A stretch of DNA of 64,000 nt from Bacilli bacterium (lineage in GTDB: Bacteria; Bacillota_I; Bacilli_A; RF39; UBA660), in NCBI GenBank assembly GCA_016283075.1, contig JAEEMF010000040.1, positions 470-64,469 on the forward strand, given 5' to 3'. The notes beneath the pieces were generated by a model. The model did no database searches. It saw only the letters and a list, made by a program, of their open reading frames with translations, and was not told the DNA's origin. The position numbers were made by a program, and so were the translations under genes. This document shows, in pieces, positions 1 through 64,000 of the stretch. How positions within the stretch are numbered: position 1 is the first letter of the stretch; each line of letters begins with the position of its first letter.

Positions 1-199
1 GTAGTCCTGCTCTTGCAATTTCTTTAGTATCTAGTCTTAACTTTTTACCTACTAAGAAAGAATTATATGCTACCTTTATACAGTGTTCTTTTCTAGTAGT
101 ACCATGATGTTCTATTAAATCTAATTTATTAAAATGTTCATTACTTAAAATGTCTTCAACTAATGAACAGAATTTTTCATAATTATTCATCTTGTTCAT
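1..199 (-). CDS. HD-domain phosphohydrolase (N-terminal part only; gene runs off the window)
   Basis: Reverse-strand ORF with ATG at 199 behind a GAGGT RBS. My translation is MNKMNNYEKFCSLVEDILSNEHFNKLDLIEHHGTTRKEHCIKVAYNSFLVGKKL..., which has the HHG..R..H..V opening typical of HD/HDIG hydrolases. Confidence 0.5.
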   Translation of the reverse strand, partial: MNKMNNYEKFCSLVEDILSNEHFNKLDLIEHHGTTRKEHCIKVAYNSFLVGKKLRLDTKEIARAGL

Positions 200-349
200 A
201 TTTTACCTCGCATGCTCATTATAGCATGCAAGCACTATATAAAAATAGTAATTTTTAAAAACTTTACATTTTTATTAGGTTAATTATTCTTTATATTTTA
301 CACTTTGTATGTTATAATTTTGTTAGTGAAAAAGATTAGGAGAGTATTT

Positions 350-823
350 ATGGAAGATAGTAGTATTGGAAGTAATATTAGAGAAACAATTAGTGAAAAT
401 AAAGGAAAACTAATATTTCTATTAGTATGTATAATTCTATCGATTGTAATAGGAATGTTTACTAATACAAATAAGAGTAGTAGTAATAATGAAGTAAAGA
501 AAGTTGATTTAGAAGAAGCAACTATTCAGCTTGCTAAACAATATTATGAAAAAGCGCTTTATCCTTATTTAGAAAAGGAAGTATCTGATTATGACGTTTA
601 TTTAAAAAGTCATTCGGAAGATGGAATAGAAATCACTTTAAGACAACTAGTATCTACTGTTGAAGACGTAAATATGGACATGTATAACAATGATAAATAT
701 AGTTGTAGTTTTGTTGGAACAACTATTAAGTTTTATCCAAAAGCTGAATATTCATCAACTGATTATGATGTTAAGGTAAATCTTAGTTGCGAAGATATAA
801 CTACTGATGGGGGGAATAATTAA
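350..823 (+). CDS. membrane-anchored hypothetical protein
   Basis: ATG at 350 follows an AGGAGAG RBS and lies downstream of an extended -10 (TGTTATAAT, 310-318). The track start at 305 would therefore be upstream of the transcript. There is one TM helix (LIFLLVCIILSIVIGMF). The stop overlaps the next start (TAATG). Confidence 0.6.
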   Translation: MEDSSIGSNIRETISENKGKLIFLLVCIILSIVIGMFTNTNKSSSNNEVKKVDLEEATIQLAKQYYEKALYPYLEKEVSDYDVYLKSHSEDGIEITLRQLVSTVEDVNMDMYNNDKYSCSFVGTTIKFYPKAEYSSTDYDVKVNLSCEDITTDGGNN

Positions 824-2610
824 TGAAAAAGTATTTTAATATGCTTTTTGCCGTACTGGTTTTAGCATTTGTTCCAAAAATTGCTTTTGCCAAAAATGTT
901 GTTGCATATGGACAATGTTCATATGATGTAGAATTTGGCAAAGAAAAGTCAAATGGTAAATCAGTTTATGAAACATATGTTGATAATAATATTATTGAAT
1001 TTGATAATTATGATTTTACGTTTGTTTTTTCAGAATCACTTTTACGTAATGGATATGCTAGATCTTTATTTGTTGGGTCTACATTTAATTCAAATACGTG
1101 GGATATAGTTAGTGAAAAAGGAAAAAATCAATTTTCTGGAAAAAATTTTGGTAATACTGGTGAAGACTTAGCAAAATCTTTATATAATGCTTTAAATACA
1201 AATAATGGTGCATGTCCTAATTATTTGTTATTTGTTAATAGTGGTGGAAAGATGTACTCTGAATTTTCCAATAGCGATAAAAAGTGTGACTCAGAAAATT
1301 GTGCTTTAATAGCAAAAGTTAGTGGTAAAGGCGATATTGTTTCTTTACCTATTAATGAGTTTTATTGGAGAGCATCTACCGTTGATAATAATAAAATTTA
1401 TATTAGATTAGATGAAAATGGTCATTTGAGATCTTCAATTTGTACTGGAAATGCAAATCCTTTCAAAACCCGAGTTTCAGGTGGTGGTGGAAGAGGTACA
1501 TCAGGTGATTGTAAAGATGTTACTGCTCTAAAAGTTCTTACAACTGATTCGCCACAGGAACATTTAAAATCATTAGTTTCAAGTAATTATGTAAAAAGAA
1601 TAGCAGTTATTAATGGAAATGATGTTCAACTAGGTGGAGACAAACCAGATACAAATAGTTGCGCAAATTATGTTGTTGGTCAGGGTTGTGTTTCAAGCAA
1701 AACTAATAATCTTTTCTATGAGAGTTTATCGTTTGAGAAAAACTATTTATGTGAACAGTTTAGCGATGTCAAAGCACAATTAAGTAGTTTTACAGATACT
1801 ATTTGGCAAAGATGGCAATTATACTCAACTAAAAAGAATAAATTAAAAGATATTTTTGAATTTGATGGTAATAGAGTTGTTGGTGTTAAAGACTTTACTT
1901 TGGATACAAAAGAAGTACTTAACAATAAACTTGATTTACTAAAAACTAATACAATAGTTGATGACAAATTTGAAAAGGATTCACTTGAATATATTAGATT
2001 ATTGAAATTATATGCTGAAAATAAAGATGGTAGTTATTGCAGCAGTATTGGCTCTGAAGTTCAAAAATATGATGAAACAAATGGATATAGCAAAAAAGTT
2101 GAAGATTTACAAGTTTATATTGAATTTGTTAAAAAAGCAACTAGTGAAATAAGCAGAATTGCAGGAGAAAAAGGATTCAAAGATGTAAAAGAAAAATCTG
2201 ATCAGTTAGGTGCAGAAGCTGATGAATCACTTGAAAAAATTAACAATATATCTTATAAATTGAGGGAAGGATATATTTCACTTCTTGATCCTGAATCAGC
2301 TATGTTTGATTTCTCTGGTGGTTATAAAACTGGATGTGAGGCAATTGCAAGTTTAAATAACTTATTACAAACAATATTAAACTATATCAGAATTATTGGT
2401 ATTGCTCTTGCGGTAATATTCCAAGTTCTTGATTATATTAAGGTAATATTTGGTAGTGGTGATGATTCAATGGTAAAAGCTAATAAGCACTTATCTGTAA
2501 GAATTATTGCTGTAGCATTATTATTCTTAGCACCAGCTTTAATTACATTTGTACTACAGTTCTTTAACTTAAATGGTACAGGTATTGCTGGAACATGTAA
2601 TATTAAATAG
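823..2610 (+). CDS. secreted/membrane hypothetical protein, 595 aa, with a C-terminal double-TM hairpin
   Basis: Sec-type signal peptide (MKKYFNMLFAVLVLAFVPKIAFA). The large Cys-containing ectodomain has no motif I recognise. The C-terminus has two hydrophobic helices separated by GSGDDSMVKANKH. Confidence 0.6.
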   Translation: MKKYFNMLFAVLVLAFVPKIAFAKNVVAYGQCSYDVEFGKEKSNGKSVYETYVDNNIIEFDNYDFTFVFSESLLRNGYARSLFVGSTFNSNTWDIVSEKGKNQFSGKNFGNTGEDLAKSLYNALNTNNGACPNYLLFVNSGGKMYSEFSNSDKKCDSENCALIAKVSGKGDIVSLPINEFYWRASTVDNNKIYIRLDENGHLRSSICTGNANPFKTRVSGGGGRGTSGDCKDVTALKVLTTDSPQEHLKSLVSSNYVKRIAVINGNDVQLGGDKPDTNSCANYVVGQGCVSSKTNNLFYESLSFEKNYLCEQFSDVKAQLSSFTDTIWQRWQLYSTKKNKLKDIFEFDGNRVVGVKDFTLDTKEVLNNKLDLLKTNTIVDDKFEKDSLEYIRLLKLYAENKDGSYCSSIGSEVQKYDETNGYSKKVEDLQVYIEFVKKATSEISRIAGEKGFKDVKEKSDQLGAEADESLEKINNISYKLREGYISLLDPESAMFDFSGGYKTGCEAIASLNNLLQTILNYIRIIGIALAVIFQVLDYIKVIFGSGDDSMVKANKHLSVRIIAVALLFLAPALITFVLQFFNLNGTGIAGTCNIK

Positions 2611-2696
2611 GTAATTATTTACCTATTTTTTATTTTTCACATATATTTCATACAATATATTGATATTTGATGCTATAATTGTACTAGGTGATTTAT

Positions 2697-3821
2697 ATGA
2701 TATATTTAGATTATTCTGCTACTACACCTGTTAATGAAGAGGTGTTAGATAGTTTTAATAAAGCTTGCTTAGAATTTCCAGGAAATGCTAATTCACTTCA
2801 TACTCTTGGAGTAAGAGCAAATAAACTTGTTGAAAGTGCTACTAAGCAAATTGCTGATATCTTAAAAGTGGACCCTTCTGAAATAATTTATACTAGTGGT
2901 TCTAGTGAATCAAATAACTTAGCTATTAAGGGTATTTGTGATAAATATTCTAATCGTGGTAAACATATTATTACTACTCATTATGACCATTCATCTGTAT
3001 ATGGACCTATTGGATATTTACAAAAACATGGATATGAAGTTGATTTTGTAGAATCAGATGAAAATGGGGTAGTATCTTTAGATAGTCTTAAAAAACTTCT
3101 TAGAGATGATACTATACTTGTTATTATTAATGCTATTAATAGTGAAATAGGTATAAGACAACCTGTTGAAGAAATAGGTAAAGTTGTTCATGAAAATAGT
3201 AATGCTTTCTTACATGTTGATTTAACTCAAATGATAAGTAAAGTAGATGTAGATTTAACTAATATTGATTTAGCAAGTTTTTCTGCTCATAAGTTCTTTG
3301 GACTTAAAGGAATAGGAGTACTTGTTAAAAAAGGTAAAATTAATCTTGAACCTATTATTCATGGTGGAAAGAGTACCACAATATTTAGAAGTGGAACTCC
3401 AGCTCATCCTTTAATAGTTTCAATATCTAAAGCTCTTAGACTTGCAACTACTGATTTAGATAAGAAATATAAATATGTTAAAGAGTTAAATGATTATTTG
3501 AAGGGTGAACTAAGTAAATATGAAGATGTATTTATTAATAGTAATGATAAATGTATTCCTCATGTACTTAATATAAGTATTACTTCTATTAAACCTGAGA
3601 CATTCTTACATGCGCTTGAAAAGTATGAAGTATATATTTCTACTCAAACAGCATGTGCATCTTCAAATACTATTTCTCAAAGTGTATTTGATTTAACTAA
3701 AGATGAAAAGAGAGCTAAAAGTAGTTTAAGAATTAGTTTATCTTATAAGACTACTAAAGAAGAATTAGAAGAGTTTGTTAAAATATTTGATAAATGTTAT
3801 AAAGAATTAAAATTAAAATAG
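2697..3821 (+). CDS. cysteine desulfurase (NifS/IscS-like class V aminotransferase)
   Basis: PLP-lysine motif SFSAHKFFG. Catalytic-Cys region STQTACASS. N-terminus LDYSATTP. The ATG at 2697 is preferred over the GTG at 2688 because of AGGTGA RBS spacing. Confidence 0.85.
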   Translation: MIYLDYSATTPVNEEVLDSFNKACLEFPGNANSLHTLGVRANKLVESATKQIADILKVDPSEIIYTSGSSESNNLAIKGICDKYSNRGKHIITTHYDHSSVYGPIGYLQKHGYEVDFVESDENGVVSLDSLKKLLRDDTILVIINAINSEIGIRQPVEEIGKVVHENSNAFLHVDLTQMISKVDVDLTNIDLASFSAHKFFGLKGIGVLVKKGKINLEPIIHGGKSTTIFRSGTPAHPLIVSISKALRLATTDLDKKYKYVKELNDYLKGELSKYEDVFINSNDKCIPHVLNISITSIKPETFLHALEKYEVYISTQTACASSNTISQSVFDLTKDEKRAKSSLRISLSYKTTKEELEEFVKIFDKCYKELKLK

Positions 3822-3829
3822 GTGATAAT

Positions 3830-4093
3830 ATGAAAATTATAAAGATAGGGGCTTTATGGTGTCCTGGATGTCTTGTGATTCGTAAATCTATTGATAAGAT
3901 TAAAGAAAACTATAGTGATATAGAAATAAAAGAATTAGATTTAGATTTTGATGAAGAAGAAGTTAAAGCATATAATGTTGGTGATGTTCTTCCTGTATTA
4001 ATTTTTTATAAAGATGGAGAAGAATATAAAAGACTTACTGGAGAGAGTACTTATGAAGAGATTGAGAGTGTTATAAATGAAATTAAAGATTAA
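3830..4093 (+). CDS. small thioredoxin-family protein (WCPGC)
   Basis: 87 aa with a GALWCPGC active site and thioredoxin-fold length. No signal peptide, so predicted cytoplasmic. Confidence 0.8.
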   Translation: MKIIKIGALWCPGCLVIRKSIDKIKENYSDIEIKELDLDFDEEEVKAYNVGDVLPVLIFYKDGEEYKRLTGESTYEEIESVINEIKD

Positions 4094-5297
4094 GTTATTA
4101 TTTCTAACACTTTTAACTATTTTATTTATTCCAGTAGGTGCTTTAGCTTTTGAAGAGTATGATGATAAAATTTATGATATTGTAGGAGAAAAGAAAAGTG
4201 ATGTTGTTACAGTATATTTCTTCTATAGTAGTGCTTGTCCGCACTGTAAGAAAGAAAACCAATTCTTAGATACTCTTGAAGAAGAAAGAAAAGATATTGT
4301 TATAAAAAGATATGAAGTTACTTCTAGTAGTACTAATTCTGAATACTTAAGAAAAGCAAAAGAAAGATTAGGTATTACTTCACAAGGAGTTCCTTTTACA
4401 GTAATAGGAGATCACTATTATCAAGGATATAGTGATGGTATAGGAACTAGGATAAAAAGAACTACTTATGATTATCTTGGTATTGATATAGATGAAAACT
4501 ATTTTAATGATGATGATAATAACAAGAATAAAGAGACTGAAAAAGATAATTCTTTTGAACTTCCTTTGTTTGGTAAAGTAGATGCTAAAAAAATTAGTAT
4601 TCCACTAGTTGCAGTAGTACTTGGTTTAATAGATGGATTTAATCCTTGTGCTATGTGGGTTCTTTTATTCTTAATTAGTATGCTTTTAAATATGAAGGAT
4701 AGAAAGAAGATGTGGATACTAGGATTTACTTTCTTATTTACATCTGCCTTTATATATTTCTTAGCTATGCTTGGTATATCAATTGTAGTTGGTATGGATA
4801 AGATTCCTTGGATAAGACTTCTTATTGCTGTAGTTGCTATAGTTGGAGGACTTTTAAATTTAAGAAGTTATATAAATACTCCTAAAGATGGTTGCCAGGT
4901 AGTAGATGAAAAGAAAAGAAAGAAATATTTAACAAAGATAAAAGCCTTTACTAGTGAAGCTAATTTAGCTTTAGCATTAGTAGGTGTTATAGGACTTGCT
5001 GCGAGTGTTAATTTAGTAGAACTTGCTTGCTCTGCAGGATTCCCTACAATCTTTGTAGAAATACTTACTATTAATAATATAACAAGCGTTATGAAAATAC
5101 TTTATATTCTTTTATATATAGTATTCTTCTTACTTGATGATATGGTTGTATTTATTGTAGCAATGACTTCTTTAAAAGTAACAGGTATTACTACTAAATA
5201 TAATCGTTTATCACATTTAGTAGGTGGTATTTTAATGATATTAATAGGTATTTTATTAGTATTTAAACCTGAATGGATAATGTTTAACTTTAGTTAA
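4077..5297 (+). CDS. membrane thiol-disulfide oxidoreductase: exported Trx/Grx-like domain (CPHC) fused to a CcdA/DsbD-like transmembrane domain
   Basis: Signal peptide, then YFFYSSACPHCKKE. A polytopic domain follows, with conserved Cys motifs GFNPCAMW and ELACSAGFP as in the DsbD/CcdA electron-transfer cores. The gene overlaps the upstream trx gene by 17 nt. Confidence 0.7.
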   Translation: MKLKIKLLFLTLLTILFIPVGALAFEEYDDKIYDIVGEKKSDVVTVYFFYSSACPHCKKENQFLDTLEEERKDIVIKRYEVTSSSTNSEYLRKAKERLGITSQGVPFTVIGDHYYQGYSDGIGTRIKRTTYDYLGIDIDENYFNDDDNNKNKETEKDNSFELPLFGKVDAKKISIPLVAVVLGLIDGFNPCAMWVLLFLISMLLNMKDRKKMWILGFTFLFTSAFIYFLAMLGISIVVGMDKIPWIRLLIAVVAIVGGLLNLRSYINTPKDGCQVVDEKKRKKYLTKIKAFTSEANLALALVGVIGLAASVNLVELACSAGFPTIFVEILTINNITSVMKILYILLYIVFFLLDDMVVFIVAMTSLKVTGITTKYNRLSHLVGGILMILIGILLVFKPEWIMFNFS

Positions 5298-5341
5298 ACA
5301 TTTTTTCTTTGTAATATGATATAATGATAGTAGGTGAAAAT

Positions 5342-6187
5342 ATGAAAAATAAAGGTTTTACATTAATAGAACTACTAGCAGTAATATTAATACTAGGTGT
5401 TATTGCTTTAATAGCTATACCTCAAGTTTCAAAAGTAATAGAGCAGTCTAAAAAAGGTTCTATTGAAACATCTAATAATAATTACATAAGAGCAGTAAAT
5501 AATAAAGTAATTTCTTCTAGAATGGATTCTGATAAAGATAATGATATCGTAGATGGAGTATATGATATTAGTACTTTAGAAGGAATTGAAATAACTGGTA
5601 AAGCTCCTACTAGCGGAAGAGTAGTTGTTAAAAATGGAAGAGTAGATTCAGCAGATTTAATTACTGATGATTATACTTCTTTATGTAACTCAGATGGTAA
5701 GTGTACTTCAGAAAAAGGATCATATGTATATTATATAAAAGTATGGCCGGAGATAACTGATACTTTAAATGGTGCTAGTACTTTAAGTGAAAGACCACTT
5801 GATAAGATGGTATACATTAAAATAAAGGTAGAAGGCTCTACTATCAAAGAAAAAACTGTATGTGTATATGATAACGGAGAAATATGTTTAGGAATGGATA
5901 CATTCGAAAAAACATCAAAAAAATTATTAGATATATTTGAATATGATGAACATACATGGATAAGGGAAAACCCATCAGGTGCAAAATGGTATAAAAGCCA
6001 GTCTGATAATAAAATTATATGTTATATAAGTAGTGGTAATACAAAGTGTATCAATGAAAAGTATTCTATAAGTATTGTGCCGGATGATGATAATAATGGG
6101 GAGATATATATGAGAGAATTAAGTACAAACTTTACTTGTGGATATAAAATGAATAATCGAAATAATTGCTGGACTGAGGAAGGATAA
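5342..6187 (+). CDS. type IV pilin-like protein (prepilin N-terminal methylation motif), Cys-rich unique C-terminal domain
   Basis: MKNKG|FTLIELLAVILILGVIALIAIP class III signal with Glu at +5. It shares a middle domain with the next two ORFs (NNYIRAVNNKV..SRMDSD.DNDI.DG). The C-terminal half has 4 possible Cys pairs. Confidence 0.8.
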   Translation: MKNKGFTLIELLAVILILGVIALIAIPQVSKVIEQSKKGSIETSNNNYIRAVNNKVISSRMDSDKDNDIVDGVYDISTLEGIEITGKAPTSGRVVVKNGRVDSADLITDDYTSLCNSDGKCTSEKGSYVYYIKVWPEITDTLNGASTLSERPLDKMVYIKIKVEGSTIKEKTVCVYDNGEICLGMDTFEKTSKKLLDIFEYDEHTWIRENPSGAKWYKSQSDNKIICYISSGNTKCINEKYSISIVPDDDNNGEIYMRELSTNFTCGYKMNNRNNCWTEEG

Positions 6188-6189
6188 AT

Positions 6190-7023
6190 ATGAAAAAGAT
6201 AAATAAAAGAAAACGTAATGGATTTACATTACTTGAATTACTTGCTGTAATACTTGTTCTTAGTATTATAGGATTAATAGCATTTGCGGCCGTTAATAAT
6301 TCAGTTAAATATGCTAGAAAGAAATCTGCTGAAACTTCAGCACATGGATATATATATGCTGTTAATAATCAAGTAGGGCTTTCTAGATTAGATAGTGATA
6401 CAGAAAATGATATATTAGATGGTACTAAGTTAGTGTCATCTTTAGAAGTTAAAATGGAAGGTAAAGCTCCTAATAGTGGACATGTTGTTATAACTAATGG
6501 TACTGTTTCTAAAGCGGAACTTATTATAGGAGAATACAAGATTACTTGTATTGAAGGTGAATGTACTACTAAGAAAGCTACATTCTTAGAATCAGTTGAA
6601 CCTGGTTTAATTGATTTAGAAAATGAGAAATTATTAGTATCATGGGATGATTTAGTTAATAAATATGGAATGAGTTTAACAGTAGGATATGGAGGAGCTA
6701 AAGCCCTTGCTGCTACTGGTTTAACTGGATTTGTTAAATTTCCACCAACTGCAACAGAAATATGGGGTACATGTTTTAGAAATAATAATAATATAACTGG
6801 TGCATATATTCCTTCTTCTGTTAAGAGAATAGGTGCAGAAGCATTTAATAAATCTCCGCTTAAAGTACTATATTTTGAAGATACATCTAATTGGTATGCT
6901 AAGTTATCTTCTGGTGATACTTTAGTAACAATTAAATCTCCAGAACATGTAGCTGATAAAATTAGTAGAAGAACAAGTAAGAATAGTTACCCAATGGTAG
7001 AGTGGTATAACACTTCTAAATAG
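6190..7023 (+). CDS. type IV pilin-like protein fused to BspA-type leucine-rich-repeat (LRR_5-like) module
   Basis: RNG|FTLLELLAVILVLSIIGLIAF prepilin motif. C-terminal YIPSSVKRIGAEAFNKSPLKVLYFED matches the IPxSVxxIGxxAF repeat signature. The protein ends YPMVEWYNTSK. Confidence 0.75.
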   Translation: MKKINKRKRNGFTLLELLAVILVLSIIGLIAFAAVNNSVKYARKKSAETSAHGYIYAVNNQVGLSRLDSDTENDILDGTKLVSSLEVKMEGKAPNSGHVVITNGTVSKAELIIGEYKITCIEGECTTKKATFLESVEPGLIDLENEKLLVSWDDLVNKYGMSLTVGYGGAKALAATGLTGFVKFPPTATEIWGTCFRNNNNITGAYIPSSVKRIGAEAFNKSPLKVLYFEDTSNWYAKLSSGDTLVTIKSPEHVADKISRRTSKNSYPMVEWYNTSK

Positions 7024-7033
7024 GAGGAATAAT

Positions 7034-7855
7034 ATGAAGAAGAATGGCTTTACTTTAATAGAATTATTAGCAGTTATTTTAGTACTTAGTATTATTGCTT
7101 TAATAGCCGTTTCAGAGGTTAATAAGATAATTGAAGAGTCTAGAAAACAAGCTAAAGTAGCAAGCGCCACTAATTATTTAAAAGCTGTAAATAATACAGT
7201 AAGTGCTTCTAGATTAGATAATGATTCTAGTAATGATATATTAGATGGTCTATATGTAGTAAATGATTTAGAAGTAGATGTTGAAGGAGAACTTCCTACT
7301 AAAGGAACTGTTACTATTTTAAATGGTATAGTTTCTGCATCAGATTTACTTTATTCTAAATATAGAATAACATGTTATAAAGAAGATAGATGTGAAGGAG
7401 CTAAAGCAAGTTTTCTTTACTCAGCTGAACCTGGTTTATATGATTATGATAATAAAAGACTTCTTGTATCATGGAATGATTTAGTAAATAAATATGGTCT
7501 TAATATAGAAGCGGGCGGAGTTTCTACAGGATGTAATAAACTAACAAGTAATAATTTAGAAGGAAGTTTACTTCTTCCACAAACTGTTAAAAAAATAGGT
7601 AGTTCTAAGTTTAGAAAATGTTCTGCTTTAAAAGGAATATATATTCCTGCTTCAGTAAAAAAGATAGAATCAGAAGCACTTCGTCAGTCAGGTATAACTT
7701 TTATAAAATTTGAAAATGAAAGTAACTGGTACGTTAAACTTGCAGATGGAGACATAAAAGTTGATGTAACTGCAAAGAATATTGTAGATAGAATTAGAAG
7801 AGATTCAGCTGGTAATCAATATCCACTTGCTGAGTGGTATAATAGTACTAAATAA
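7034..7855 (+). CDS. type IV pilin-like protein fused to BspA-type LRR module (paralog of 6190-7023)
   Basis: KNG|FTLIELLAVILVLSIIALIAV. C-terminal LPQTVKKIGSSKFRKCSALKGIYIPASVKKIESEALRQS. The protein ends YPLAEWYNSTK. Confidence 0.75.
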   Translation: MKKNGFTLIELLAVILVLSIIALIAVSEVNKIIEESRKQAKVASATNYLKAVNNTVSASRLDNDSSNDILDGLYVVNDLEVDVEGELPTKGTVTILNGIVSASDLLYSKYRITCYKEDRCEGAKASFLYSAEPGLYDYDNKRLLVSWNDLVNKYGLNIEAGGVSTGCNKLTSNNLEGSLLLPQTVKKIGSSKFRKCSALKGIYIPASVKKIESEALRQSGITFIKFENESNWYVKLADGDIKVDVTAKNIVDRIRRDSAGNQYPLAEWYNSTK

Positions 7856-7867
7856 TAGGAGGATTAT

Positions 7868-8266
7868 ATGAAAAGAAATGGTTTTACTTTAGTTGAACTT
7901 CTTGCAGTTATAATTATTATTGGAGTACTTTCTTTAATAACAGTACCAGTAGTAGATAATGTTATTAAATCTAGTAAACAGTCTGCTCATGATGAACAGT
8001 TAGAACTTATATTAAGTGCTGCAAAAGAATGGGGTTCTAAACATATGATGTCTCTTCCTGCTGATGAAGGAGATACTACTACTGTTACTATATCTGTACT
8101 TAAAACAAGCGGACTTCTTGACGTTAATTTAAAGAGTCCTGTTAATGATAAGTGTTTTAGTAATGATACAGTAATTGTTATTACTAGAAAGAATAATAAT
8201 TATGTATATAATTTTGATGGTGATATAGAATATAGTGATACTTGCGAGGTTGAAGATGGCGAATAA
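7868..8266 (+). CDS. small type IV pilin / pseudopilin
   Basis: RNG|FTLVELLAVIIIIGVLSLITVP motif, 132 aa, with a C-terminal Cys pair. Confidence 0.8.
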   Translation: MKRNGFTLVELLAVIIIIGVLSLITVPVVDNVIKSSKQSAHDEQLELILSAAKEWGSKHMMSLPADEGDTTTVTISVLKTSGLLDVNLKSPVNDKCFSNDTVIVITRKNNNYVYNFDGDIEYSDTCEVEDGE

Positions 8267-8798
8267 GTTTAAAAAATTAATTAAGAATAAAAAAGTATTA
8301 TATATAGTATGCCCTTTAGTTTTAGTAATGGTTATTACTATTACATATTTACTTGTTATAAAGTTTTCTGATTATAAATTTAGTATGACTTTAAATGGAG
8401 AGTCTTATAAGTTCTTTGTAGGAGAAACTTTATATTATAAAGATGATGTAAAAATAGCAAGTGATCTTAATGGATATAAGGTATACATTAATAAGAAAAA
8501 AAGTAGTGGTAATGTTACATTAAAAGAGGGTACTTATCATATAGAATATAAGAAACACTTAAAGAAATTAAGTTTTGATTTAGAAATAGATAAAACTCCT
8601 AGTATTTATGTAGAAGACTATGAGGGTAATGAAATACATAATTATTTATCTAATACAAAGAGTTTTAAAATAATACATGATGAAGAAATAAAAATAGATT
8701 ATTCAGTGTATGATGATAGTACTATTTCAGAACCTGGTAACTACTTAGTTAGAACTTCTGATAGAGAATATAATATAAATATTTTAGAAGCATTTTAA
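8256..8798 (+). CDS. membrane-anchored hypothetical protein, last gene of the pilin cluster
   Basis: ATG at 8256 follows a GAGG RBS and overlaps the pilin stop. One N-terminal TM helix (VLYIVCPLVLVMVITITYLLVI). A hairpin terminator follows at about 8786-8812. Confidence 0.55.
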   Translation: MANKFKKLIKNKKVLYIVCPLVLVMVITITYLLVIKFSDYKFSMTLNGESYKFFVGETLYYKDDVKIASDLNGYKVYINKKKSSGNVTLKEGTYHIEYKKHLKKLSFDLEIDKTPSIYVEDYEGNEIHNYLSNTKSFKIIHDEEIKIDYSVYDDSTISEPGNYLVRTSDREYNINILEAF

Positions 8799-8887
8799 TG
8801 CTTCTTTTTTAGTCTAATAAGTGTAAATAACCTTTAATTAAAAGATAATACATGTTATAATTGTTTTAGTGAAAGTAGGTAATTACT

Positions 8888-11107
8888 ATGGCTAAAAAAA
8901 GAAGAAAAAAGAAAGAAGAAACAGTAGATAATTCTAAGTATAGTGAAATAATTATAGGTATTATTCTTATACTTCTAGGAATTATTGGAATATTTAATTT
9001 AGGAGTAGTAGGTAAATACGTAGGGTATGGATCTATATTCTTAGTAGGAAGATGGTATAATTTCTTTTTAGGATTAATATCTTTAATAGGATTATATATG
9101 TTGTTTAAAGGAGAAAAACCTAGATATTTCTCTCCTAAGTTTATAGGACTATGTTTAGTTGTAATATCTATTCTAGTATTAAGTCATTTAAGTTATAGTC
9201 AGTATACTATGAAAGACTGCGTTATAAATACATATAATGATGTATTAGGTTATATAAAGAACCCTAGTATAGAAAAAACTAATGGTGGTATTATAGGAGG
9301 ATTATTTGGTTCAGTATCATTCTATTTATTTGATAAAAAAGGAACTGTAATAATTGATTCTATATTAATTGCCTTAGGACTTAGTTTATTTACTGGAGTA
9401 TCTATTTATGACATAATTACTAAGGCTAGAGAAAAAGCTTCTAAAGTAGTACATCGTAAGAGTGATAAAGAAGAAAAACTTGCTATTACAAAAGTAGAAG
9501 ATGATTATGAAGATGAAACTACTAGTGATAAGATGGTTATTACTAATGTAAATGAACTTACTAAATTAGGTAAAAATGATAGTAAGAAAGAAGAAGTTAA
9601 AGAAGAAAATATTACTATAGAAGATAAAGAAGAAAGTGAAATTGATAAAGTATATTATTTTCCTCCAACAACTTTACTTAATAAACCAGTAAGAACTAAT
9701 AGTAATGAAAATAATGAAGCAATAAAAGCTACTGCGCCACTACTTGAAGACGTATTAAGACAATTTGAAATAGAAAGTAAAGTAGTTGCAGCACATGTTG
9801 GTCCTACTGTTACTCAGTATGAACTTGAAGTTAAAACCGGTACTAAACTTGCTAGAATCTTAGCTGTTAATAGAGAAATAGCACTTGCTCTTGCTGCTAA
9901 AGAAGTAAGAATTCAAGCGCCAATTCCTGGTAGACGTACAGTAGGTATAGAAATACCTAATAAGAAAAGTACTATGGTTACTGTAAGAGAAGTACTTGAA
10001 AGAATGCCAGATAAATTAAAAGAAAATAAACTTGCTGTTACTCTTGGTAGAGATATCATGGGTAATCCACAGTTCTGTGAAATTAATAAGACACCACACC
10101 TTTTAGTAGCTGGTTCTACTGGATCAGGTAAATCTGTATGTATTAATAGTATTATTATTTCAATTTTAATGCGTACTAGACCTGATGAAGTTAAACTAGT
10201 ACTTGTGGACCCTAAGAAGGTAGAGTTTTCTATGTATAATGGTGTACCACACTTACTTGCACCAGTTGTATCTGATGCTAAGAAAGCAAATATTGCTCTT
10301 AAGAAAATGGTATCTGAAATGGAAAGAAGATATGATTTATTTGAAGAGAGTGGTACTAAAAATATAGCAGGATATAATGCTTATATTGATAAGAAAAATG
10401 AAAAACTTCCTGAGGGAGAAAAACTTAATAGATTACCATTTATCGTAATAATAATCGATGAACTTGCTGACCTTATGATGGTTGCTGCAAAAGAAGTTCA
10501 AGATTCAATTATGCGTATTACACAAATGGCTCGTGCTGCTGGTATGCATTTAATAGTAGCAACACAAAGACCATCTACAAATGTAATTACAGGTGTAATT
10601 AAAGCTAATATTCCATCAAGAATATCATTTGCTGTATCAAGTGGAATTGATTCTCGTACAATTCTAGATATGATAGGAGCAGAAAAACTTCTTGGTCATG
10701 GTGATATGCTTTACTTACCACAAGGTGAGAATACACCAATACGTATTCAAGGTACATTTATTAGTGATGATGAAATTAAAAATGTTGTTAACTATACTGT
10801 TAAACAACAAAAAGCACGTTATGATGAAACACTTACAATGAGTGAAGAAGAAATGGGAGCAACTGATGGTATAAAAGAGGTTGAAGGTCAAGATTATGAT
10901 CCAGGAGAAGATCCTTTATATAATCAGGTTGTTGAATTTGTAGTTCAAACTAAAAAAGCTAGTACATCTTTAGTACAAAGAAGATTTAGAATTGGATACA
11001 ATAGAGCCGCTAACTTAATTGATAAGTTAGAGGAAAGAGGAATAGTTGGACCACAAAATGGTTCTAAACCTCGTGAAGTTCTAGTTGAACTTAAAAATGA
11101 AGAATAA
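8888..11107 (+). CDS. ftsK: DNA translocase FtsK/SpoIIIE
   Basis: N-terminal polytopic domain, linker, then a motor domain with Walker A GSTGSGKSV and Walker B IIIDELADLMM. C-terminal gamma winged helix (SLVQRRFRIGYNRAANLIDKLE). Confidence 0.95.
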   Translation: MAKKRRKKKEETVDNSKYSEIIIGIILILLGIIGIFNLGVVGKYVGYGSIFLVGRWYNFFLGLISLIGLYMLFKGEKPRYFSPKFIGLCLVVISILVLSHLSYSQYTMKDCVINTYNDVLGYIKNPSIEKTNGGIIGGLFGSVSFYLFDKKGTVIIDSILIALGLSLFTGVSIYDIITKAREKASKVVHRKSDKEEKLAITKVEDDYEDETTSDKMVITNVNELTKLGKNDSKKEEVKEENITIEDKEESEIDKVYYFPPTTLLNKPVRTNSNENNEAIKATAPLLEDVLRQFEIESKVVAAHVGPTVTQYELEVKTGTKLARILAVNREIALALAAKEVRIQAPIPGRRTVGIEIPNKKSTMVTVREVLERMPDKLKENKLAVTLGRDIMGNPQFCEINKTPHLLVAGSTGSGKSVCINSIIISILMRTRPDEVKLVLVDPKKVEFSMYNGVPHLLAPVVSDAKKANIALKKMVSEMERRYDLFEESGTKNIAGYNAYIDKKNEKLPEGEKLNRLPFIVIIIDELADLMMVAAKEVQDSIMRITQMARAAGMHLIVATQRPSTNVITGVIKANIPSRISFAVSSGIDSRTILDMIGAEKLLGHGDMLYLPQGENTPIRIQGTFISDDEIKNVVNYTVKQQKARYDETLTMSEEEMGATDGIKEVEGQDYDPGEDPLYNQVVEFVVQTKKASTSLVQRRFRIGYNRAANLIDKLEERGIVGPQNGSKPREVLVELKNEE

Positions 11108-11189
11108 AAAAGTGGGAGAAAACCTTTAAAATAAAAGGTTTTCTTTGCTTTTTATAAGAAAAAATGATATAATTATTAAGGTGATTAAG

Positions 11190-13109
11190 ATGGTAAACAA
11201 AATAGAAAAGTACGATGAAAGTTCCATTAAGATCTTAGAAGGTTTAGATGCGGTTCGTAAAAGACCTGGTATGTATATTGGGTCTACTGATAAAAGAGGT
11301 TTGCATCACCTTGTATGGGAGATAGTTGATAACTCAATTGATGAAGTTATCAATGGTTTTGGTAAAAAAATAAAAATAACACTTCATAAAGATGGATCGA
11401 TTTCTGTTCAAGATGAAGGACGTGGTGTACCAGTAGGTAAACATGCATCAGGTAAATCAACACCAGAAGTTGTTTATACAGTACTTCATGCTGGTGGTAA
11501 ATTTGAAGCAGGTGGATACAAAGTATCTGGTGGTCTTCATGGTGTAGGTGCATCTGTCGTAAACGCTTTATCTAAATGGATGGAAGTTACTATAAAGAAA
11601 GATGGATATGAACACTATATTCGTTTTGAAAATGGTGGACATACAGTAGTTCCTTTAAAGAAACTTGATAAAACAAGTAAGACTGGAACAACAGTAAGAT
11701 TCTTACCAGATCCAGCTATATTTCCTATAACTACATTCTCTTATTCAACTATTACTGAAAGAATGCAAGAAAGTGCATTCCTTCTAAAAGATTTAACTAT
11801 TGAAGTAATAGATGAAATAGAACAAAGAAGTGAAACTTATCATTATGAAGACGGGTTATCTGCTTTTGTAGATTATATTAATGATGATAAAAAAGGACTT
11901 CACAATGTAGTAAACTTTAGTGGATCTAAAAATGATATAAATGTAGATTTAGCATTTCAATATACTGATAGTTATGCCGAAAACATTATTTCATTTGTTA
12001 ATAATGTTAAAACAAATGATGGTGGTTCTCATGAAGTAGGACTTAAAACTGCTATAACAAGAGTATTTAATGATTATGCTAAAAATAATGGATTTATTAA
12101 AAATAAAGATAAGACTTTAGAAGGACCTGATACAAGAGAAGGTTTAACAGCAATTATTTCTCTTCAAATACCTGAAAGTTTACTTCAGTTTGAAGGACAA
12201 ACTAAAGGTAAACTTGGTACTCCTATAGCTAAGAATGTTGTAGAAGCAGTTGTATCTGAAAAGTTATCATTCTACTTAGAAGAAAATAAAGCTATTGCTA
12301 CTGAACTAGTTAATAAAATGCTTAAAAGTAGAATGGTTAGAGAAGCTGCAAGAAAAGCTCGTGATGAAGCAAGAGCTGGTAAAAAAGATAAGAAGGAAGC
12401 TTCTGTATCTGGAAAACTTGCTCCAGCACAATCTAAGAATCCTAAAAAGAATGAGTTATTCTTAGTCGAAGGAGATTCTGCCGGTGGTTCTGCTAAAGGT
12501 GGTAGAGATCGTAAATTCCAAGCAATACTTCCACTTCGTGGTAAAGTTTTAAATACTGAAAAAACACGTATGGAAGAAATCTTTAAAAATGAAGAAATTA
12601 ATACAATGATTCATACAATTGGTGCAGGAGTTGGAACTGATTTTGATGTAGAAGATTCTAACTATGATAAAGTAATTATCATGACCGATGCTGATGATGA
12701 TGGAGCACATATTCAAATACTATTAATTACTTTCTTCTATAGATATATGAAACCTTTAATAGAGGCAGGAAAACTTTATATAGCACTTCCTCCTTTATAT
12801 AAAATAGATTATGGTAAAAAACATTTCTATGCATGGACAGACGAGGAACTTGAGCAAATTAAAAAGGATAATGGTGGAAAACCAGGAGTTCAAAGATATA
12901 AAGGACTTGGTGAAATGAACGCTGATCAACTTTGGGAAACAACAATGAGTCCTGATACAAGAATGCTTATTAGAGTTACTATTACTGATGGAGCACTTGC
13001 TGAAAAACGTGTTAGTGTTCTAATGGGTGATAAAGTAGAACCTCGTAAAGAGTGGATAGAAGAAAATGTTGTCTTCACACTTGAAGATAACTATAAGATA
13101 GAGAAATAG
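11190..13109 (+). CDS. parE: DNA topoisomerase IV subunit B (type IIA topoisomerase ATPase subunit)
   Basis: GLDAVRKRPGMYIG, EGDSAGG, PLRGKVLNTEK and DADDDGAHI motifs. Called ParE rather than GyrB because the partner subunit lacks a GyrA box. Start at 11190 follows an AAGGTGA RBS. Confidence 0.8.
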   Translation: MVNKIEKYDESSIKILEGLDAVRKRPGMYIGSTDKRGLHHLVWEIVDNSIDEVINGFGKKIKITLHKDGSISVQDEGRGVPVGKHASGKSTPEVVYTVLHAGGKFEAGGYKVSGGLHGVGASVVNALSKWMEVTIKKDGYEHYIRFENGGHTVVPLKKLDKTSKTGTTVRFLPDPAIFPITTFSYSTITERMQESAFLLKDLTIEVIDEIEQRSETYHYEDGLSAFVDYINDDKKGLHNVVNFSGSKNDINVDLAFQYTDSYAENIISFVNNVKTNDGGSHEVGLKTAITRVFNDYAKNNGFIKNKDKTLEGPDTREGLTAIISLQIPESLLQFEGQTKGKLGTPIAKNVVEAVVSEKLSFYLEENKAIATELVNKMLKSRMVREAARKARDEARAGKKDKKEASVSGKLAPAQSKNPKKNELFLVEGDSAGGSAKGGRDRKFQAILPLRGKVLNTEKTRMEEIFKNEEINTMIHTIGAGVGTDFDVEDSNYDKVIIMTDADDDGAHIQILLITFFYRYMKPLIEAGKLYIALPPLYKIDYGKKHFYAWTDEELEQIKKDNGGKPGVQRYKGLGEMNADQLWETTMSPDTRMLIRVTITDGALAEKRVSVLMGDKVEPRKEWIEENVVFTLEDNYKIEK

Positions 13110-13120
13110 AGGTGTATATT

Positions 13121-15643
13121 ATGACAGATACTAAAGAAGCTTTACAAAGAATTCAAGAATATACACTTGAAGAAATAATGGGTGATAGATTTGGTAGATA
13201 TGCCAAAGCTATTATTCAAGATCGTGCTATCCCAGATGTTAGAGATGGTTTAAAACCAGTTCAAAGAAGAATTTTATATGGTATGTATAAAGATCATAAT
13301 ACATTTGATAAACCATACCGTAAGAGTGCTAAAACAGTAGGGTATATAATGGGTAATTACCATCCACATGGTGATTCTAGTATATATGAAGCAATGGTAC
13401 GTATGTCACAGTGGTGGAAACAAAATACTATGTATGTTGATATGCAAGGTAATAATGGTTCCATGGATGGTGATGGCGCTGCCGCAATGCGTTATACTGA
13501 AGCAAGACTTGCTAAAATTAGTAATGAGCTATTAAAAGATATAGATAAAAATACAGTAATGTGGGCACCTAACTTTGATGATACAGAGCTTGAGCCTACT
13601 GTACTTCCAGCCAAGTTTCCGAACCTTTTAGTTAATGGTTCAACTGGTATCTCAGCAGGATATGCAACTAATATTCCTCCACATAATTTAGGAGAAATAA
13701 TAGATGCAACTATTAAAAGAATCGAAAGCCCTAACTGCAGGTTAGATACTATTCTTGATATAGTTAAAGGACCAGACTTCCCTACAGGTGGTGTTGCATG
13801 TGGTAAACAAGGTATTATTGATGCATTTACAACTGGTAAAGGAAAAGTAGTAGTAAAATCTAAAATAGAATTTGCTAAAGATAAAAATAAAGAACAAATT
13901 ATTATTACAGAAATACCATTTGAAGTTAACAAAGCTTTGCTTGTTAAAAAGATTGATGATATTCGTATTGATAAAAAAATAGATGGTATTGCTGAAGTAA
14001 GAGATGAATCTGATAGAGAAGGACTTAGAATTGCAATTGATTTAAAACAAGGTGCTCCTAAGGATTTAGTACTCAACTATTTACTTAAGAATACTGATCT
14101 ACAAATATCATATGCTTATAATATGGTAGCAATTGTTAATCGCCGTCCTATGACACTTGGTATACTTCCTATACTAGATGCTTATATAGCACATCAAAAA
14201 GAAGTAGTAACTAAACGTACTAAGTTTGATTTAGATTATGCTGAAGCTAGAATGCATATAGTAGAAGGTTTAATAAAAGCCTTAAGTATATTAGATGATG
14301 TAATTCTTACTATTAGACAAAGTAAGAATAAAGCTGATGCTAAAGAAAACTTAGTAAAGAAATTTGGTTTTACTGAAAAACAAGCAGAAGCAATCTTAGT
14401 ATTACAACTATATAGATTAACAAATATGGATGTTATTGAACTTCAAACTGAATTTGGTAATCTAGAAAGAGTAATAGCCGGATTAAAAGCTATACTTGCT
14501 GATGAAGAAAAACTTAAATATGTTATGAAAGAAGAACTTAAAGCAGTTAAGAAAGAGTATGCTACTCCACGTAAAACAGAAATTGTTGATGAAGTAGAAG
14601 AAATTAAGATAGATACTACTGAAATGATTGCAAAAGAAGATTGCATGGTAGTAGTAACTAGTGATGGATATGTTAAGAGAACTTCACTTAGAAGTTATAA
14701 TAAAGAAGAACTTCCTTTAGTAAAAGAAGGAGACTTTGTAACTGGAACATATCAAATGAATACTCTAGATACATTACTTTTATTTACTGATTTAGGTAAC
14801 TATTTATATATTCCAGTATATGAACTTCCTGAAGCTAAATGGAAGGAAATGGGTAAACATGTAAGTAATGTTATTAAAATAGGTGAAGATGAAAATATTA
14901 TTGATAGTCTTCCGGTATATGACTTTAATGATGGAAGTTATATTACTATGTTTACTAGAGATGGTATGGTTAAACGTACAAGTTTATCTGAATTTAAAGT
15001 TAGTAGATATTCTAAACCAATTATTTGCATGAAACTTAAAGACGATGATAAAGTTGTAACAGTAACAAATGATCCTGGTAAAGAAGTATTTATTACTACA
15101 AAAAATGGATATGGTCTAAGATATAATGTAGATGAAATATCTGAAGTAGGACTTCGTGCTAGTGGTGTTAAAGCTATATCTCTTAAAAATGATGAAGTAG
15201 TATGTGCATCTATATTTGATGAACTTGATTACTTATCAGTAATTACTGATAAAGGAACAGGTAAACGTATTAAACTTACTGAATTTGAAACAATTAGTAG
15301 AGCTAAAAAAGGTGTACTAATGGTAAGAGATGTTAAGACAAATCCATATCATATTTTAAGAACATTTATAGTACCATCTAAAAATGTTATTAGTATTAAG
15401 ATAGGAAATGACTTTAAACAAGTTAAATTAACTGAACTGCCTATAACAGATAGATATTCAACTGGAACAGTTATTTCTAAGAGTACCATAGATAAAGTAT
15501 TCTTAAATAAAGATGTAGTAACATCTTCATCTAAGAATGAAAAACCAGTAGAGGATATTAAAGAAGAAGTTAATTTAAAAACAATAGATGAAAAGATTTT
15601 AACTATTGATGACTTCTTAGATGATTTTAAAATAAAGGGTTAA
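13121..15643 (+). CDS. parC: DNA topoisomerase IV subunit A
   Basis: DGLKPVQRRILY, catalytic region AAMRYTEARL. I see no QRRGGKG-type GyrA box at the start of the C-terminal domain. Confidence 0.8.
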   Translation: MTDTKEALQRIQEYTLEEIMGDRFGRYAKAIIQDRAIPDVRDGLKPVQRRILYGMYKDHNTFDKPYRKSAKTVGYIMGNYHPHGDSSIYEAMVRMSQWWKQNTMYVDMQGNNGSMDGDGAAAMRYTEARLAKISNELLKDIDKNTVMWAPNFDDTELEPTVLPAKFPNLLVNGSTGISAGYATNIPPHNLGEIIDATIKRIESPNCRLDTILDIVKGPDFPTGGVACGKQGIIDAFTTGKGKVVVKSKIEFAKDKNKEQIIITEIPFEVNKALLVKKIDDIRIDKKIDGIAEVRDESDREGLRIAIDLKQGAPKDLVLNYLLKNTDLQISYAYNMVAIVNRRPMTLGILPILDAYIAHQKEVVTKRTKFDLDYAEARMHIVEGLIKALSILDDVILTIRQSKNKADAKENLVKKFGFTEKQAEAILVLQLYRLTNMDVIELQTEFGNLERVIAGLKAILADEEKLKYVMKEELKAVKKEYATPRKTEIVDEVEEIKIDTTEMIAKEDCMVVVTSDGYVKRTSLRSYNKEELPLVKEGDFVTGTYQMNTLDTLLLFTDLGNYLYIPVYELPEAKWKEMGKHVSNVIKIGEDENIIDSLPVYDFNDGSYITMFTRDGMVKRTSLSEFKVSRYSKPIICMKLKDDDKVVTVTNDPGKEVFITTKNGYGLRYNVDEISEVGLRASGVKAISLKNDEVVCASIFDELDYLSVITDKGTGKRIKLTEFETISRAKKGVLMVRDVKTNPYHILRTFIVPSKNVISIKIGNDFKQVKLTELPITDRYSTGTVISKSTIDKVFLNKDVVTSSSKNEKPVEDIKEEVNLKTIDEKILTIDDFLDDFKIKG

Positions 15644-15716
15644 TATAACCCTTTTTTCTTTTATTGACTAAGTATCTTATTTAATTATATAATTATATTA
15701 GAGAGTAGATGATTAG

Positions 15717-16079
15717 ATGAATAGAAATGGGTTTACTTTAGTAGAATTAATAGCAATTATAATAATAATTGCTATAGTATCACTTTTATCTTTTACTAGT
15801 TTAACTAATATGTTAAAAGATAGTAATGATAAAGAATTATCAACTTTTGAAGAGTCAGTTAAGACTGCAGCAAAAGTATATGTAGAAACAAATATAGCTG
15901 ATTTTCCAGGATTAAATACTACTGGAACAGTAAAACTTACTGCTAGTACATTAGTAGAAAAAGGTTACTTAAAACCTAATATTAATAATCCTTCAGGATA
16001 TGAACTTACTAAAGTACAAGTAGTAATTACAAAAGAAGCAGATAAGACTTTATCATATAGTATTGTTTATAAGTCATAA
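15717..16079 (+). CDS. small type IV pilin / ComGC-like pseudopilin (candidate major subunit), monocistronic
   Basis: RNG|FTLVELIAIIIIIAIVSLLSF motif, 120 aa. It has its own TTGACT-18-TATAAT promoter (about 15666-15695) and a strong bidirectional terminator. Confidence 0.8.
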   Translation: MNRNGFTLVELIAIIIIIAIVSLLSFTSLTNMLKDSNDKELSTFEESVKTAAKVYVETNIADFPGLNTTGTVKLTASTLVEKGYLKPNINNPSGYELTKVQVVITKEADKTLSYSIVYKS

Positions 16080-16083
16080 AAAA

Positions 16084-16106
16084 AGGTTAGGAATTATTCC
16101 TAACCT
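16084..16106. terminator. bidirectional intrinsic terminator shared by the pilin gene and lexA
   Basis: AGGTTAGGAA-tta-TTCCTAACCT hairpin, flanked by an A-run upstream and a T-run downstream. Confidence 0.8.
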
Positions 16107-16109
16107 TTT

Positions 16110-16727
16110 TTAAAACTTTCTATATAGTCCTATTGCTTTACCTAGTATTGTTACATTATCTAAAATAATAGGGTCCATTGTATCATTTTCTGGTTGTAAT
16201 CTAAAATATCCATCTTCTTTATAAAATGTTTTAAGTGTTACTTCATTTTCATCTGTCATTGCTACTACTATTTCACCATTTCTTGCTACATTTTGTCTTT
16301 GTACTATAACAATATCTCCATCTAATATACCAGCATTTATCATACTAGTACCACTTACTTTTAATGTAAATACATCTTTATTATTAGGTACTAAATATGC
16401 TGGAAGTGAAAAGTATTCATCTGGCATTTCAATAGCTTCAATAGGTGATCCAGCAGTAATTTTTCCAAGTAATGGTACTTCTATAATATCTGGATCTTTA
16501 TTTTCAAATTCATTTTCTACAAGAAGTTCAATAGCTCTATTTTTAGAACCATCTTTCTTTATAAATCCTTTTTCAACTAATTTATTTAAATGTGTATGTA
16601 TTGTAGCAGGGGATGATACACCTAAGTCTCTACCGATTTCTCTAACTGTAGGTGGATATCCATGAGAAACAATATACTCTTTAACATATGTAAGAATTTC
16701 ATCTTGACGTTTTGTTAAACTTTCCAT
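16110..16727 (-). CDS. lexA: LexA repressor
   Basis: N-terminal winged HTH (LTKRQDEILTYV..GYPPTVREIG). Autocleavage module with GTSMINAGILDGD (Ser) and VTLKTF (Lys). Confidence 0.95.
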   Translation of the reverse strand: MESLTKRQDEILTYVKEYIVSHGYPPTVREIGRDLGVSSPATIHTHLNKLVEKGFIKKDGSKNRAIELLVENEFENKDPDIIEVPLLGKITAGSPIEAIEMPDEYFSLPAYLVPNNKDVFTLKVSGTSMINAGILDGDIVIVQRQNVARNGEIVVAMTDENEVTLKTFYKEDGYFRLQPENDTMDPIILDNVTILGKAIGLYRKF

Positions 16728-16781
16728 TTTAATCCTCCTTTTATATTACAAGATAATTTTAACATAGTTTACAGTAGATGT

Positions 16782-16795
16782 CAAACATTTGTTTG
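16782..16795. promoter_or_regulatory. degenerate LexA (Cheo-type) box in the lexA upstream region
   Basis: CAAACATTTGTTTG, a palindrome matching CGAACnnnnGTTCG at 10 of 10 arm positions if A/T replaces G/C at one position per arm. It lies 55 nt upstream of the lexA start. Confidence 0.5.
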
Positions 16796-16804
16796 ATTTT
16801 TATA

Positions 16805-16833
16805 TTGACACGAACAAGTGTTCGTAGTAGAAT
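16805..16833 (+). promoter_or_regulatory. SOS promoter: TTGACA -17- TAGAAT with a perfect LexA box (CGAACAAGTGTTCG, 16811-16824) filling the spacer
   Basis: Read directly: -35 at 16805-16810, box at 16811-16824, -10 at 16828-16833. The box matches the Firmicute LexA consensus CGAACnnnnGTTCG exactly. Confidence 0.85.
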
Positions 16834-16855
16834 GATAATAGAAGGAGAGATAAGT

Positions 16856-16993
16856 ATGGTAGAAACTTTAAAAAACAAATATTTTTATATTACAATTATA
16901 TTCTTACTAATGTTATTTTTTGTAGGAGGATTACTTACAAGAAATATGGAATATAATAATTGTTATAAGGAAACTACATTATCTTCGATGTAG
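16856..16993 (+). CDS. 45-aa SOS-controlled small membrane protein (candidate YneA/SosA-type division inhibitor)
   Basis: ATG at 16856 follows an AGGAGAGA RBS and lies 23 nt downstream of the -10. Sequence MVETLKNKYFYITIIFLLMLFFVGGLLTRNMEYNNCYKETTLSSM has one TM helix plus an 18-aa tail. It sits divergent from lexA and upstream of tkt, as yneA does in B. subtilis. Confidence 0.6.
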   Translation: MVETLKNKYFYITIIFLLMLFFVGGLLTRNMEYNNCYKETTLSSM

Positions 16994-17059
16994 TTATTTT
17001 TTTACTTTATTATACTTATTAGTTTTGATATAATGTAAGTATAATGAAGTGGTGATTTT

Positions 17060-19045
17060 ATGGATAACAAACTAGTGTCAATGATAAAAATGTTAGGTAT
17101 AGATATGATAGATGTAGCAGGATCTGGACATCCTGGAATTGTGCTTTCTTCAGCACCTATTATTTATACTATTTATTCAAGACACATGAATATAAATACA
17201 ACTGATTCAAACTGGATTTCTAGAGATAGATTTGTGCTTAGTGCAGGACATGGTTCAGCACTTCTTTATAGTACATTATTTTTAGCTGGATATGATATTG
17301 GTTCAGAAGATATTAAAAAATTTAGAAGATTAGGATATAAAACTCCAGGTCATCCTGAGTACGGAGTAACTCCAGGTGTAGATATGTCAACTGGCCCTCT
17401 TGGTCAAGGTTTTGCATCTAGTGTTGGTATGGCTATTGGAGAAAAAATGCTTGAATCAAAATTTGTTATTCCTGAATCTAGTAAATCACTTGCAGGTAAA
17501 TCACTTATTAATTTTGATGTATACTGCTTAGTTGGTGATGGAGATTTAATGGAAGGAATAAGTTATGAGGCAGCAAGTTTAGCCGGAACTCTTAACTTAG
17601 ATAATTTAATTGTATTATATGATTCAAATAATATTAGTTTAGATGGTGATACTTCTAATACTTTTACTGAAAATGTTCTTGATAGATTTAAAGCTATGGG
17701 ATGGTTTACTAAAAAAGTAATGGATGGTACTAATATTGAAGAAATAGATAAAGCTATATCAGATGGTAAAAAGTCAGGAAGACCTTCATTTATTGAAGTT
17801 AAAACTATTATTGGAAATGGTAGTGTTAATGCTGGTACTAGTAAAGTTCATGGTTCACCATTATCTAAAGATGATATTAAATCCTTAAAAGAAAGTTTAG
17901 GCTTTTCTAATACTCCATTCTATGTAGATATGGATGCTGTAAAAGCATTTAGAGAAAAGATAAATGATAGAAGTGGTCGCAAATATGAAATGTGGGCTAG
18001 ACTTTATAATGAATATAAGAATACTTTGGATATAAGAAATAGTGATAACTTAACTAAATTATTAAAAGGTGAGCAAATAGATTTATTAAAAGATAGATGG
18101 GTATTTAATAAAGAAGAAAAGAAAAGTGCTCGTGATATAAATGAAGAAATCATGCAAGAAATTGAAAAACAAGTATTTAACTTTGTTGGAGGAAGTGCTG
18201 ATTTATCATCATCAACTAAGACAAGACTTAAAAATGCTAAAGATGTTAAAGATGAACATTTTGATGGAAAAAATATTTGGTTTGGTGTAAGAGAACATGC
18301 TATGGGGGCAATCCTAAATGGTCTTGCTTTAGTAGGATTTAAACCATTTGGTTCTACATTCTTATCATTCTCTGATTATATGAAACCAGCTATTAGAATG
18401 TCTGCACTTATGAATTTACCAGTAAATTATATATTTACTCATGATTCTATTTTAATAGGACCTGATGGTCCAACACATCAACCTATAGAACAGTTAGTAT
18501 CTCTTCGTAGTACTCCAAATCTAAATGTATTTAGACCTGCGGATGCTAATGAAATACTTGGATCTTGGAATATGATGCTTAATAGTACTTGTCCTAATGC
18601 ACTTGTACTTTATAGACAAGATGGAATGCTTCTTGACAAAACTAATCCAGGTTTTGTTAAATTTGGAGCATACCCAGTAAGAAAAGAAAGAGAAAACTTA
18701 CATGGTATTATAATTGCAACTGGTAGTGAAGTTAAAACTGCTGTTATGATAGCAGAACAACTTTATAATGAATATAGACTTGATCTTAGAGTAGTAAGTA
18801 TGCCTTGTATGGAACTATTTGAAAAACAAGATGAAAAATATAAAGCAATGCTTTTACCTCAAGGATATAAGACTATTGTTATAGAAGCAGGATCTTCATT
18901 CTCTTGGTATAAATATGTCTATAATGAAAAGTACTTAATTACTCTTGATAGATTCGGAGTAAGCGGTACTAAAAATGAAGTAGAAAAAGAAATGAATTTC
19001 TCTTTTGAACAAATAAAAGAAAGAATAATGGGACTATTTAGATAA
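17060..19045 (+). CDS. tkt: transketolase
   Basis: GSGHPG, the GDGDLMEG TPP-binding motif, and 661 aa length. Confidence 0.95.
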   Translation: MDNKLVSMIKMLGIDMIDVAGSGHPGIVLSSAPIIYTIYSRHMNINTTDSNWISRDRFVLSAGHGSALLYSTLFLAGYDIGSEDIKKFRRLGYKTPGHPEYGVTPGVDMSTGPLGQGFASSVGMAIGEKMLESKFVIPESSKSLAGKSLINFDVYCLVGDGDLMEGISYEAASLAGTLNLDNLIVLYDSNNISLDGDTSNTFTENVLDRFKAMGWFTKKVMDGTNIEEIDKAISDGKKSGRPSFIEVKTIIGNGSVNAGTSKVHGSPLSKDDIKSLKESLGFSNTPFYVDMDAVKAFREKINDRSGRKYEMWARLYNEYKNTLDIRNSDNLTKLLKGEQIDLLKDRWVFNKEEKKSARDINEEIMQEIEKQVFNFVGGSADLSSSTKTRLKNAKDVKDEHFDGKNIWFGVREHAMGAILNGLALVGFKPFGSTFLSFSDYMKPAIRMSALMNLPVNYIFTHDSILIGPDGPTHQPIEQLVSLRSTPNLNVFRPADANEILGSWNMMLNSTCPNALVLYRQDGMLLDKTNPGFVKFGAYPVRKERENLHGIIIATGSEVKTAVMIAEQLYNEYRLDLRVVSMPCMELFEKQDEKYKAMLLPQGYKTIVIEAGSSFSWYKYVYNEKYLITLDRFGVSGTKNEVEKEMNFSFEQIKERIMGLFR

Positions 19046-19106
19046 TCTAAATAGTTTTTTTCTTTATTTAAAATATGGTATAATTAATACAGTAGGAGGA
19101 AACGTT

Positions 19107-20003
19107 ATGGGATTATTTAATTTTAAGAAAAAAAAGATTGAAGAACCTATTAAAGTAGAAGTAACTAGTAAAGAATCTACTAATGAAGATAAGTTTTCTT
19201 TCTTATGCATTAATCTTGATAATGATGAATACTCTTTTATAGTTAAATTAAATACAGAAGGCAAAATAACTGTTACTAAAGATTTAAATAAAGAAGAAAT
19301 AGATGATTTATCTAAAGTAAGTGAAATAAAAGAATTAGTTAATAAGAACTTATCTAAACTAAAAGATTTAGTTACAAGAGTAAGTCCTAGTGCTAAAAAA
19401 GATAATATGATACAAGTAGAAATATCTAAAAATAAATATGTACTTTTTAAAAATGATGATAATAGTGATTTAGATTTATTTTATGATATGATTATTCATG
19501 ATTTAACAAAGATACTTGATATAAATAAGAGTTATTCTAATATAAAAAATAATATATCTTTTGAATATCCTAATAAATATGAAAAAATACCTACTGATGA
19601 TTTAAGTAGGTATTGTTTACTAGGCAACTCTGATCCGCTACTTATGCTAAATGATTCAAATGGTAATATATTAACATTTGAAATACTTGATAATAAAGAA
19701 GGATTTGTAGATAAATTAATAAAAGAAATATCAGAGTATCCAGAATATAAAAAATTAACTACTATGGATTTATCCAGTACTAATTTTGAAATAAGTAGTG
19801 TTATAGTAAACCATGTTAAAACTTCTAAAGTAGAAGCTATAAACTTTATTACTTATGATAATAAATGTATTATTTTTACATTTATGGTTGGTGGTGTTAA
19901 TGAAGTAGATATAGATAATCTACTTAAAGATAAGAAAATTATGGAAATGATGGCAATATTAAGTAGTTTTAAAATATTAGATGAAGATGCCATAAATGCT
20001 TGA
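19107..20003 (+). CDS. hypothetical protein (298 aa)
   Basis: Long ORF with a GGAGGAAAC RBS and normal codon usage. No recognisable motif. Confidence 0.5.
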   Translation: MGLFNFKKKKIEEPIKVEVTSKESTNEDKFSFLCINLDNDEYSFIVKLNTEGKITVTKDLNKEEIDDLSKVSEIKELVNKNLSKLKDLVTRVSPSAKKDNMIQVEISKNKYVLFKNDDNSDLDLFYDMIIHDLTKILDINKSYSNIKNNISFEYPNKYEKIPTDDLSRYCLLGNSDPLLMLNDSNGNILTFEILDNKEGFVDKLIKEISEYPEYKKLTTMDLSSTNFEISSVIVNHVKTSKVEAINFITYDNKCIIFTFMVGGVNEVDIDNLLKDKKIMEMMAILSSFKILDEDAINA

Positions 20004-20051
20004 TAAATAAAGCAAAATCTAGTACAATTAGTTTTAGAGAGGAATGATATT

Positions 20052-20273
20052 ATGCCAGGCTGGCTATCAGATGTATTATATATATTATTTGGACTTGTAG
20101 TTGGAGCTTTAGCTGGTTTCTTTGGAGCAAGAGCATATATGAAAAAATATATGAAAAAGAATCCTCCAATTAATGAACAAATGATTAAAGCAATGATGAC
20201 TCAAATGGGAAGAACTCCTAGTCAAAAACAAGTAAATCAAATGATGAAAGCAATGAATAAGTATATGGATTAA
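20052..20273 (+). CDS. yneF: UPF0154 / YneF-family small membrane protein
   Basis: N-terminal TM helix, then the [32 protein letters not shown] signature of the YneF family. Conserved position downstream of tkt. Confidence 0.8.
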
Positions 20274-20297
20274 TTCATTGCTTTTTTTGTTGATTAA

Positions 20298-22197
<1,900 letters not shown>

Positions 22198-22381
22198 ATA
22201 TTTTCCCTCCGTAAGTAGTATTTTATTTTACTAATAATTATTTGTCAAATTATTGCTATTATTTATTTAAAAGATTATACTTAATATATAATATAGCACT
22301 ATAAAAATATATTTTGCGTTATTAAATATATTGTGCTATAATTATCTAGGCTTTTTTAATTAATAAAAAGAAAGGAGAAAT

Positions 22382-24028
22382 ATGAGTAAAATAAAAATAT
22401 TTGCTATGGGCGGATTAAATGACCTTGGTAAGAATATGTATGTCGTAGAAGTAGATAAAGACATATTTGTATTTGATGCCGGACTTAAATACGCAGATGA
22501 TAAGATGTTAGGTGTTGATTATATTATTCCTAACTTTGATTATTTAAAAGATAATGTTAATCGTATTAAAGGTATATTTATCACTCATGGACATGAATTA
22601 CAAATGGGAGCAGTTGCTGATATATTATCGGAAATTCCAAATTTAAAAATTTACGGTACTGCTTTCACACTTGATATATTAAAAGAAGAATTAAAACTTG
22701 AGGGAATAAGTACGGATAACTTAATAGAATTAAAACCTCATGTAAAAGTAAATTTTGGAGAAAATAGTATTTTCCCAATTAGTTTAACACACTCGGTACC
22801 AGATGCAGTTGGATATGTATTATATACAAATGATGGAGCAATTTTCTATACTGGAAACTTTGCTTTTGATCCAACTATGATGGGTCCTTATAAAACAGAT
22901 ATCGGAAAACTTGCTTATGTAGGAAAACAAGGAGTACTATGTTTACTTAGTGAATCTGTATATGCTGAAAAGAAAGGATATACTTCACCACAACATAGAT
23001 GTACTGAAGCATTCCGTGAAATAATAAGTAAAACTGATAAAAGAATATTATTTAATATCTTTGAATCACAACTATATCGTATTCAAGAATTATTTGATGT
23101 TCTAGAAAATACTGATAGAAGAGTTGTAATAATGGGTAAAACTTTAGAAACTCTTATTCAGTCTTGTTTGGAAAAAGGATACTTAAAATTTGATAAAAAT
23201 AAAATTGGTACTATAAGAGATGTTAATGTAGATAACGTAATAGTTATTATTTCAGATGAAAGAGAAAAACCATTTTCTAACATTAAAAGAATTATTAGAG
23301 GTACAGATAAGTTTATTAAAATAAATAAGGAAGATACAGTAGTATTTGCTACTCAAGTATATGATGGTATGGAAAAAACTGCTGCAGATACTTATGATAG
23401 TTTAGCTAAACTTGGATGTAATATAAAAATACTTTCTACTAAAAACTATTTATCACTACATGCTTCACAAGAAGACTTAATGCTTATGATTGACTTAATG
23501 AGACCTAAGTATTATTACCCTGTTATAGGAGAATATCGTCATCAAGTTAATAATGCTGAAGTAGCTAAAAAAGTTGGAATGAAAGAAGAAAATATTTTAT
23601 TAAAACTTAATGGTGAAGTAGTAACTTTTGAAAATGGTAATTTAGTAGAAACAGATGAAAAAATAAAAATAGATGATATCTTAATAGATGGTAAAACAGT
23701 AGGAGATATAGGTGAAGCTGTTATTAAAGATAGAGAAGCTTTATCAGATAATGGTATTGTTGTTGTAACAGCAACACTTGATAAAGCAACTAAGAAAGTC
23801 TTAGCAGGACCTGAAATTCTTACAAGAGGTTTTATCTATGTTAAAGATAATATAGATATTATTAAAGAAGCTGAAAAGATTTCTTTAGAAGTTATAAGTG
23901 AATATACTAAAGAAAACTATGTAGATTATAGTAAAGTAAAAAATGGTATACGTGATAAAGTAGGTAAATATTTATATGACCAAACTGAATGTAAACCAAT
24001 GATTTTACTAGTTATTCAAGAGGTTTAA
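22382..24028 (+). CDS. rnj: RNase J family protein with a degenerate metallo-beta-lactamase motif (J2-like)
   Basis: Collinear with RNase J over its whole length (FAMGGLNDLGKNMY..., LTHSVPDA, C-terminal PMILLVIQEV). However, HxHxDH reads HGHELQ, TGDF reads TGNF and PIHGE reads PVIGE. Confidence 0.8.
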   Translation: MSKIKIFAMGGLNDLGKNMYVVEVDKDIFVFDAGLKYADDKMLGVDYIIPNFDYLKDNVNRIKGIFITHGHELQMGAVADILSEIPNLKIYGTAFTLDILKEELKLEGISTDNLIELKPHVKVNFGENSIFPISLTHSVPDAVGYVLYTNDGAIFYTGNFAFDPTMMGPYKTDIGKLAYVGKQGVLCLLSESVYAEKKGYTSPQHRCTEAFREIISKTDKRILFNIFESQLYRIQELFDVLENTDRRVVIMGKTLETLIQSCLEKGYLKFDKNKIGTIRDVNVDNVIVIISDEREKPFSNIKRIIRGTDKFIKINKEDTVVFATQVYDGMEKTAADTYDSLAKLGCNIKILSTKNYLSLHASQEDLMLMIDLMRPKYYYPVIGEYRHQVNNAEVAKKVGMKEENILLKLNGEVVTFENGNLVETDEKIKIDDILIDGKTVGDIGEAVIKDREALSDNGIVVVTATLDKATKKVLAGPEILTRGFIYVKDNIDIIKEAEKISLEVISEYTKENYVDYSKVKNGIRDKVGKYLYDQTECKPMILLVIQEV

Positions 24029-24073
24029 AAAACCTCTTTTTTGTGTTATACTCTAATTAATAGAGGTGATTAT

Positions 24074-24385
24074 ATGTTAGTAGATCAATTTGGTGGATCA
24101 TGGAGTGTTATAGGAATTGGAATTATTATAATAATACTATTTGTTGTGTTAGGATTCTTTAAAACAATATTTTCTATGGCATTTATTGGATTTTTAGTAA
24201 GTGCATACTCTTATTTTGTAAAAGACTGGTTAATAGGAGATTTAGTCCCTATATTAGCAGTAGTAGGATTTGTACTAAGTGTATCTGGATTTAGTAAATC
24301 TAGTGGTATTATTAGAAGAGTATTTGCAACTATTGGTATAATTCTATCAATATGTTCGTTTCTTACTGTAATAGGAGTTATCTAA
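24074..24385 (+). CDS. small polytopic membrane protein
   Basis: ATG at 24074 follows an AGAGGTGA RBS. Three or four hydrophobic helices and no motif. Confidence 0.5.
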   Translation: MLVDQFGGSWSVIGIGIIIIILFVVLGFFKTIFSMAFIGFLVSAYSYFVKDWLIGDLVPILAVVGFVLSVSGFSKSSGIIRRVFATIGIILSICSFLTVIGVI

Positions 24386-24450
24386 CTCCTTTTTTTATTG
24401 AATTATATTTATATATATGTTATTATCATTAAGTGAAAAAAGGTGATATT

Positions 24451-25860
24451 ATGAAAAATTTACCAAATATGAAGGATGCAAGAAAAAGAACTAGCGAAAC
24501 TAGTAAAGAAATTTTCTTATCTAATAATAAATCTAATAAATATAAAGGTAATAAATATTATATAAGAACTTATGGATGTCAGATGAATGTTCATGATAGT
24601 GAGGAAATAAGTGCTAGACTTGAAAATCTAGGATTTATTAAAGTTGAAACTATAGAAGAAGCTGATATAGTAATACTAAATACTTGCGCAATAAGAGAAA
24701 ACGCTCATGATAAACTATATGGATTCTTAGGTAGATGTAAACATGAAAAAGAAGCAAATAATCCAAATTTAATAATAGGTATTTGCGGATGTATGGCACA
24801 AGAAGAATCAGTCGTAAATGAGCTTATGAAACATCATCCTTATGTAGATATAGTTTTTGGAACACATAATATGTTTGAACTAGAAGATATGCTTCTAAAT
24901 AAGATGGATGAACAAGATATACGTGTTTATTCTAAAGAAGGAGAAGTATATGAAAATATAGAGTATAAAAGAGACTCTAATATTAAAGCATGGGTTAATA
25001 TTCAGTATGGATGTGATAAATTCTGTACTTACTGTATAGTTCCATATACAAGAGGTAAACAAAGAAGTAGACATTCTAAAGAAATACTTAAAGAAGTAGA
25101 ATGTTTAGTAAAAAATGGTTATAAAGAAGTAACACTTTTAGGACAAAATGTTAATGCTTATGGTAAAGATATAGATGATATAAGTTTTGCTAATCTTTTA
25201 GAAGAAGTAGCAAAAACAGGTATTCCTAGAGTTAGATTTGTTACTAGTCATCCATGGGATTTTTCAGATGATATGATTAGTACTATTGCTAAATATGATA
25301 ATATAATGCCTTATATACATTTACCACTTCAATCTGGATCTTCTAGAATACTTAAATTAATGGGTAGAAGATATACTAAAGAAGAATATATTACTTTATT
25401 TAATAAGATAAAAAATACTATTAAAAACGTTGCAATTACTACTGATATTATTGTAGGTTTCCCTGGTGAAACTGAAGAAGACTTTAATGAAACCTTAGAA
25501 GTAGTAAATACTTGTAAGTATGATGGAGCATTCACATTTATATATTCTCCGAGAGAAAACACTCCTGCTGCAAAAATGGAAGATGATACTCCTTTAAAAG
25601 TTAAAGAAGATAGACTTCATAAATTAAATGAACTTGTTAATAAATATTCTAAAGAAGCTAATTTAAAATATGATAATAAAGTAGTACCAGTACTTCTTGA
25701 GGGAGTAAGTGAAAAAGATGAAAATATGTTAATGGGTTATACTGATACAATGAAACTTGTTAACGTAAAAGCAGATAAAAAATATATTGGTGAAATAGTA
25801 AATGTTAAAATTACTTCAGTAAAAAGCTGGAGTATGGACGGGGAAATGGTTAATGAATAA
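24451..25860 (+). CDS. miaB: tRNA-2-methylthio-N6-dimethylallyladenosine synthase
   Basis: UPF0004 N-domain Cys residues (GCQMN..NTCAIRE..GCMAQ), radical SAM motif CDKFCTYC, and a C-terminal TRAM domain. Confidence 0.9.
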   Translation: MKNLPNMKDARKRTSETSKEIFLSNNKSNKYKGNKYYIRTYGCQMNVHDSEEISARLENLGFIKVETIEEADIVILNTCAIRENAHDKLYGFLGRCKHEKEANNPNLIIGICGCMAQEESVVNELMKHHPYVDIVFGTHNMFELEDMLLNKMDEQDIRVYSKEGEVYENIEYKRDSNIKAWVNIQYGCDKFCTYCIVPYTRGKQRSRHSKEILKEVECLVKNGYKEVTLLGQNVNAYGKDIDDISFANLLEEVAKTGIPRVRFVTSHPWDFSDDMISTIAKYDNIMPYIHLPLQSGSSRILKLMGRRYTKEEYITLFNKIKNTIKNVAITTDIIVGFPGETEEDFNETLEVVNTCKYDGAFTFIYSPRENTPAAKMEDDTPLKVKEDRLHKLNELVNKYSKEANLKYDNKVVPVLLEGVSEKDENMLMGYTDTMKLVNVKADKKYIGEIVNVKITSVKSWSMDGEMVNE

Positions 25861-26464
25861 AATATCTGATAAAGAAAAAGTAGAAACATTTAGAAACTAT
25901 GCACTTAATATGCCAGGTGAAAGTTTATCATTTGGTGATAAAGGTGAAATTGAGTTTATTTATTCTGAACCACAAGAATATAAATTATTTAATCCTGGTT
26001 TGAATATTTTAGTCTCAAGAAATTTTACTGATATATCAAGTTATTCTATTACTAAAGATGACGAAACTATTTCAGTACAAGGTTCAGAAGAATTAATGGA
26101 TTCTCTTCTATTTGATTTACTTTTAGAAATGTATAATAAATTAGATGAATACAATTTAAAAGATTCGTGCATTAAAACTGAGTTTGGTTTAATGGAAAGA
26201 AAAGATTTTGGTTCATTTAAAAAAGATTTATCACAAATTGATTTTTTCATTGAAAGTAATAGTGAAAAGTTATTAAACTTATCTATAAAAATATATGGTT
26301 CTCCTATTTATATAGCTAGAACTTTTACAAATATTTGCTTACTTTATAAGAGAGTTGCAATAGAAACAGGAAGAAATAAATTAGATGAACTTTTAGAAAG
26401 TGAATCATTTGATTCTAAAGTAAAATTAAAAGCAAGACCAAAAAATGATAAAAAGGAAGATTAA
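25853..26464 (+). CDS. hypothetical protein (203 aa)
   Basis: ORF overlapping the miaB stop by 8 nt. No motif recognised. Confidence 0.45.
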   Translation: MNKISDKEKVETFRNYALNMPGESLSFGDKGEIEFIYSEPQEYKLFNPGLNILVSRNFTDISSYSITKDDETISVQGSEELMDSLLFDLLLEMYNKLDEYNLKDSCIKTEFGLMERKDFGSFKKDLSQIDFFIESNSEKLLNLSIKIYGSPIYIARTFTNICLLYKRVAIETGRNKLDELLESESFDSKVKLKARPKNDKKED

Positions 26465-26548
26465 ATCTTCCTTTTTTGTTAAAAATGCTTTAAAAACCTT
26501 AATATTTAATATATAATATATCTAGGCATTAATCATGGAGGAACTATT

Positions 26549-26827
26549 ATGGATGTTGAGTTTAATTCTTTAAAAGAACTATATGAGAGAATAAAACCAG
26601 CTTTAAAAGCAAAACTTGCTGATTTTAAACGTATAGGTCTTACATATATTAAAGAAGAAGATATTTGGAACTATTTAAAGGAAAACAAATGGACTAAATC
26701 AACAGATTTAAATTTATATCAAATGGTTGATGATGTTTTAAATATTAATGAATATCTTGTAGATGATTATCTTAAAAGTAAATTAACATCAAGTAATAGA
26801 ACCGTCTATTTATCAGAGGAGGAATAA
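26549..26827 (+). CDS. ComN-like post-transcriptional regulator family protein
   Basis: 92 aa with KPALKAKLADFKRIGLTYIKEEDIWNYLKENKWTK..L..MVDDVL. Length, pattern and position immediately upstream of secDF match B. subtilis comN/yrzD. Confidence 0.55.
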   Translation: MDVEFNSLKELYERIKPALKAKLADFKRIGLTYIKEEDIWNYLKENKWTKSTDLNLYQMVDDVLNINEYLVDDYLKSKLTSSNRTVYLSEEE

Positions 26828-26828
26828 C

Positions 26829-29087
26829 ATGAATAAAAAAATAGATGTTGCCAAGAATAATGAAAAAGGGATTATAGGACTTATTAGAAGTTGTATTATT
26901 ATACTACTAATTGGTTTAGTAGTAGGATTATCAACTCCTAAACTACTTAAAGATTTAAAATTTGGTCTAGATCTTCAAGGTGGATTTGAAATTTTATATC
27001 AAGTACAAAGTCTAGATGGTAGTGAAGTAACAAAAGATATGGTTACTAATACATATAAGACTATTTCTAAAAGAATAGATGCTTTAGGTGTTAGTGAACC
27101 AGAAATTATTGTTGAAGGAAATGATAGAATTCGTGTTCAATTAGCTGGTGTAACTGATGCTAAATCAGCTCGTAAAACATTAAGTTCTGTTGCAAGTTTA
27201 TCATTTAGAGATTCATCAGATAATCTACTTATGAGTAGTGATGTATTAAGAGCTGGTGGAGCTAAAATAGGTCAAGATAATAATGGTAGACCTGCTGTTG
27301 CTTTAACAATTGCTGATAACGAAACATTCTATAGAGTTACAGAAAGTATTAGTAATTCTGAAGATAAATTAATCGTTATTTGGTTAGATTATGAACCTGG
27401 TAAAAAGTATAGTAATGAAGCAGGTAAATGTGGTGGCGATAACTTAAATGGATGTTTAAGTGCTGCTACTGTAGGACAAGCTTTCTCAGGTGATGTTATT
27501 ATCCAAGGTAACTTTACTCAAGAAGAAGTTGCTGAACTTGTTAGTTTAATTAACTCTGGTTCTCTTCCAACTAAATTAAACGAAATTTCATCAAAGACTG
27601 TATCTGCATCATTTGGTGAAAACTCACTTGAACTTACTGCTAAAGCAGGATTAGTTGGTGTAGGATTAATTATGCTTGTTATGATTGTTTTATACCGTTT
27701 CTCAGGACTAGTTGCTAGTATTGGTATTGGTATTTATGCATTCTTAACATTCTTAACATTCTGGTTATTTGGTGGAGTTCTTACTTTACCTGGTATCGCA
27801 GCTTTAGTTATTGGTATAGGTATGGCTGTTGACTCAACAATTATTACATTTGCAAGAGTTAGAGATGAACTAGATAATGGTTCTAAACTTACAAATGCTT
27901 GTAAAAATGGTAATAAAAATTCATTTATGGCAATCTTTGATTCAAACTTTACAACACTTTTAGTAGCAGTAATTCTATTTACATTTGGTGAAAGTACTGT
28001 TAAAGGATTTGCAACAATGCTTATTATAAGTACTATTGTTACAATGCTTGTTATGGTTCTTTTAACAAGAATACTTTTAGGATTATTTGTTAAAACTGGA
28101 TTATTTGATAATCATTTAAATTTATTTATTGGTTATAAGAAGAAAAAAGTTAAAAAACAAATTAATTTTGTTAAAGTTAGTAAAATTGCAATTATCTATT
28201 TAGTAGTACTTACTATAGTAGGTGTTACATCATTATTTACTAATAAATTAACACTTGGTATTGATTTTAAAGGTGGTTCATCTATAAGTGTTACAAGTAC
28301 TGAAGCTTTACAATTAAGTGATATTGAAAAAGATATTAAAGACTTAGGTTATAAAGTATATGACACTGAAAAGATTGATGAAAGTAATGTTATTATTAAA
28401 GTAGAAGAATCATTTAGTGAAGATGAAGTTCTTAAAGTTGAAAAACTTTTTGAAGAAGAATATAATGCTAAAACTGAAATTGGTGTAGTATCTAACTTAG
28501 TTAAAAAAGATTTAGTTAGAAATGCTATTTATTCAGTAATCTTTGCTGCAATTGGTATTATTTTATATGTATCAGTAAGATTTAGATTTAGTTATGCAGT
28601 ATCTGCAATTATAGCGCTTCTACATGATGTATTTGCAATTGTTATTCTATTTAGTATTTGTAAGATTGAAGTTACAAGTATCTTTATAGCAGCACTTCTA
28701 TCTATTATAGGATACTCTATTAATGATACTATTGTTTCATTCGATCGTATTAGAGAAAACTTACTAAAGAAAGAAAAAATTAAATCAGAAGATGATTTAA
28801 AAGAAGTAGTAAATACAAGTTTAAATCAAACTCTTGGCAGATCAATAGTTACTACTATTACTACTTTATGTCCAGTTGTATGTTTAATACTTCTTGGTTC
28901 TCATGATATTATTAACTTTAATATTGCCTTACTAGTTGGTTTAGTAATGGGTACTTTATCATCTATCTTTATAGCATGCCAAATTTGGTTCTTAATTGAT
29001 AAAAGAAATATCGGTAAACCAATTAAGAAAAAATGGTATGAAGAAGAAGATACTAAAAAAGTAAAAAAGGTTAAAAAAAGTAAATAA
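26829..29087 (+). CDS. secDF: protein translocase subunit SecDF (fused)
   Basis: 752 aa with two 6-TM halves separated by a periplasmic-type domain. The LKFGLDLQGG and LGIDFKGG starts are typical of SecD and SecF. Confidence 0.9.
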   Translation: MNKKIDVAKNNEKGIIGLIRSCIIILLIGLVVGLSTPKLLKDLKFGLDLQGGFEILYQVQSLDGSEVTKDMVTNTYKTISKRIDALGVSEPEIIVEGNDRIRVQLAGVTDAKSARKTLSSVASLSFRDSSDNLLMSSDVLRAGGAKIGQDNNGRPAVALTIADNETFYRVTESISNSEDKLIVIWLDYEPGKKYSNEAGKCGGDNLNGCLSAATVGQAFSGDVIIQGNFTQEEVAELVSLINSGSLPTKLNEISSKTVSASFGENSLELTAKAGLVGVGLIMLVMIVLYRFSGLVASIGIGIYAFLTFLTFWLFGGVLTLPGIAALVIGIGMAVDSTIITFARVRDELDNGSKLTNACKNGNKNSFMAIFDSNFTTLLVAVILFTFGESTVKGFATMLIISTIVTMLVMVLLTRILLGLFVKTGLFDNHLNLFIGYKKKKVKKQINFVKVSKIAIIYLVVLTIVGVTSLFTNKLTLGIDFKGGSSISVTSTEALQLSDIEKDIKDLGYKVYDTEKIDESNVIIKVEESFSEDEVLKVEKLFEEEYNAKTEIGVVSNLVKKDLVRNAIYSVIFAAIGIILYVSVRFRFSYAVSAIIALLHDVFAIVILFSICKIEVTSIFIAALLSIIGYSINDTIVSFDRIRENLLKKEKIKSEDDLKEVVNTSLNQTLGRSIVTTITTLCPVVCLILLGSHDIINFNIALLVGLVMGTLSSIFIACQIWFLIDKRNIGKPIKKKWYEEEDTKKVKKVKKSK

Positions 29088-29180
29088 AATATTGGACTTA
29101 TTCAGTAAAGAATAAGTCTTTTTTATTGATATAGTTTACTATTAGGTATATAATTAAAATATGTTTTAGAAGGTGATAAC

Positions 29181-31352
29181 ATGAGGAAAGATAAACCAAA
29201 TATTACTTTTGATGAGTTAAGAGAAAAACTTCTTACTTATATTACTGATGAAAAAGAACTTGACCTTATTAGAAGTGCATATATGTTTGCGTTTGAAAAA
29301 CATTTTGGTGTAAAAAGACTTACTGGAGAAGATTATATAATCCATCCTTTAAACGTTGCGTATATTTTAACTGAAATAAAAGCTGATGCTCCTAGTATTT
29401 GTGCTGCACTTATGCATGATGTAATAGAGGACTGTGATGTTACTAAAGAAGAAATAGCAGAGAAGTTTTCTAGTGAAATAGCTCTTCTTGTTGATGGGGT
29501 TACTAAGATTAATAGATTAAACTTTAGTGGTGATAATGAAGCTATGATAGCAAATCATCGTAAGATCTTAGTAGGACTTTCTGAAGATGTTCGTGTTATT
29601 ATCATTAAACTAGCTGATAGACTTCATAATATGAGAACTCTTTGGGTACTACCTGAAAAGAAACAAAAACTTAAAGCTAAAGAGACACTCGAAATACTTA
29701 CACCAATTGCTCACCGTTTAGGTATAGGTGGTATTAAAAGTGAACTAGAAGATTTATCACTTAGATACTATAAACCTGATATTTATTTTGAAATTGTTGA
29801 AAAATTAAATCAAAGTAAAGCAGAAAGAGAATCACTTGTTAGTTCTATGATGAGTGCTGTATCAGAAACACTTAATGAACATGGTATAGTACATGAAATT
29901 AAGGGTAGAGCTAAAAGTATCTATAGTATTTATAAAAAACTTGATAAAGGTAAGAAATTTAATGAAATATATGATTTACTTGCTATGAGAGTATTTGTTA
30001 ATACGGAAAATGAATGTTATCAAGCACTTGGTATAATTCATTCTAAATATAAACCTATTCCTCGTAGATTTAAGGATTATATAGCTATGCCTAAAACAAA
30101 TATGTATCAGTCTTTACATACGACTGTATTTGGTGAAGGTGGACAGCTTTATGAAATACAAATTAGAACTTATGAGATGGACCAAGTAGCAGAACTAGGT
30201 ATTGCTTCTCACTGGTCATATAAAGAAAAAGGTTCTAATGTTAAAGCTAATATGCAAAATGCTATGGAACAAAAACTTCAGTTTTTTAGAAATATTATGG
30301 ATTTAAAAGCTGAAGAAACTAATGATGAAGATTTCGTTAATGCTGCTGTAGAAGAAGTATTAAATGAAAATATTTATGTATTTACTCCTAAGGGAGATGT
30401 AATAGAACTTCCTGATGGATCTACTCCAATAGATTTTGCTTATAGAGTTCACTCTGGCGTAGGAGATAAGATGGTAGGAGCAATTGTTAATAATAATATT
30501 GTTCCACTAGATTATAAACTTCAAAATAACGATATTGTAAAAATTAATACTAATAAAAATAGTGCTGGTCCTTCAAGAGAATGGATTAATATGGCATTTA
30601 CTTCATCTGCTAAAAATAAGATAAGAGGATTCTTTAATAAAATAGATAAAGAAGATTATCAAAAGAAGGGTGAAGAAAAACTTAAAGAAGAACTTAGAAA
30701 GAAGAAAATTCCTTTTGATGAATTCTTAAGTAGTAATAATTTAGATAATATTTTAAAAGAATTTAAACTTGCTAGTATAGAAGAATTCTATATTAGTATA
30801 GGTAATGGTAAATATACTCCTGGAGCAATAATTAACTTTATAAATGGAGATAATGAATCTAAAGCTGATTTAATCTTAAAGAAAGCTACTAATAGTAGTG
30901 TTTCAAGTGTACAAAGTAAAAATGATATTATTGTAGAAGGAATAGATAAGATTAAAGTAAATATTGCTTCTTGTTGTAAACCAGTTAAAGGAGATAGAAT
31001 TGTCGGATATATTACAAAAGGTAATGGTATTACTGTTCATAGAATGGTATGTCCTAATATATCTGATTTAGATGAAAGACTAGTTGAAGTTAAATGGAAT
31101 GAAAGTTTAAATAAGAAATATCCAACTTCAATATTAGTAAGATCTGAAGATAATAAGAATGTACTTCTTGATATTATTAGTAAAACCGCTAATACAGATA
31201 TTACTGTTCAAAGTATTAACTCTTTAAATAGTAAGGGAGACTTCTTATTTGAAATAACTATCTTAGTAGATTCTAAAGAAAAACTTGTTAAATTTATGAA
31301 TGACCTACATATGATACCTAGTGTTATTGAAGTAGAAAGATTTATTAAATAA
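29181..31352 (+). CDS. rel: bifunctional (p)ppGpp synthetase/hydrolase Rel
   Basis: HD hydrolase domain (HPLNVA...MHDVIED), synthetase domain (GRAKSIYSIYKKL, YQSLHTTV), and TGS and ACT regions. Confidence 0.95.
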   Translation: MRKDKPNITFDELREKLLTYITDEKELDLIRSAYMFAFEKHFGVKRLTGEDYIIHPLNVAYILTEIKADAPSICAALMHDVIEDCDVTKEEIAEKFSSEIALLVDGVTKINRLNFSGDNEAMIANHRKILVGLSEDVRVIIIKLADRLHNMRTLWVLPEKKQKLKAKETLEILTPIAHRLGIGGIKSELEDLSLRYYKPDIYFEIVEKLNQSKAERESLVSSMMSAVSETLNEHGIVHEIKGRAKSIYSIYKKLDKGKKFNEIYDLLAMRVFVNTENECYQALGIIHSKYKPIPRRFKDYIAMPKTNMYQSLHTTVFGEGGQLYEIQIRTYEMDQVAELGIASHWSYKEKGSNVKANMQNAMEQKLQFFRNIMDLKAEETNDEDFVNAAVEEVLNENIYVFTPKGDVIELPDGSTPIDFAYRVHSGVGDKMVGAIVNNNIVPLDYKLQNNDIVKINTNKNSAGPSREWINMAFTSSAKNKIRGFFNKIDKEDYQKKGEEKLKEELRKKKIPFDEFLSSNNLDNILKEFKLASIEEFYISIGNGKYTPGAIINFINGDNESKADLILKKATNSSVSSVQSKNDIIVEGIDKIKVNIASCCKPVKGDRIVGYITKGNGITVHRMVCPNISDLDERLVEVKWNESLNKKYPTSILVRSEDNKNVLLDIISKTANTDITVQSINSLNSKGDFLFEITILVDSKEKLVKFMNDLHMIPSVIEVERFIK

Positions 31353-31798
31353 TGAGAGTAATACTTCAAAGAAGTAGAAAATCTAGTGTATCAGTAGATG
31401 ATAAGGTAGTAGGTAAAATAGATTCAGGTTTAGTAGTTTTAGTAGGTTTTACTTTTAATGATAATGAAGAAATAATTGATAAAATGATTAATAAAGTAAT
31501 AAACCTAAGAATCTTTAATGATGAAAATGGTGTTATGAATAAATCTCTTCTAGATGTAAATGGAGAAATACTTTCTATATCTCAGTTTACTTTATATGCG
31601 GATACTAGAAAAGGTAGAAGACCTAGTTATGTAAATGCACTAGGAGGAGAAGAAGCTACTAAATTATATGATATCTTTAATGATAAATTAAGAAGTTTAG
31701 GATTGCATGTTGAGACTGGAATATTTGGAGCGGATATGCAGGTATCCATCCATAATGATGGTCCAACTACAATTGCAATTGATAGTGAAAATTTATAA
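31352..31798 (+). CDS. dtd: D-aminoacyl-tRNA deacylase
   Basis: MRVILQR..., SQFTLYADTRKGRRPSY, NDGPTT. 148 aa. Confidence 0.95.
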   Translation: MRVILQRSRKSSVSVDDKVVGKIDSGLVVLVGFTFNDNEEIIDKMINKVINLRIFNDENGVMNKSLLDVNGEILSISQFTLYADTRKGRRPSYVNALGGEEATKLYDIFNDKLRSLGLHVETGIFGADMQVSIHNDGPTTIAIDSENL

Positions 31799-31800
31799 AA

Positions 31801-31829
31801 TTAGTCAAATATTATTGACTAATTTTTTT
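31801..31829 (+). terminator. dtd intrinsic terminator
   Basis: TTAGTCAA-atatta-TTGACTAA hairpin followed by T7. Confidence 0.8.
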
Positions 31830-31849
31830 ATATACTTTATACTACTATT

Positions 31850-32044
31850 TAATATTTAGTAGTTTAAAAAGTTATTTATTAGGCATAGAGATAATGTGGC
31901 TGGTGTAAACATAACTAATGGTAGCTGTATATGGATCTACATAAAAAAATAATCGTATTTCTGCGTTAAAGAATAGAGTTAGATAAAATCTATAAAGTAA
32001 GGTGGTACCGCGTTCTAGGACGCCCTTATGCTATAGATTTTTTG
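31850..32044 (+). promoter_or_regulatory. T-box leader (tRNA-sensing riboswitch)
   Basis: Promoter TTGACT(31815)-17-TATACT(31838). Stem I elements AGAGA and GGUGUAA (GNUGNRA). T-box core AAGGUGGUACCGCG at 31999-32012 forms the canonical antiterminator TAAGG[UGGUACC]GCG-loop-CGCCCUUA. The outer helix AUCUAUA/UAUAGAU is followed by U6. Confidence 0.8.
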
Positions 32045-32063
32045 CGTTTTAAGGAGGGTAATC

Positions 32064-34046
32064 ATGGAAGAAGAATATGTTGGAACTTTATTTCAAAGAA
32101 TTAGATTAAGTGAAACATTATTTGTATATAAGCCAGTTAGTGCTTTAGATGGTTTTTTAATGACTATTTCTACTGATGATGCTAATATTCCAGATGACCC
32201 TAATGAAGATGAAAATGGATATTACTTTTTTACAGCAAATGGTTATTCTTATACACTACTTAGTAATGCTAATCAGTTTGATGAAGAATATGTAGTAGGT
32301 AACTTAAAACCAATAACTGAATTTGTAGATACAAGTGATGAAGTAGATTTAGATGAAGCATTAAATATATATTCAAATGAAACAGATAATGAAGTATACT
32401 TTGGTTCTACTGAAGATAATGCTAAATTAAAAATATTTAAAATAGAAAAAGACGAACTTATAGATGGTAATATGAGTTTTATTTCTTTTAATACTAGAAG
32501 TATATTTGATAATATCTTTAAAGAATTAGATACTAATAAAGAGAAAAAAATAGATGTAAAACTTGTTAAAGAGTTATTTCATATAGCAGAAAGTAATGTC
32601 TGCGCTTCAAAAGAATTAATTGGGTTAACAGCAACTACTCATGATTTTGAAGGAATACTTTCTTTCCTACATGATAAAGCAGAAGTTCTTACTAAATCAT
32701 TTTCAAATGATGAAGATATTAAAAACACATATGAATTCTTCGAAAACTATCTTACATCTTTTAGAAATATAAAAGATAATACATCTAAAGAAGTAGTAGC
32801 TCTTTATATAGAATTAATTAAACACTGTATTGATACTCATAAAGAAGATATAGATAAGCATATTGAGAATATTTGTAGATATTCTAACTATGAAAAGATA
32901 AAAGATGCTTTTGATGAATTAGAAGAATTTATTAGAAGTCATGAAAAGAGAACATATTCAGGTTTATATGAAAGATTAAATGAAGTTGTAATAGGACAAG
33001 AAGATGCTAAAAGAAATGTACTTGTATCTATCTTTAAAAGTGATAATGATGTTATAAATAAAAACAACTTATTACTAGTTGGTCCTTCTGGATCAGGTAA
33101 AACTTTAATAGCAGAAACATGTGCTGAATATTTAGACATTCCTTCTATAGTAGTTGATTCAACAACACTTTCTACTCCTGGTTATGTAGGACAAGATGTT
33201 GATCAGCAACTAGTTAGGCTTTTAGAAGCAGCAGGAGGAGACTTAGAAAAAGCCCAGAGGGGTATTATTATCTTTGATGAAATAGATAAAAAAGGATCAA
33301 AAGATAATGATGATGTATCTGGTAGAGGAGTTTTAAACTGCTTATTAGGATTTATAGAAGGAAGAAAATATCAACTTGTCTATAGAAATAGACTTGTTGA
33401 ATTTGATACTTCTAAACTTAAAATAATTATGACAGGTGCTTTTGCTAAAGTAGCAGAAGAACTAGTACTTGAAAATAAAAAAACTCATTATGGATTTATA
33501 TCAATAGATTCAAAAAATGAAGAAGTAAAAGTATCTTTATCTGATAAAGATATTACTACTAAAGGTGATATGCCTCCTGAATTTATTGGAAGAGTATTAA
33601 TAGTAAACTTAAGTAAATTAACTAAAGATAATGCTAAAGAATTAATGTATTATTCAGAAAGAAGTATTTTAAAAGATATATTTAATCTTTATATAAAATA
33701 TGATACAAAAGTATATTTTACTGAAGAATTTGTTGATGGTTTTATAAATTCTCTTTTTGATAATAAAGAAGATGAATTTGGTGCAAGAACTATTAATAAA
33801 AAAATATCTGAAGTACTTCTTTCAGCAGAATTCGAATTAATACTATCTTTAGATAAAGAAAATGGATACAAAGAAGTAGTAGTAGGAATAGAAGCACTTA
33901 CAGATCATAATAAAATATTATTTATATATGAAGATGGTACTTCAAAAGAACTTGGAGATATTATAAAAGAAGAGGAAGAAAAGAAGGCTAAAGCAAAAGC
34001 TATGAGAGATATACCAGAATTTATAAAAAGGAAGGTGAACCAGTAG
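32064..34046 (+). CDS. ClpX-family AAA+ ATPase paralog A, with a novel ~300-aa N-terminal region and no zinc-binding domain
   Basis: VIGQEDAKRNV; Walker A LLLVGPSGSGKTLIAE; pore-1 loop TPGYVGQDV; Walker B GIIIFDEIDK; DVSGRGVLNCLLGFIEG; DTSKLKIIMTGAFA; PPEFIGRV; GARTINK. All are collinear with E. coli ClpX motifs. Confidence 0.85.
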   Translation: MEEEYVGTLFQRIRLSETLFVYKPVSALDGFLMTISTDDANIPDDPNEDENGYYFFTANGYSYTLLSNANQFDEEYVVGNLKPITEFVDTSDEVDLDEALNIYSNETDNEVYFGSTEDNAKLKIFKIEKDELIDGNMSFISFNTRSIFDNIFKELDTNKEKKIDVKLVKELFHIAESNVCASKELIGLTATTHDFEGILSFLHDKAEVLTKSFSNDEDIKNTYEFFENYLTSFRNIKDNTSKEVVALYIELIKHCIDTHKEDIDKHIENICRYSNYEKIKDAFDELEEFIRSHEKRTYSGLYERLNEVVIGQEDAKRNVLVSIFKSDNDVINKNNLLLVGPSGSGKTLIAETCAEYLDIPSIVVDSTTLSTPGYVGQDVDQQLVRLLEAAGGDLEKAQRGIIIFDEIDKKGSKDNDDVSGRGVLNCLLGFIEGRKYQLVYRNRLVEFDTSKLKIIMTGAFAKVAEELVLENKKTHYGFISIDSKNEEVKVSLSDKDITTKGDMPPEFIGRVLIVNLSKLTKDNAKELMYYSERSILKDIFNLYIKYDTKVYFTEEFVDGFINSLFDNKEDEFGARTINKKISEVLLSAEFELILSLDKENGYKEVVVGIEALTDHNKILFIYEDGTSKELGDIIKEEEEKKAKAKAMRDIPEFIKRKVNQ

Positions 34047-36040
34047 TGGCAAAAAAAGAAGAAAGATATGCAATCCTTTATGATATAAATGCTGATGATG
34101 AATTCTATAGATATACACCAGTAGATGCTATAGAAGGTGAAATTATAAAAGAAGTAAGGAATGTATTTATAGATGGAGAGTGGGTTGATAAAGAAGTAGA
34201 TGTATTTGTTGCGTATGATAAAGATTTACATATTTATGAAAGATACGTAACTATGAAACACTCTGCAGAGCAAGATATGTGTGTAGGTAATATTATCACA
34301 CGTAAAGAACTTATCGAAAAATATCCTGATGTTAAAATACCACCAGGTGGCATTGGTCTTCAAGCGGAACTTCTTCATGCATTCTTCGAGGATTATAGAG
34401 ACTGTACTATTTGTAAACAAAGAGATTATTTTGATGATGAAGATGATTATGAAGAATCAACTTTTAAGTCTGACTGGTTACTTCAAGATCCTGAAAAGAT
34501 AACTTTAATTCGTTTACAAACTGCATGGGAATGTTCTTTTGATACAATTTCTGCATGTGAAGATGATGAAAAAATTTCTGAAGTATATGATTATCTAGTA
34601 GATATTTTAGATAGTATGTGTACTTATATTATGTGTTGTAAAGAACTTAGTGCAGTAGATAGAGAAAGTTATACAAATGCTTGCGATAATATAGCAAAAA
34701 GAATTATATATGCTAGTGATTTAACAGGGGTTCTTGAACAGGATAAAAAAATTGCTATGGAATTAAATAAAGAATTTAGAGCGTTATTTGATGATATAGC
34801 TGTTAAAACAGTAGAAGCTGCATCTTATATATTAAAAGAACCTAAGAAAGAAACAGCTACTGTTAAACCTTATAAAGATATAAATACTCTTTTAGGAAAT
34901 AGTAAGAAAACAAGACAAGAAATACTTGATGAACTTGATAAAACTGTTATTGGTCATGATGATGCTAAAATAAGATTACTTTCAGTAATTGAAAGTAACT
35001 CGACTATAGAACAAAAGAATAATATTGATGCAGTACTTTTAATAGGACCTTCTGGATGTGGTAAAACTCTTTTAGTAGAAACATTATCTAAGGTAATGGA
35101 TAAACCATTTGCATTAATTGATACTTTAGCTTTAACACCTGCTGGATATAAAGGTGTTGATCTTGAAAATGTATTAGCATTACAACTTTTAAGAAGTGCT
35201 AAAGGTGATGTTAAGAAAGCTGAAAGAGGAGTAGTATTCTTTGATGAATTTGATAAGAAAGCATCTACATCTGATAAAGAGTCAAATTTTGATAAAAGAA
35301 CTATTGATCAACTTTTAACATATATGTCTGGAACTAAATGTACTGTTGAGTATAATGGTAGAGATACTGAAGTAGATACAAGTTTTATTACATTTGTATT
35401 TGGTGGTTCATTTGCTGATATGATTAAGGCTATGATGGATAATAAAGAGAATGATGAATCATATAAAAGAACTACTATTGGTTTTATAAAAGATACTGCT
35501 AAAGAGATAAAAGATATTAATGAATATGATTTAAAATATCCAGAAAAAATTGAAGACGAGGATTTAGCAGTTCATGGTCATATGCGACCTGAAATGATTA
35601 ATAGAATTCCAACTAAGATAGTTATGCAAGGTGAAAATAGAATATCACTTAAAGATATTTTATTATATTCAACTGTTAGTCCTTTAGTATTTGAAGAAAA
35701 ACGTATTAACGCTAAGGGAGCTAATCTTGCTGTACTAGAAGAATTTATAGATCCTTTTGTAGAATCTGCATTTGGTAGAAAACAGTGTGGAAGATCTTTA
35801 AAAAATGGATTATTTCAAATAACAAGTCTTATTAATGATGTACTTGATGAATATCCAAGTAGATTTAAATATGCTGTACTTAATAAAGAATGCGTAAGTA
35901 ATCCTAGAGATGCTTTATTAATAGATTATGAAAATAATCGCTATACAGTAGGAGAACTTAAAGATGAAATTAAGAAAGCTAAAGAAGCTAAACCAAAAGA
36001 AAGTGTAATTAAAACTTATGCTTTTATACCTGAAAATTAG
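34046..36040 (+). CDS. ClpX-family AAA+ ATPase paralog B, more divergent, with a novel N-terminal region homologous to that of paralog A
   Basis: GTG start overlaps the upstream TAG (TAGTG) behind a GGAAGGTGA RBS. VIGHDDAKIRL; Walker A VLLIGPSGCGKTLLVE; pore loop PAGYKGVDL; Walker B GVVFFDEFDK; ITFVFGGSFA; TTIGF; RPEMINRIP; CGRSLKN. Confidence 0.85.
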   Translation: MAKKEERYAILYDINADDEFYRYTPVDAIEGEIIKEVRNVFIDGEWVDKEVDVFVAYDKDLHIYERYVTMKHSAEQDMCVGNIITRKELIEKYPDVKIPPGGIGLQAELLHAFFEDYRDCTICKQRDYFDDEDDYEESTFKSDWLLQDPEKITLIRLQTAWECSFDTISACEDDEKISEVYDYLVDILDSMCTYIMCCKELSAVDRESYTNACDNIAKRIIYASDLTGVLEQDKKIAMELNKEFRALFDDIAVKTVEAASYILKEPKKETATVKPYKDINTLLGNSKKTRQEILDELDKTVIGHDDAKIRLLSVIESNSTIEQKNNIDAVLLIGPSGCGKTLLVETLSKVMDKPFALIDTLALTPAGYKGVDLENVLALQLLRSAKGDVKKAERGVVFFDEFDKKASTSDKESNFDKRTIDQLLTYMSGTKCTVEYNGRDTEVDTSFITFVFGGSFADMIKAMMDNKENDESYKRTTIGFIKDTAKEIKDINEYDLKYPEKIEDEDLAVHGHMRPEMINRIPTKIVMQGENRISLKDILLYSTVSPLVFEEKRINAKGANLAVLEEFIDPFVESAFGRKQCGRSLKNGLFQITSLINDVLDEYPSRFKYAVLNKECVSNPRDALLIDYENNRYTVGELKDEIKKAKEAKPKESVIKTYAFIPEN

Positions 36041-36041
36041 G

Positions 36042-36070
36042 TTGACTTAATTAAAAAAAATAACTATAAT
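36042..36070 (+). promoter_or_regulatory. consensus-like sigma-A promoter between the ATPase pair and hisS
   Basis: TTGACT (36042-36047), an exact 17-nt spacer, then TATAAT (36065-36070). Confidence 0.6.
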
Positions 36071-36104
36071 TTATATGTAAATTATGTTATATAATTATTA
36101 CTTT

Positions 36105-36152
36105 AGTCTATGAAGTAAGGCTATATACCTTAGTTTATAGACTTTTGTTTTT
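36105..36152 (+). terminator. strong hairpin plus U-tract immediately upstream of hisS; a partial copy of the T-box terminator region
   Basis: AGTCTATGAAGTAAGG-ctatata-CCTTAGTTTATAGACT forms a 16-position stem with one mismatch, followed by TTTTGTTTTT. Both arms match the arms flanking the T-box core at 31987-32038. Confidence 0.75.
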
Positions 36153-36168
36153 AGAAAGAAGGAATATT

Positions 36169-37446
36169 ATGCAAAAACCTAAGGGAACATATGATGTATT
36201 TGGTGAAAGAGGAAAGAAAGAATTATATATTAGAGGATTAATGGAAACATTAATGAATAAATATAATTATGAGTATGTAGATACTCCTATCTTTGAAGCA
36301 AGTGAATTATTCCATAGAGGTGTAGGGGAAACTACTGATATCGTTACTAAAGAAACATATGACTTTGTAGATCGTGGAGAAAGAAACATGACTTTAAGAC
36401 CAGAAGGTACTGCTGGTGTAGTAAGAAGTTTTGTAGAAAACAAAATGTATGCTAGAGAATCTATGCCTGTTAAAGTATGGTACTTTGGACCAATGTTTAG
36501 ATACGAAAGACCACAATCTGGTAGATATAGACAATTCAAACAATTTGGTGTTGAAGTGTTTGGATCAGAAGATGCTTTAGTAGATGCAGAAGTAATTAGT
36601 ATTCCTGTAAATTTATATAAAATACTTGGTTTAAAAGGAATTAAAGTAAATATAAATTCACTAGGAGATAAAGAATCTAGAGAAAACTATAGAGAAGCTT
36701 TAATTAAACACTTTGAACCAGTAATCGATACATTATGTGAAGATTGTAAAGAAAGATTTAAAAAGAATCCTTTAAGAATCTTAGATTGTAAGATAGATGC
36801 AGATAAAGAAATAATGAAAACTGCACCTACTACAATTGATTACTTAAATGACGAAAGTAGAACACATTTTGAAAATGTTAAAAAATACTTAGAAGCACTT
36901 GGCATTGATTATGTAGTAAATCCAAGAGTTGTAAGAGGACTTGATTATTACACTCACACAGTATTTGAAGTAGAAGCAGATATTCCATCATTTGGAGCAC
37001 AAAATGTACTTTGTGGTGGAGGAAGATATAATGGTCTTGTTGAACAAGTAGGTGGGCCTAGTACAAATGGTGTAGGTTTTGCTCTTGGTTTTGAAAGATT
37101 AATTAATGCTTTAGAAGCTGAAAATATTGAACTACCATATGAAAAAGAAATAGATGCTTATGTAATACCAATGAGTGATAATGAAAAAGCATATGGATTT
37201 GATGTACTTCAAACACTTAGAATGTCAGGATTTAATGCTGATATAGATTACATGAGTCGTAAGATAGGCGGAAACTTTAAACAAGCTGATAGATTAAATT
37301 CTAAGTTTGTAATTATTATCGGTGAAGAAGAAACTAAATCTAATATTTTAACAATTAAAAATAATCGTACTAAAGAAGAATATAAAGTAAGCAAAGAACT
37401 TGTTATTGATTTCTTTGATGATAATTTAGAAAAAGAAGAACACTAA
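36169..37446 (+). CDS. hisS: histidine--tRNA ligase
   Basis: Class II aaRS motifs (MTLRPEGTAGVVR, FRYERPQSGRYRQFKQFG, GGGRYNGL). Start at 36169 follows a GAAGGAA RBS. Confidence 0.95.
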   Translation: MQKPKGTYDVFGERGKKELYIRGLMETLMNKYNYEYVDTPIFEASELFHRGVGETTDIVTKETYDFVDRGERNMTLRPEGTAGVVRSFVENKMYARESMPVKVWYFGPMFRYERPQSGRYRQFKQFGVEVFGSEDALVDAEVISIPVNLYKILGLKGIKVNINSLGDKESRENYREALIKHFEPVIDTLCEDCKERFKKNPLRILDCKIDADKEIMKTAPTTIDYLNDESRTHFENVKKYLEALGIDYVVNPRVVRGLDYYTHTVFEVEADIPSFGAQNVLCGGGRYNGLVEQVGGPSTNGVGFALGFERLINALEAENIELPYEKEIDAYVIPMSDNEKAYGFDVLQTLRMSGFNADIDYMSRKIGGNFKQADRLNSKFVIIIGEEETKSNILTIKNNRTKEEYKVSKELVIDFFDDNLEKEEH

Positions 37447-37468
37447 GAGATACCTAGTATCTCTTTTT
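37447..37468 (+). terminator. hisS intrinsic terminator
   Basis: GAGATAC-cta-GTATCTC followed by T5, directly after the stop codon. Confidence 0.8.
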
Positions 37469-37529
37469 CTTTACACTCATACTTGTAAAGTCTCTTGGAA
37501 TAGATATATACATATGTTATAATATAATT

Positions 37530-37706
37530 GACTAAAAGATATGGTTGGAATTATTTGAAAAACCTACTAAAATAACGTATAGGGAATCTAATTTATATAT
37601 GGTGTTGAAAGCTTAACTTCGATTAAGAATCCTAAAGTATATAATGTGATACCCACCTGGGAGATCAGGTTTTATCGTTATGCCGCCGATTTTTTGGTCT
37701 TTTTTT
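37530..37706 (+). ncRNA. candidate 6S RNA (SsrS-like), about 177 nt
   Basis: Own promoter TTGGAA(37495)-17 nt containing TG-TATAAT(37518). The 5' end GACTAAAAGAT pairs with the 3' end ATTTTTTGGTC (11 bp). Further pairs are GGTTGG/CCGCC and AAAACCT/AGGTTTT, with an asymmetric central loop and a terminal arm TATAGGGAATCTAAT/ATTAAGAATCCTAAAGTATA, followed by a U-run. Its position between hisS and tcdA corresponds to B. subtilis 6S-1 (aspS-yrvM intergenic region). Confidence 0.4.
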
Positions 37707-37749
37707 TGTGTTAAAAACAAAGTATGTTATAATACCCTTAGGTGATGTT

Positions 37750-38448
37750 ATGTTAGAAAGATTAGAGTTATTAATAGGTGATAAAATAAATGATGTAAAA
37801 ACTAAAACCATCTTAATAGTAGGTGTTGGTGGAGTGGGCGGATATGCTTTAGAAGCTCTAGTTAGATCAGGTATTTCTAACATCATAATAGTTGATAACG
37901 ATAAAGTAGATATCACTAATCTTAATCGACAAATAATATCACTTAGATCCAATATTGGTGAATATAAAGTAGATGTTGCAGAAAAACGTATTAAAGATAT
38001 TAATCCTGATTGTAAGGTTACTAAATATAATTTATTTTTAAATAAAGATAATACATATGATTTATTTAAAGATAACAAAATAGATTATATAGTAGATGCT
38101 TGTGATACAATGGAAGTAAAGAAAGAATTAATAAGAATTGCAACTACCAGTGGTATTAAACTTATTTCTTCAATGGGTACTGGTAATAAACTTGATCCAT
38201 CTAAATTACAAATAATGGATTTAAGAAAGACTAGTTATGACCCAATAGCAAAAATACTTCGTAAATATGTTAAAGATATGCACATTAATAAAAAGGTAAT
38301 GGTTGTTTGTAGTACAGAAGCTGGAGTAAAAGAAAAGATTACAACTATTCCAAGTAATTCTTTTGTACCAGCAACTGCTGGATTATTATGTGCTAGTTAT
38401 ATAATAAATGATATAGTAGGTGATGTATGGAAAAATTCGATTTACTAG
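37750..38448 (+). CDS. tcdA: tRNA threonylcarbamoyladenosine dehydratase (ThiF/E1-like)
   Basis: ILIVGVGGVGGYALEALVRSGISNIIIVDNDKVDITNLNRQ nucleotide-binding motif, about 230 aa. ATG at 37750 follows an AGGTGA RBS and a TGTTATAAT extended -10. Confidence 0.8.
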   Translation: MLERLELLIGDKINDVKTKTILIVGVGGVGGYALEALVRSGISNIIIVDNDKVDITNLNRQIISLRSNIGEYKVDVAEKRIKDINPDCKVTKYNLFLNKDNTYDLFKDNKIDYIVDACDTMEVKKELIRIATTSGIKLISSMGTGNKLDPSKLQIMDLRKTSYDPIAKILRKYVKDMHINKKVMVVCSTEAGVKEKITTIPSNSFVPATAGLLCASYIINDIVGDVWKNSIY

Positions 38449-38984
38449 GGAAAAAACTTGATGGTTCTGTTTTAATAATTGGTTATGATGAAGAATCAAG
38501 TTTTTCAAGAACATTCAAAAATAATAAAAGAATAACTGATGTATATTTACTTAATAATACAAGTGAAACATTATTTGGTAAAAATAGTAAAAGAAAAAAA
38601 GCATCAAACAATATTAATCCTAAAAGAAAAAGAATTAGTATTACTAAACTTGCTAAAGAGCTAAAGAAAATAAATATAGATTACTTAGTATGTAAGTTTG
38701 ATACTATTAAACCATTCTTTAGAAGTTTTATTAAAAATAGTATTCTTGTAGGTAAAAAGAAAGTATATTTATTTTTAGATAATGATGATATGGATCCAAA
38801 AGAAATAGAACTAAGATATAAAAGATTTGGATTAAATGTAAATGTTACTAATCATAAAAATGAATACTTATATGAAATAGAAATAAATAACTATAAGTAT
38901 CCATTTATAAAAGGACTTTTATATAATATAAGAGATTTAGGATATGATTTAGTTGAATATATAGCTAATATATTAATAGGATAA
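38427..38984 (+). CDS. hypothetical protein (185 aa)
   Basis: ORF overlapping the tcdA end by 22 nt, with a basic central segment. No motif recognised. Confidence 0.45.
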   Translation: MEKFDLLGKKLDGSVLIIGYDEESSFSRTFKNNKRITDVYLLNNTSETLFGKNSKRKKASNNINPKRKRISITKLAKELKKINIDYLVCKFDTIKPFFRSFIKNSILVGKKKVYLFLDNDDMDPKEIELRYKRFGLNVNVTNHKNEYLYEIEINNYKYPFIKGLLYNIRDLGYDLVEYIANILIG

Positions 38985-38997
38985 AAAACAAGCAATT

Positions 38998-39564
38998 TTA
39001 TTTGCTTGTTTTTTCGTTTGGAATAAGTTCTATTAAATAATTAATAACTTCTTCTTTAGTATATTTATCACTATTATAAAGCCAGTACATACCTACATTT
39101 ATTACTGCTCCGATAAAGAATTTAGAAATAATATCTTTAGGTATAGTAGCATCTAAGTTTTCATCATTTTTTAACTTAGTAATAACATCATTATCAATAA
39201 CATCATTTATCATATCTGTTAAGATACTATTTCTATTATTAATAGCAATTGCTAAATATGTATCTCTTTCTTTTTCAATATGTGTTAAGAATATTTTAAT
39301 AAGTTCAATGTAGTATTCTTTAGAAGTACTATATTTATTTTTTTCTAGTTCACTAGTAAAAGATTTTTTAAGGTTATCAAGTAAATTAGATAATAAACTA
39401 TACTTATCTTCAAAGTGAGCATAGAAAGTAGTTCTATTTACTAAAGCCTTGTTACATATATCAGATACTTTTATTTCTTCAAATGTTTTTTCCTTCATCA
39501 TATTTATTAAAGCATTATATAATGCTTTTTTTGTTTTTACTATTCTTAAATCATCTTTTTCCAT
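38998..39564 (-). CDS. TetR/AcrR-family transcriptional regulator
   Basis: N-terminal HTH (IVKTKKALYNALINMMKEKTFEEIKVSDICNKALVNRTTFYAHFEDKY). Start at 39564 follows an AGAGGAA RBS. Divergent from the MMPL operon. Confidence 0.85.
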   Translation of the reverse strand: MEKDDLRIVKTKKALYNALINMMKEKTFEEIKVSDICNKALVNRTTFYAHFEDKYSLLSNLLDNLKKSFTSELEKNKYSTSKEYYIELIKIFLTHIEKERDTYLAIAINNRNSILTDMINDVIDNDVITKLKNDENLDATIPKDIISKFFIGAVINVGMYWLYNSDKYTKEEVINYLIELIPNEKTSK

Positions 39565-39589
39565 AGTATTCCTCTTTTCGGTATATAAA

Positions 39590-39606
39590 TATAGCACTTT
39601 GCTATA
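39590..39606. promoter_or_regulatory. candidate TetR operator palindrome
   Basis: TATAGCA-ctt-TGCTATA is a perfect 7-3-7 inverted repeat in the tetR/MMPL divergent intergenic region. A related half-conserved AACACTTTGTT lies about 20 nt downstream. Confidence 0.45.
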
Positions 39607-39750
39607 CAAAAGTAAAGTTATTAAACACTTTGTTGGTTATTTATACATACATATTTATAAAATTGTTGTTTATCTAGGCATATATATTATTATGTAGTTC
39701 ATTTTCTTTTTTTAAAAGATTAGAATGATTGCTGTGAAAGGAAGATAAAC

Positions 39751-41817
39751 ATGAAAAAATTAGGTGATTTTATAGTAGGTAAAAGAAAACTAATACTTAT
39801 AATTACATTACTATTAATTATTCCAAGTATAATTGGTTATGCTTTTACAAAAGTAAATTTTGATATATTAACTTATTTACCAAAAGATATTGAAACTTTA
39901 AAAGGCGAAAAAATACTTACCGATGATTTTTCTTCAGGAGCATTTTCAATAATCATAACTAATAATATGAAAGATGAAAAGTTAATAGAACTTGAAAATA
40001 ATATTAGAGATATTGAAACTGTAGAAAAAGTAATAAGTGTAGATGATATAACTGGAATAGGTATTCCAGTATCAGTATTACCAAGTAAAATTACTGATAG
40101 AGTTGCTAAAGAAAATGAAAGATTAATACTTGTTACTTTTAAGAATTCAACAAGTGATGATACTACATTAAACGCTGTAGAAGAAATAAGAAACCTATGT
40201 AAGGAAGAAGCTTTAGTAGGCGGAATGAGTGCTATGGTATTAGATACTAAAGAACTATTTAATAGTGAAATGCTTTTATATGTATTTATAGCAGTAATCT
40301 TTTGTATATTAGTTCTTGAATTATTCTTAGATTCTTATATAGTACCAGTACTATTAATATGTAATATAGGAGTAGCAATTCTCATTAATATGGGATCAAA
40401 TATAATACTAGGAAGTATTTCATATATAACAAAAGCTATAGTAGCAATCTTACAGCTTGGTGTTACAACAGATTTTTCTATCTTCTTATATCATAAGTAT
40501 GAAGCGTTAAAGAAAACTGAAAAGACTAAAGAAGTAGCAATGAGTAAAGCTATCAAAGAAACATTTACTTCTGTAATAGGAAGTAGTCTTACTACTATAG
40601 CAGGATTCTTAGCACTATGTACTATGAAACTAACACTAGGAATGGATATAGGTCTAGTAATGGCTAAAGGAGTTATTCTAGGAGTAGTATGTGTTTTAAC
40701 ATTATTCCCAGCCTTACTTTTAACGTTTGATAAATATATTACTAAAACTAAACATAAAGAATTACTTCCTAAATTTAATAAAGTAAATAAATTTGTTTTA
40801 AAACATTATAAGTTAATATTTATAATCTTTATTATTCTTTTAGTACCATCCTTTTTTGCTCAAAAGAAGGCGCCAGTTTATTATAAATTAGATGAATCTA
40901 TTCCAGAAAGTTACGGATATAGTATGGCTACTAAAAAGTTAAGAGACGACTACGGATTAGTAACAGAAGAAATGATTCTTATAAGTAATAAAGTTCCTTC
41001 TTATGAAATAAATAAGATGACTGATGAAATAAATAATCTTGATGGAATAAGTTTTATTATTAGTCCAGATAGTTTAACTAAATATGGTATTACTGAAAGT
41101 ATGATACCAGAAATGGTAGTAAACATTTATAAAAGCGATAATTATAAAATGATAATACTAGGTTCAGACTACGATATTGCAACAGATGAACTTAATAGTC
41201 AAATAGACGATGTAAATAAAATAATTAAAAAATATGATAAAGATTCTATCTTTGTTGGAGAAGGACCTCTTACAAAAGATTTAGTAAATACAACAGCAAT
41301 AGATTTTGTAAATGTTAACTACTCATCAATAATAGTAATCTTTATTCTTATGGCTATTGTATTAAAATCTATATCACTTCCGGTATTACTTGTTACTGCT
41401 ATAGAGTTTGCAATCTTTATAAATATGGGAGTACCTTATATAACTGGTACAGAAATACCTTTTATAGCAAGTATTGTAATAGGAACAATTCAGTTAGGAG
41501 CAACAATAGATTATGCAATACTTATGACAACTAAATACCTAGAAGAAAGAGAAAATGGTAAAGATAAAATTAGTTCTATAAAAGAATCACTTAATACTTC
41601 AGTACCATCTATATTTGTTTCAGCAATGTGTTTCTTTGCTGCAACAATAGGCGTAGGTATTATTTCTAAAATAGATATGATAGGTTCTTTATGCAGACTA
41701 ATATCTAGAGGAGCAATTATAAGTATGATAGTAGTAATGATGGTAGTCCCATCTATACTAATATTATTTGATAAATTAATAATGAAAACAACAATACTTA
41801 AGAAAGGAAAGTGTTAA
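39751..41817 (+). CDS. MMPL-family (RND superfamily) membrane transporter
   Basis: 688 aa with two repeats of an extracytoplasmic domain plus a 5-6 TM bundle. The pattern resembles B. subtilis YdfJ/YdgH-type MMPL proteins. Confidence 0.75.
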   Translation: MKKLGDFIVGKRKLILIITLLLIIPSIIGYAFTKVNFDILTYLPKDIETLKGEKILTDDFSSGAFSIIITNNMKDEKLIELENNIRDIETVEKVISVDDITGIGIPVSVLPSKITDRVAKENERLILVTFKNSTSDDTTLNAVEEIRNLCKEEALVGGMSAMVLDTKELFNSEMLLYVFIAVIFCILVLELFLDSYIVPVLLICNIGVAILINMGSNIILGSISYITKAIVAILQLGVTTDFSIFLYHKYEALKKTEKTKEVAMSKAIKETFTSVIGSSLTTIAGFLALCTMKLTLGMDIGLVMAKGVILGVVCVLTLFPALLLTFDKYITKTKHKELLPKFNKVNKFVLKHYKLIFIIFIILLVPSFFAQKKAPVYYKLDESIPESYGYSMATKKLRDDYGLVTEEMILISNKVPSYEINKMTDEINNLDGISFIISPDSLTKYGITESMIPEMVVNIYKSDNYKMIILGSDYDIATDELNSQIDDVNKIIKKYDKDSIFVGEGPLTKDLVNTTAIDFVNVNYSSIIVIFILMAIVLKSISLPVLLVTAIEFAIFINMGVPYITGTEIPFIASIVIGTIQLGATIDYAILMTTKYLEERENGKDKISSIKESLNTSVPSIFVSAMCFFAATIGVGIISKIDMIGSLCRLISRGAIISMIVVMMVVPSILILFDKLIMKTTILKKGKC

Positions 41818-41818
41818 T

Positions 41819-43501
41819 ATGAAGAAAGATATAATGAAAAAAGGAGTAATTTCTTTATTAGTACTAAGTATGCTTAGTACTCCGGTAAGTAGCTATGCTT
41901 TAACTAAAGAGGAAACTGTTTATAGTAAATTAAATACAGATGGTTCTTTTAAAAAGACTTTAGTAAATGAACATTACTATAATGAAAATAAAGATAGGAC
42001 TTTAGAAGATTTAACTGATTTAAAAAATATCATTAATATAAATAGTGATAGTAAAGTAACTATAAATAATAATAAAGTAGTAATGAACTCTAATGGAGAA
42101 GATATCTATATTCAAGGAGAGACAGATAAAGAGTTACCTATAAGTGAAATGATTACTTATAAATTAAATGGTAAAGATATAAAACTAGATGATTTACTAG
42201 GTAAAAGTGGTAATGTTGAAATTACAATTAAATATACTAATAATGATAAGAAGTTTACATATATAAATGGTAAAGGAGAAACATTATATACACCTTTTGT
42301 AGTATCAACAGTAACAAGTTTTAAAGGTGATAATAATAGTAATTTAAATATAACAAATGGTAGAGTTATAGATAACGGAATAGGGTATACTATAGTAGCA
42401 CTTTCTACTCCAGGTTTATATGAAAGTTTAAATTTAAAAGAACTAAAAGGTTTAGATGAAGTAAAAATTACTATGGATACTAAAAGCTTTGAACTACCTA
42501 CAATATATTCAGTTGCAACTCCTAAAGTAATTGATAGAGAAGATTTAGATATTTTTAATAAATTAGATTCAGCATACTCTGATATAGATAAACTTGGTAG
42601 TGCTATGAAAGAATTAAAAGAAGGATCTGAAACAATTCTAGAAAACTTAAATAAAGTAAGTGATGGTTCTTCTAAAATATTTGAAAGTTTAACTATAGTA
42701 CTAGATAACTTAGATAAGATTAGTAATGGAGTATTATCTTTAGATGAAGGTCTTACTAAAGTAGTATCTGGTTTAGAAAGTTCTAAAGAAGATTTTGATA
42801 AAATAAGTTCAAAATTAGAAGATATTAAAAAAATAGAAGAAGCCAACTCTCAGTATATAAATGGTTTAAATACCATTAAAACAAGTTATGAAAAATTATC
42901 TTCAATACCATATGAATATTTAAATGAAGAGCAAAAACTTCAGTTAAATACATTAAAATTTACATATGATAGTTTTAATTTAGGAAATGAAAATAGTTTA
43001 ATAAATGTACTATCTTTAAATAATAATGCTTTTGAAGAAATGATATCTGCATTTTCAAAAGTAAGTAATGCTTTAAATACATTAAACACTTATTTACCAG
43101 TATTAAAAGGTGGAGCTGATACATTAAGTGAAGGAACTTTAAAACTTAAAGAAGGAGTATCTATATTAAATAGCAAGATGAGTGAACTTAGTGATGCATC
43201 TTTAAAAATAACTGGTGGTATGGATTCATTTAATAATGGATTAAATGAATTTAATATAAAAGGAATTACTCCTATAATAAATATTAAAAATCAAACTAAA
43301 GATTTAACTAGTAAGTTAAGAAAACTAGAAGAGTTAAGTAATAATTATCAAAGTTTTTCTTTAAAAGATAATAATACTAAATCAAGTACAAAGATTATTT
43401 TAGTATCAGAAGGTAAATCTATACCTAAACAAACTAAGAAAGTTGAAGTATCTAAAAAGAAAGAAAATTTCTTTGAAAGATTATTTGATTTATTTAAATA
43501 A
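41819..43501 (+). CDS. secreted X-X-X-Leu-X-X-Gly heptad-repeat protein (YhgE/Pip N-terminal-like), partner of the MMPL transporter
   Basis: Signal peptide, then repeated LKEGSETILENLNKVSDGSSKIFESL / LDKISNGVLSLDEGLTKVVSGL / LKGGADTLSEGTLKLKEGVSIL heptads. Start codon is 2 nt after the MMPL stop. Confidence 0.55.
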   Translation: MKKDIMKKGVISLLVLSMLSTPVSSYALTKEETVYSKLNTDGSFKKTLVNEHYYNENKDRTLEDLTDLKNIININSDSKVTINNNKVVMNSNGEDIYIQGETDKELPISEMITYKLNGKDIKLDDLLGKSGNVEITIKYTNNDKKFTYINGKGETLYTPFVVSTVTSFKGDNNSNLNITNGRVIDNGIGYTIVALSTPGLYESLNLKELKGLDEVKITMDTKSFELPTIYSVATPKVIDREDLDIFNKLDSAYSDIDKLGSAMKELKEGSETILENLNKVSDGSSKIFESLTIVLDNLDKISNGVLSLDEGLTKVVSGLESSKEDFDKISSKLEDIKKIEEANSQYINGLNTIKTSYEKLSSIPYEYLNEEQKLQLNTLKFTYDSFNLGNENSLINVLSLNNNAFEEMISAFSKVSNALNTLNTYLPVLKGGADTLSEGTLKLKEGVSILNSKMSELSDASLKITGGMDSFNNGLNEFNIKGITPIINIKNQTKDLTSKLRKLEELSNNYQSFSLKDNNTKSSTKIILVSEGKSIPKQTKKVEVSKKKENFFERLFDLFK

Positions 43502-43580
43502 GACCATGCAAATGGTCTTTTATATTGTTTTTTAATAGTAAATTTGATAAAATAATTAATAGTTAGTTTAGGGTGATGAT

Positions 43581-46526
43581 ATGTATTTAAAAGAGATAAT
43601 AACACACGGTTTTAAATCATTTGCTGATAAAATAGAAATTGACTTAGATAAGGGGATTACAGGTATCGTAGGGCCTAATGGATCTGGTAAAAGTAATGTA
43701 GTAGACGCTGTTAGATGGGTACTTGGTGAACAATCTATAAAATCACTTCGTGGTAGTGATAACATGAGTGATGTAATATTCTCTGGATCTAAATCAAGAA
43801 ATCCTTTAAATGTTGCTTCAGTAGCCCTAGTATTTGATAATAGTGATCACTATTTACCTCTAGATTTTAATGAAGTATCTATTAAAAGAAGGGTATATCG
43901 TGATGGTACTAATGAATATTTTATTAATAATGAGAAATGTAGATTAAAAGACGTAACTGATTTACTACTAGATACTGGTATAGCTAAAGAAAGTTTTAAT
44001 ATCATATCTCAAGGTAAGATAGATGAAATACTTTCTAATAAACCACAAGATAGAAGAGTAGTATTTGAAGAAGCAGCAGGAGTTTTAAAATATAAAAAGA
44101 GAAAAGAAGAAGCTTTAAGAAAACTAGATAAAACACACGATAATATGGATCGTGTAGAAGATATAATAGGAGAACTTGAAAAACAAGTAACACCTTTAAA
44201 AGAGCAAAAAGAAAAAGCTTTAGAATATTTAGATGTTAAAGAAAACTTAGAACAAATAGAAGTAGCACTTCTTGCTACAGATATTACTAATATTAATGAA
44301 GAATATAAAAATAAAAAAGCTTTAATAGAAAAACTTAATACTGAGCTTTTATCACTTAATACTTCTAGTAGTGGTAGTGAAGCTAAAATAACTGAATTAA
44401 AAGCTAAAATAGATGTTTTAAATAGTTCATTATCAAATAAACAAAAAGAACTACTTGATGCAACTGCAAATGTTGAAAAAATAAATGGACGTAAAAACAT
44501 TATTTTAGAAAGAAAAAAATATGAAGTAGATAATACTAAACTTCATAACAGTTTAATTGAAAATAAAGAAAAGATTTTAAAATTAGAAACCGATATAGCA
44601 AGTACTACTGATAGTTTAAAATCTAAAAAAGAAGATTTAGAAGAGTTAAAGAAGAAGTGCTTTAAACAAGAAGAAGTATTAAATGAACAAAAGATACTTA
44701 GAAATAAACTTGATAGTGCATTATCAAGTGAGTATAAAAATAGAGGTATTATTAAATCTAAAATAGAAGTACTTAAAGATAATATAGAAAATAATAGTTT
44801 ACTTCCAAGTTCTGTTAAAATGATACTTAATAATCCTAAACTTACAGGAATACATAATGTACTTGGTAATCTAATTGAAATGTATGAATCTTACTCACTA
44901 GTTATTTCAACTATACTAGGAGCATCTTCATCTAATATCGTAGTAGATAATGAAATGTGTGCTAAAGAAGCAATTAATTATTTAAAAAATAATAATTTAG
45001 GAAGAGCAACATTCTTCCCGCTTAATGTAATAAAGGCTAAAGGAGTAGAACAAGAAATGCTTAATATAGCAAGAATTACTCCTGGATTTATTGCTATTGC
45101 TTCATCTTTAGTATCATATGATAAGAAATACTACGGAGTAGTAGAAAATCAACTAGGTAATGTAATAGTTGCTAAAGATATAGATAGTGCTAACTTAATT
45201 AGTAGAAAGATTAACTATAGATATAGAGTAGCAACACTTGATGGTAATATGATTCATGTAGGTGGTTCTATTACCGGAGGAGCAAAACTTCAAACCAAGA
45301 ATACTATTACTTTAAAATATGATTTAGAAAACTTAATAAAAGAAGAAAAAACTTTAGAAGAAAATATATCTAGAATAGAAGATGATATAAATATATCTGA
45401 TAACGCAATAGCATCTGAATCAGACAAATTATATTTATTTACTAAAAATAGAAATATTCTAAATGATGAAATCAATTCTAAAGAAAATGCTATCACAGAG
45501 CTTATTAGTATGTTAGATGATTTAAAACATGAACAAGTAAGTATAAATAATATGCTTGGAGGATCTTTATCTAAAGAAGAAGATGATATCTTAAAAGAAT
45601 ATTATGAAGCAGTTAAATATAGAGACTTAGTTGCAAATGATGTATCATCTATTACAAGTGAAAGAGACACAGTATCTGAAGAACTTGCTGAATTTGAACA
45701 TAACTTAAGAACTGAAAATAGTGCTTATAATGCTAAAGCAAAAGAACTTAATAATTTAGAAATAGAAACTAATCGTATGGATGTTAAACTTGATACAATG
45801 CTTAATACTTTAAATGAAACATATAATATGACATATGAAAAAGCATCTAAAGATTATGTACTTACTTTACCAATAGATGAAGCTAGAACTAAAGTAAATA
45901 GTTTAAGAAGAAAGTTAAGAGATATTGGTATGGTAAACCTTGCTGCTATAGAAGAATATGATGCAGTAAGTACAAGATATGAATTCTTAATAAGTCAAAA
46001 AGAAGATCTTATTAAAGCAGAACAAACTTTAAAAGAAATCATTACTGAAATGGACAATGTAATGAAAGAAGACTTTGTTAAGACATTTGAAATTATTAAA
46101 GAGAACTTTAGTAAAACATTTAAAGATTTATTTGGTGGAGGAGAAGCAATGCTTAGCCTTACTGAACCAGATAATATTCTTGAAACAGGTATTGATATAA
46201 TTGCATCACCTCCAGGAAAGAAGATGACAAAGATATCTTTATTATCAGGTGGAGAAAAAACATTTACGGCAATTAGTTTACTATTTGCAATATTAAAGAG
46301 TAGACCAGTACCTTTCTGCATCCTAGACGAAGTAGAAGCTGCTCTAGATGATGTAAATGTAAATAGTTTTGGTAAATACTTATCAACACTATCTAATATG
46401 ACACAATTCATTTTAATTACACACAAGAAAAAGACTATGGAATTTGTAAATAATCTATATGGAATTACAATGCAAGAATCCGGAGTATCTAAACTTGTAA
46501 GTGTTAAATTAGAAGAACTTAAATGA
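43581..46526 (+). CDS. smc: chromosome partition protein SMC (short, 981 aa)
   Basis: N-terminal FKSFADK...GPNGSGKSNVVDA, a hinge region, and C-terminal LSGGEKTFTAISLLFAI...FCILDEVEAALD. Confidence 0.9.
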   Translation: MYLKEIITHGFKSFADKIEIDLDKGITGIVGPNGSGKSNVVDAVRWVLGEQSIKSLRGSDNMSDVIFSGSKSRNPLNVASVALVFDNSDHYLPLDFNEVSIKRRVYRDGTNEYFINNEKCRLKDVTDLLLDTGIAKESFNIISQGKIDEILSNKPQDRRVVFEEAAGVLKYKKRKEEALRKLDKTHDNMDRVEDIIGELEKQVTPLKEQKEKALEYLDVKENLEQIEVALLATDITNINEEYKNKKALIEKLNTELLSLNTSSSGSEAKITELKAKIDVLNSSLSNKQKELLDATANVEKINGRKNIILERKKYEVDNTKLHNSLIENKEKILKLETDIASTTDSLKSKKEDLEELKKKCFKQEEVLNEQKILRNKLDSALSSEYKNRGIIKSKIEVLKDNIENNSLLPSSVKMILNNPKLTGIHNVLGNLIEMYESYSLVISTILGASSSNIVVDNEMCAKEAINYLKNNNLGRATFFPLNVIKAKGVEQEMLNIARITPGFIAIASSLVSYDKKYYGVVENQLGNVIVAKDIDSANLISRKINYRYRVATLDGNMIHVGGSITGGAKLQTKNTITLKYDLENLIKEEKTLEENISRIEDDINISDNAIASESDKLYLFTKNRNILNDEINSKENAITELISMLDDLKHEQVSINNMLGGSLSKEEDDILKEYYEAVKYRDLVANDVSSITSERDTVSEELAEFEHNLRTENSAYNAKAKELNNLEIETNRMDVKLDTMLNTLNETYNMTYEKASKDYVLTLPIDEARTKVNSLRRKLRDIGMVNLAAIEEYDAVSTRYEFLISQKEDLIKAEQTLKEIITEMDNVMKEDFVKTFEIIKENFSKTFKDLFGGGEAMLSLTEPDNILETGIDIIASPPGKKMTKISLLSGGEKTFTAISLLFAILKSRPVPFCILDEVEAALDDVNVNSFGKYLSTLSNMTQFILITHKKKTMEFVNNLYGITMQESGVSKLVSVKLEELK

Positions 46527-46655
46527 AATGAAGAACCTAAGTAGGGAACCTTAGTAATAATACTGATAAAGGTCCATAAAAATACTGATTTTTTGCAAAA
46601 AAATTCTTGCATAATAATTTCTTATATGGTATATTATAAGAGCAGTGTTAGAAAT

Positions 46656-46732
46656 GGACCTTTAGCTCAGTTGGTTAGAGCATCCGGCTCATAACCGGGC
46701 GGTCGTAGGTTCGAGTCCTACAAGGTCCACCA
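46656..46732 (+). tRNA. tRNA with CAT anticodon (Ile2/lysidine-type or elongator Met)
   Basis: Cloverleaf read by eye: acceptor GGACCTT/AAGGTCC, D-arm AGCTCAGTTGGTTAGAGC, anticodon loop CTCATAA, T-arm GTAGGTTCGAGTCCTAC, encoded CCA. A GGACC... 5' end is typical of Firmicute tRNA-Ile2. Confidence 0.85.
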
Positions 46733-46743
46733 TTTCTATAAGT

Positions 46744-46828
46744 GCGAGTGTGGCGAAATTGGCAGACGCGCTAGACTTAGGATCTAGTGTCTTACGACAT
46801 GGGGGTTCAAGTCCCTTCACTCGCACCA
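46744..46828 (+). tRNA. tRNA-Leu (TAG anticodon)
   Basis: Acceptor GCGAGTG/CACTCGC, anticodon stem-loop CTAGA-CTTAGGA-TCTAG, long variable arm (TGTCTTACGACAT), T-loop GGTTCAAGTCC, encoded CCA. 85 nt. Confidence 0.85.
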
Positions 46829-46839
46829 CTAAGAATTAA

Positions 46840-46862
46840 ACGAACCAATGGTTCGTTTTTTT
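46840..46862 (+). terminator. terminator of the tRNA pair
   Basis: ACGAACC-aat-GGTTCGT followed by a T-run. Confidence 0.75.
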
Positions 46863-46921
46863 GTGCCAAAAAAAGGATATAAGAAAGTTTTACCGTATCA
46901 TATAAATAAGGAGGTAAAACG

Positions 46922-47809
46922 ATGAATTATTATAATGAGATAAAAAATAAAATAATTGATAATGAAATATATTCTAAGGTTAAGGATTATTTAAAAGAAA
47001 GACATAAAGTTGTAACATATTTTGAAATTGGGAAGTTACTTGATGAAGCGGGTGGAAAATATGGTGATAATATAATAGATAATTATTCGAAAAGATTAGT
47101 TGCTGAGTTTGGAAAAAAATATGATGGAAGAACATTACGACGTATTAGGCAATATTATAGAACGTTCAAGGATGAAAAGTGGGCGCCGCTGGCGACCAAA
47201 TTATCTTGGAGTCATTATTCGGAATTATTGTCGTTAAAGGATGAAAATAAAATAATGTATTATATTAATGTTTCTTTAGAAAAAAGATTATCGAAACGCG
47301 AATTGAGGGAAATAATAAGGAGTAATGAATATGAAAGATTATCAATAGAAACAAGAAATAAATTAATAGCTAATGTTAAGACGGATATTAAGGATTTGAT
47401 ACCTAATCCTATTTTAATTAGAAATCATAATAACATAGGAATAGTTACTGAAAAAGCATTACGTCAGTTAATTTTGGAAGAAATCGAACCATTTATGAAA
47501 GAACTAGGTAGTTCATTTAGTTTTATAGGTAGTGAATATAAAATTAAAATAGGAGATAGAAACTATTATATTGATATATTATTATTTAATATTGAATATA
47601 ACTGTTACGTTGTTGTTGAATTAAAAATAACTGAATTCAAAGTTGAATATATTTCACAGGTACAAAAATATATGAATTATGTTGATTGCAATATAAAAAA
47701 ACATTGTAATAATACAATAGGAATATTAATATGTAAAAGAGAAAATAAATTTGTTATGGAGTATTGTTCTGATGAAAGAATTGCAGTTAGAGAGTATAAG
47801 CTTGTGTAA
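46922..47809 (+). CDS. YhcG/DUF1016-family PD-(D/E)xK nuclease-fold protein
   Basis: N-terminal YFEIGKLLDE..GKYGDNIIDNYSKRLVAEFGK..RTLRRIRQYYRTF pattern of YhcG_N. C-terminal IDILLFN...YVVVELKITEF contains the D...ELK nuclease motif. Confidence 0.7.
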   Translation: MNYYNEIKNKIIDNEIYSKVKDYLKERHKVVTYFEIGKLLDEAGGKYGDNIIDNYSKRLVAEFGKKYDGRTLRRIRQYYRTFKDEKWAPLATKLSWSHYSELLSLKDENKIMYYINVSLEKRLSKRELREIIRSNEYERLSIETRNKLIANVKTDIKDLIPNPILIRNHNNIGIVTEKALRQLILEEIEPFMKELGSSFSFIGSEYKIKIGDRNYYIDILLFNIEYNCYVVVELKITEFKVEYISQVQKYMNYVDCNIKKHCNNTIGILICKRENKFVMEYCSDERIAVREYKLV

Positions 47810-47885
47810 CAAAGAATAAAATTTGAAATTCGACTCTTGTTTATAATCAAATAATGTATTATGATTATAATAGAGGAGGATTAGA

Positions 47886-48947
47886 ATGAAGAAATATTTA
47901 AAAGTTATTACACTTTGCTTAATGGCTGTATTATTACTTTCTGGATGTACAATGAAAGCAGAATACGGAATTGTAGTAGAGAAAAACAAAAATGTTAAAT
48001 TTGAAATTATTAGTGCTCAAGATGATGAACTTCTTGATTCATTAATGAACATGGCATCAAGTGATGAGTCTGAAAGTGAATCAGATGAAAGTGAATCAGA
48101 TGAAAGTGATTCAAGCGAAAAAACTTATACAGATGCAGAAAGATGGGCATATCTAGAAAGTCAAAGAGAAAATGATGATAATAAAGATAAGTATAAAGAT
48201 TATACTGTAACAAAATATGAAAAAGATGGATATAAAGGATATGTTTATACTAAGACTTTAGGAAAGATTGATGATTTAGTTTCAGAAGATGGTGCTAAAG
48301 TTGAATTAGATGAAAGTAACACAAGTAAGTTCTTTAAAAAGGACGGAAACAAATATAGTTTAAATATTAAATTAAGTGATGAAGAAAGTGAACAAATGAG
48401 TCAGTATTCATCATCAGTAATGTTTGATATTAAATTAAGAGTTACTTTACCTAAGGAAGCAATTTCTAATAATGCAACTACAGTAGAAGGAACAACTTAT
48501 ATTTGGGATTTAACAAAAACACAAGATATTAATTTGACTTTTGATTTTGGACCAGATTTAACTTTTATAGCTATATGTGCAGGAGCAGGATTATTAGTTG
48601 TAGTTATAATTTTAGTTCTTGTTATTACTTTAAGTAAGAAGAAAAATAAAAATACTACTAATGAAGTAGCAGCTGCTCCAGTAGAAACTCCAGTATCTCC
48701 GGTAACACCTGTTACTCCAGAAACTGTTCCTACTGAGCCAACACCTGTTGCAACAAGTGCTCCAGTTATGCCTGCTGAGCCAGTTCAACCAGTTCAACCG
48801 GTAGTTCCAGAAGTACCAGTAGTACCAGTTGCACCAGTACAAGAACCAGTAGCACCAGCTCCAGTACAACCTGCTACACCAGTAGCTCCAGAAGTACCTG
48901 TAGTACCAGCTACTACTGATGCTAATAATAATCAAGTAAATGAGTAA
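47886..48947 (+). CDS. lipoprotein with an acidic Ser/Glu/Asp repeat, a C-terminal TM helix and a Pro/Val-rich tail
   Basis: Lipobox LLLSGC. SDESESESDESESDESDSSE tract. TM helix FIAICAGAGLLVVVIILVLVITL followed by KKKNKN and about 95 aa of PV-rich repeats. Confidence 0.7.
   Translation: MKKYLKVITLCLMAVLLLSGCTMKAEYGIVVEKNKNVKFEIISAQDDELLDSLMNMASSDESESESDESESDESDSSEKTYTDAERWAYLESQRENDDNKDKYKDYTVTKYEKDGYKGYVYTKTLGKIDDLVSEDGAKVELDESNTSKFFKKDGNKYSLNIKLSDEESEQMSQYSSSVMFDIKLRVTLPKEAISNNATTVEGTTYIWDLTKTQDINLTFDFGPDLTFIAICAGAGLLVVVIILVLVITLSKKKNKNTTNEVAAAPVETPVSPVTPVTPETVPTEPTPVATSAPVMPAEPVQPVQPVVPEVPVVPVAPVQEPVAPAPVQPATPVAPEVPVVPATTDANNNQVNE
48072..48116 (+). repeat. 15-nt tandem repeat (about 3 copies) inside the lipoprotein gene
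   Basis: GAAAGTGAATCAGAT occurs twice, then the diverged GAAAGTGATTCAAGC. These encode ESESD units. Confidence 0.8.
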
Positions 48948-49104
48948 ACTGTTAGTTATCTAACAGTTTTTTATTTTATATATTGACAGGGGGAAAAATC
49001 ATGGTTTATAATGAAGGTGACTTTTGCGAAGACCATATTTTATAATGTTATATTTATAACTACATGAAAATGTGGTTTTTTGCGTTGTTGGAAGGAGGAT
49101 AAAC

Positions 49105-50070
49105 GTGATTGAAGTCAAACATCTGTGTAAGACATTTAGAGTGCTTAAAAGGAAAGGGGGAATTCGGGCAACTCTTAAAACGTTCATCAAAAGAGATTAT
49201 ACATACATAAAAGCTGTTGATGATGTATCTTTCTCCATTAAAAAAGGAGAAATAGTTGGTTATATTGGTCCTAACGGAGCAGGTAAATCAACTACTATTA
49301 AAATGCTTACTGGTATTTTAAATCCTGATAGTGGATCAGTTAGAGTAGGAGGTATTGATCCATTTAAAGACCGAAAAAAATACGTTAAGAATATTGGCGT
49401 AGTATTTGGTCAAAAATCCCAGTTATGGTGGGATATTCCTGTTATAGATTCTTTTAACTTACTTAGAGATATCTATAAAATAGATAAAGAAGAATATGAA
49501 AAGAATTTAAATGAACTAGTTTCTCTTCTTAAACTTGAAAATATTATTAACACCCCTGTAAGACAATTAAGTTTAGGACAAAGAATGAAATGTGAACTAG
49601 TAGCATCACTTCTTCATAGTCCATCTATATTATTCTTAGATGAACCAACAATAGGACTTGATGCTGTATCTAAGGTAGCACTTAGAAAATTTATAAAAGA
49701 TATTAATCAAAGAAAACAAGTAACAATAATACTTACCACTCATGATATGAGTGATATAGAAGCTCTATCTAATAGAGTAATAGTTATAGGTAAAGGTAAA
49801 AAATTATATGATGGTTCTTTATCTAAACTAAAAAAAGATTTTGGAAATTCCAAAATACTCGAAATTATATATAACAAACTAGATAAGATTCCAGAAGGAA
49901 TTGATGTAATTAAGAAAACAAATAATAGTATTCTTATTAATATAGGAGATAACTCTTCTAGTGACATAATAGCTAAGTTTGTTAAAGTATGTGAAGTTAA
50001 AGATATAAATATATATGAAGATAATATAGATAATATAATTCTAAAACTATACAAGGAATATAATCTATGA
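49105..50070 (+). CDS. ABC transporter ATP-binding protein
   Basis: GTG start follows a GGAAGGAGG RBS. Walker A GPNGAGKST, signature LSLGQRM, Walker B LFLDEPTIGLD. The N-terminal extension and about 320 aa length fit the ATPase that pairs with two ABC-2 (DUF990-type) permeases. Confidence 0.85.
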   Translation: MIEVKHLCKTFRVLKRKGGIRATLKTFIKRDYTYIKAVDDVSFSIKKGEIVGYIGPNGAGKSTTIKMLTGILNPDSGSVRVGGIDPFKDRKKYVKNIGVVFGQKSQLWWDIPVIDSFNLLRDIYKIDKEEYEKNLNELVSLLKLENIINTPVRQLSLGQRMKCELVASLLHSPSILFLDEPTIGLDAVSKVALRKFIKDINQRKQVTIILTTHDMSDIEALSNRVIVIGKGKKLYDGSLSKLKKDFGNSKILEIIYNKLDKIPEGIDVIKKTNNSILINIGDNSSSDIIAKFVKVCEVKDINIYEDNIDNIILKLYKEYNL

Positions 50071-50867
50071 TAGGTTATTTATCTTATTTTAAAGTAAGAT
50101 TAATAGCAGGTCTTCAATATAAAGTATCTGCTATTGCAGGACTTGCTACTGCATTTTTCTGGGCTATAATGTTCTGCTGTATATATGGTGCATTTTATAG
50201 TAATGCTACTATACCTGATATGAGTTTTAAAGCTATTATTACTTATACATGGCTTAAACAAGCATTTTTATCACTTACTTATATGAATGATAGAGATAGC
50301 GAAATACTTAATAGTATTACTGATGGTACAGTAGCATATGAACTTGCTAGACCATATAATTTATTTAGCTGGTGGTATATAAAAATACTAGCTCATAAAT
50401 TCTCAGCTGCATTTTTAAAGTTTTTGCCAGTCATTTTAGTAGGACTTATAATGCCTAAACCATATAATTTATCTTTACCAAATAGTTTTCCTAGTTTTAT
50501 ATTATTTGTTATATCTTTAATATTAGGAGCAGTACTTCTATGTGGAATACTTATGATTATTCATTCTATAGCATTCTTTACTATTAACCATAAAGGTATA
50601 TTTAGTATTTCTACTAATGTAATGATGCTACTATCTGGATTTGTTATTCCTATACCACTACTACCTAATATTGTACAAAAACTAACATTTTATTTGCCAT
50701 TTAGACTACTATCTGATTCATCATATCGAATTTATTCTGGTAATATAAATATTCCTGATGCTATATTTGATATTAAACTCCAACTAATATGGATAGTAAT
50801 TATTATTGTTATAGGATACCTTATTATGAATAAAGCTTTAAAGAAAGTATCAGTACAAGGAGGTTAA
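50067..50867 (+). CDS. ABC-2-type permease subunit
   Basis: Six-TM protein, with its start overlapping the ATPase stop by 4 nt. Confidence 0.7.
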   Translation: MIGYLSYFKVRLIAGLQYKVSAIAGLATAFFWAIMFCCIYGAFYSNATIPDMSFKAIITYTWLKQAFLSLTYMNDRDSEILNSITDGTVAYELARPYNLFSWWYIKILAHKFSAAFLKFLPVILVGLIMPKPYNLSLPNSFPSFILFVISLILGAVLLCGILMIIHSIAFFTINHKGIFSISTNVMMLLSGFVIPIPLLPNIVQKLTFYLPFRLLSDSSYRIYSGNINIPDAIFDIKLQLIWIVIIIVIGYLIMNKALKKVSVQGG

Positions 50868-50868
50868 T

Positions 50869-51636
50869 ATGTTTAAATATATAAAAATGCATTTTAAATC
50901 CTCTATAGAATATAAGGTATCATTTATATTATTATCTATATCTCAGTTATTTAATTTAATATTTTCTGTAGTAGTAATTTTATCTTTATATAATAAGTTT
51001 GGAGTACTTAAAAATATCAATATTTATCAGTGCTTATTATCACTATCTCTAATAGATTTAGGATTTTATATCGCCGAATTTACTTTTAGAGGTTTTGATA
51101 CTTTCCATAAAATAATTAAAAAAGGTAATTTTGATATATTATTAATAAGACCTGAAAATTTATATTTACAAATACTAGGTAGTGAATTTGAACCTACAAA
51201 GTTTTCAAGATTATTAACAGGTTTTGGACTTTTAATATATGCTTTTATAAAAAATGGTTTATATACTAATATAGCTAATTACTTTATAACACTTCTATGT
51301 TTAGTATGCTGCGTTATATTATATGCAAGTATTTTAATATTCGGAGCAGCAGTATCATTTTATACAATAGATGGAATAGAATTCATTAATATATTTACTT
51401 ATGGTACTAGAGAAATAGGAGAGTATCCTATGGGAATATTTAGTAAAAGAGTAATATTACTATTTACTTTCTTTATTCCAATAGCATGTATAAATTACTA
51501 TCCACTTTTATATATGTTTAATAAAGAAAGTAATCCTTTATTTATACTTACTCCATTTGCAGTACTAATAGTATCTTTAATATCAATTTTATTCTTTAAT
51601 TTTTCACTTAAACATTACCAAAGTAGTGGATCATAA
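50869..51636 (+). CDS. ABC-2-type permease subunit (second)
   Basis: Six-TM protein immediately after the first permease. Confidence 0.7.
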   Translation: MFKYIKMHFKSSIEYKVSFILLSISQLFNLIFSVVVILSLYNKFGVLKNINIYQCLLSLSLIDLGFYIAEFTFRGFDTFHKIIKKGNFDILLIRPENLYLQILGSEFEPTKFSRLLTGFGLLIYAFIKNGLYTNIANYFITLLCLVCCVILYASILIFGAAVSFYTIDGIEFINIFTYGTREIGEYPMGIFSKRVILLFTFFIPIACINYYPLLYMFNKESNPLFILTPFAVLIVSLISILFFNFSLKHYQSSGS

Positions 51637-51647
51637 AAAAAGAAGCA

Positions 51648-52541
51648 TTAGCTTCTTTTTTTGTGTTTATTCATAAATATAAAAATTACTATAAATAGTA
51701 GGGTAAATCCTGTAACAATTAAGTACATAGAGTTAATAGATACATAATTATTAAGTAGTTTTATCTTACAGTCGAAAGCTTTTTTAAATCCATCTATTAG
51801 TTCTTCTGGTAAGTGTTGATTTCTCATTTCTCTAAATGATGAAGAAAGTGCATGATTTCTTAAAAGGGAAGTACCATATGTTCCTGGAAGGAATGATATT
51901 ACTTTTTGAAGACCTTTACCAAATGAACTAATTGGCATATATGCTCCGCAAATAAAACCATATCCAGCACTTATTATAGTACCAACAGCAGATACTTGTC
52001 CTTGTGTTGATAAATTAAAGTTAATTACTGATGATAATGATGTACCAAATAAAGTAAGTAATAATAAATCAAGTACAATATTTAACATATCATTAATATT
52101 CATATATGTACCAAAGAAATGAGCATATATAAAGCATACTATTGTTACAGTAAAGTTAACAATAAATGTTGAGATAAATGTAGAAACAAAATAACTAAGT
52201 CCAATAGTAAATTTACTTATTGGAGTAATATTTATATCTTTAATAGTTTTTTCTGCTTTATCTTGTACCATTAAAAGGTTTGAAGTAAAGGCTACTGTTA
52301 TACAGCTAACCGCAAGTAAGGAAGAAATAAGTTGTCCTCCTACAAGAGAGTTTAGTAGTTTATCAGTATATTTAAATCCTTCTGGGAATGCATTAATAAA
52401 ACTATCTTTAAATACACCTGATAAGAATGTTACATATAAAACAAGAAGTATTATTGGAGTAATAAGTGAAGTAAAGAACATTTTTTTATCTGAGAAATAT
52501 ACTTTTATATTTCTTTTAGTAAGACTAATTAATTTATTCAT
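51648..52541 (-). CDS. ABC-2 family exporter permease
   Basis: Polytopic protein, with its start overlapping the stop of the upstream ATPase gene (1 nt). Confidence 0.7.
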   Translation of the reverse strand: MNKLISLTKRNIKVYFSDKKMFFTSLITPIILLVLYVTFLSGVFKDSFINAFPEGFKYTDKLLNSLVGGQLISSLLAVSCITVAFTSNLLMVQDKAEKTIKDINITPISKFTIGLSYFVSTFISTFIVNFTVTIVCFIYAHFFGTYMNINDMLNIVLDLLLLTLFGTSLSSVINFNLSTQGQVSAVGTIISAGYGFICGAYMPISSFGKGLQKVISFLPGTYGTSLLRNHALSSSFREMRNQHLPEELIDGFKKAFDCKIKLLNNYVSINSMYLIVTGFTLLFIVIFIFMNKHKKRS

Positions 52542-53446
52542 TATTCATCCTCCAATTCATATCCAGTTGCATTTAAGAATACATCATCCATTTTACCTTT
52601 AATTACTTCATAATCTTTAAATAAATCTTTATTCTTTATTATTAAGTCAGTTGCTTCTTTTAAATCTTTTACTATTATTTTAAAACCATCTCTTACCTTT
52701 TTATAAGATTTATCAAGTTTTTTAATATTCTCTTCATCTACGTTATAAATATATACGGTATCACTAGCATATTTATTTTTAAGTTCAAGAGGTGTTCCTT
52801 CTGCAATAGTAGTACCTTTATCAAGAATAACTATATAATCAGAATCAGCAGCTTCCTCCATATAATGTGTAGTTAAAAAGATAGTTAAGTTCTTTTCCTT
52901 ACGAAGATTATTTAAAACCTTCCAAATACTTTTTCTAGTTCCTGGATCTAGTCCAGTAGTAGGTTCATCTAGAATAAGAATACTAGGATTATGAATAATA
53001 GCTCTTGCTATATCAACTCTTCTTCTTTGACCTCCAGATAATTTAGAAATAGGTTGTTTTTCTATTTCTTTTAAGTTAAATAGTTTAGATAATTCTTCAT
53101 ATCTATCTAAAAAATCTTTACCAGTAATATTATATAAAGAAGCTTTTATTTTTAAATTATCATAAACACTAAGAGATTTATCTAAAAGAGAATCTTGGAA
53201 TACTACACCAATCTTTTCTTTAAGAGAAGTATTATTTCCATCTACTTCTTCACCACATACTTCGATACTTCCAAAGTCTTTAGAAAGCTCCCCACATATC
53301 ATATTAATAGTAGTAGATTTACCAGCACCATTAATACCTAGGAAAGAAAAAAATTCTCCTTCTTTAACAAGAAAACTTAGATTATTAACAGCTTTTAAAC
53401 TACCATAACTTTTACTAACTTTATCAATTTTAATTATGTTATTCAT
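52541..53446 (-). CDS. ABC transporter ATP-binding protein (DrrA/CcmA-like exporter type)
   Basis: Walker A GINGAGKST, signature LSGGQRRR, Walker B LILDEPTTGLD. Confidence 0.85.
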   Translation of the reverse strand: MNNIIKIDKVSKSYGSLKAVNNLSFLVKEGEFFSFLGINGAGKSTTINMICGELSKDFGSIEVCGEEVDGNNTSLKEKIGVVFQDSLLDKSLSVYDNLKIKASLYNITGKDFLDRYEELSKLFNLKEIEKQPISKLSGGQRRRVDIARAIIHNPSILILDEPTTGLDPGTRKSIWKVLNNLRKEKNLTIFLTTHYMEEAADSDYIVILDKGTTIAEGTPLELKNKYASDTVYIYNVDEENIKKLDKSYKKVRDGFKIIVKDLKEATDLIIKNKDLFKDYEVIKGKMDDVFLNATGYELEDE

Positions 53447-53537
53447 ATAATCACCACCACCATTTTATCATATATTGACTAATTATATGTAATAAATATA
53501 TAATTTTGATATAAGGTAGAATACGAGGTGATAGATA

Positions 53538-54170
53538 ATGAAGATCTTTTTAAATAAAAATAAAACACTATTTTTAGTACTTTGGGTTTCTTTATTATCA
53601 GCATCTGTAGCATTTGCATCTAGTATAATTGCCTCAGAAGTAGGGTATACTCCTAGTGATTCTACTTGGTCAGTTACTAATGTTCAACAAGCAACTGATA
53701 GTTTATACTTAAGTGTAACAAGAAAAAATCCTATTGGGGAAATAATTGCATATATGGGAACAATAGTCCCAGAATATTTTTTAGCATGTGATGGTACTGT
53801 TTATAATATTAGTGATTATCCATATCTTGCTGAACAAATAAAAACTAATTTTGGAAGTTACAATAATTTTGGTGGAAATGGTACTACTACCTTTGCAGTG
53901 CCAGATTTAAGAGGAGAATTCCTTCGTGGTACTGGAACAAACTCTCATTTAAACCAAGGTAATGGTCCTTCGGTAGGGGTACATCAAGATGCAACAGGAA
54001 TAAGACAAAGTGTTGACTGGGGATGGGCTATTTATACAACTGATATTGATTCACAATTCAATAATCAAACTGTAAATGTTCTTTCTAATAAATCAACAAC
54101 AGCAAGTAGTTCTTATTTTACCGTAAGACCTACTAACACAGGTGTAATGTATGCAATTAGGTATGAGTAG
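53538..54170 (+). CDS. secreted phage-tail-collar-domain protein, paralog 1
   Basis: Signal peptide ending AFA|SS. Collar-domain core PIGEIIAYMGTIVPEYFLACDGTVYNISDYPYLAEQIKTNFGSYNNFGGNGTTTFAVPDLRGEFLRG. C-terminal RPTNTGVMYAIRYE. Confidence 0.8.
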   Translation: MKIFLNKNKTLFLVLWVSLLSASVAFASSIIASEVGYTPSDSTWSVTNVQQATDSLYLSVTRKNPIGEIIAYMGTIVPEYFLACDGTVYNISDYPYLAEQIKTNFGSYNNFGGNGTTTFAVPDLRGEFLRGTGTNSHLNQGNGPSVGVHQDATGIRQSVDWGWAIYTTDIDSQFNNQTVNVLSNKSTTASSSYFTVRPTNTGVMYAIRYE

Positions 54171-54177
54171 GTGCAAT

Positions 54178-54849
54178 ATGAAGAAGGTTAGTTTTATCAT
54201 ATTACTTATTATTTCTACTATATCAGTTGTATTTGCTTATAGTACACTTGCTTCAGAAATAAGTTATAATTTAAGTGGTTCTAAATGGTCTACTTCAAAT
54301 ATTCAAGAATCAACTGATAGTTTATATTACGATTTTAAAAGAAGACCTTCTATAGGACAAATAGTAGGATATATGGGAACAGTAGTTCCAGATAATTTTT
54401 TAGAGTGTGATGGTTCTATTTTAAATATAAGTGATTATCCTCATTTAGCAGAGCACTTTGAAGATGAATTTGGTAGTAGTAATTATTTTGGCGGAGATGG
54501 ATCTATGACATTTGCTCTTCCTGATTTAAGAGGAGAGTTTTTAAGAGGATCCACTAGTACTGTAAGTCCAGGAACTCATCAAGATGCAAGCTTACCTAAT
54601 ATTAAAGGAAGATTAGTTCCTAACTTAAATGCTACTTCTACAATAAGAATTCTTGGAGGAGGTGGCGGAGCTATTACCATAAGTGGTAGCTCAGGTAAAC
54701 ACGCTTATGTATCTGCTATAAATGGGTCATATAATGTAGCAAATTCTGATCTTGTTTTTGATGCATCTAGATATAGCTCTGTTTATCAAAATGGTGCAGA
54801 AGCGCGTCCTACTAATACTTCAGTTTTATATGTTATTAGATATAAGTAG
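54178..54849 (+). CDS. secreted phage-tail-collar-domain protein, paralog 2
   Basis: ATG at 54178 follows a GTAGGTG RBS. SIGQIVGYMGTVVPDNFLECDGSILNISDYPHLAEHF..FGGDGSMTFALPDLRGEFLRG. C-terminal RPTNTSVLYVIRYK. Confidence 0.8.
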   Translation: MKKVSFIILLIISTISVVFAYSTLASEISYNLSGSKWSTSNIQESTDSLYYDFKRRPSIGQIVGYMGTVVPDNFLECDGSILNISDYPHLAEHFEDEFGSSNYFGGDGSMTFALPDLRGEFLRGSTSTVSPGTHQDASLPNIKGRLVPNLNATSTIRILGGGGGAITISGSSGKHAYVSAINGSYNVANSDLVFDASRYSSVYQNGAEARPTNTSVLYVIRYK

Positions 54850-54871
54850 CAAGGATTCTTCCTTGCTTTTT
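54849..54871 (+). terminator. repeated cassette terminator, copy 1 (after paralog 2)
   Basis: GCAAGGA-ttct-TCCTTGC followed by T5. The same hairpin arms recur at 55610-55631 and 56393-56415. Confidence 0.75.
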
Positions 54872-54920
54872 ATTTTGTATATTTATATAATTAATGTATA
54901 AGATAGAAGGTGATGAAAAA

Positions 54921-55610
54921 ATGAAAAACTTTTTAAAGAAAAATTATTTTGGTTTTTTTATCGGAATCATTTTTTCATCAGTTTTTATAGTATACGCTTC
55001 TAGTTATATAGCAAGTGCTGTAGGATTTACTTCTATAGATAGCTCTTGGAACGTAGATAATGTTAAAGAAGCTACTGATAGCTTGTATTATAAAGCTATA
55101 GAAAATTACCCTGTTGGAGAAATAATAAGTTTTATGGGAGTAAATGCTCCTGAATACTTTCTTGCTTGTGATGGTACTGTTTATAATATAAATGATTATC
55201 CACTTCTTGCTGAGCAAATAAAAACTAATTTTGGTGATTACAACTTTTTTGGCGGAAATGGTACTACTACATTTGCGGTACCTAATTTAAGTGGTGAGTT
55301 TCTAAGAGGAGCAACTAGCACCGTAAGCGCAGGAACTCATCAAGATGCAAGCTTACCTAATATAAAAGGTAAATTAGTTCCTAACTTGCACGCTACTACT
55401 GCTGTAGGTTTGATTGGATCAGGAAATGGTGTTTTTACAATGAGTGGTAGTTCCTGGGAACACTCTCGTACCACTAATATAAATGGTTCGTATGATGTAG
55501 CAAACTCAGATATTACGTTTGATGCATCTAGATCAAATTCTACTTATCAAGATGGAGCAGAGGCAAAACCTGCTAATACCTCAGTTTTATATATTATTAG
55601 ATATGAATAG
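54921..55610 (+). CDS. secreted phage-tail-collar-domain protein, paralog 3
   Basis: ATG at 54921 follows a GAAGGTGA RBS. PVGEIISFMGVNAPEYFLACDGTVYNINDYPLLAEQIKTNFG..FGGNGTTTFAVPNLSGEFLRG. C-terminal KPANTSVLYIIRYE. Confidence 0.8.
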   Translation: MKNFLKKNYFGFFIGIIFSSVFIVYASSYIASAVGFTSIDSSWNVDNVKEATDSLYYKAIENYPVGEIISFMGVNAPEYFLACDGTVYNINDYPLLAEQIKTNFGDYNFFGGNGTTTFAVPNLSGEFLRGATSTVSAGTHQDASLPNIKGKLVPNLHATTAVGLIGSGNGVFTMSGSSWEHSRTTNINGSYDVANSDITFDASRSNSTYQDGAEAKPANTSVLYIIRYE

Positions 55611-55631
55611 CAAGGAGTATCCTTGCTTTTT
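55610..55631 (+). terminator. repeated cassette terminator, copy 2 (after paralog 3)
   Basis: GCAAGGA-gta-TCCTTGC followed by T5, then the same TATATTTATATAATTA promoter-like block as copy 1. Confidence 0.75.
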
Positions 55632-55682
55632 ATTTGGTATATTTATATAATTAGTGTATAAGGTAGAAATTGGGTGATGCAA

Positions 55683-56393
55683 ATGAAAAACTTTTTAAAG
55701 AATAATTTCTTAGGTTTCTTTATAGGAATCATTTTTTCATTTGTCTTTATATTTACTATGTCTATATATATAGCAAGTAATCCTTCCTTTTCTTCTAAAA
55801 AAACATTTTTAATGATTGAAAATAGTAAACTTACAGATGGTTCTTTAGCTTCAGTTACTAAAAAATATCCAGTAGGAGAGATAATAACTTATATGGGAAC
55901 ACATACTCCTAATTATTATTTAGCTTGTGATGGTACTACATATAATATAGTTGATTATCCGCTTTTAGCAAATCACATTGAAACGGAGTTTGGAAGTAAA
56001 AACTTCTTTGGAGGAAATGGTACTACTACATTTGCAGTACCAGATCTTAGAGGAGAGTTTCTTCGTGGTACTGGAACTAACTCTCACACTGGGCAAGGAA
56101 ATGGTTCTAGTGTAGGAACTCATCAAACAGCATCTTTACCTAATTTAAAAGGTAAATTTGTAACTAGTTTACATGCTACTAATACTTCTCCTTTATTTGC
56201 TTCAGGGCATGGTGCATTTTTACTTAGTGGTAGTTCATGGGAGCACTCTAGAATATCTAGTATAAGTGGTGCAACAAATGTTGCTGATTCAGATGCACTT
56301 TTTGATGCATCTAGATCAAGTTCTGTTTATCAAGATGACGCTGAAGTTAGACCAACTAATACTTCAGTACTATATGCAATTAGATATGAATAG
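55683..56393 (+). CDS. secreted phage-tail-collar-domain protein, paralog 4
   Basis: PVGEIITYMGTHTPNYYLACDGTTYNIVDYPLLANHIETEFG..FGGNGTTTFAVPDLRGEFLRG. C-terminal RPTNTSVLYAIRYE. The start could be 55674, 55677 or 55683. Confidence 0.8.
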   Translation: MKNFLKNNFLGFFIGIIFSFVFIFTMSIYIASNPSFSSKKTFLMIENSKLTDGSLASVTKKYPVGEIITYMGTHTPNYYLACDGTTYNIVDYPLLANHIETEFGSKNFFGGNGTTTFAVPDLRGEFLRGTGTNSHTGQGNGSSVGTHQTASLPNLKGKFVTSLHATNTSPLFASGHGAFLLSGSSWEHSRISSISGATNVADSDALFDASRSSSVYQDDAEVRPTNTSVLYAIRYE

Positions 56394-56415
56394 CAAGGAT
56401 GAATCCTTGCTTTTT
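56393..56415 (+). terminator. repeated cassette terminator, copy 3 (after paralog 4)
   Basis: GCAAGGA-tgaa-TCCTTGC followed by T5. Confidence 0.75.
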
Positions 56416-56462
56416 AATTGACAAAAATATATAATATATTTTATAGAGTAGGAGTGTGTAGA

Positions 56463-57140
56463 ATGAAGAAATATTTCAAAAAAGAATATCTTTTTATTAT
56501 ATCTGTAATATTTTTGACTTCTATTACAACTCTTGCATTTAGTTATGACGCTAGGGATGTTGGATACACTCCTAGTGATGTTAATTGGAATGTAGATAAT
56601 GTTAAAGATGCTACTGATAGTTTGTATTATAGTATTAAAGGTAAAAGCCCTATTGGGGAAATAATTGCATATATGGGTACTAATGCTCCAGAGTATTTTT
56701 TAGAGTGTGATGGTACTGTTTATAATATAAGTGAGTATCCATATCTAGCGGAACAAATTAAAAGAGAATTTGGCTCTTATAGTAAGTTTGGTGGAAATGG
56801 TACAACAACATTTGCTGTTCCTGATTTAAGAGGAGAGTTTCTTCGTGGTCGAGGAACAAATAGTCATGCTAATCAAGGTAGTGGCGCAAATGTAGGTATT
56901 CATCAAGATGCAACACTACTTCCATATTATTATAAATTTTATGACAATTCTTTATATGGTGTTCAATTTGATGGACCTACATCAACTACATATATAACAG
57001 ATCCAGATGTAGTAAAGGTTGGTAGTGGTTATTATTCTAATTTTTATCAAGATAGTGGTGGACCATATTCAAATATATCTCTAACTTTTACAACAAGACC
57101 TACAAATACATCTATATTATATGCAATAAGGTATGAATAG
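56463..57140 (+). CDS. secreted phage-tail-collar-domain protein, paralog 5
   Basis: ATG at 56463 follows a GTAGGAG RBS. PIGEIIAYMGTNAPEYFLECDGTVYNISEYPYLAEQIKREFG..FGGNGTTTFAVPDLRGEFLRG. Tyr/Gly-rich distal region. C-terminal RPTNTSILYAIRYE. Confidence 0.8.
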   Translation: MKKYFKKEYLFIISVIFLTSITTLAFSYDARDVGYTPSDVNWNVDNVKDATDSLYYSIKGKSPIGEIIAYMGTNAPEYFLECDGTVYNISEYPYLAEQIKREFGSYSKFGGNGTTTFAVPDLRGEFLRGRGTNSHANQGSGANVGIHQDATLLPYYYKFYDNSLYGVQFDGPTSTTYITDPDVVKVGSGYYSNFYQDSGGPYSNISLTFTTRPTNTSILYAIRYE

Positions 57141-57149
57141 GGGGATACT

Positions 57150-57794
57150 GTGAAGAACTTTAAGAAAATAGTTATTAATACATTTTTAATAATCATTCTT
57201 TCTTTTTTTACAACGTATGCCTTTAACTATGTTGTAGGTAAAAAGAAAGAATCATATGTCTATAATAATAGGAGTTTAATGTCAGGGACATCATATGGTT
57301 TTAGTAGAAGAAGTCCGGTTGGGACAATTATTTCTTATATGGGAGAAAGTGCTCCTGAATCTTTCCTTGAATGTGATGGAAAAGTTTACAATATAAAAGA
57401 TTACCCATACCTTGCTGAGCAAATTAAAAGTGAATTTGGTTCTTATAATAAATTTGGAGGAAATGGTACGACAACCTTTGCTGTACCTGATTTAAGAGGA
57501 GAGTTTTTAAGAGGTAGGGGTACTAATAGTCATACTAAACAGGGTAGTGGCTCTATTGTTGGAACACATCAAGATGCAACGGTATTACCTTATTATGCTG
57601 TATATTCATCTAGTGTTTATATTTATGGACCTTCAGTAACGTATGTGGGAGATAATTTCGATTATCGAAATGTTGGTTCTGGTTATTATTCTAATATTTA
57701 TCATGATTATGGTAATACTTCCTCAAATACAAGTATGTCATTTTCTCTTAGGCCAACAAATACTTCAGTATTATATGCAATTAAATATGAGTAA
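57150..57794 (+). CDS. secreted phage-tail-collar-domain protein, paralog 6
   Basis: GTG start follows a GGGGGA RBS. PVGTIISYMGESAPESFLECDGKVYNIKDYPYLAEQIKSEFG..FGGNGTTTFAVPDLRGEFLRG. C-terminal RPTNTSVLYAIKYE. Confidence 0.75.
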   Translation: MKNFKKIVINTFLIIILSFFTTYAFNYVVGKKKESYVYNNRSLMSGTSYGFSRRSPVGTIISYMGESAPESFLECDGKVYNIKDYPYLAEQIKSEFGSYNKFGGNGTTTFAVPDLRGEFLRGRGTNSHTKQGSGSIVGTHQDATVLPYYAVYSSSVYIYGPSVTYVGDNFDYRNVGSGYYSNIYHDYGNTSSNTSMSFSLRPTNTSVLYAIKYE

Positions 57795-57796
57795 AA

Positions 57797-57826
57797 TAAA
57801 AAATGGTTCATTATTTGAACCATTTT
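57797..57826. terminator. bidirectional terminator closing the collar-domain array
   Basis: AAAATGGTTCA-ttat-TTGAACCATTTT lies between convergent genes. Confidence 0.7.
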
Positions 57827-58410
57827 GTTTTGCCTCTATATGTAATCTCATTTGTATTTGGATTATATAATAAAGAATGACTTCCTTGTAATCTAGCATG
57901 TACTTGATAAATGAGTGTTGAATTAACTTCAAATGTATATTTTTTAGCAAGTGCATCTCTTACATAAGTTAACCATTTTTCACTTGCTACTTTTCTACTT
58001 TCTGGAGTAGCCATATAGTGAATTGTCTGTTTATTCATTACTTTATTTTCTCTTACAAGTTTATTTTCTTCTTCATCAAGTATTTCTTCATTACATTTAA
58101 TAAAACCATATGCATTTGCGGCAGCAAATAGCATATCTACTGTATCAAAGTCATCTTGACTTTCTATTTTAAGCCATGGATTACCTTTAAATGATACTAT
58201 TTCTGGAAGAGTAACTCTTTCACCTTCATTTAATTTATGAAGTTCTGATTCCATTAAAGGTTCAATAACTTTTTCAATTCCAGCATATAATTTAGTTTTA
58301 TCAAATTTATATATATTTTGATGTAAGATACTATATCCATTTACTGTTTGATGTCCTTTTTTAACATCAAGCATATCTAATAAATTGTTTTTTAATACCT
58401 TTTTATCCAT
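57811..58410 (-). CDS. hypothetical protein (199 aa)
   Basis: Clean ORF with a GGGGCG-type RBS region, convergent with the array. No signal peptide or recognisable motif. Confidence 0.5.
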   Translation of the reverse strand: MDKKVLKNNLLDMLDVKKGHQTVNGYSILHQNIYKFDKTKLYAGIEKVIEPLMESELHKLNEGERVTLPEIVSFKGNPWLKIESQDDFDTVDMLFAAANAYGFIKCNEEILDEEENKLVRENKVMNKQTIHYMATPESRKVASEKWLTYVRDALAKKYTFEVNSTLIYQVHARLQGSHSLLYNPNTNEITYRGKTKWFK

Positions 58411-58495
58411 AATATCGCCCCTTTTTTGAAGTTGGGTAATATTATATTATATTTATTATATTTGTCAAATTTGCTATAATAAACATGGTGATTTT

Positions 58496-59212
58496 ATGAG
58501 TTATATATTATTTCATATTCCGCACTCATCACTTAGAGTTCCTAGTAGGTATTATAAGTATAGTTTAGTCTGTAGAAGCTATATTGATGAGACTAAAAGA
58601 GTGCTTGCAGATTTAGATGTAGATAAACTAATACCTAGTAAATGTAATAAGTTAATCTTTAAATATTCTAGAATCTTTTGTGATGTGGAAAAGTTTAAAG
58701 ATGATTCTAAAGAAATAATGAGTAAAAAAGGAATGGGAGTAATATATACTAAGGATTTAGATAGAGATATCTTTAATCCTAGTAAGAAATATAAAAGTAA
58801 CATAATAAAATCATATTATGATAAATATCATGATAAACTTAATAAAGTAGTATCTACTACTTTAAAAAAATATAATAAGTGTTTAATAATAGATTTACAT
58901 AGTTTTAGTGATATTGCTATGGAAAAGTTATTTGGGTATAAGGATACTCCTGATATATGTATAGGAGTAGATCCTAAATATACTAGTAAAGAACTTGCTG
59001 ATATGGTTACAAACTTCTTTATAGATAAAGGTTACTCAGTTAAAATAAATTATCCTTATAGTGGTACTATTATTCCTAATAAGTACTTTTATAAAGAAGA
59101 AAAAAGACTTGAATCTATTATGATTGAAATAAATAAGAGATTATATCTAGAAAATAATTATGAAATAAAGAAAGATATTGATATTTTATATAAAAAATTA
59201 TTAAAAAAATGA
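58496..59212 (+). CDS. N-formylglutamate amidohydrolase-family (FGase-like) protein
   Basis: The FHIPHSSLRVP opening and IIDLHSF match the metal-ligand pattern (HxxH/..D..H) of the FGase family. About 240 aa. Confidence 0.4.
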   Translation: MSYILFHIPHSSLRVPSRYYKYSLVCRSYIDETKRVLADLDVDKLIPSKCNKLIFKYSRIFCDVEKFKDDSKEIMSKKGMGVIYTKDLDRDIFNPSKKYKSNIIKSYYDKYHDKLNKVVSTTLKKYNKCLIIDLHSFSDIAMEKLFGYKDTPDICIGVDPKYTSKELADMVTNFFIDKGYSVKINYPYSGTIIPNKYFYKEEKRLESIMIEINKRLYLENNYEIKKDIDILYKKLLKK

Positions 59213-59244
59213 TATAATTTATAGAAAGAAAAGGACGTGATTAT

Positions 59245-60639
59245 ATGAAAATATATAATACATTAACTAGAAATATAGATGAATTTAAATCAAACAGTGA
59301 AGGTATTGTAAAAATGTATACATGTGGTCCTACTGTATATCATTATGCACATATAGGTAACTTAAGAAGTTATGTTATGGAAGATGTACTTGAAAAGAGT
59401 TTAATGTACTTAGGATATAAAGTAGATAGAGTAATGAATATTACTGATGTAGGGCATTTAACTAGTGATGCTGATGCTGGTGAAGATAAAATGGTTAAAG
59501 GAGCTAAAAGAGAAGGTAAAACTGTTTTAGAAATAGCTAAGTATTATACTGATTGTTTCTTTGAAGATTTTAAAAAGTTAAATATTAAGAAACCAGAAAC
59601 AGTAGTACCAGCAACTTCTTTAATACCAGAATATATACATATGATAACTGTACTTCTTGAAAAAGGGTATGCTTATATAGCAGGTGGAAATGTATATTTT
59701 GATACATCTAAACTTGATGAATATTATAAACTTACTAATCATACAGTAGATGATTTAAAAGAAGCAGTAAGAGAAGATGTAGAAGTAGATGAAAATAAAA
59801 AGAATAAGAATGACTTTGTTCTTTGGTTTACTAAATCTAAATTTGAGGAGCAACAACTTAAATGGGATTCTCCTTGGGGAGTAGGATATCCTGGATGGCA
59901 TATTGAATGCTCTAATATAGCACTTAAATATCTAGGAGAATACCTTGATATTCACTGTGGTGGTGTAGATAATATATTCCCTCATCATACTAATGAAATA
60001 GCTCAAACTGAGTCTTATACTGGTCACAAATGGTGTAATTATTGGTTCCATGTAGAACACTTAAATAATAAAACTGGAAAGATGAGTAAGAGTACTGGTG
60101 AATTCTTAACACTTAGTGTACTTGAAAATAAAGGATATAATCCTTTAGCATACCGTTTATTCTTACTTGGTAGTCATTATCGTAAGGTATTACTATTTAG
60201 TTATGAAGATATGGATTCAGCAGAAAACACATATAATAAACTTAAAAATAAAGTATTAAATCTTAAAAAAGATGGAGAAGTATCTAATACTTCTAAATAT
60301 CAAGAAGAATTTAAAAAAGCTATTGATAATGATTTAAATACTGCATCTATGCTTACAGTACTTTATGATGTATTAAAAGCTGATGATTTAAATGATGCTT
60401 CTAAATTATATTTAGTAGAAGATTTTGATAAAGTATTATCTTTAGATTTAACTAAAGAAGATAAAAAAGAAATTGATTCTGACTTAGAAAAATATATTTT
60501 AGAAAAAATAGAAGAAAGAAAAAATGCAAAAGCTAATAAAGATTTTGCACTTGCTGATTCTATTAGAGAAGAATTACTTTCTAAAGGTATTATTTTAAAA
60601 GATTCTAGAGAAGGTACTACTTACGAAATAGGAAAATAG
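59245..60639 (+). CDS. cysS: cysteine--tRNA ligase
   Basis: HIGH-type motif HYAHIGNLRSY, KMSKS, and CGPTVY. Confidence 0.95.
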   Translation: MKIYNTLTRNIDEFKSNSEGIVKMYTCGPTVYHYAHIGNLRSYVMEDVLEKSLMYLGYKVDRVMNITDVGHLTSDADAGEDKMVKGAKREGKTVLEIAKYYTDCFFEDFKKLNIKKPETVVPATSLIPEYIHMITVLLEKGYAYIAGGNVYFDTSKLDEYYKLTNHTVDDLKEAVREDVEVDENKKNKNDFVLWFTKSKFEEQQLKWDSPWGVGYPGWHIECSNIALKYLGEYLDIHCGGVDNIFPHHTNEIAQTESYTGHKWCNYWFHVEHLNNKTGKMSKSTGEFLTLSVLENKGYNPLAYRLFLLGSHYRKVLLFSYEDMDSAENTYNKLKNKVLNLKKDGEVSNTSKYQEEFKKAIDNDLNTASMLTVLYDVLKADDLNDASKLYLVEDFDKVLSLDLTKEDKKEIDSDLEKYILEKIEERKNAKANKDFALADSIREELLSKGIILKDSREGTTYEIGK

Positions 60640-60640
60640 T

Positions 60641-61510
60641 ATGGACGGAATAATTATTATTGATAAAGAAAAAGGTTTTACTAGTAGAGATATTGTTAAT
60701 AAAGTTGGAAAAGTACTTGGTACTAAGAAAGTAGGACATACTGGTACTCTTGATCCACTTGCAACAGGAGTACTTGTAGTATGCGTAGGTAAAGCTACTA
60801 AATTAGTTGAACTTATTACTAGTTATGATAAAGAGTATATTGCTACCTTTAAGTTTGGAGTACTTACTGATGCTTTAGATATAGAAGGTACTACTATTAA
60901 AGATGAAAAAGTTTCTATTTCTAAAGAAGATATTATAAATGCATGTAATAGTTTAGTAGGAACTTATGATCAAGAAGTACCTATATATTCCGCAGTTAAA
61001 GTTAATGGTATGAAACTATACGAATATGCGCGTAAAGGACTTGATGTAGAACTACCTAAACATAAGGTAACTATTAGTTCTTTAGAACTTATGGATTACT
61101 ATAAAGAAGATGGATATACATATGCTAAAATTAAATGTAATGTTTCTAAAGGAACATATATTAGAAGTTTAGGATATGATATAGCAAAGAAACTTGGTAC
61201 TTATGCTATAATGACTGACTTAAGAAGAACTAGGCAGGGTAAGTATAGTATAGAAGATGCTCTTAAAATAGATAGTCTTACTAAAGATACTAAGTTAATA
61301 AGTATTAGTGAATCATTAAATGATTATTATCACTTTGAAGTAGATGATAATTTAAAAAGTGATATATCTAATGGAAAACTACTTGAAAACAGATATAATA
61401 ATGATAAAATTTTATTTACTTATAAGGGAGATGCTCTTGCTTTATATGAAGTATATGATAAAGATAATAAGTATTTAAAACCATATAAAATGTTTATTAA
61501 TAAAGTGTAA
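60641..61510 (+). CDS. truB: tRNA pseudouridine(55) synthase
   Basis: GHTGTLDPLATGVLVV catalytic Asp motif. 289 aa. Confidence 0.9.
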   Translation: MDGIIIIDKEKGFTSRDIVNKVGKVLGTKKVGHTGTLDPLATGVLVVCVGKATKLVELITSYDKEYIATFKFGVLTDALDIEGTTIKDEKVSISKEDIINACNSLVGTYDQEVPIYSAVKVNGMKLYEYARKGLDVELPKHKVTISSLELMDYYKEDGYTYAKIKCNVSKGTYIRSLGYDIAKKLGTYAIMTDLRRTRQGKYSIEDALKIDSLTKDTKLISISESLNDYYHFEVDDNLKSDISNGKLLENRYNNDKILFTYKGDALALYEVYDKDNKYLKPYKMFINKV

Positions 61511-61607
61511 AGTTACAGTTATTTTGTAACTTTCTTTTATTTTCTTTAAAGTTGACATTTTTTATGATATAATTTATATATCGTAAAGTAGAGTAGAAGG
61601 TGTGTCT

Positions 61608-63596
61608 ATGAAAGATAAGCCAATATATTTATGGCCATTTATTGGTGTCTATAGATTAGTGATGCTTATATTTAAAATCCCTGTAATGCTGGTATATTAC
61701 TTCTTTATGGGAGTATTAACTACTGTTGCATTTATTTCCTTTGCATGGTGGAAATTCCTTAAGTACTTAGCATTTGGATTTTCATTTCCATTTGTTGTGG
61801 CAGGAAGATCTATTAAGGGTGATAATAAACCAAGTAGTAAAAAGACCGCTACTGTTGTAGTAAAACCTTCTAAGAAAAAGAAATCTAACTTTATTGAAGC
61901 AGATATTGCTGAATTATCTAAGACTAATCCACGTCTTGCTAAGAAATTAGCTAAGAAGAAAGCTAAGGAACAAGCAAGAAAAGAAAGATTAGAAGCTAAG
62001 AGAAAGATAAAGAAAGCTAAAGAAGAAGCTAAACTTAGAAAAGCAAATAAGAATTTAGATAAATTAAACGAAGCTGCTGAAGCTAGACGTAAACGTAATG
62101 CTCTTATTCAAGAACAAAATATGGATTTAATGAATAAGAACAGACAAGAGATTGTTTCAAATATGAAAGAATCTGATAAGAAATCTCATGGTAAAGTTGT
62201 TCGTAGAAAGAAAAGTATTGGTGAAGCTATTAACGACTTCCTTGAAGGACTTATCACTAAGACTGCTAGATCTAAAGATAGTGGTATTGCTAAACATAAG
62301 ATTAATAAACAAGAATTACAACGTGAAGCTATACTTCTTGACTTAACAGGAAAAGATGCTGTTAAGAGTGAAAAGAAACAAGTTTATGAATATGTTGCTA
62401 AGAATCCAGATGGAGATGTAGTAACAGGATACTTTGATGCATTCAGTAAAGTTGAAGTACACTCATTCCTTCTTAGTGAAGGTTATGAAGTTTATAGTAT
62501 AAAGACTAATGGATGGATTAGATTTATCCATGGTTCACAAGAAGTTAAAGGTGTTAAGTTTAAGATGAAGGATTTACTATTCTTCTTAACACAATTATCA
62601 ACTTATATTAAAGCTGGTATTCCTCTTGTAGAATCACTTAGAATTTTAAGTAAACAATTTGCTCAAAAAGGATATCAAAAGATATTTAGAGCAATGATAT
62701 ATGACTTAACAATGGGAGATAACTTCTCAACTGCTATGGAAAAGCAGGGTAATGCTTTCCCAAAAATCTTATCAAATATGATTAAGACTTCAGAAATGAC
62801 AGGTGAACTTCCAGAAATACTTGATGACATGCAAAAATACTTTGATGAAACAGATAAGACAAGAAAACAAATGATTACAGCTCTTACTTATCCTACAATC
62901 GTATTTGTACTTGCAATTGCTGCATCTGCATTCATCATGATTTATATCGTACCTAAATTTGTTACAATTTATGCAGGTATGGATAATGCACAGCTTCCAG
63001 CTATTACACAAATCATACTAGCAATATCAGATTTCTTAGTTAAGAAGTGGCCACTTCTACTTGGTGTAATTGCTGGTGTAATTATTATATTTATTTACTT
63101 ATATAAAAATGTTAAAGTTATTAGATACTTTATGCAATATACAATGATGCATGTTCCAGTAATTGGTAGTGTTATCATTTATAACGAAGTAACTATGTTT
63201 ACTAAAACATTTGCTTCTCTACTTAAACATAACGTATTTATTACAGATACAATGGATATTTTAAATAAGATTTCAAATAATGAAGTTTGGAAGGTATTAA
63301 TACTTGATTGTATTGCAAACCTTTCTAAAGGTGAAAAAATATCTCTAGCATTTAAAGGACAATGGGCTGTTCCTATTCCAGCGTACGAAATGATCGTAAC
63401 TGGTGAAAGAACAGGACAACTTCCAGAAATGATGCAAAAAGTATCTGAATATTACCAAGAACTTCATAGAAATGCCGTTGGTCGTATAAAATCATTTATT
63501 GAACCATTCTTAATACTATTCCTAGTTGGTGTAGTAGGTGTAATTGTTCTTTCAATTATTATTCCAATGTTTGATATGTACAACCAATTAACATAG
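61608..63596 (+). CDS. type II secretion / type IV pilus platform protein (GspF/PilC/ComGB family) with a ~250-aa N-terminal extension
   Basis: The C-terminal ~410 aa contain the two T2SS-F repeats (LTQLSTYIKAGIPLVESL..., TKTFASLLKHNVFITDTM...) and 3 TM segments. The N-terminal part adds a TM hairpin and a Lys/Glu/Ala-rich coiled segment. ATG at 61608 follows a GAAGGTG RBS. Confidence 0.75.
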   Translation: MKDKPIYLWPFIGVYRLVMLIFKIPVMLVYYFFMGVLTTVAFISFAWWKFLKYLAFGFSFPFVVAGRSIKGDNKPSSKKTATVVVKPSKKKKSNFIEADIAELSKTNPRLAKKLAKKKAKEQARKERLEAKRKIKKAKEEAKLRKANKNLDKLNEAAEARRKRNALIQEQNMDLMNKNRQEIVSNMKESDKKSHGKVVRRKKSIGEAINDFLEGLITKTARSKDSGIAKHKINKQELQREAILLDLTGKDAVKSEKKQVYEYVAKNPDGDVVTGYFDAFSKVEVHSFLLSEGYEVYSIKTNGWIRFIHGSQEVKGVKFKMKDLLFFLTQLSTYIKAGIPLVESLRILSKQFAQKGYQKIFRAMIYDLTMGDNFSTAMEKQGNAFPKILSNMIKTSEMTGELPEILDDMQKYFDETDKTRKQMITALTYPTIVFVLAIAASAFIMIYIVPKFVTIYAGMDNAQLPAITQIILAISDFLVKKWPLLLGVIAGVIIIFIYLYKNVKVIRYFMQYTMMHVPVIGSVIIYNEVTMFTKTFASLLKHNVFITDTMDILNKISNNEVWKVLILDCIANLSKGEKISLAFKGQWAVPIPAYEMIVTGERTGQLPEMMQKVSEYYQELHRNAVGRIKSFIEPFLILFLVGVVGVIVLSIIIPMFDMYNQLT

Positions 63597-63609
63597 AGGA
63601 GGCGATTTA

Positions 63610-64000
63610 ATGAATCTAAATCCACTATACATGATACTAATATTTGTATATGGAACCATATTTGGTTCCTTTTACAATGTAGTAGGAGATAGATTACCAA
63701 ATAAAAAATCAATTATAAAACCTAGATCTCACTGCCCAGTATGTGGTCATATATTAACTCCACTTGAGTTAATACCAGTACTATCATATGTATTTCAGCT
63801 AGGTAAATGTAAAAACTGTAAGGCTAAGATACCTATATTTCATCCATTATATGAATTATTCGTAGGATTATTATTCTTACTTTGTTACGTTGCATTTGGT
63901 TTTTCTTGGGACTTACTAATTGCTCTTACATTTATATCTATGCTTTCAATACAGCTTGTAAGTGATTTAAATTACTTCATTATTTTAGATGAAATAATAG
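63610..64000 (+). CDS. prepilin peptidase (A24 family; PilD/ComC), 5' part, runs off the window
   Basis: GSFYNVVGDRLP, zinc-knuckle HCPVCGH...GKCKNCKAKI, then TM helices. Confidence 0.85.
   Translation, partial: MNLNPLYMILIFVYGTIFGSFYNVVGDRLPNKKSIIKPRSHCPVCGHILTPLELIPVLSYVFQLGKCKNCKAKIPIFHPLYELFVGLLFLLCYVAFGFSWDLLIALTFISMLSIQLVSDLNYFIILDEII

What the first reader, a model, noticed from the sequence alone, without database searches (positions are those of the whole stretch)
31850..32063. T-box riboswitch placed in front of AAA+ ATPase genes rather than an aaRS; specifier not obviously His
The T-box core is unmistakable. AAGGUGGUACCGCG forms TAAGG[UGGUACC]GCG-loop-CGCCCUUA, with an outer helix and a U6 tract, and Stem I carries the AGAGA and GNUGNRA boxes. 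The first gene downstream is the ClpX-like ATPase, not hisS.

Two details deserve attention.
1. The 3' strand of the presumed Specifier Loop reads GGAUCUACAUAAAA. This offers both UAC-A (Tyr) and CAU-A (His) as codon-plus-purine candidates.
2. The variable bulge position is U (UGGU). In canonical T-boxes this covaries with an A73 discriminator, whereas bacterial tRNA-His normally has C73.

The putative terminator also largely re-uses the antiterminator helix and extends it by 7 bp, rather than being a clearly exclusive alternative. In addition, the CCCUU strand could pair with the AAGGAGGG Shine-Dalgarno, so the switching mechanism (transcriptional or translational) is unclear.
Basis: partly seen in the sequence, partly recalled or inferred. 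Interest (0 to 1): 0.62.

Follow-up and report, generated by a model that had tools for sequence, protein, structure and literature searches.

The report
T-box switch controlling ClpX-like ATPases
This is a real tRNA-sensing T-box RNA switch, descended from the aspartate-type leader of a hisS-aspS synthetase operon, that now controls only two ClpX-like ATPase genes, has a scrambled codon-reading loop, and switches off through an unusual terminator that encloses the whole antiterminator.

Summary
The T-box is real: RF00230 scores 62.5 bits at 31853-32030 (E 2e-13 on a 401-nt stretch), below Rfam's cut-off of 93.

It is not a misplaced His leader. In at least 10 related lineages of uncultured low-GC gut Bacilli, orthologous leaders (79-110 bits) head operons "ClpX-like AAA+ gene - hisS - aspS". 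All carry an Asp specifier (GAA-GAC-A; one GAU). That matches the published GACAC-type hisS-aspS leader.

In this species three things changed:
- The AAA gene is duplicated.
- hisS sits behind its own promoter and a sensor-less copy of the terminator hairpin.
- aspS is gone from the locus.

The elbow platform, IIA/B element, Stem III, T-box bulge and terminator are intact. The specifier loop has lost its S-turn. A GAU (GAC in other strains) sits at the ancestral codon position, but a sister species has no common codon there. tRNA-Asp is the best guess, not a demonstrated ligand.

The "terminator that re-uses the antiterminator" is a recurrent design. It occurs in 49 of 105 distinct lineage leaders (shuffles give 1.7) and shows covariation (p = 5e-9). 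It competes with Stem III, not with A1/A2.

The parts
31800..31829 (+). dtd terminator hairpin (AUUAGUCAA-AUAUUA-UUGACUAAU plus a U-run). Its 3' arm supplies the -35 of the leader promoter.
   Evidence: Read from the sequence. A spurious hairpin hit at 31799-31828 appears. 100% conserved in L001 and L002.
31815..31843 (+). Sigma-70-type promoter TTGACT-17-TATACT. The transcript should start near 31850.
   Evidence: 10 of 12 matches. The model match starts at 31853.
31855..31945 (+). Stem I. Basal helix UUUAGUAG (31855-62) pairs with CUAC-A-UAAA (31937-45). Helix 1 is AGUUAUU (31870-76) with GGUAGCU (31920-26). AG bulge AGAGA is at 31887-91. The distal loop GGCUGGUGUAAA is at 31898-31909.
   Evidence: Model alignment and folds. 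Helix-preserving changes in strains and in a sister species: 31875 U>C, 31924 G>A, and 31858 A>G together with deletion of 31941.
31927..31936 (+). 3' strand of the specifier loop, GUAUAUGGAU. It lacks the GAA S-turn. It holds the candidate codons UAU, AUG, UGG, GGA and GAU (31934-36, the ancestral Asp position).
   Evidence: orthologs read GAA-GAC-A. (31936 U/C polymorphism gives GAU/GAC). (the sister species reads AAAAAGGG here).
31953..31969 (+). Stem IIA/B element with F-box (UCGUAUUUCUGCGUUAA). Stem II proper is absent, as in all orthologs.
   Evidence: Model alignment. 95% identical to the ortholog consensus.
31980..31992 (+). Stem III: UAGAU-AAA-AUCUA, with AA on the 3' flank.
   Evidence: Retained as UAGA-GAAA-UCUA in the sister species.
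31998..32028 (+). Antiterminator. A1 is UAAGG/CCUUA. The T-box bulge UGGUACC is at 32003-32009. A2 is GCGU/ACGC.
   Evidence: Invariant in orthologs.
31988..32043 (+). Nested terminator. AUCUAUA (31988-94, the Stem III 3' strand) pairs with UAUAGAU (32032-38), enclosing the antiterminator. The U-run follows at 32038-43.
   Evidence: MFE of the 79-nt segment is -20.4 kcal/mol, against -7.2 for Stem III+A1+A2. Same design in 49 of 105 lineage leaders against 1.7 in shuffles, with covariation p = 5e-9. Independent sequences in L169 and L171.
32051..32058 (+). Shine-Dalgarno AAGGAGGG of AAA-A.
32064..34046 (+). AAA-A, 660 aa. It has a new beta-rich N-terminal domain (1-133), a helical linker, and a ClpX-type AAA+ module (298-615, YGF loop).
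34046..36040 (+). AAA-B, 664 aa, a paralog of AAA-A (23% identity, IGF loop). Its start overlaps the AAA-A stop.
36042..36153 (+). hisS spacer. Promoter TTGACT-17-TATAAT (36042-70), then a hairpin AGUCUAUGAAGUAAGG-CUAUAUA-CCUUAGUUUAUAGACU (36105-44) followed by UUUUGUUUUU. The hairpin is homologous to the lower half of the nested terminator and has no T-box bulge.
   Evidence: No Rfam match. -17.8 kcal/mol. 99% conserved in L001.
36170..37446 (+). hisS (histidyl-tRNA synthetase), the ancestral cargo of the leader, now transcriptionally separated from it.

Best explanation
The stretch is a working class-I (transcription-attenuating) T-box leader. It is the ortholog of the tRNA-Asp-type (GAC) leader that heads a 'ClpX-like AAA+ gene - hisS - aspS' operon in this lineage of uncultured low-GC gut Bacilli.

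In this species the operon was rearranged:
- The AAA gene was duplicated into AAA-A and AAA-B.
- hisS acquired its own promoter behind a sensor-less copy of the terminator hairpin.
- aspS left the locus.

The leader therefore now governs only the two AAA+ genes.

Inferred mechanism:
1. Transcription starts near 31850.
2. The distal platform of Stem I docks the tRNA elbow.
3. Uncharged tRNA pairs its NCCA end with UGGU in the bulge. This locks Stem III, its flanking purines, A1 and A2 into the discriminator fold.
4. Without that lock, the downstream UAUAGAU (32032-38) displaces the identical 5' strand of Stem III. It pairs with AUCUAUA and extends A1 into a long hairpin directly in front of the U-run, so RNA polymerase terminates.

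The tRNA read is most probably still tRNA-Asp, through the GAU/GAC at 31934-36. The specifier loop has lost its S-turn and the trailing purine, so reading is non-canonical and may be weak.

Shown: homology, anatomy, conservation, covariation and energies. Inferred: tRNA identity, the Stem III lock, and actual termination.
For: - T-box model match.
- Orthologs with the same synteny or operon and an Asp specifier: L003, L005, L007, L019/L084, L027, L041, L092/L140, L104, L145, L205.
- The window's distal Stem I is closest to an Asp leader (L027, 24 of 27 nt).
- Module identities: platform 81%, IIA/B 95%, 3' domain 76%.
- GAU lies at the same distance (16 nt) from the IIA/B element as GAC in the orthologs.
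- GAU/GAC polymorphism in two independent samples.
- UGGU and UGGC alternate among orthologs. Both fit G73 of tRNA-Asp (established knowledge). G:U at this position is accepted in TBDB (PMC7778990).
- The literature describes the GACAC/Asp type of hisS-aspS leaders (PMC5313534, PMC4342826).
- The leader differs at 4 of 211 sites between strains where neighbouring dS is 0.06-0.09.
- The sister species keeps the platform (1 of 31 changed) and the 3' half (about 6 of 100 changed).
- The AAA genes are intact with dN/dS 0.29 and 0.44, so they are expressed genes.
- Nested terminator.
- Stem III is indispensable for tRNA 3'-end binding (PMC7583486).
- A strong hairpin plus U-run in front of hisS.
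Against: - The score is below Rfam's cut-off.
- The S-turn (AGUA/GAA) is absent on both strands. GAU abuts the helix with C where a purine belongs.
- By the TBDB frame rule the primary frame is GGA, and GAU is only the +1 frame.
- GAU starts 25 nt after GGUGNAA, against 22-24 nt in the orthologs.
- The sister-species contig has AAAAAGGG|CUAC with no Asp codon. That contig is a single one at 3.2x depth.
- Within-species polymorphisms cluster in the proximal Stem I (5 of 8 sites). This suggests relaxed constraint there.
- There are no RNA data.
- The A/U-rich base of the nested hairpin is unusual for an intrinsic terminator.
Confidence: 0.55

Rival explanations
1. The specifier domain has decayed. 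The leader no longer selects a tRNA by its anticodon. It then works in one of two ways. It could be a constitutive attenuator that merely sets a low level of AAA expression. Or it could be an identity-blind sensor that responds to any uncharged tRNA able to dock the elbow platform and pair with UGGU.
For: - The S-turn is lost and the loop is 3 nt longer.
- No codon is shared with the sister species.
- Polymorphisms concentrate in the proximal Stem I.
- Sensor loss is a repeated outcome in this clade: the hisS spacer of this window, L204 with promoter-hairpin leaders and no T-box, and L004.
- The AAA genes show relaxed constraint.
Against: - The platform, IIA/B element, Stem III and T-box bulge are conserved across species. 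The helices of the proximal Stem I are kept by compensatory changes. That is unexpected for a dead sensor.
- The fully decayed copies deleted these parts.
- No T-box is known to work without a specifier-anticodon contact.
Confidence: 0.25
2. The specificity has switched to a tRNA with A73. The candidates are Tyr, through UAU (31930-32, at canonical spacing after helix 1, followed by G), and Met, through AUG-G (31931-34, the register the Rfam model chooses).
For: - The model alignment places AUG at the codon columns.
- GUA-UAU-G mimics GAA-NNN-R with a 7-nt loop if the helix GAUCUAC/GUAGUUU forms.
- An RNAfold MFE also offers G-UAU-A.
- UGGU is Watson-Crick for A73.
- Met leaders of the same lineage read AUG-G.
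Against: - Both triplets are changed in the sister species: UAU to AAA or AAG, and AUG to AGG.
- UAU makes up only 1% of Tyr specifiers (PMC7778990).
- Stem I shows no similarity to Met or Tyr leaders.
- The required helix contains a U-U mismatch.
Confidence: 0.1
3. It is an ordinary hisS leader that reads tRNA-His through CAU-A (31940-43) and controls hisS by read-through across the AAA genes.
For: hisS lies downstream on the same strand. The synteny relA-dtd-leader-hisS resembles Bacillus. Dual His/Asp reading of GACAC leaders has been proposed (PMC4342826).
Against: - CAU lies outside the specifier loop, partly in the basal helix.
- Deletion of A31941 destroys CAU in the sister species.
- Orthologs carry GAC in the canonical context.
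- hisS has an 11-of-12 promoter of its own, and a -17.8 kcal/mol hairpin plus U-run blocks read-through.
Confidence: 0.03
4. Control is translational. The CCCUUA strand of A1 pairs with the AAGGAGGG Shine-Dalgarno when tRNA is absent, as in actinobacterial ileS T-boxes.
For: CCUUA (32024-28) is complementary to UAAGG (32050-54). Pyrimidine-rich A1 3' strands are natural anti-SD sequences.
Against: - In all orthologs a U-run directly follows a conserved hairpin upstream of the SD.
- The SD complementarity is not preserved. Most orthologs have UAGGAGGG, which needs a bulge.
- In the tRNA-free conformer, CCUUA is already paired within the nested hairpin.
Confidence: 0.05

Closest known systems
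hisS-aspS operon T-box leader of Bacillota (GACAC / Asp type; Gutierrez-Preciado et al. 2009, as cited in PMC5313534 and PMC4342826)
   Same: It occupies the same genomic slot (relA-dtd-leader-...-hisS). Orthologs carry GAC(A/C) in a canonical specifier loop and are followed by hisS and aspS. It is a single leader for two synthetases that reads mainly tRNA-Asp.
   Different: A ClpX-like AAA+ gene is the first cistron throughout the clade. In this species the leader is cut off from hisS, aspS is absent from the locus, and GACAC is replaced by GAUCU without an S-turn.
Class I transcriptional T-boxes (B. subtilis tyrS, glyQS; Rfam RF00230)
   Same: It has the AG bulge and distal loop platform, the F-box/IIA-B element, Stem III, the UGGNACC bulge between A1 and A2, and a U-run terminator.
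   Different: It has no K-turn, no Stem II and no S-turn. In the canonical design the terminator's 5' strand is the 3' strand of A1/A2 (PMC7583486). Here it is the 3' strand of Stem III, so the terminator contains the antiterminator.
S. aureus glyS T-box with stem Sa (PMC4574755, PMC9177973)
   Same: It is a lineage-specific remodelling of the terminator/antiterminator domain of an otherwise standard T-box.
   Different: Stem Sa is an insertion inside the domain. Here nothing is inserted and the pairing partner of the terminator is changed.
Actinobacterial ileS translational T-boxes
   Same: They are reduced T-boxes. The A1 3' strand can act as an anti-SD.
   Different: Those lack the distal platform, keep a clear specifier, and have no terminator. 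This leader keeps the platform and has a U-run terminator upstream of the SD.
ClpX (the regulated proteins)
   Same: The AAA+ module aligns to solved ClpX at E 7e-37. It has a GYVG-type pore loop and a YGF/IGF loop at the ClpP-docking position.
   Different: There is no C4 zinc-binding N-domain. Instead there is a beta-rich domain of about 130 aa without fold relatives, plus a helical linker of about 160 aa.

Membership tests
T-box leader (Rfam RF00230) | Covariance-model score at or above the curated gathering score (93 bits) | tested here: not met
   62.5 bits with E 2.2e-13 on 401 nt. Absent from the gathering-threshold scan. Orthologous leaders score 93-110 bits, and L041 scores 78.7.
T-box leader (Rfam RF00230) | T-box sequence forming a 7-nt bulge UGGNACC between helices A1 and A2 | tested here: met
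   UAAGG-UGGUACC-GCGU...ACGC-CCUUA at 31998-32028. Invariant columns in the ortholog alignment.
T-box leader (Rfam RF00230) | Stem I distal platform: AG bulge (AGAGA) and distal loop (GNUGNRA) | tested here: met
   AGAGA at 31887-91 and GGUGUAA at 31902-08, aligned with posterior probability about 1. 81% identity to the ortholog consensus.
T-box leader (Rfam RF00230) | Specifier loop with an S-turn (AGUA / GAA), a codon and a 3' purine | tested here: not met
   The 5' strand is UUUAAAA and the 3' strand is GUAUAUGGAU. There is no AGUA or GAA, and GAU is followed by a paired C. All orthologs have AGAGUA / GAA-GAC-A.
T-box leader (Rfam RF00230) | Stem IIA/B element with F-box, and Stem III with purine flanks | tested here: met
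   UCGUAUUUCUGCGUUAA at 31953-69. Stem III UAGAU/AUCUA at 31980-92 with a 3' AA. The 5' flank is AGAGU, with U where the RRRxG motif of PMC7583486 has G.
T-box leader (Rfam RF00230) | A terminator mutually exclusive with the antiterminator (3' strands of A1/A2 form the terminator's 5' strand) | tested here: not met
   No complement of the A1/A2 3' strand lies before the U-run. The hairpin in front of the U-run pairs 32032-38 with the Stem III 3' strand and encloses A1/A2. The exclusive partner is Stem III. This is a variant design.
T-box leader (Rfam RF00230) | Binds a cognate uncharged tRNA and promotes read-through | not testable with these tools
   No RNA runs hold the locus.
hisS-aspS (GACAC, Asp-type) leader | GAC(AC) in the specifier loop | tested here: not met
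   The window has GAUCU, or GACCU in strains X3 and X8. Orthologs have GACAC (L003, L007, L205) or GACAU (L005, L019, L027 and others).
hisS-aspS (GACAC, Asp-type) leader | Heads an operon containing hisS and aspS | tested here: inconclusive
   hisS is downstream, but it lies behind its own promoter and a strong hairpin plus U-run. No aspS follows, because 6S RNA comes next. Orthologs do head AAA-hisS-aspS.
hisS-aspS (GACAC, Asp-type) leader | The variable bulge base is compatible with tRNA-Asp G73 | tested here: met
   UGGU forms a G:U wobble. Orthologs alternate UGGU and UGGC. G73 of tRNA-Asp is taken from established knowledge and was not read in this genome.
ClpX family (regulated proteins) | ClpX-type AAA+ module | tested here: met
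   E 7e-37 to solved ClpX chains over residues 298-615. Pfam AAA_2.
ClpX family (regulated proteins) | N-terminal C4 zinc-binding domain | tested here: not met
   No zf-C4_ClpX hit. The N-terminus is a beta-rich domain with no fold match.

The most novel reading that the evidence does not exclude
The leader is an identity-blind T-box. It keeps the tRNA-elbow platform and the 3'-end (charging) sensor but no longer reads an anticodon. Any uncharged tRNA with A73 or G73 would then switch on a pair of ClpX-like unfoldases encoded next to relA. That would make it a general 'charging has failed' sensor that couples protein unfolding or degradation to tRNA charging. It would operate through a Stem III strand-exchange terminator that about half of the T-boxes in this lineage use.
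Probability: 0.1. Interest if true: 0.85.

Novelty: new variant of a known kind. Interest (0 to 1): 0.55.

Why it matters
There are three points of wider interest.

1. T-boxes are known to control synthetases, amino-acid biosynthesis genes and transporters. Here a ClpX-like unfoldase with a new N-terminal domain has been the first cistron of the Asp-type leader across deep divergence (AAA proteins about 30% identical). In this species the unfoldases are the only cargo left. That ties an unfolding or proteolysis machine directly to tRNA charging.

2. About half of the T-boxes of this lineage, including those of essential synthetase operons, use a terminator that contains the antiterminator and competes with Stem III. 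I found no description of this design in the T-box literature I searched. It fits the 2019 finding that Stem III belongs to the charging sensor. It also offers a simple, testable strand-exchange model.

3. A leader that conserves every tRNA-contacting module except the codon is a natural experiment on how much the specifier contributes.

Tried and rejected
I could not read this genome's tRNA-Asp, tRNA-His or tRNA-Tyr discriminators, its other T-boxes, or the location of aspS.
- ARAGORN over all 204 held sequences found no tRNA-Asp, tRNA-His or tRNA-Tyr from related Bacilli.
- No RNA runs hold the locus.
- A chimeric Stem I taken from another T-box class is rejected. The only significant similarity is to an Asp leader.
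- Same-species comparison (L001, L002) cannot resolve selection on individual loop positions, because the genomes are 98% identical.
- The fold of the whole leader has z = 0.31, so global folding energy is uninformative.
- Fold search of the AAA-A N-terminal model found nothing (best E 0.05, TM below 0.25).
- A second T-box in the hisS spacer is rejected at the model level, since there was no Rfam hit at E <= 10. Only the lower terminator hairpin is homologous.
- Two papers were not held in the library.
- Gly (GGA/GGG) is the only amino acid common to the window and the sister species. I considered it and set it aside because bacterial tRNA-Gly has U73, which does not fit UGGU.
- A 9-codon ORF in the hisS spacer was noted but lacks an SD, so I did not pursue it.
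Full report
OBSERVATION

- AGAGA at 31887-91.
- GGUGUAA at 31902-08.
- UAAGG[UGGUACC]GCG...CGC-CCUUA at 31998-32028.
- An outer helix AUCUAUA/UAUAGAU (31988-94 with 32032-38).
- A U6 run at 32038-43.
- An SD at 32051-58 and the ATG at 32064.

Rfam's T-box model does not reach its gathering score on the whole window. On a 401-nt stretch it aligns end to end at 31853-32030 with 62.5 bits (cut-off 93) and E 2.2e-13. A sigma-70-type promoter (TTGACT-17-TATACT, 31815-43) places the transcript start just before the match.

The gene order is secDF, relA, dtd, [leader], AAA-A (660 aa), AAA-B (664 aa), hisS, 6S RNA. AAA-A residues 298-615 are a ClpX-type module (E 7e-37 to solved ClpX).

WHAT IT IS ORTHOLOGOUS TO

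Two metagenome contigs of the same species (L001, L002, about 98% nucleotide identity in relA and dtd) have the same leader and synteny.

Distant full-length relatives of the AAA protein are about 30% identical. I found them by protein search and by a scan of named genomes. They come mostly from uncultured gut 'Bacilli'/Mycoplasmatota MAGs. In L003, L205, L005, L007, L019/L084, L027, L041, L092/L140, L104 and L145, a T-box scoring 79-110 bits lies directly upstream of the AAA gene. The AAA gene is followed by one of these:
- hisS and then aspS (L005, L007, L027, L104, L140, L145).
- hisS, with aspS further downstream after another ORF or the contig ending (L084, L019).
- A short AspRS-like gene (L003, L205).

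The Pfam calls are and the BLAST assignments.

Every one of these leaders has a canonical specifier loop with GAA-GAC-A (GAA-GAU-A in L041). That is an Asp specifier. Leaders of the same type also precede hisS-aspS or aspS without an AAA gene (L158, L087, L097).

This agrees with the literature. hisS-aspS leaders of bacilli and lactobacilli carry GACAC in the specifier loop and are thought to read mainly tRNA-Asp (PMC5313534, citing Gutierrez-Preciado 2009). Dual His/Asp sensing has also been proposed (PMC4342826). The absence of a His codon is therefore expected, not odd.

The variable bulge base is U or C among the orthologs. Both pair with G73, the discriminator of bacterial tRNA-Asp (established knowledge). 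TBDB accepts G:U at this position and does not apply discriminator matching to His leaders (PMC7778990).

WHAT IS DIFFERENT IN THIS SPECIES

Compared module by module with six orthologs, the window's distal platform (81%), IIA/B element (95%) and 3' domain (76%) fall in the normal range. Its distal Stem I is most similar to the Asp leader of L027 and to no other T-box class.

The specifier loop is remodelled. The 5' strand reads UUUAAAA instead of AAGAGUA. The 3' strand reads GUAUAUGGAU instead of GAAGACA. The S-turn is gone and the 3' strand is 3 nt longer.

An ungapped comparison puts GAU (31934-36) at the position of the ancestral GAC, 16 nt before the IIA/B element as in L019. It abuts the basal helix GUAG/CUAC with no intervening purine.

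Other registers give other codons:
- The Rfam alignment puts AUG-G at the codon columns.
- Canonical spacing from helix 1 gives UAU.
- The TBDB rule gives GGA as frame 0, with GAU and UGG as the +1 and -1 frames.

CAU (31940-42) straddles its 3' end.

POPULATION AND SISTER-SPECIES EVIDENCE

No RNA runs hold the locus, but 20 DNA metagenome runs do.

Strains in two independent samples carry 31936 U>C, which turns GAU into GAC. Other polymorphisms preserve helix 1: 31875 U>C turns U-G into C-G, and 31924 G>A turns U-G into U-A.

One 400-nt contig from a bovine-gut run is about 85% identical. It spans the last 31 nt of dtd, the promoter and the leader. I take it as the ortholog in a sister species. 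Its 22 listed substitutions and 15 indels are unevenly spread:
- About 22 changes in the 64 nt of the proximal Stem I.
- 1 change in the 31 nt of the distal platform.
- About 6 changes in the 100 nt of the 3' half.

The basal helix is kept by compensatory change: 31858 A>G together with deletion of the bulged A31941 gives UUUGGUAG/CUACUAAA. Helix 1 is also maintained. The 3' loop, however, reads AAAAAGGG. It has no GAU, UAU, AUG or UGG, and CAU is destroyed.

So tRNA-contacting modules and helices are under selection across species, while no codon is conserved. This comes from a single contig at 3.2x depth. It is the main reason I do not claim the Asp reading with high confidence.

Between the window and L001 the leader differs at 4 of 211 sites. 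Neighbouring genes have dS 0.06-0.09, and the AAA genes 0.15. Three of those four sites lie in the proximal Stem I.

THE TERMINATOR

It is resolved by comparison.

In all orthologs, the 7-8 nt just before the U-run (UAUAGAU) are a direct repeat of the Stem III 5' strand. They are complementary to the Stem III 3' strand (AUCUAUA).

A metagenome scan for the shared core ATCTATRAANTAAGGTGGYACCRCG returned at least 120 contigs. The leaders on them precede many different genes, including synthetase operons with Ile, Phe, Met, Tyr and Val-type specifiers.

Among 105 distinct leaders, 49 have a nested helix of 7 bp or more. Shuffling the spacer gives a mean of 1.7 and a maximum of 6. A first classification gave 36 nested, 19 canonical and 11 unclear out of 66.

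Position 7 of the helix covaries: A-U 22, G-C 22, G-U 6, and no mismatch (Fisher p = 5e-9). Two T-boxes that do not match the search pattern have nested helices built from different sequences, for example GUAUUAUG with CAUAAUAC in L171.

In the window, the segment's minimum-free-energy fold, which contains the nested helix, is -20.4 kcal/mol, against -7.2 for Stem III+A1+A2. The default state is therefore OFF.

[quoted passage not shown] The simplest mechanism is that bound uncharged tRNA locks Stem III, and that without it the downstream repeat displaces the Stem III 5' strand and completes the terminator. This step is inferred. I found no description of such a design in the T-box papers I searched.

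The U-run lies upstream of the SD, and the SD complementarity is not conserved. Transcriptional control is therefore favoured over SD sequestration.

WHAT THE LEADER CONTROLS

Between AAA-B and hisS lie three things:
- An 11-of-12 promoter at 36042-70.
- A -17.8 kcal/mol hairpin at 36105-44, homologous to the lower half of the nested terminator but lacking the T-box bulge and A2.
- The run UUUUGUUUUU.

There is no Rfam match in this spacer. Read-through from the T-box promoter would stop here. hisS is followed by a terminator and 6S RNA, not by aspS. The leader's cargo is therefore the two AAA+ genes.

Both genes are intact in all strains and under purifying but relaxed selection (dN/dS 0.29 and 0.44, against 0.04-0.13 for neighbours). 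Their N-terminal 133 residues fold as a confident beta-rich domain with no relative among solved structures.

A non-synthetase first gene behind a T-box is common in this lineage:
- dUTPase before metS.
- A HAD hydrolase before pheST.
- A CYTH protein before tyrS.
- An HD protein before an 848-aa ORF, probably valS.

In the nearest AAA-A relative (L204), two AAA genes and hisS have promoter-hairpin leaders and no T-box at all. L004 also lacks one. Sensor loss thus recurs in this clade.

VERDICT

This is a genuine T-box. It is a new variant of a known kind, not a new kind.

Settled points:
- It is orthologous to the Asp-type hisS-aspS leader.
- It is not a His leader.
- The nested terminator is a conserved, covarying design.
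- hisS has been uncoupled.

Open point: which tRNA, if any, the remodelled specifier loop reads. My estimates are:
- tRNA-Asp through GAU/GAC: 0.55.
- A decayed or identity-blind specifier: 0.25.
- A switch to Tyr or Met: 0.10.
- Translational control as the main mechanism: 0.05.
- His: 0.03.

LIMITS

- There are no RNA data.
- The sister-species evidence rests on one low-depth contig reconstructed from a difference list.

Noticed in passing
window 31800-31843: The dtd terminator hairpin (AUUAGUCAA-AUAUUA-UUGACUAAU plus a U-run) overlaps the leader promoter. Its 3' arm TTGACT is the -35 box.
   Followed up: partly
window 32064-36040 versus L001 8001-11986: The two AAA+ genes are 94% and 92% identical between strains, while relA, dtd and secDF are 98%. 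Their dN/dS is 0.29 and 0.44 against 0.04-0.13 for neighbours. Their N-terminal halves evolve fastest (dN/dS 0.39 and 0.51).
   Followed up: partly
window 36042-36169: A strong promoter runs straight into a -17.8 kcal/mol hairpin plus U-run in front of hisS. The spacer is 99% conserved in L001. A 9-codon ORF (MLYNYYFSL) ends inside the 5' strand of the hairpin. How hisS gets expressed past this hairpin is unexplained.
   Followed up: partly
L088, L107, L111, L116, L123 (metagenome loci): T-box operons of this lineage often begin with an unrelated small gene before the synthetase: dUTPase before metS, HAD hydrolase before pheST, CYTH protein before tyrS, HD-domain protein before a probable valS. 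Many of these are nucleotide hydrolases.
   Followed up: partly
L084-L203: A 25-nt block (Stem III 3' strand, linker and T-box bulge: ATCTATRAANTAAGGTGGYACCRCG) is shared almost unchanged by T-boxes of many specificities in at least 120 metagenome contigs. This is unusually uniform for the normally variable Stem III.
   Followed up: partly
L204 1000-1100 and 4440-4520: In the nearest relative of AAA-A, a different AAA gene (480 aa, AAA_lid_6) precedes the ClpX-like gene and hisS. The AAA pair is preceded by a promoter-like stretch and a hairpin plus U-run, and a second hairpin plus U-run separates the ClpX-like gene from hisS. No T-box is present.
   Followed up: partly
window 32064-32462 (AAA-A residues 1-133): A confidently predicted beta-rich N-terminal domain (pLDDT mostly 72-93). 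It is conserved across the family (invariant P24, G30, Y63) and has no Pfam hit and no fold match in the PDB.
   Followed up: partly
window 37526-37704; L001 13471-13650; L005 9751-9934: 6S RNA (77, 79 and 66 bits) directly follows the hisS or aspS end of the operon in distant members of the clade. This is a conserved position.
   Followed up: no
run X10, contig laid on window 31768-32047: A sister species (about 85% identity in the leader) occurs in a bovine gut metagenome. Its Stem III loop has become a GAAA tetraloop and its specifier loop reads AAAAAGGG.
   Followed up: partly

What the first reader, a model, noticed from the sequence alone, without database searches (positions are those of the whole stretch)
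32064..36040. Translationally coupled pair of ClpX-family AAA+ paralogs with novel N-terminal domains, wedged into the conserved rel-dtd-hisS block
Both ORFs (660 and 664 aa) carry a complete ClpX-type ATPase module in their C-terminal halves.
- Paralog A: GPSGSGKT, GYVG pore loop, IIFDEIDK, DVSGRGV, TGAFA, PEFIGR, GAR.
- Paralog B: GPSGCGKT, GYKG, VFFDEFDK, GGSFA, PEMINR, GRS.
- At the position of the ClpX IGF (ClpP-docking) loop, A reads YGF and B reads IGF.
- Neither has the C4 zinc-binding N-domain of ClpX. Each has about 300 aa of acidic/helical sequence that I cannot assign to any family.
- The two N-regions are related to each other (FVYKPVSALDG vs YRYTPVDAIEG; EEYVVGNLKPI vs QDMCVGNIITR), so the whole two-domain architecture was duplicated.
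- The genes overlap by one base (TAGTG), which suggests stoichiometric co-expression and possibly a hetero-oligomeric ring.
- They sit where B. subtilis-like genomes go straight from dtd and the T-box leader into hisS, so they look like an insertion that has captured an amino-acid-starvation-responsive leader.
I know of no described ClpX paralog pair with this architecture or regulation.
Basis: partly seen in the sequence, partly recalled or inferred. Interest (0 to 1): 0.88.

Follow-up and report, generated by a model that had tools for sequence, protein, structure and literature searches.

The report
T-box-controlled ClpX-like unfoldase pair
Two back-to-back genes encode ClpX-type protein unfoldases that have lost ClpX's usual recognition parts, carry an N-terminal domain unlike any known structure, and sit behind a tRNA-sensing T-box switch next to hisS; the family is common in uncultured gut Bacilli and has never been studied.

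Summary
Genes A (32064-34046) and B (34046-36040) overlap by one base (TAGTG) and lie between rel-dtd and hisS.

- **What they are.** Both are ClpX-derived AAA+ proteins but score far below the ClpX equivalog cut-off. They lack the zinc finger and the RKH loop, and the pore-2 loop is shortened. They keep the pore-1 tyrosine, the Arg finger, the sensor-2 Arg and an IGF-type loop, which suggests they dock on ClpP.
- **N-terminal domain.** Both share a homologous, acidic domain of about 130 aa. Its predicted fold is confident and has no match in Pfam, PDB or BFVD.
- **Not a one-off insertion.** The family occurs in at least 227 GTDB species of uncultured gut Bacilli, annotated only as "AAA family ATPase". 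About a fifth of the loci have hisS immediately downstream, and most of those carry a T-box upstream (T-box, NTD-AAA+ gene or genes, hisS, aspS). That T-box reads Asp (GAC or GAU), not His.
- **This window.** The specifier loop is non-canonical and aspS is absent. hisS has its own promoter plus what looks like a decayed T-box.
- **Shared domain.** The same N-domain is fused to SpoVK/CbbX-type ATPases that end in a C-terminal IGF tail.

Not tested: presence of ClpP, hetero-oligomer formation, substrates.

The parts
31801..31829 (+). AT-rich hairpin (TTAGTCAA/TTGACTAA) plus T-run just after dtd; probable dtd terminator
   Evidence: Read directly from the sequence. The terminator scan missed it because it has fewer than 3 G-C pairs.
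31815..31843 (+). Promoter-like site TTGACT-17-TATACT ahead of the T-box leader
   Evidence: 10 of 12 matches.
31853..32030 (+). T-box leader. AG bulge (AGAGA), distal loop (GGCUGGUGUAA), Stem III and the T-box sequence are conserved. The specifier loop is non-canonical: its 3' half reads GUAUAUGGAU.
   Evidence: RF00230 62.5 bits, E 2.5e-13, below the gathering score of 93. nhmmer with a profile of related leaders: E 1.1e-35. Nearly identical in L001.
31999..32012 (+). T-box sequence AAGGTGGTACCGCG (tRNA acceptor-end pairing site / antiterminator)
31988..32044 (+). Leader terminator helix (ATCTATA...TAAGG / CCTTA...TATAGAT) followed by a T-run
   Evidence: Read from the sequence and from the cmscan alignment.
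32064..34046 (+). Gene A, 660 aa. NTD aa 1-135 (nt 32064-32468); helical linker aa 136-295; ClpX-like AAA+ aa 296-625 (nt 32949-33938); basic C-terminal tail.
   Evidence: Motif positions: Walker A nt 33081-33104, GYVG 33180-33191, Walker B 33267-33290, YGF 33489-33497.
34046..36040 (+). Gene B, 664 aa, GTG start overlapping the A stop by 1 nt. NTD aa 1-130; Cys-rich acidic linker; divergent ClpX-like AAA+ aa 286-625 with GYKG pore-1, the pore-2 DVSG motif lost, and IGF at nt 35477-35485.
   Evidence: dN/dS 0.44 against L001.
36042..36070 (+). Promoter-like site TTGACT-17-TATAAT between B and hisS
   Evidence: 11 of 12 matches, the best in the region. Identical in L001.
36105..36152 (+). Hairpin AGTCTATGAAGTAAGG/CCTTAGTTTATAGACT plus U-run in the hisS leader. 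It aligns with the terminator half of the upstream T-box leader with the T-box core missing, so it looks like a decayed second T-box. It is the probable terminator of the A-B transcript.
   Evidence: local alignment, RNAfold. No Rfam hit in this region.
36169..37446 (+). hisS. The likely start is ATG 36169, not the TTG 36145 listed mechanically.
   Evidence: TIGR00442 495.9 bits against a cut-off of 286.75. The N-terminus MQKPKGTYDV matches relatives.

Best explanation
A and B are two paralogous subunits of a lineage-specific, ClpX-derived AAA+ unfoldase found in uncultured low-GC gut Bacilli.

**Shown**
- Each protein has a complete ClpX-type ATPase motor: Walker A and B, pore-1 tyrosine, Arg finger and sensor-2 Arg.
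- Each lacks the parts canonical ClpX uses to recognise adaptors and degrons. The C4 zinc finger and the RKH loop are absent, and the pore-2 loop is shortened.
- In their place is a conserved, acidic alpha/beta N-domain of about 130 aa with no detectable known fold, followed by a variable helical linker.
- The two genes are translationally coupled.
- They are transcribed from their own promoter through a T-box leader.

**Inferred**
- The motors dock on ClpP through the retained IGF-type loop.
- The N-domain selects a dedicated substrate, adaptor or cellular location.
- Expression rises when the cognate tRNA is uncharged. That tRNA is Asp in relatives and unassigned here. This would tie targeted unfolding or proteolysis to amino-acid starvation, alongside hisS and aspS.
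- B, with its altered pore loops, may act as a specialised partner of A. This could be in a mixed ring or through NTD/linker contacts. It is the weakest step.
For: **ClpX-type motor**
- NCBIfam ClpX is the best hit over the whole module, and ClpX structures are the best PDB hits.
- Across 82 family members, the pore-1 tyrosine is present in 80 (GYVG in 63), the DE of Walker B in 79, the Arg finger in all the common variants listed, and the sensor-2 Arg in at least 78.

**ClpP docking**
- The tripeptide at the IGF position is x-G-F in 77 of 82 members (IGF in 51). A has YGF and B has IGF.
- An unrelated SpoVK/CbbX-type ATPase that carries the same NTD ends in a C-terminal ...IGF tail in 8 of 9 cases.

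**New recognition module**
- No zf-C4_ClpX domain. The RKH loop is deleted family-wide.
- NTD model: pLDDT 89, pTM 0.82. No Foldseek hit at E<=1e-3 in PDB or BFVD.
- No Pfam or PDB sequence hit.
- The NTD is always N-terminal, in 542 clusters.
- The B-type NTD is homologous to the family NTD.
- Substitutions between the window and its 91%-identical relative (gene A; 88% for B) concentrate in the NTD and linker.

**Both genes are functional**
- dN/dS is 0.30 for A and 0.44 for B.
- B-type ORFs are intact in 4 loci: the window, L001, L002 and L019.

**T-box control**
- Leader anatomy.
- Related leaders directly precede NTD-AAA+ genes in 15 other distinct loci.
- In L024 the unfoldase gene keeps its own T-box although hisS has a separate one.
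- In this window the T-box serves A-B, while hisS has a separate promoter.
Against: - No clpP was found in the window or in about 650 kb of related loci. Its presence in these genomes is untested.
- The window's T-box scores below Rfam's gathering threshold, and its specifier loop cannot be read with confidence.
- 65 of the 80 species loci have no hisS immediately downstream, and none of those has a T-box ahead of the AAA+ gene. Starvation control is therefore not a family-wide property and could be a passenger effect of operon position.
- Nothing shows that A and B interact.
- The NTD's binding partner is unknown.
Confidence: 0.55

Rival explanations
1. Housekeeping replacement. The family is simply this lineage's only ClpX, with the N-domain swapped. 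The T-box link is a by-product of sitting in the hisS-aspS operon and has no regulatory meaning for the unfoldase.
For: - No canonical clpX is in the window or in any fetched locus.
- Most family members have no T-box.
- The ancestral leader reads Asp, matching aspS in the same operon.
Against: - L024 keeps a full-scoring T-box (92.6 bits) in front of the unfoldase gene alone. Its specifier is different (GUA-G), and hisS-aspS has its own Asp T-box.
- In the window the T-box stayed with A-B while the hisS copy decayed.
- Loss of the RKH loop and the zinc finger means canonical ClpX substrate recognition (ssrA, SspB) is unlikely to be retained.
- A and B evolve 4-10 times faster in dN/dS than rel and hisS, which is unusual for a sole housekeeping ClpX.
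- Some genomes carry two or three NTD-AAA+ genes.
Confidence: 0.25
2. ClpP-independent remodelling machine. A and B act as a stand-alone unfoldase or disaggregase for a specific complex, as ClpX does in its chaperone role or as ClpP-less mitochondrial Mcx1 does.
For: - clpP was not seen anywhere in the data at hand.
- SpoVK/CbbX-type partners with the same NTD belong to a class that normally works without a peptidase.
Against: - x-G-F is conserved at the IGF-loop position in 77 of 82 members.
- A C-terminal IGF tail has appeared independently on the SpoVK-type partners. Both are hard to explain without a ClpP-like docking pocket.
Confidence: 0.2
3. B is a decaying duplicate with no function of its own.
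For: - B has lost the pore-2 DVSG motif and has GYKG in pore-1.
- It has few detectable homologues.
- Its dN/dS is the highest in the region.
Against: - dN/dS is 0.44-0.46 against relatives at 88% and 60% identity, so selection is purifying.
- The ORF is intact, with Walker A and B, Arg finger, sensor-2 and IGF retained.
- The one-base overlap with A is conserved in L001.
- A B-type gene also follows an A-type gene in the distant locus L019.
Confidence: 0.07
4. Mobile or anti-phage defence module inserted next to hisS.
For: - A and B evolve faster than their neighbours.
- There are weak generic AAA matches to PADLOC IetA/DolB models.
Against: - The PADLOC matches are at most 35 bits and cover only the P-loop region.
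- Synteny lies inside core housekeeping operons and is conserved across many species.
- No integrase or other mobility genes were seen.
Confidence: 0.03

Closest known systems
Bacterial ClpX (NCBIfam NF003745 / TIGR00382; e.g. PDB 6vfs, 6po1)
   Same: - Single AAA+ module of the ClpX/HslU clade
- Walker A and B
- GYVG pore-1 loop (A)
- Arg finger and sensor-2 Arg
- IGF-type loop at the same position
- 31-34% identity over about 330 aa
   Different: - No C4 zinc-binding N-domain
- RKH loop deleted and pore-2 loop shortened
- About 300 aa of new N-terminal sequence (NTD plus helical linker), and a C-terminal extension in long forms
- Scores are half the equivalog cut-off
- Forms a separate clade on a long stem
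HslU (ClpY)
   Same: Sister AAA+ clade. It is the second-best NCBIfam and PDB hit.
   Different: - Scores are 74 and 47 bits against a cut-off of 362
- The matches cover mainly the first ~90-170 residues of the AAA+ module; no I-domain match was seen
- An IGF loop is present rather than C-terminal tail docking
Mitochondrial CLPX / Mcx1
   Same: A ClpX motor with a lineage-specific N-terminal extension. PDB hits 9ykx and 9dvy at E ~1e-28.
   Different: The N-terminal regions are unrelated. The organisms are bacterial. No sequence relationship was detected outside the AAA+ core.
T-box-regulated hisS-aspS operon of Bacillota (RF00230)
   Same: - rel-dtd-[T-box]-hisS(-aspS) synteny
- Leader with Stem I platform, Stem III, T-box sequence and terminator
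   Different: - One or two AAA+ genes lie between the leader and hisS
- The specifier is Asp in relatives and unreadable here
- aspS is missing from this window
- hisS has a separate promoter and a T-box remnant
SpoVK / CbbX / EccA-type AAA+ (TIGR02881, TIGR02880)
   Same: In related loci the partner gene of the pair has this ATPase type: 203 bits to SpoVK, plus AAA_lid_6.
   Different: It carries the same NTD as A and B and ends in a C-terminal IGF tail. It is not present in this window, where the partner is the B-type ClpX-like protein.

Membership tests
ClpX (NF003745 / TIGR00382 equivalog) | Whole-protein score above the curated equivalog cut-off | tested here: not met
   A scores 180.4 and 156.3 bits; B scores 155.1 and 133.1 bits. 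The cut-offs are 359 and 370.75.
ClpX (NF003745 / TIGR00382 equivalog) | N-terminal C4 zinc-binding domain (PF06689) | tested here: not met
   No PF06689 hit in A or B at E<=1. The N-terminus is occupied by the NTD.
ClpX (NF003745 / TIGR00382 equivalog) | AAA+ motor residues: Walker A and B, pore-1 aromatic, Arg finger, sensor-2 Arg | tested here: met
   All are present in A and B. B has GYKG instead of GYVG.
ClpX (NF003745 / TIGR00382 equivalog) | RKH loop and full-length pore-2 loop | tested here: not met
   PPQGGRKHPQQ is deleted and pore-2 is shortened by about 4 residues in the whole family. B has also lost DVSG.
ClpX (NF003745 / TIGR00382 equivalog) | IGF loop for ClpP docking | tested here: met
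   A has YGF and B has IGF at the aligned position. x-G-F is found in 77 of 82 family members.
ClpX (NF003745 / TIGR00382 equivalog) | ClpP partner encoded in the genome; ClpP-dependent degradation | not testable with these tools
   No clpP is in the window or in the fetched loci.
HslU | Equivalog score and I-domain insertion | tested here: not met
   73.7 and 47.2 bits against a cut-off of 362.45. The best stretches cover only the first ~100 positions of the 441-position model, i.e. the P-loop region.
T-box leader (RF00230) | Score at or above the Rfam gathering threshold | tested here: not met
   62.5 bits against 93. Nine of the ten related leaders shown score 93-117 bits (L024b scores 90.5).
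T-box leader (RF00230) | Conserved T-box sequence, Stem I distal platform, Stem III, and terminator/antiterminator alternative | tested here: met
   AAGGUGGUACCGCG, AGAGA, the GGCUGGUGUAA loop, and a terminator helix plus U-run are all present. A lineage profile gives E 1e-35.
T-box leader (RF00230) | Specifier loop with S-turn (GAA), codon and trailing purine next to the lower stem | tested here: inconclusive
   The 3' half of the loop is GUAUAUGGAU. Different registers give UAU, AUG, GGA or GAU. No CAY is present.
Known anti-phage defence ATPases (PADLOC) | Significant full-length match to a defence-system model | tested here: not met
   Only P-loop-level matches of at most 35 bits.

The most novel reading that the evidence does not exclude
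The NTD is a new targeting fold. It has been attached to two unrelated AAA+ motor classes: ClpX-like, with an internal IGF loop, and SpoVK/CbbX-like, with a C-terminal IGF tail. Pairs of such motors would form a dedicated, ClpP-coupled degradation machine, possibly a mixed A/B ring. Its synthesis would be gated directly by uncharged tRNA through a T-box. That would be the first T-box-controlled protease system, linking tRNA charging to targeted proteolysis in auxotrophic, genome-reduced gut Bacilli. Its role could be to recycle amino acids or to remodel the translation apparatus.
Probability: 0.2. Interest if true: 0.85.

Novelty: new variant of a known kind. Interest (0 to 1): 0.62.

Why it matters
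- **ClpX specificity.** ClpX is one of the best-understood unfoldases, and its specificity elements (zinc finger, RKH loop, pore-2) are textbook. Here a large, unstudied branch has discarded all three, kept the ClpP-docking loop, and gained a fold with no known relative. It is a natural experiment in how AAA+ proteases are re-targeted.
- **T-box regulons.** Known T-box regulons contain aminoacyl-tRNA synthetase, amino-acid biosynthesis and transport genes. A T-box that drives an unfoldase would add regulated proteolysis to the tRNA-charging response.
- **The host organisms.** They are abundant but uncultured gut and rumen Bacilli with reduced genomes, in which protein turnover may be a major source of amino acids.

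Tried and rejected
- **BLASTP of A against B.** It found no N-terminal similarity. Only profile comparison did.
- **Foldseek with the 300-aa model.** The PDB and BFVD searches and the PDB search with the compact NTD model gave no match at E<=1e-3. The top hits (proteasome subunits, Siglec domains, 14-3-3) have TM<=0.27 normalised to the query (TMq) and I treat them as noise.
- **Family and sequence searches on the NTD.** Pfam on 27 NTDs gave only scattered single hits. The PDB profile search gave nothing.
- **Defence system.** PADLOC gave only P-loop matches, so I rejected this reading.
- **clpP, canonical clpX and aspS.** tblastn of the window and all loci found none. This says nothing about the rest of the genome.
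- **Organism identity.** Looking up protein A found only a 6-kb metagenome contig.
- **Literature.** Searches for ClpX plus T-box or hisS, ClpX paralogs, IGF motifs, and RF39 or Tenericutes found nothing on this family.
- **Exact-pattern scan for the T-box.** It missed leaders that the profile scan later found.
- **Upstream gene in L033, L082 and L028.** I considered whether it is clpC, which would imply ClpP. It lacks the VGF loop, so it is clpB.
- **His specifier.** I considered it because CAY overlaps GAC in relatives. I rejected it because the Y of CAY falls in the lower stem and GAC-A fits the canonical GAA-NNN-A register.

Full report
**1. The observation**

Two ORFs lie on the + strand at the stated coordinates. 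A is 32064-34046 (ATG, 660 aa) and B is 34046-36040 (GTG, 664 aa). The A stop and the B start share one base (CAG TAG TGG), and a GGAAGGTGA Shine-Dalgarno sequence lies just upstream.

Upstream are rel and dtd. dtd matches TIGR00256 at 185.6 bits against a cut-off of 101.5. Downstream is hisS, matching TIGR00442 at 495.9 bits against a cut-off of 286.75. hisS is followed by a 6S RNA gene, not by aspS. The window is 27.8% G+C.

**2. What the proteins are**

Both C-terminal halves are ClpX-type AAA+ modules.
- NCBIfam ClpX is the best model over its whole length, but the scores are half the equivalog cut-off: 180 and 155 bits against 359.
- ClpX structures are the best PDB matches, at E 7e-37.
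- HslU is a distant second.
- Pfam finds only AAA_2 and AAA, with no zf-C4_ClpX.
- The two motors are 33% identical.

An alignment with canonical ClpX and motif counts over 82 family members show the following.
- **Conserved:** Walker A and B, the pore-1 tyrosine (GYVG in 63 of 82; A has GYVG, B has GYKG), the Arg finger, the sensor-2 Arg, and an x-G-F tripeptide at the IGF-loop position (77 of 82; A has YGF, B has IGF).
- **Lost or shortened:** the RKH loop (PPQGGRKHPQQ) is deleted, and the pore-2 loop is about 4 residues shorter. B has also lost the DVSG motif.

So the motor and the ClpP-docking element are kept. All three canonical ClpX recognition elements (zinc finger, RKH, pore-2) are lost or altered.

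**3. The N-terminal region**

- A conserved N-domain (NTD) of about 130 aa opens every family member. Its consensus runs roughly Y-[GA]-I-L-M-x-R ... Y-x-P ... E-G ... F-x-D-x-x-G-x-E-Y ... V-G ... L-x-x-x-Y ... E-A.
- BLASTP does not link the N-regions of A and B. hhalign of a B-type NTD profile against the family NTD gives 96.8% probability, E 3e-10.
- AlphaFold2 with a 27-sequence alignment gives a confident beta-rich alpha/beta domain for residues 1-133 (NTD-only model: pLDDT 89, pTM 0.82). Residues 136-300 form a low-confidence helical region.
- Foldseek found no match at E<=1e-3 in PDB or BFVD with either model. Pfam and PDB sequence profiles found nothing.
- A's NTD is strongly acidic, with pI 4.05. 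That argues against direct RNA binding.

**4. Distribution**

- A has many homologues of 500-760 aa with the same layout. Those that carry a name are called only 'AAA family ATPase [Bacilli bacterium]'.
- A family-specific pattern scan of GTDB species genomes confirmed 227 relatives. The 80 that were fetched come from uncultured 'Bacilli', 'Tenericutes', 'Mycoplasmatota' and 'Erysipelotrichaceae' MAGs from human, rabbit, ruminant, chicken and mouse guts, and include Clostridium sp. CAG:451.
- An NTD profile search of 1.84 billion representative proteins found 542 clusters. In every listed hit the match is at the N-terminus.
- B-type proteins are rare. I found one 58%-identical homologue (P0121), the copy in L001, and a distant B-type second gene in L019.
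- In an NJ tree the family is monophyletic against ClpX on a long stem. This tree is suggestive only, because it has no support values.

**5. Genomic context**

- **hisS linkage.** hisS lies immediately downstream in 15 of the 80 species loci, usually followed by aspS. Other recurrent contexts are yqeY-nudix-X-rplS-lepB and murL-murD-X.
- **T-box.** A T-box leader sits directly upstream of the NTD-AAA+ gene or genes in the window, L001, L003, L010/L031, L011, L012, L022, L024, L028, L030, L033, L036, L042, L052, L056, L074 and L082. Rfam scores are 93-117 bits for most.
- **Age of the arrangement.** The hisS- and T-box-linked members fall in several clades. The arrangement T-box, X, hisS, aspS is therefore old, not an insertion peculiar to this genome.
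- **Recurring pairs.** There are two kinds.
  - A-type followed by B-type: the window, L001 and L019.
  - An NTD fused to a SpoVK/CbbX-type ATPase, followed by a ClpX-like member: L028, L033, L082 and L092.
- **SpoVK-fused partners.** Their NTD is homologous to the family NTD (98.2%, E 2.8e-14). They end in ...IGF...LGF or ...IGFxx in 8 of 9 cases seen. I read this as a second, independent route to a ClpP-type docking motif.

**6. The leader**

The window leader has these parts, in order:
- a promoter-like site at 31815-31843;
- a Stem I distal platform;
- Stem III;
- the T-box sequence AAGGUGGUACCGCG at 31999-32012;
- a terminator helix plus U-run.

It scores 62.5 bits, below Rfam's 93, mainly because of Stem I. 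A profile of related leaders matches it at E 1e-35.

In 15 related leaders the specifier loop reads GAA(A)-GAC-A (13 leaders) or GAU-A (2 leaders), directly next to the lower stem. That is Asp. The overlapping CAY cannot be the codon, because its last base pairs in the stem.

The window's loop is non-canonical (GUAUAUGGAU) and is the same in L001. Depending on register it gives UAU, AUG, GGA or GAU. GAU is the reading most consistent with homology. None of the readings is His.

Two observations suggest that the T-box matters for the unfoldase genes themselves.
- L024 has a full T-box before the unfoldase gene with a different specifier (GUA-G), and a second Asp T-box before hisS-aspS.
- In the window the T-box stayed with A-B. 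The hisS leader has an 11/12 promoter (36042-36070) and a hairpin plus U-run (36105-36152) that aligns with the terminator half of the T-box leader with the T-box core deleted.

**7. Selection**

I compared the window with the related contig L001, where dS is about 0.09-0.15.
- dN/dS is 0.30 for A and 0.44 for B, against 0.04 for rel and 0.07 for hisS.
- Substitutions concentrate in the NTD and linker, at 11-24 per 100 aa, against 4.5-7 per 100 aa in the AAA+ module.

Both genes are under purifying selection, so neither is a pseudogene. Their recognition regions evolve fast.

**8. Interpretation**

*Shown*
- A ClpX-derived motor pair with a new, shared N-domain.
- Translational coupling.
- Their own promoter plus a T-box leader.
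- Membership of a widespread, unannotated family with an old link to hisS-aspS.

*Inferred*
- ClpP docking, from the IGF conservation and from the IGF tails on the SpoVK-type partners.
- The NTD as a targeting module.
- Induction by an uncharged tRNA.

*Speculative*
- An A/B mixed ring.
- A role in starvation-linked proteolysis.

*Not established*
- Whether clpP or a canonical clpX exists in these genomes. None is present in the data available.
- What the NTD binds.
- Which tRNA the window's leader reads.

**9. Comparison and novelty**

The pair works like ClpX in its motor and probably in docking. It fails the ClpX membership tests that concern recognition: zinc finger, RKH loop and equivalog score. 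It is not HslU, and it is not a known defence ATPase.

I found no paper on the family or on a T-box-controlled Clp ATPase.

I class it as a new variant of a known kind: a distinct, widespread ClpX-like subfamily with a novel N-domain and, in part of its range, T-box control.

Noticed in passing
window 36041-36168: The hisS leader holds a near-consensus promoter (TTGACT-17-TATAAT) followed by a hairpin and U-run. It aligns with the 3' half of the upstream T-box leader with the T-box core deleted, so it looks like a decayed second T-box. It differs at 1 of 128 nt from L001, although the flanking genes A and B differ at 9-12% of residues. How hisS transcripts pass this terminator-like hairpin is unexplained.
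   Followed up: partly
L033 1170-2636; L028 1133-2596; L082 1185-2639; L092 1101-2543; also P0275, P0296, P0344, P0353, P0358: Proteins with the same N-domain fused to a SpoVK/CbbX-type AAA+ module (203 bits to TIGR02881, plus AAA_lid_6) end in a C-terminal ...IGF, ...LGF or ...IGFxx tail. They are encoded directly upstream of a ClpX-like family member and hisS. This may be a new class of ClpP partner.
   Followed up: partly
L024 1830-2010 and 4330-4515: One species has two complete T-boxes in the operon. The one before the ClpX-like gene reads GUA-G at the specifier position (Val?). The one before hisS-aspS reads GAC-A (Asp).
   Followed up: partly
L092 923-1100: In the closest outside relative of A (P0003), the leader of the NTD-SpoVK-like, ClpX-like, hisS operon has no T-box. 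It has an 'AAAAAAAATAACGTATAAT' promoter-like stretch plus a GC-rich hairpin and U-run, much like the window's hisS leader. T-box decay into a promoter-plus-hairpin leader may be recurrent.
   Followed up: no
window 32064-36040 vs L001 10001-13986: A and B evolve much faster than their neighbours at similar dS: dN/dS 0.30 and 0.44 against 0.04 for rel and 0.07 for hisS. Changes concentrate in the NTD and linker.
   Followed up: yes
window 36145-36171: The mechanically listed TTG start of hisS (36145) lies inside the U-run of the leader hairpin. ATG 36169, which gives MQKPKGTYDV with an upstream AGAAGGA, is the likely start.
   Followed up: yes
window 37526-37704: A 6S RNA gene (76.8 bits) follows hisS at the position where relatives have aspS. 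aspS is absent from the whole 64-kb window. The ThiF-family gene at 37708-38448 follows the 6S gene directly.
   Followed up: partly
L067 and L076 (both from assembly CALVYD01, BRZ_GP__bin21): One genome carries two unlinked family members, a short form (554 aa) and a long form (710 aa). Short and long subfamilies can therefore coexist as old paralogs.
   Followed up: no
L031, L044, L061, L066, L068, L069: Several GTDB records titled 'uncultured Muribaculaceae bacterium' carry Bacillota-type content: T-box leaders, rel-hisS-aspS synteny and this family. The record titles are probably mislabelled.
   Followed up: no
window 34346-34690 (B aa 101-215): The linker of B is rich in cysteine: 8 Cys between residues 120 and 213, including CTIC and MCC. 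A's linker has three Cys. No metal-binding family was matched.
   Followed up: no

What the first reader, a model, noticed from the sequence alone, without database searches (positions are those of the whole stretch)
36042..36171. The 3' end of the T-box leader is duplicated on both sides of the ATPase cassette; hisS is left behind a promoter that runs straight into a strong terminator
I aligned 31987-32066 with 36105-36171 by eye.
- The left hairpin arm AATCTATAAAGTAAGG versus AGTCTATGAAGTAAGG matches at 14 of 16 positions.
- The right arm CCTTATGCTATAGAT versus CCTTAGTTTATAGAC matches at 11 of 15 positions.
- Similarity continues through the U-tract (TTTTTTGCGTTTT vs TTTTGTTTTT) and the RBS, up to the ATG.
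- In the hisS-proximal copy the 21-nt T-box core (TGGTACCGCG...CGC) is replaced by the 7-nt loop CTATATA. This converts the switch into a plain 16-position hairpin terminator.

The two ATPase genes are therefore bracketed by direct repeats of the leader tail, which looks like a footprint of how they were inserted. Functionally, a near-consensus promoter (TTGACT-17-TATAAT, 36042-36070) sits only about 35 nt upstream of that terminator, and there is no room for a promoter between the terminator and the hisS RBS. An essential aaRS gene therefore appears to depend on read-through of a terminator that has lost its tRNA-sensing element. aspS, the usual hisS partner in Firmicutes, is also absent here.
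Basis: seen in the sequence. Interest (0 to 1): 0.66.

Follow-up and report, generated by a model that had tools for sequence, protein, structure and literature searches.

The report
Decayed T-box leader upstream of hisS
The hairpin in front of the histidyl-tRNA synthetase gene is what remains of a tRNA-sensing T-box riboswitch: it lost its sensor through two internal deletions but kept its promoter and terminator, so it is not a scar left by insertion of the neighbouring ATPase genes.

Summary
A near-consensus promoter (36042-36070) is followed 34 nt later by a stable hairpin with a U-tract (36105-36152, about -18 kcal/mol), then directly by the hisS ribosome-binding site. The hairpin arms resemble the terminator arms of the T-box at 31853-32041.

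The insertion-footprint reading does not hold. In the closest relatives (L001, L031; hisS 77-78% identical), complete T-box leaders sit both in front of the AAA+ genes and in front of hisS. The 130-nt hisS leader of the window aligns colinearly with their 264-nt hisS T-box leader. Promoter, first ~35 nt, terminator arms, U-tract and RBS are kept. About 105 nt (distal stem I to stem III) and 10-14 nt (T-box core) are deleted.

That ancestral T-box reads Asp (GAC) and normally serves a hisS-aspS operon. aspS is not in this window.

The relic recurs in two other assemblies of the species and changes about ten times more slowly than synonymous sites. hisS is under strong purifying selection.

Most likely the relic is a constitutive, leaky terminator. 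It ends the T-box-controlled ClpX-like ATPase operon and damps hisS expression. Termination efficiency is untested.

A side finding may be more interesting: in this clade, ClpX-like AAA+ genes carry T-boxes with differing specifiers.

The parts
31801..31829 (+). Terminator-like hairpin after dtd (TTAGTCAA/TTGACTAA plus T7). Its 3' arm is the -35 box of the T-box promoter.
   Evidence: Read from the sequence. The promoter hexamer starts at 31815.
31815..31843 (+). Promoter of the intact T-box leader (TTGACT-17-TATACT).
   Evidence: 10 of 12. The -35 and -10 columns are invariant across 11 related leaders (A1).
31853..32044 (+). Intact 'ATPase-type' T-box leader. It has the stem I platform (AGAGA / GGUGUAA), the T-box core UGGUACCGCG (32003-12), terminator arms at 31987-32002 and 32024-32038, and a U-tract. 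It has no K-turn and no stem II. The specifier loop is atypical: the covariance model places AUG+G at 31931-34, with GGA or GAU as alternatives.
   Evidence: Rfam E = 2.5e-13, 62.5 bits, below gathering score 93. Clade HMM 125 bits. Alignment A1. Folds.
32064..34046 (+). AAA1, a ClpX-like AAA+ ATPase of 660 aa. It has Walker A GPSGSGKT, pore loop GYVG, Walker B FDEID, and YGF at the IGF-loop position. The N-terminal region is new: a beta-rich domain (1-130) followed by a long helical region, with no ClpX zinc finger.
   Evidence: Pfam and NCBIfam, PDB alignment, structure model pLDDT 76 and Foldseek hits to ClpX with TM about 0.8.
34046..36040 (+). AAA2, a second ClpX-like AAA+ ATPase of 664 aa (GPSGCGKT, GYKG, FDEFD, IGF). 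Its start overlaps the AAA1 stop. It is 33% identical to AAA1 in the AAA module.
36042..36070 (+). Promoter of the decayed hisS leader (TTGACT-17-TATAAT). It is orthologous to the promoter of the hisS T-box in L001 and L031.
   Evidence: 11 of 12. Colinear alignment.
36071..36104 (+). 34-nt leader remnant. It aligns with the first ~35 nt of the relatives' T-box leader (the 5' strand of lower stem I). The deletion of about 105 nt lies at its 3' end.
36105..36152 (+). Relic terminator: a 15-bp hairpin (36105-36143) with a 1x1 G/G mismatch, the 7-nt loop CTATATA in place of the T-box core, and the U-tract UUUGUUUUU (36144-36152).
   Evidence: Folds. Orthology. No Rfam match at E <= 10.
36153..36171 (+). 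hisS RBS (AGAAAGAAGGAA) and ATG, matching L001 in 18 of 19 positions.
36169..37446 (+). hisS, 425 aa, intact. dN/dS is 0.07 against the conspecific L122.
37445..37465 (+). Terminator-like hairpin after hisS (-9.1 kcal/mol).

Best explanation
Window 36042-36168 is a decayed T-box leader.

Shown by comparison. The ancestor had an Asp-specific (GAC) T-box with its own promoter in front of a hisS-aspS operon. Paralogous T-box leaders stood in front of ClpX-like AAA+ genes upstream of it. In this species aspS is no longer behind hisS. The hisS leader lost about 105 nt (distal stem I to stem III) and the 10-14 nt T-box core, so it can no longer bind tRNA or form an antiterminator. Promoter, terminator hairpin, U-tract and RBS remain.

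Inferred. The element now works as a fixed, tRNA-independent intrinsic terminator with two roles. It ends transcripts of the T-box-controlled AAA1-AAA2 operon, which shields hisS from that starvation response. It also passes a constant fraction of the transcripts that start at the strong promoter just upstream, and of read-through from the ATPase operon. hisS is therefore expressed constitutively at a damped level.
For: - Colinear alignment of the 130-nt leader with the 264-nt hisS T-box leaders of L001 and L031. Identity is 74% over aligned columns, and the gaps fall exactly on the sensing parts.
- T-boxes are confirmed in the relatives by Rfam at E = 1e-15 to 1e-18. Their specifier is GAC followed by a purine, with UGGC or UGGU in the core.
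- The same T-box family precedes aspS, or a 438-aa class II Asp/Asn-type synthetase, wherever hisS lacks a T-box.
- aspS is absent from the window.
- The relic is identical in L081 and differs from L122 by one substitution and one indel in 128 nt. Synonymous divergence is 0.12-0.15 in the flanking genes, so about 15 changes would be expected (Poisson P about 4e-5).
- hisS dN/dS is 0.07, so the gene is in use.
- The hairpin is as stable as intact T-box terminators.
- In L001 and L031 only about 10 nt separate the AAA+ stop codon from the hisS T-box promoter. The hisS leader terminator is therefore already the only terminator for the upstream gene.
Against: - No transcript data exist, so termination efficiency and transcription start sites are unknown.
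- A hairpin of -18 kcal/mol with a good U-tract could terminate most transcripts, which sits awkwardly with an essential gene.
- Other relatives that lost the hisS T-box have the ordinary order of terminator, then promoter, then hisS (L002, L027, L029). The order seen here is therefore not the usual end state.
- The conservation argument rests on strains of a single species.
- A second hisS elsewhere in the genome cannot be excluded.
Confidence: 0.62

Rival explanations
1. Insertion footprint: the ATPase cassette was inserted into the 3' end of a single hisS T-box leader and duplicated the leader tail as direct repeats.
For: The two tails resemble each other and flank the cassette.
Against: - Relatives have complete T-box leaders with promoters at both positions.
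- The two window copies belong to different leader subtypes, each shared with the relatives.
- The hisS-proximal copy keeps its own promoter and the start of stem I, which a tail duplication would not produce.
Confidence: 0.04
2. Regulated attenuator: the hairpin terminates efficiently, and hisS expression depends on an unknown factor that suppresses termination. Candidates are an RNA-binding protein, a ribosome translating a short leader ORF, or a competing fold of the 34-nt leader.
For: - The order promoter, short leader, terminator, gene is the classic attenuator layout.
- The whole leader, including spacer and loop, is conserved within the species.
- A second promoter-hairpin-gene arrangement with the same 16-nt promoter spacer occurs in L133.
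- A 9-codon ORF (MLYNYYFSL, from about 36085) ends inside the left arm.
Against: - The leader ORF has no Shine-Dalgarno sequence and no His codons.
- The only alternative pairing found (UUACUU with AAGUAA) is about 6 A-U-rich pairs, against -18 kcal/mol for the terminator.
- The MFE and centroid folds keep the terminator.
- There is no Rfam match and no candidate regulator gene nearby.
Confidence: 0.12
3. Neutral wreck on its way out: the relic has no role, and hisS is adequately served by another promoter or another hisS copy.
For: T-box loss in front of hisS is common in this clade. Small genomes often lose cis-regulatory RNAs (PMC4779614).
Against: - The leader changes about ten times more slowly than synonymous sites.
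- hisS is under strong purifying selection.
- There is no space for another promoter, and no better promoter candidate was found.
Confidence: 0.15
4. Chance resemblance between two unrelated AT-rich terminators.
For: The pairwise alignment alone is not significant.
Against: Positional orthology and colinear alignment with the relatives' T-box leaders, including promoter, arms, U-tract and RBS.
Confidence: 0.02

Closest known systems
T-box leader (RF00230) of hisS-aspS operons in Bacillota
   Same: Same genomic position (directly upstream of hisS), same promoter, and same terminator arms, U-tract and RBS as the intact hisS T-boxes of L001 and L031. It descends from such a leader.
   Different: It lacks the stem I platform, specifier loop, stem III and T-box core. 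It cannot bind tRNA or form the antiterminator, and Rfam finds nothing there. In this clade the intact leader reads GAC (Asp), not a His codon. A study of S. aureus labels the hisS-aspS T-box as histidine (PMC7927825).
T-box spread by duplication and insertion in front of other genes, and divergence to new specificity (Wels et al. 2008, PMC2494555)
   Same: The leaders in front of the AAA+ genes and in front of hisS or aspS form one closely related family (A1). Specifiers differ among the copies.
   Different: The recipient genes here are ClpX-like or SpoVK-like AAA+ ATPases. They are not synthetases, biosynthetic enzymes or transporters. One copy has decayed rather than diverged.
Loss of conserved cis-regulatory RNAs in reduced genomes (PMC4779614)
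   Same: A riboswitch-type leader has lost function in a small, AT-rich genome of an uncultured gut Bacilli lineage.
   Different: The loss is partial. The expression platform (promoter and terminator) is retained and conserved, leaving a promoter that faces a terminator.
ClpX (ATP-dependent Clp protease ATP-binding subunit)
   Same: AAA1 and AAA2 share the ClpX AAA+ module fold (TM about 0.8), Walker motifs, a GYVG-type pore loop and an IGF-type loop.
   Different: There is no N-terminal zinc-binding domain. Instead there is a new N-terminal region of about 290 aa. NCBIfam scores are 180 and 155 bits against a cut-off of 359. The genes are fast evolving, with dN/dS of 0.30-0.44.

Membership tests
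T-box leader (RF00230): element at 36042-36168 | Stem I with specifier loop and distal tRNA-elbow platform (AGAGA / GGUGNRA) | tested here: not met
   Deleted: about 105 nt are missing relative to L001 and L031. The clade HMM finds no hit here at E < 1e-3.
T-box leader (RF00230): element at 36042-36168 | T-box core (UGGNACC bulge) able to form an antiterminator that competes with the terminator | tested here: not met
   The core is replaced by the 7-nt loop CTATATA. There is no Rfam match at E <= 10.
T-box leader (RF00230): element at 36042-36168 | Terminator hairpin plus U-tract immediately upstream of the regulated gene | tested here: met
   15-bp hairpin at -17.8 kcal/mol followed by UUUGUUUUU, orthologous to the T-box terminators of relatives.
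Intrinsic (factor-independent) terminator: 36105-36152 | Stable stem-loop directly followed by a U-rich tract on the transcribed strand | tested here: met
   The simple scanner did not list it.
Intrinsic (factor-independent) terminator: 36105-36152 | RNA 3' ends and measurable termination at the U-tract | not testable with these tools
   Needs Term-seq, RNA-seq or in vitro transcription.
T-box leader (RF00230): element at 31853-32044 | Match to the Rfam covariance model at its gathering score | tested here: inconclusive
   62.5 bits against a gathering score of 93, but E = 2.5e-13. Related leaders in relatives score 65-90 bits because the K-turn and stem II are absent.
T-box leader (RF00230): element at 31853-32044 | T-box core in an antiterminator that excludes the terminator; stem I platform | tested here: met
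   AAGG-UGGUACC-GCG...CGC-CCUU and AGAGA / GGUGUAA are present.
T-box leader (RF00230): element at 31853-32044 | Assignable specifier codon followed by a purine, with a UGGN that matches the tRNA discriminator | tested here: inconclusive
   The covariance model places AUG+G with UGGU, which fits tRNA-Met A73. However, the S-turn motifs are degenerate (GUA for GAA, AGUU for AGUA). Helix-based alignment to relatives gives GGA or GAU instead.
ClpX: AAA1 and AAA2 | AAA+ module with Walker A/B, pore-1 loop GYVG and IGF loop for ClpP docking | tested here: met
   AAA1 has GYVG and YGF. AAA2 has GYKG and IGF. G-F is invariant in 17 family members.
ClpX: AAA1 and AAA2 | N-terminal C4 zinc-binding domain; equivalog-level similarity | tested here: not met
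   No zf-C4_ClpX hit in Pfam. NCBIfam ClpX gives 180 and 155 bits against a cut-off of 359.

The most novel reading that the evidence does not exclude
In this lineage of uncultured gut Bacilli, ClpX-like (and SpoVK-like) AAA+ unfoldases have been recruited into the T-box regulon. Each carries a copy of the Asp-type synthetase leader, and the specifiers have diverged: GAC in L031, L124 and L132; AAC twice in L001; apparently UGC in L002; and AUG in this window.

Starvation for a particular amino acid would then switch on a particular unfoldase, perhaps to feed ClpP and recycle amino acids.

The hisS relic terminator is kept because it is the boundary between this starvation-induced operon and a housekeeping synthetase gene.
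Probability: 0.3. Interest if true: 0.72.

Novelty: new variant of a known kind. Interest (0 to 1): 0.42.

Why it matters
This is a clear natural example of how a riboswitch dies. The sensor went first, through two clean internal deletions. The expression platform was kept and is conserved, which leaves an essential synthetase gene behind a promoter that faces a terminator. The decay coincides with aspS, the gene the Asp-specific sensor served, no longer following hisS, which suggests a cause.

Practically, such relics will be missed by covariance models, and a T-box that actually controls ATPase genes can be annotated as a hisS T-box.

The wider pattern is that T-box leaders with different specifiers sit in front of ClpX-like unfoldases. 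If confirmed, it would extend the T-box regulon from synthesis and uptake of amino acids to proteolysis.

Tried and rejected
- A pattern scan of metagenome contigs for the relic hairpin (TCTATRAAGTAAGG-N4-12-CCTTA) gave 40 hits. None lies next to hisS. They are chance matches, apart from two unrelated short T-boxes.
- A blind pairwise alignment of the two window segments is not significant on its own.
- I looked for a promoter inside or after the hairpin and found none.
- A leader-peptide idea (MLYNYYFSL, stop codon in the left arm) was rejected: no Shine-Dalgarno sequence and no His codons.
- An alternative antiterminator fold of the 34-nt leader is too weak.
- A defence-system reading of AAA1 and AAA2 was rejected: PADLOC gives only generic P-loop matches.
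- Literature on the specifier of hisS-aspS T-boxes was not decisive. One paper labels the S. aureus case as histidine (PMC7927825), and the 2008 survey by Vitreschak et al. is not held.
- No paper was found that links T-boxes with ClpX or AAA+ genes.
- Whether L124 (T-box, ClpX-like gene, Asp/Asn-type synthetase; same sample as L122) belongs to the same genome as the window could not be settled. GC content is 24.5% against 27.8%.
- The fold search of the AAA1 model matched only ClpX AAA+ modules, so the N-terminal domain remains unassigned.

Full report
**Locus**

The region reads as follows:
- secDF (26829-29087)
- relA (29181-31352)
- dtd (31352-31798)
- T-box leader (31853-32044)
- AAA1 (32064-34046)
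- AAA2 (34046-36040)
- a 128-nt intergenic region
- hisS (36169-37446)
- 6S RNA (37526-37704)
- a ThiF-family gene

The closest genomes are uncultured gut Bacilli MAGs, some labelled Tenericutes. Their hisS is at most 78% identical to the window's.

**Check of the observation**

- The arms match in 14 of 16 and 11 of 15 positions.
- The T-box core is replaced by CTATATA.
- TTGACT-17-TATAAT lies at 36042-36070 and is the best promoter match in the 6 kb scanned.
- The hairpin 36105-36143 with the U-tract to 36152 folds at -17.8 kcal/mol (z = -3.8). The terminator after hisS folds at -9.1, and intact T-box terminators fold at -20 to -22.
- Only the RBS fits between the U-tract and the ATG.

As a blind alignment the resemblance is not significant. 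The right-arm match also follows from the left-arm match, because both elements are hairpins. Relatives were therefore needed to decide whether the similarity reflects homology.

**What the relatives show**

I fetched 80 hisS loci with 10-kb flanks and mapped the window's proteins and T-box motifs on them.

In the two closest relatives the space between dtd and hisS holds AAA+ genes, and each gene has its own complete T-box leader with its own promoter:
- L031: dtd, AI-2E transporter, T-box, ClpX-like gene (786 aa), T-box, hisS, a class II Asp/Asn-type synthetase.
- L001: dtd, AI-2E transporter, an LRR surface protein, T-box, ClpX-like gene (783 aa), T-box, SpoVK-like gene (657 aa), T-box, hisS, aspS.

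All these leaders, the window's T-box, and hisS T-boxes of more distant relatives align as one family (A1). They share an invariant TTGACT...TATA.T promoter, the stem I platform, stem III, the arms TCTATAAA.TAAGG / CCTTA..TTATAGA, and the T-box core.

Two subtypes differ in the tail:
- Leaders in front of AAA+ genes end in TTTTTGCGT.TTTA-GGAGG. The window's T-box is of this type.
- Leaders in front of hisS end in CTTTTTATATTAAAAAG(A/G)AAGAAGGTATA.TATG.

**The hisS-proximal element is a relic**

The window's 130-nt hisS leader aligns colinearly with the 264-nt hisS leaders of L001 and L031, at 74% identity over aligned columns.
- Kept: the promoter, the first ~35 nt (the 5' strand of lower stem I), both terminator arms (15 of 16 positions on the left arm), the U-tract and the RBS (18 of 19 positions).
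- Missing: a block of 104-106 nt running from the AGAGA region of stem I through stem III, and 10-14 nt that held the T-box core.

Rfam finds nothing in 35950-36260 even at E = 10.

This element is therefore not a tail duplicated when the ATPase genes were inserted. It is a second, older T-box that lost its sensor.

**Why the T-box may have decayed**

In the intact hisS leaders the specifier position holds GAC followed by a purine, with UGGC or UGGU in the core. This is seen in the covariance-model alignments and by eye in L003, L007, L009, L010, L015, L018, L020 and L026. L009 (GACG) and L020 (GACAA) exclude a CAC reading.

The sensor is therefore Asp-specific and fits a hisS-aspS operon. Where hisS has no T-box (L005, L008, L011, L013, L014, L017, L019, L023, L028, L039), the same T-box family sits directly in front of aspS or a 438-aa Asp/Asn-type synthetase.

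In the window nothing aspS-like follows hisS or lies anywhere in the 64 kb. hisS runs straight into the 6S RNA gene.

An Asp sensor that controls only hisS has no obvious use, so its decay is unsurprising (inference).

**Is the relic in use?**

- The same sequence occurs in two other assemblies. L081 is identical.
- L122 differs by one substitution and one indel in 128 nt, both upstream of the -10 box.
- Against L122, synonymous divergence is 0.12 in hisS and 0.15 in AAA2, so about 15 changes would be expected in 128 neutral sites (Poisson P about 4e-5).
- The leader is thus as conserved as the intact T-box leader (4 changes in 265 nt) and the 6S region.
- hisS has dN/dS of 0.07, so it is a working gene and must be transcribed through the hairpin.

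This is evidence from a single species, so it is suggestive rather than conclusive.

**Most likely mechanism**

In L001 and L031 the AAA+ stop codon is about 10 nt from the hisS T-box promoter. The hisS leader terminator is therefore already the only terminator for the upstream gene.

In the window the relic still has that role for the T-box-controlled AAA1-AAA2 operon. Without an antiterminator it should terminate a fixed fraction of all transcripts, including those from its own near-consensus promoter. The result would be constitutive, damped hisS expression that is insulated from the ATPase operon's starvation response.

The anatomy and the descent are shown. The efficiency of termination and the positions of transcript ends are inferred.

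The rivals cannot be excluded without RNA data. They are a regulated attenuator with an unknown factor, and a neutral wreck.

Relatives that lost the hisS T-box completely have the ordinary order of terminator, then promoter, then hisS (L002, L027, L029). The window may therefore represent an intermediate stage.

**The ATPases and their T-boxes**

AAA1 and AAA2 are distant ClpX relatives.
- NCBIfam ClpX scores are E = 5e-53 and 2.5e-45, but 180 and 155 bits against a cut-off of 359.
- The AAA1 model matches ClpX with TM about 0.8.
- AAA1 has a GYVG pore loop and AAA2 has GYKG. AAA1 has YGF and AAA2 has IGF at the ClpP-docking loop. G-F is invariant in the family.
- Neither has the ClpX zinc finger. 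Both have a new N-terminal region of about 290 aa.
- They evolve quickly, with dN/dS of 0.30 and 0.44.

T-box leaders precede such genes in the window, L122, L123, L001, L031, L002, L124 and L132. In L124 and L132 a GAC T-box precedes a ClpX-like gene followed by an Asp/Asn-type synthetase. More distant homologues (P0013, P0016, P0019) have no T-box.

Specifiers differ between copies:
- GAC in L031, L124 and L132
- AAC twice in L001
- UGC+G in L002
- AUG+G in the window, as placed by the covariance model

The window's specifier loop is atypical, and GGA or GAU cannot be excluded.

Spread of T-boxes by duplication, insertion in front of other genes, and change of specificity is a described mode of T-box evolution (PMC2494555). 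I found no paper reporting AAA+ unfoldases as targets.

**Verdict**

The evolutionary reading as an insertion footprint is wrong. The element is a decayed paralogous T-box. As a finding it is a good but modest example of riboswitch decay. The T-box-controlled ClpX-like genes are the more novel lead.

Noticed in passing
window 32064-36040; L001 5028-9658; L031 7372-9732; L002 1125-3608; L124 6001-7992; L132 2896-4881: ClpX-like (and one SpoVK/CbbX-like) AAA+ genes are each preceded by a T-box of the Asp-type synthetase leader family. Specifiers differ between copies (GAC, AAC, AAC, UGC?, AUG?). No paper linking T-boxes to AAA+ unfoldases was found.
   Followed up: partly
L124 5789-9319 and L132 2684-6208: An operon of T-box (GAC), ClpX-like ATPase (663 or 661 aa) and a 437-aa class II Asp/Asn-type synthetase. 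L124 comes from the same sample as L122. It might be where this organism's aspS went, but the GC content differs (24.5% against 27.8%).
   Followed up: partly
L133 985-1103: A promoter whose 16-nt spacer AATTAAAAAAAATAAC is identical to that of the window's relic promoter. It is followed by a strong hairpin (arms GGCTATAA / TTATAGGCC) and TTTTTGCTTTTTT, directly upstream of a SpoVK-like plus ClpX-like gene pair next to hisS. This looks like a second, independent T-box relic.
   Followed up: partly
L012 about 6330-6493: The hisS leader contains GAAGATGACTAAAAC, which resembles the specifier region of the intact leaders (GAAUGACACUAAAAC). It also has a small hairpin with a U-run before the RBS, but no T-box core. 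This is possibly a third decayed copy.
   Followed up: no
window 31801-31829: The terminator-like hairpin after dtd (TTAGTCAA/TTGACTAA plus T7) uses the -35 box TTGACT of the T-box promoter as its 3' arm.
   Followed up: no
window 37526-37704: A 6S RNA gene (76.8 bits) lies directly after hisS and just before the ThiF-family gene. In L001, L031 and L002, aspS and other genes lie between hisS and 6S, so 1.5-3 kb is missing here.
   Followed up: partly
window 32064-36040 versus L122 8001-11986: AAA1 and AAA2 have dN/dS of 0.30 and 0.44 between strains that are about 98% identical elsewhere. Neighbouring housekeeping genes have 0.04-0.13. Selection on the ATPases is relaxed or diversifying.
   Followed up: partly
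all T-boxes of alignment A1 (window 31853-32044, L001, L031, L002 and others): This clade's T-box leaders lack the K-turn at the base of stem I and all of stem II. That is why they score 62-90 bits, below Rfam's gathering score of 93, and are missed by a default scan.
   Followed up: partly
L001 2111-4738: A BspA-type leucine-rich-repeat, Ig-like surface protein with an N-terminal methylation (pilin-type) motif lies between the AI-2E transporter gene and the first T-box. The dtd-hisS gap is a variable region across relatives, from 0.4 to 9 kb.
   Followed up: no
L006 7952-8139: A T-box of this family (114 bits) has no ORF of 100 aa or more starting within 200 nt downstream. hisS, 1.9 kb further on, is preceded by a long hairpin without a U-tract.
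   Followed up: no
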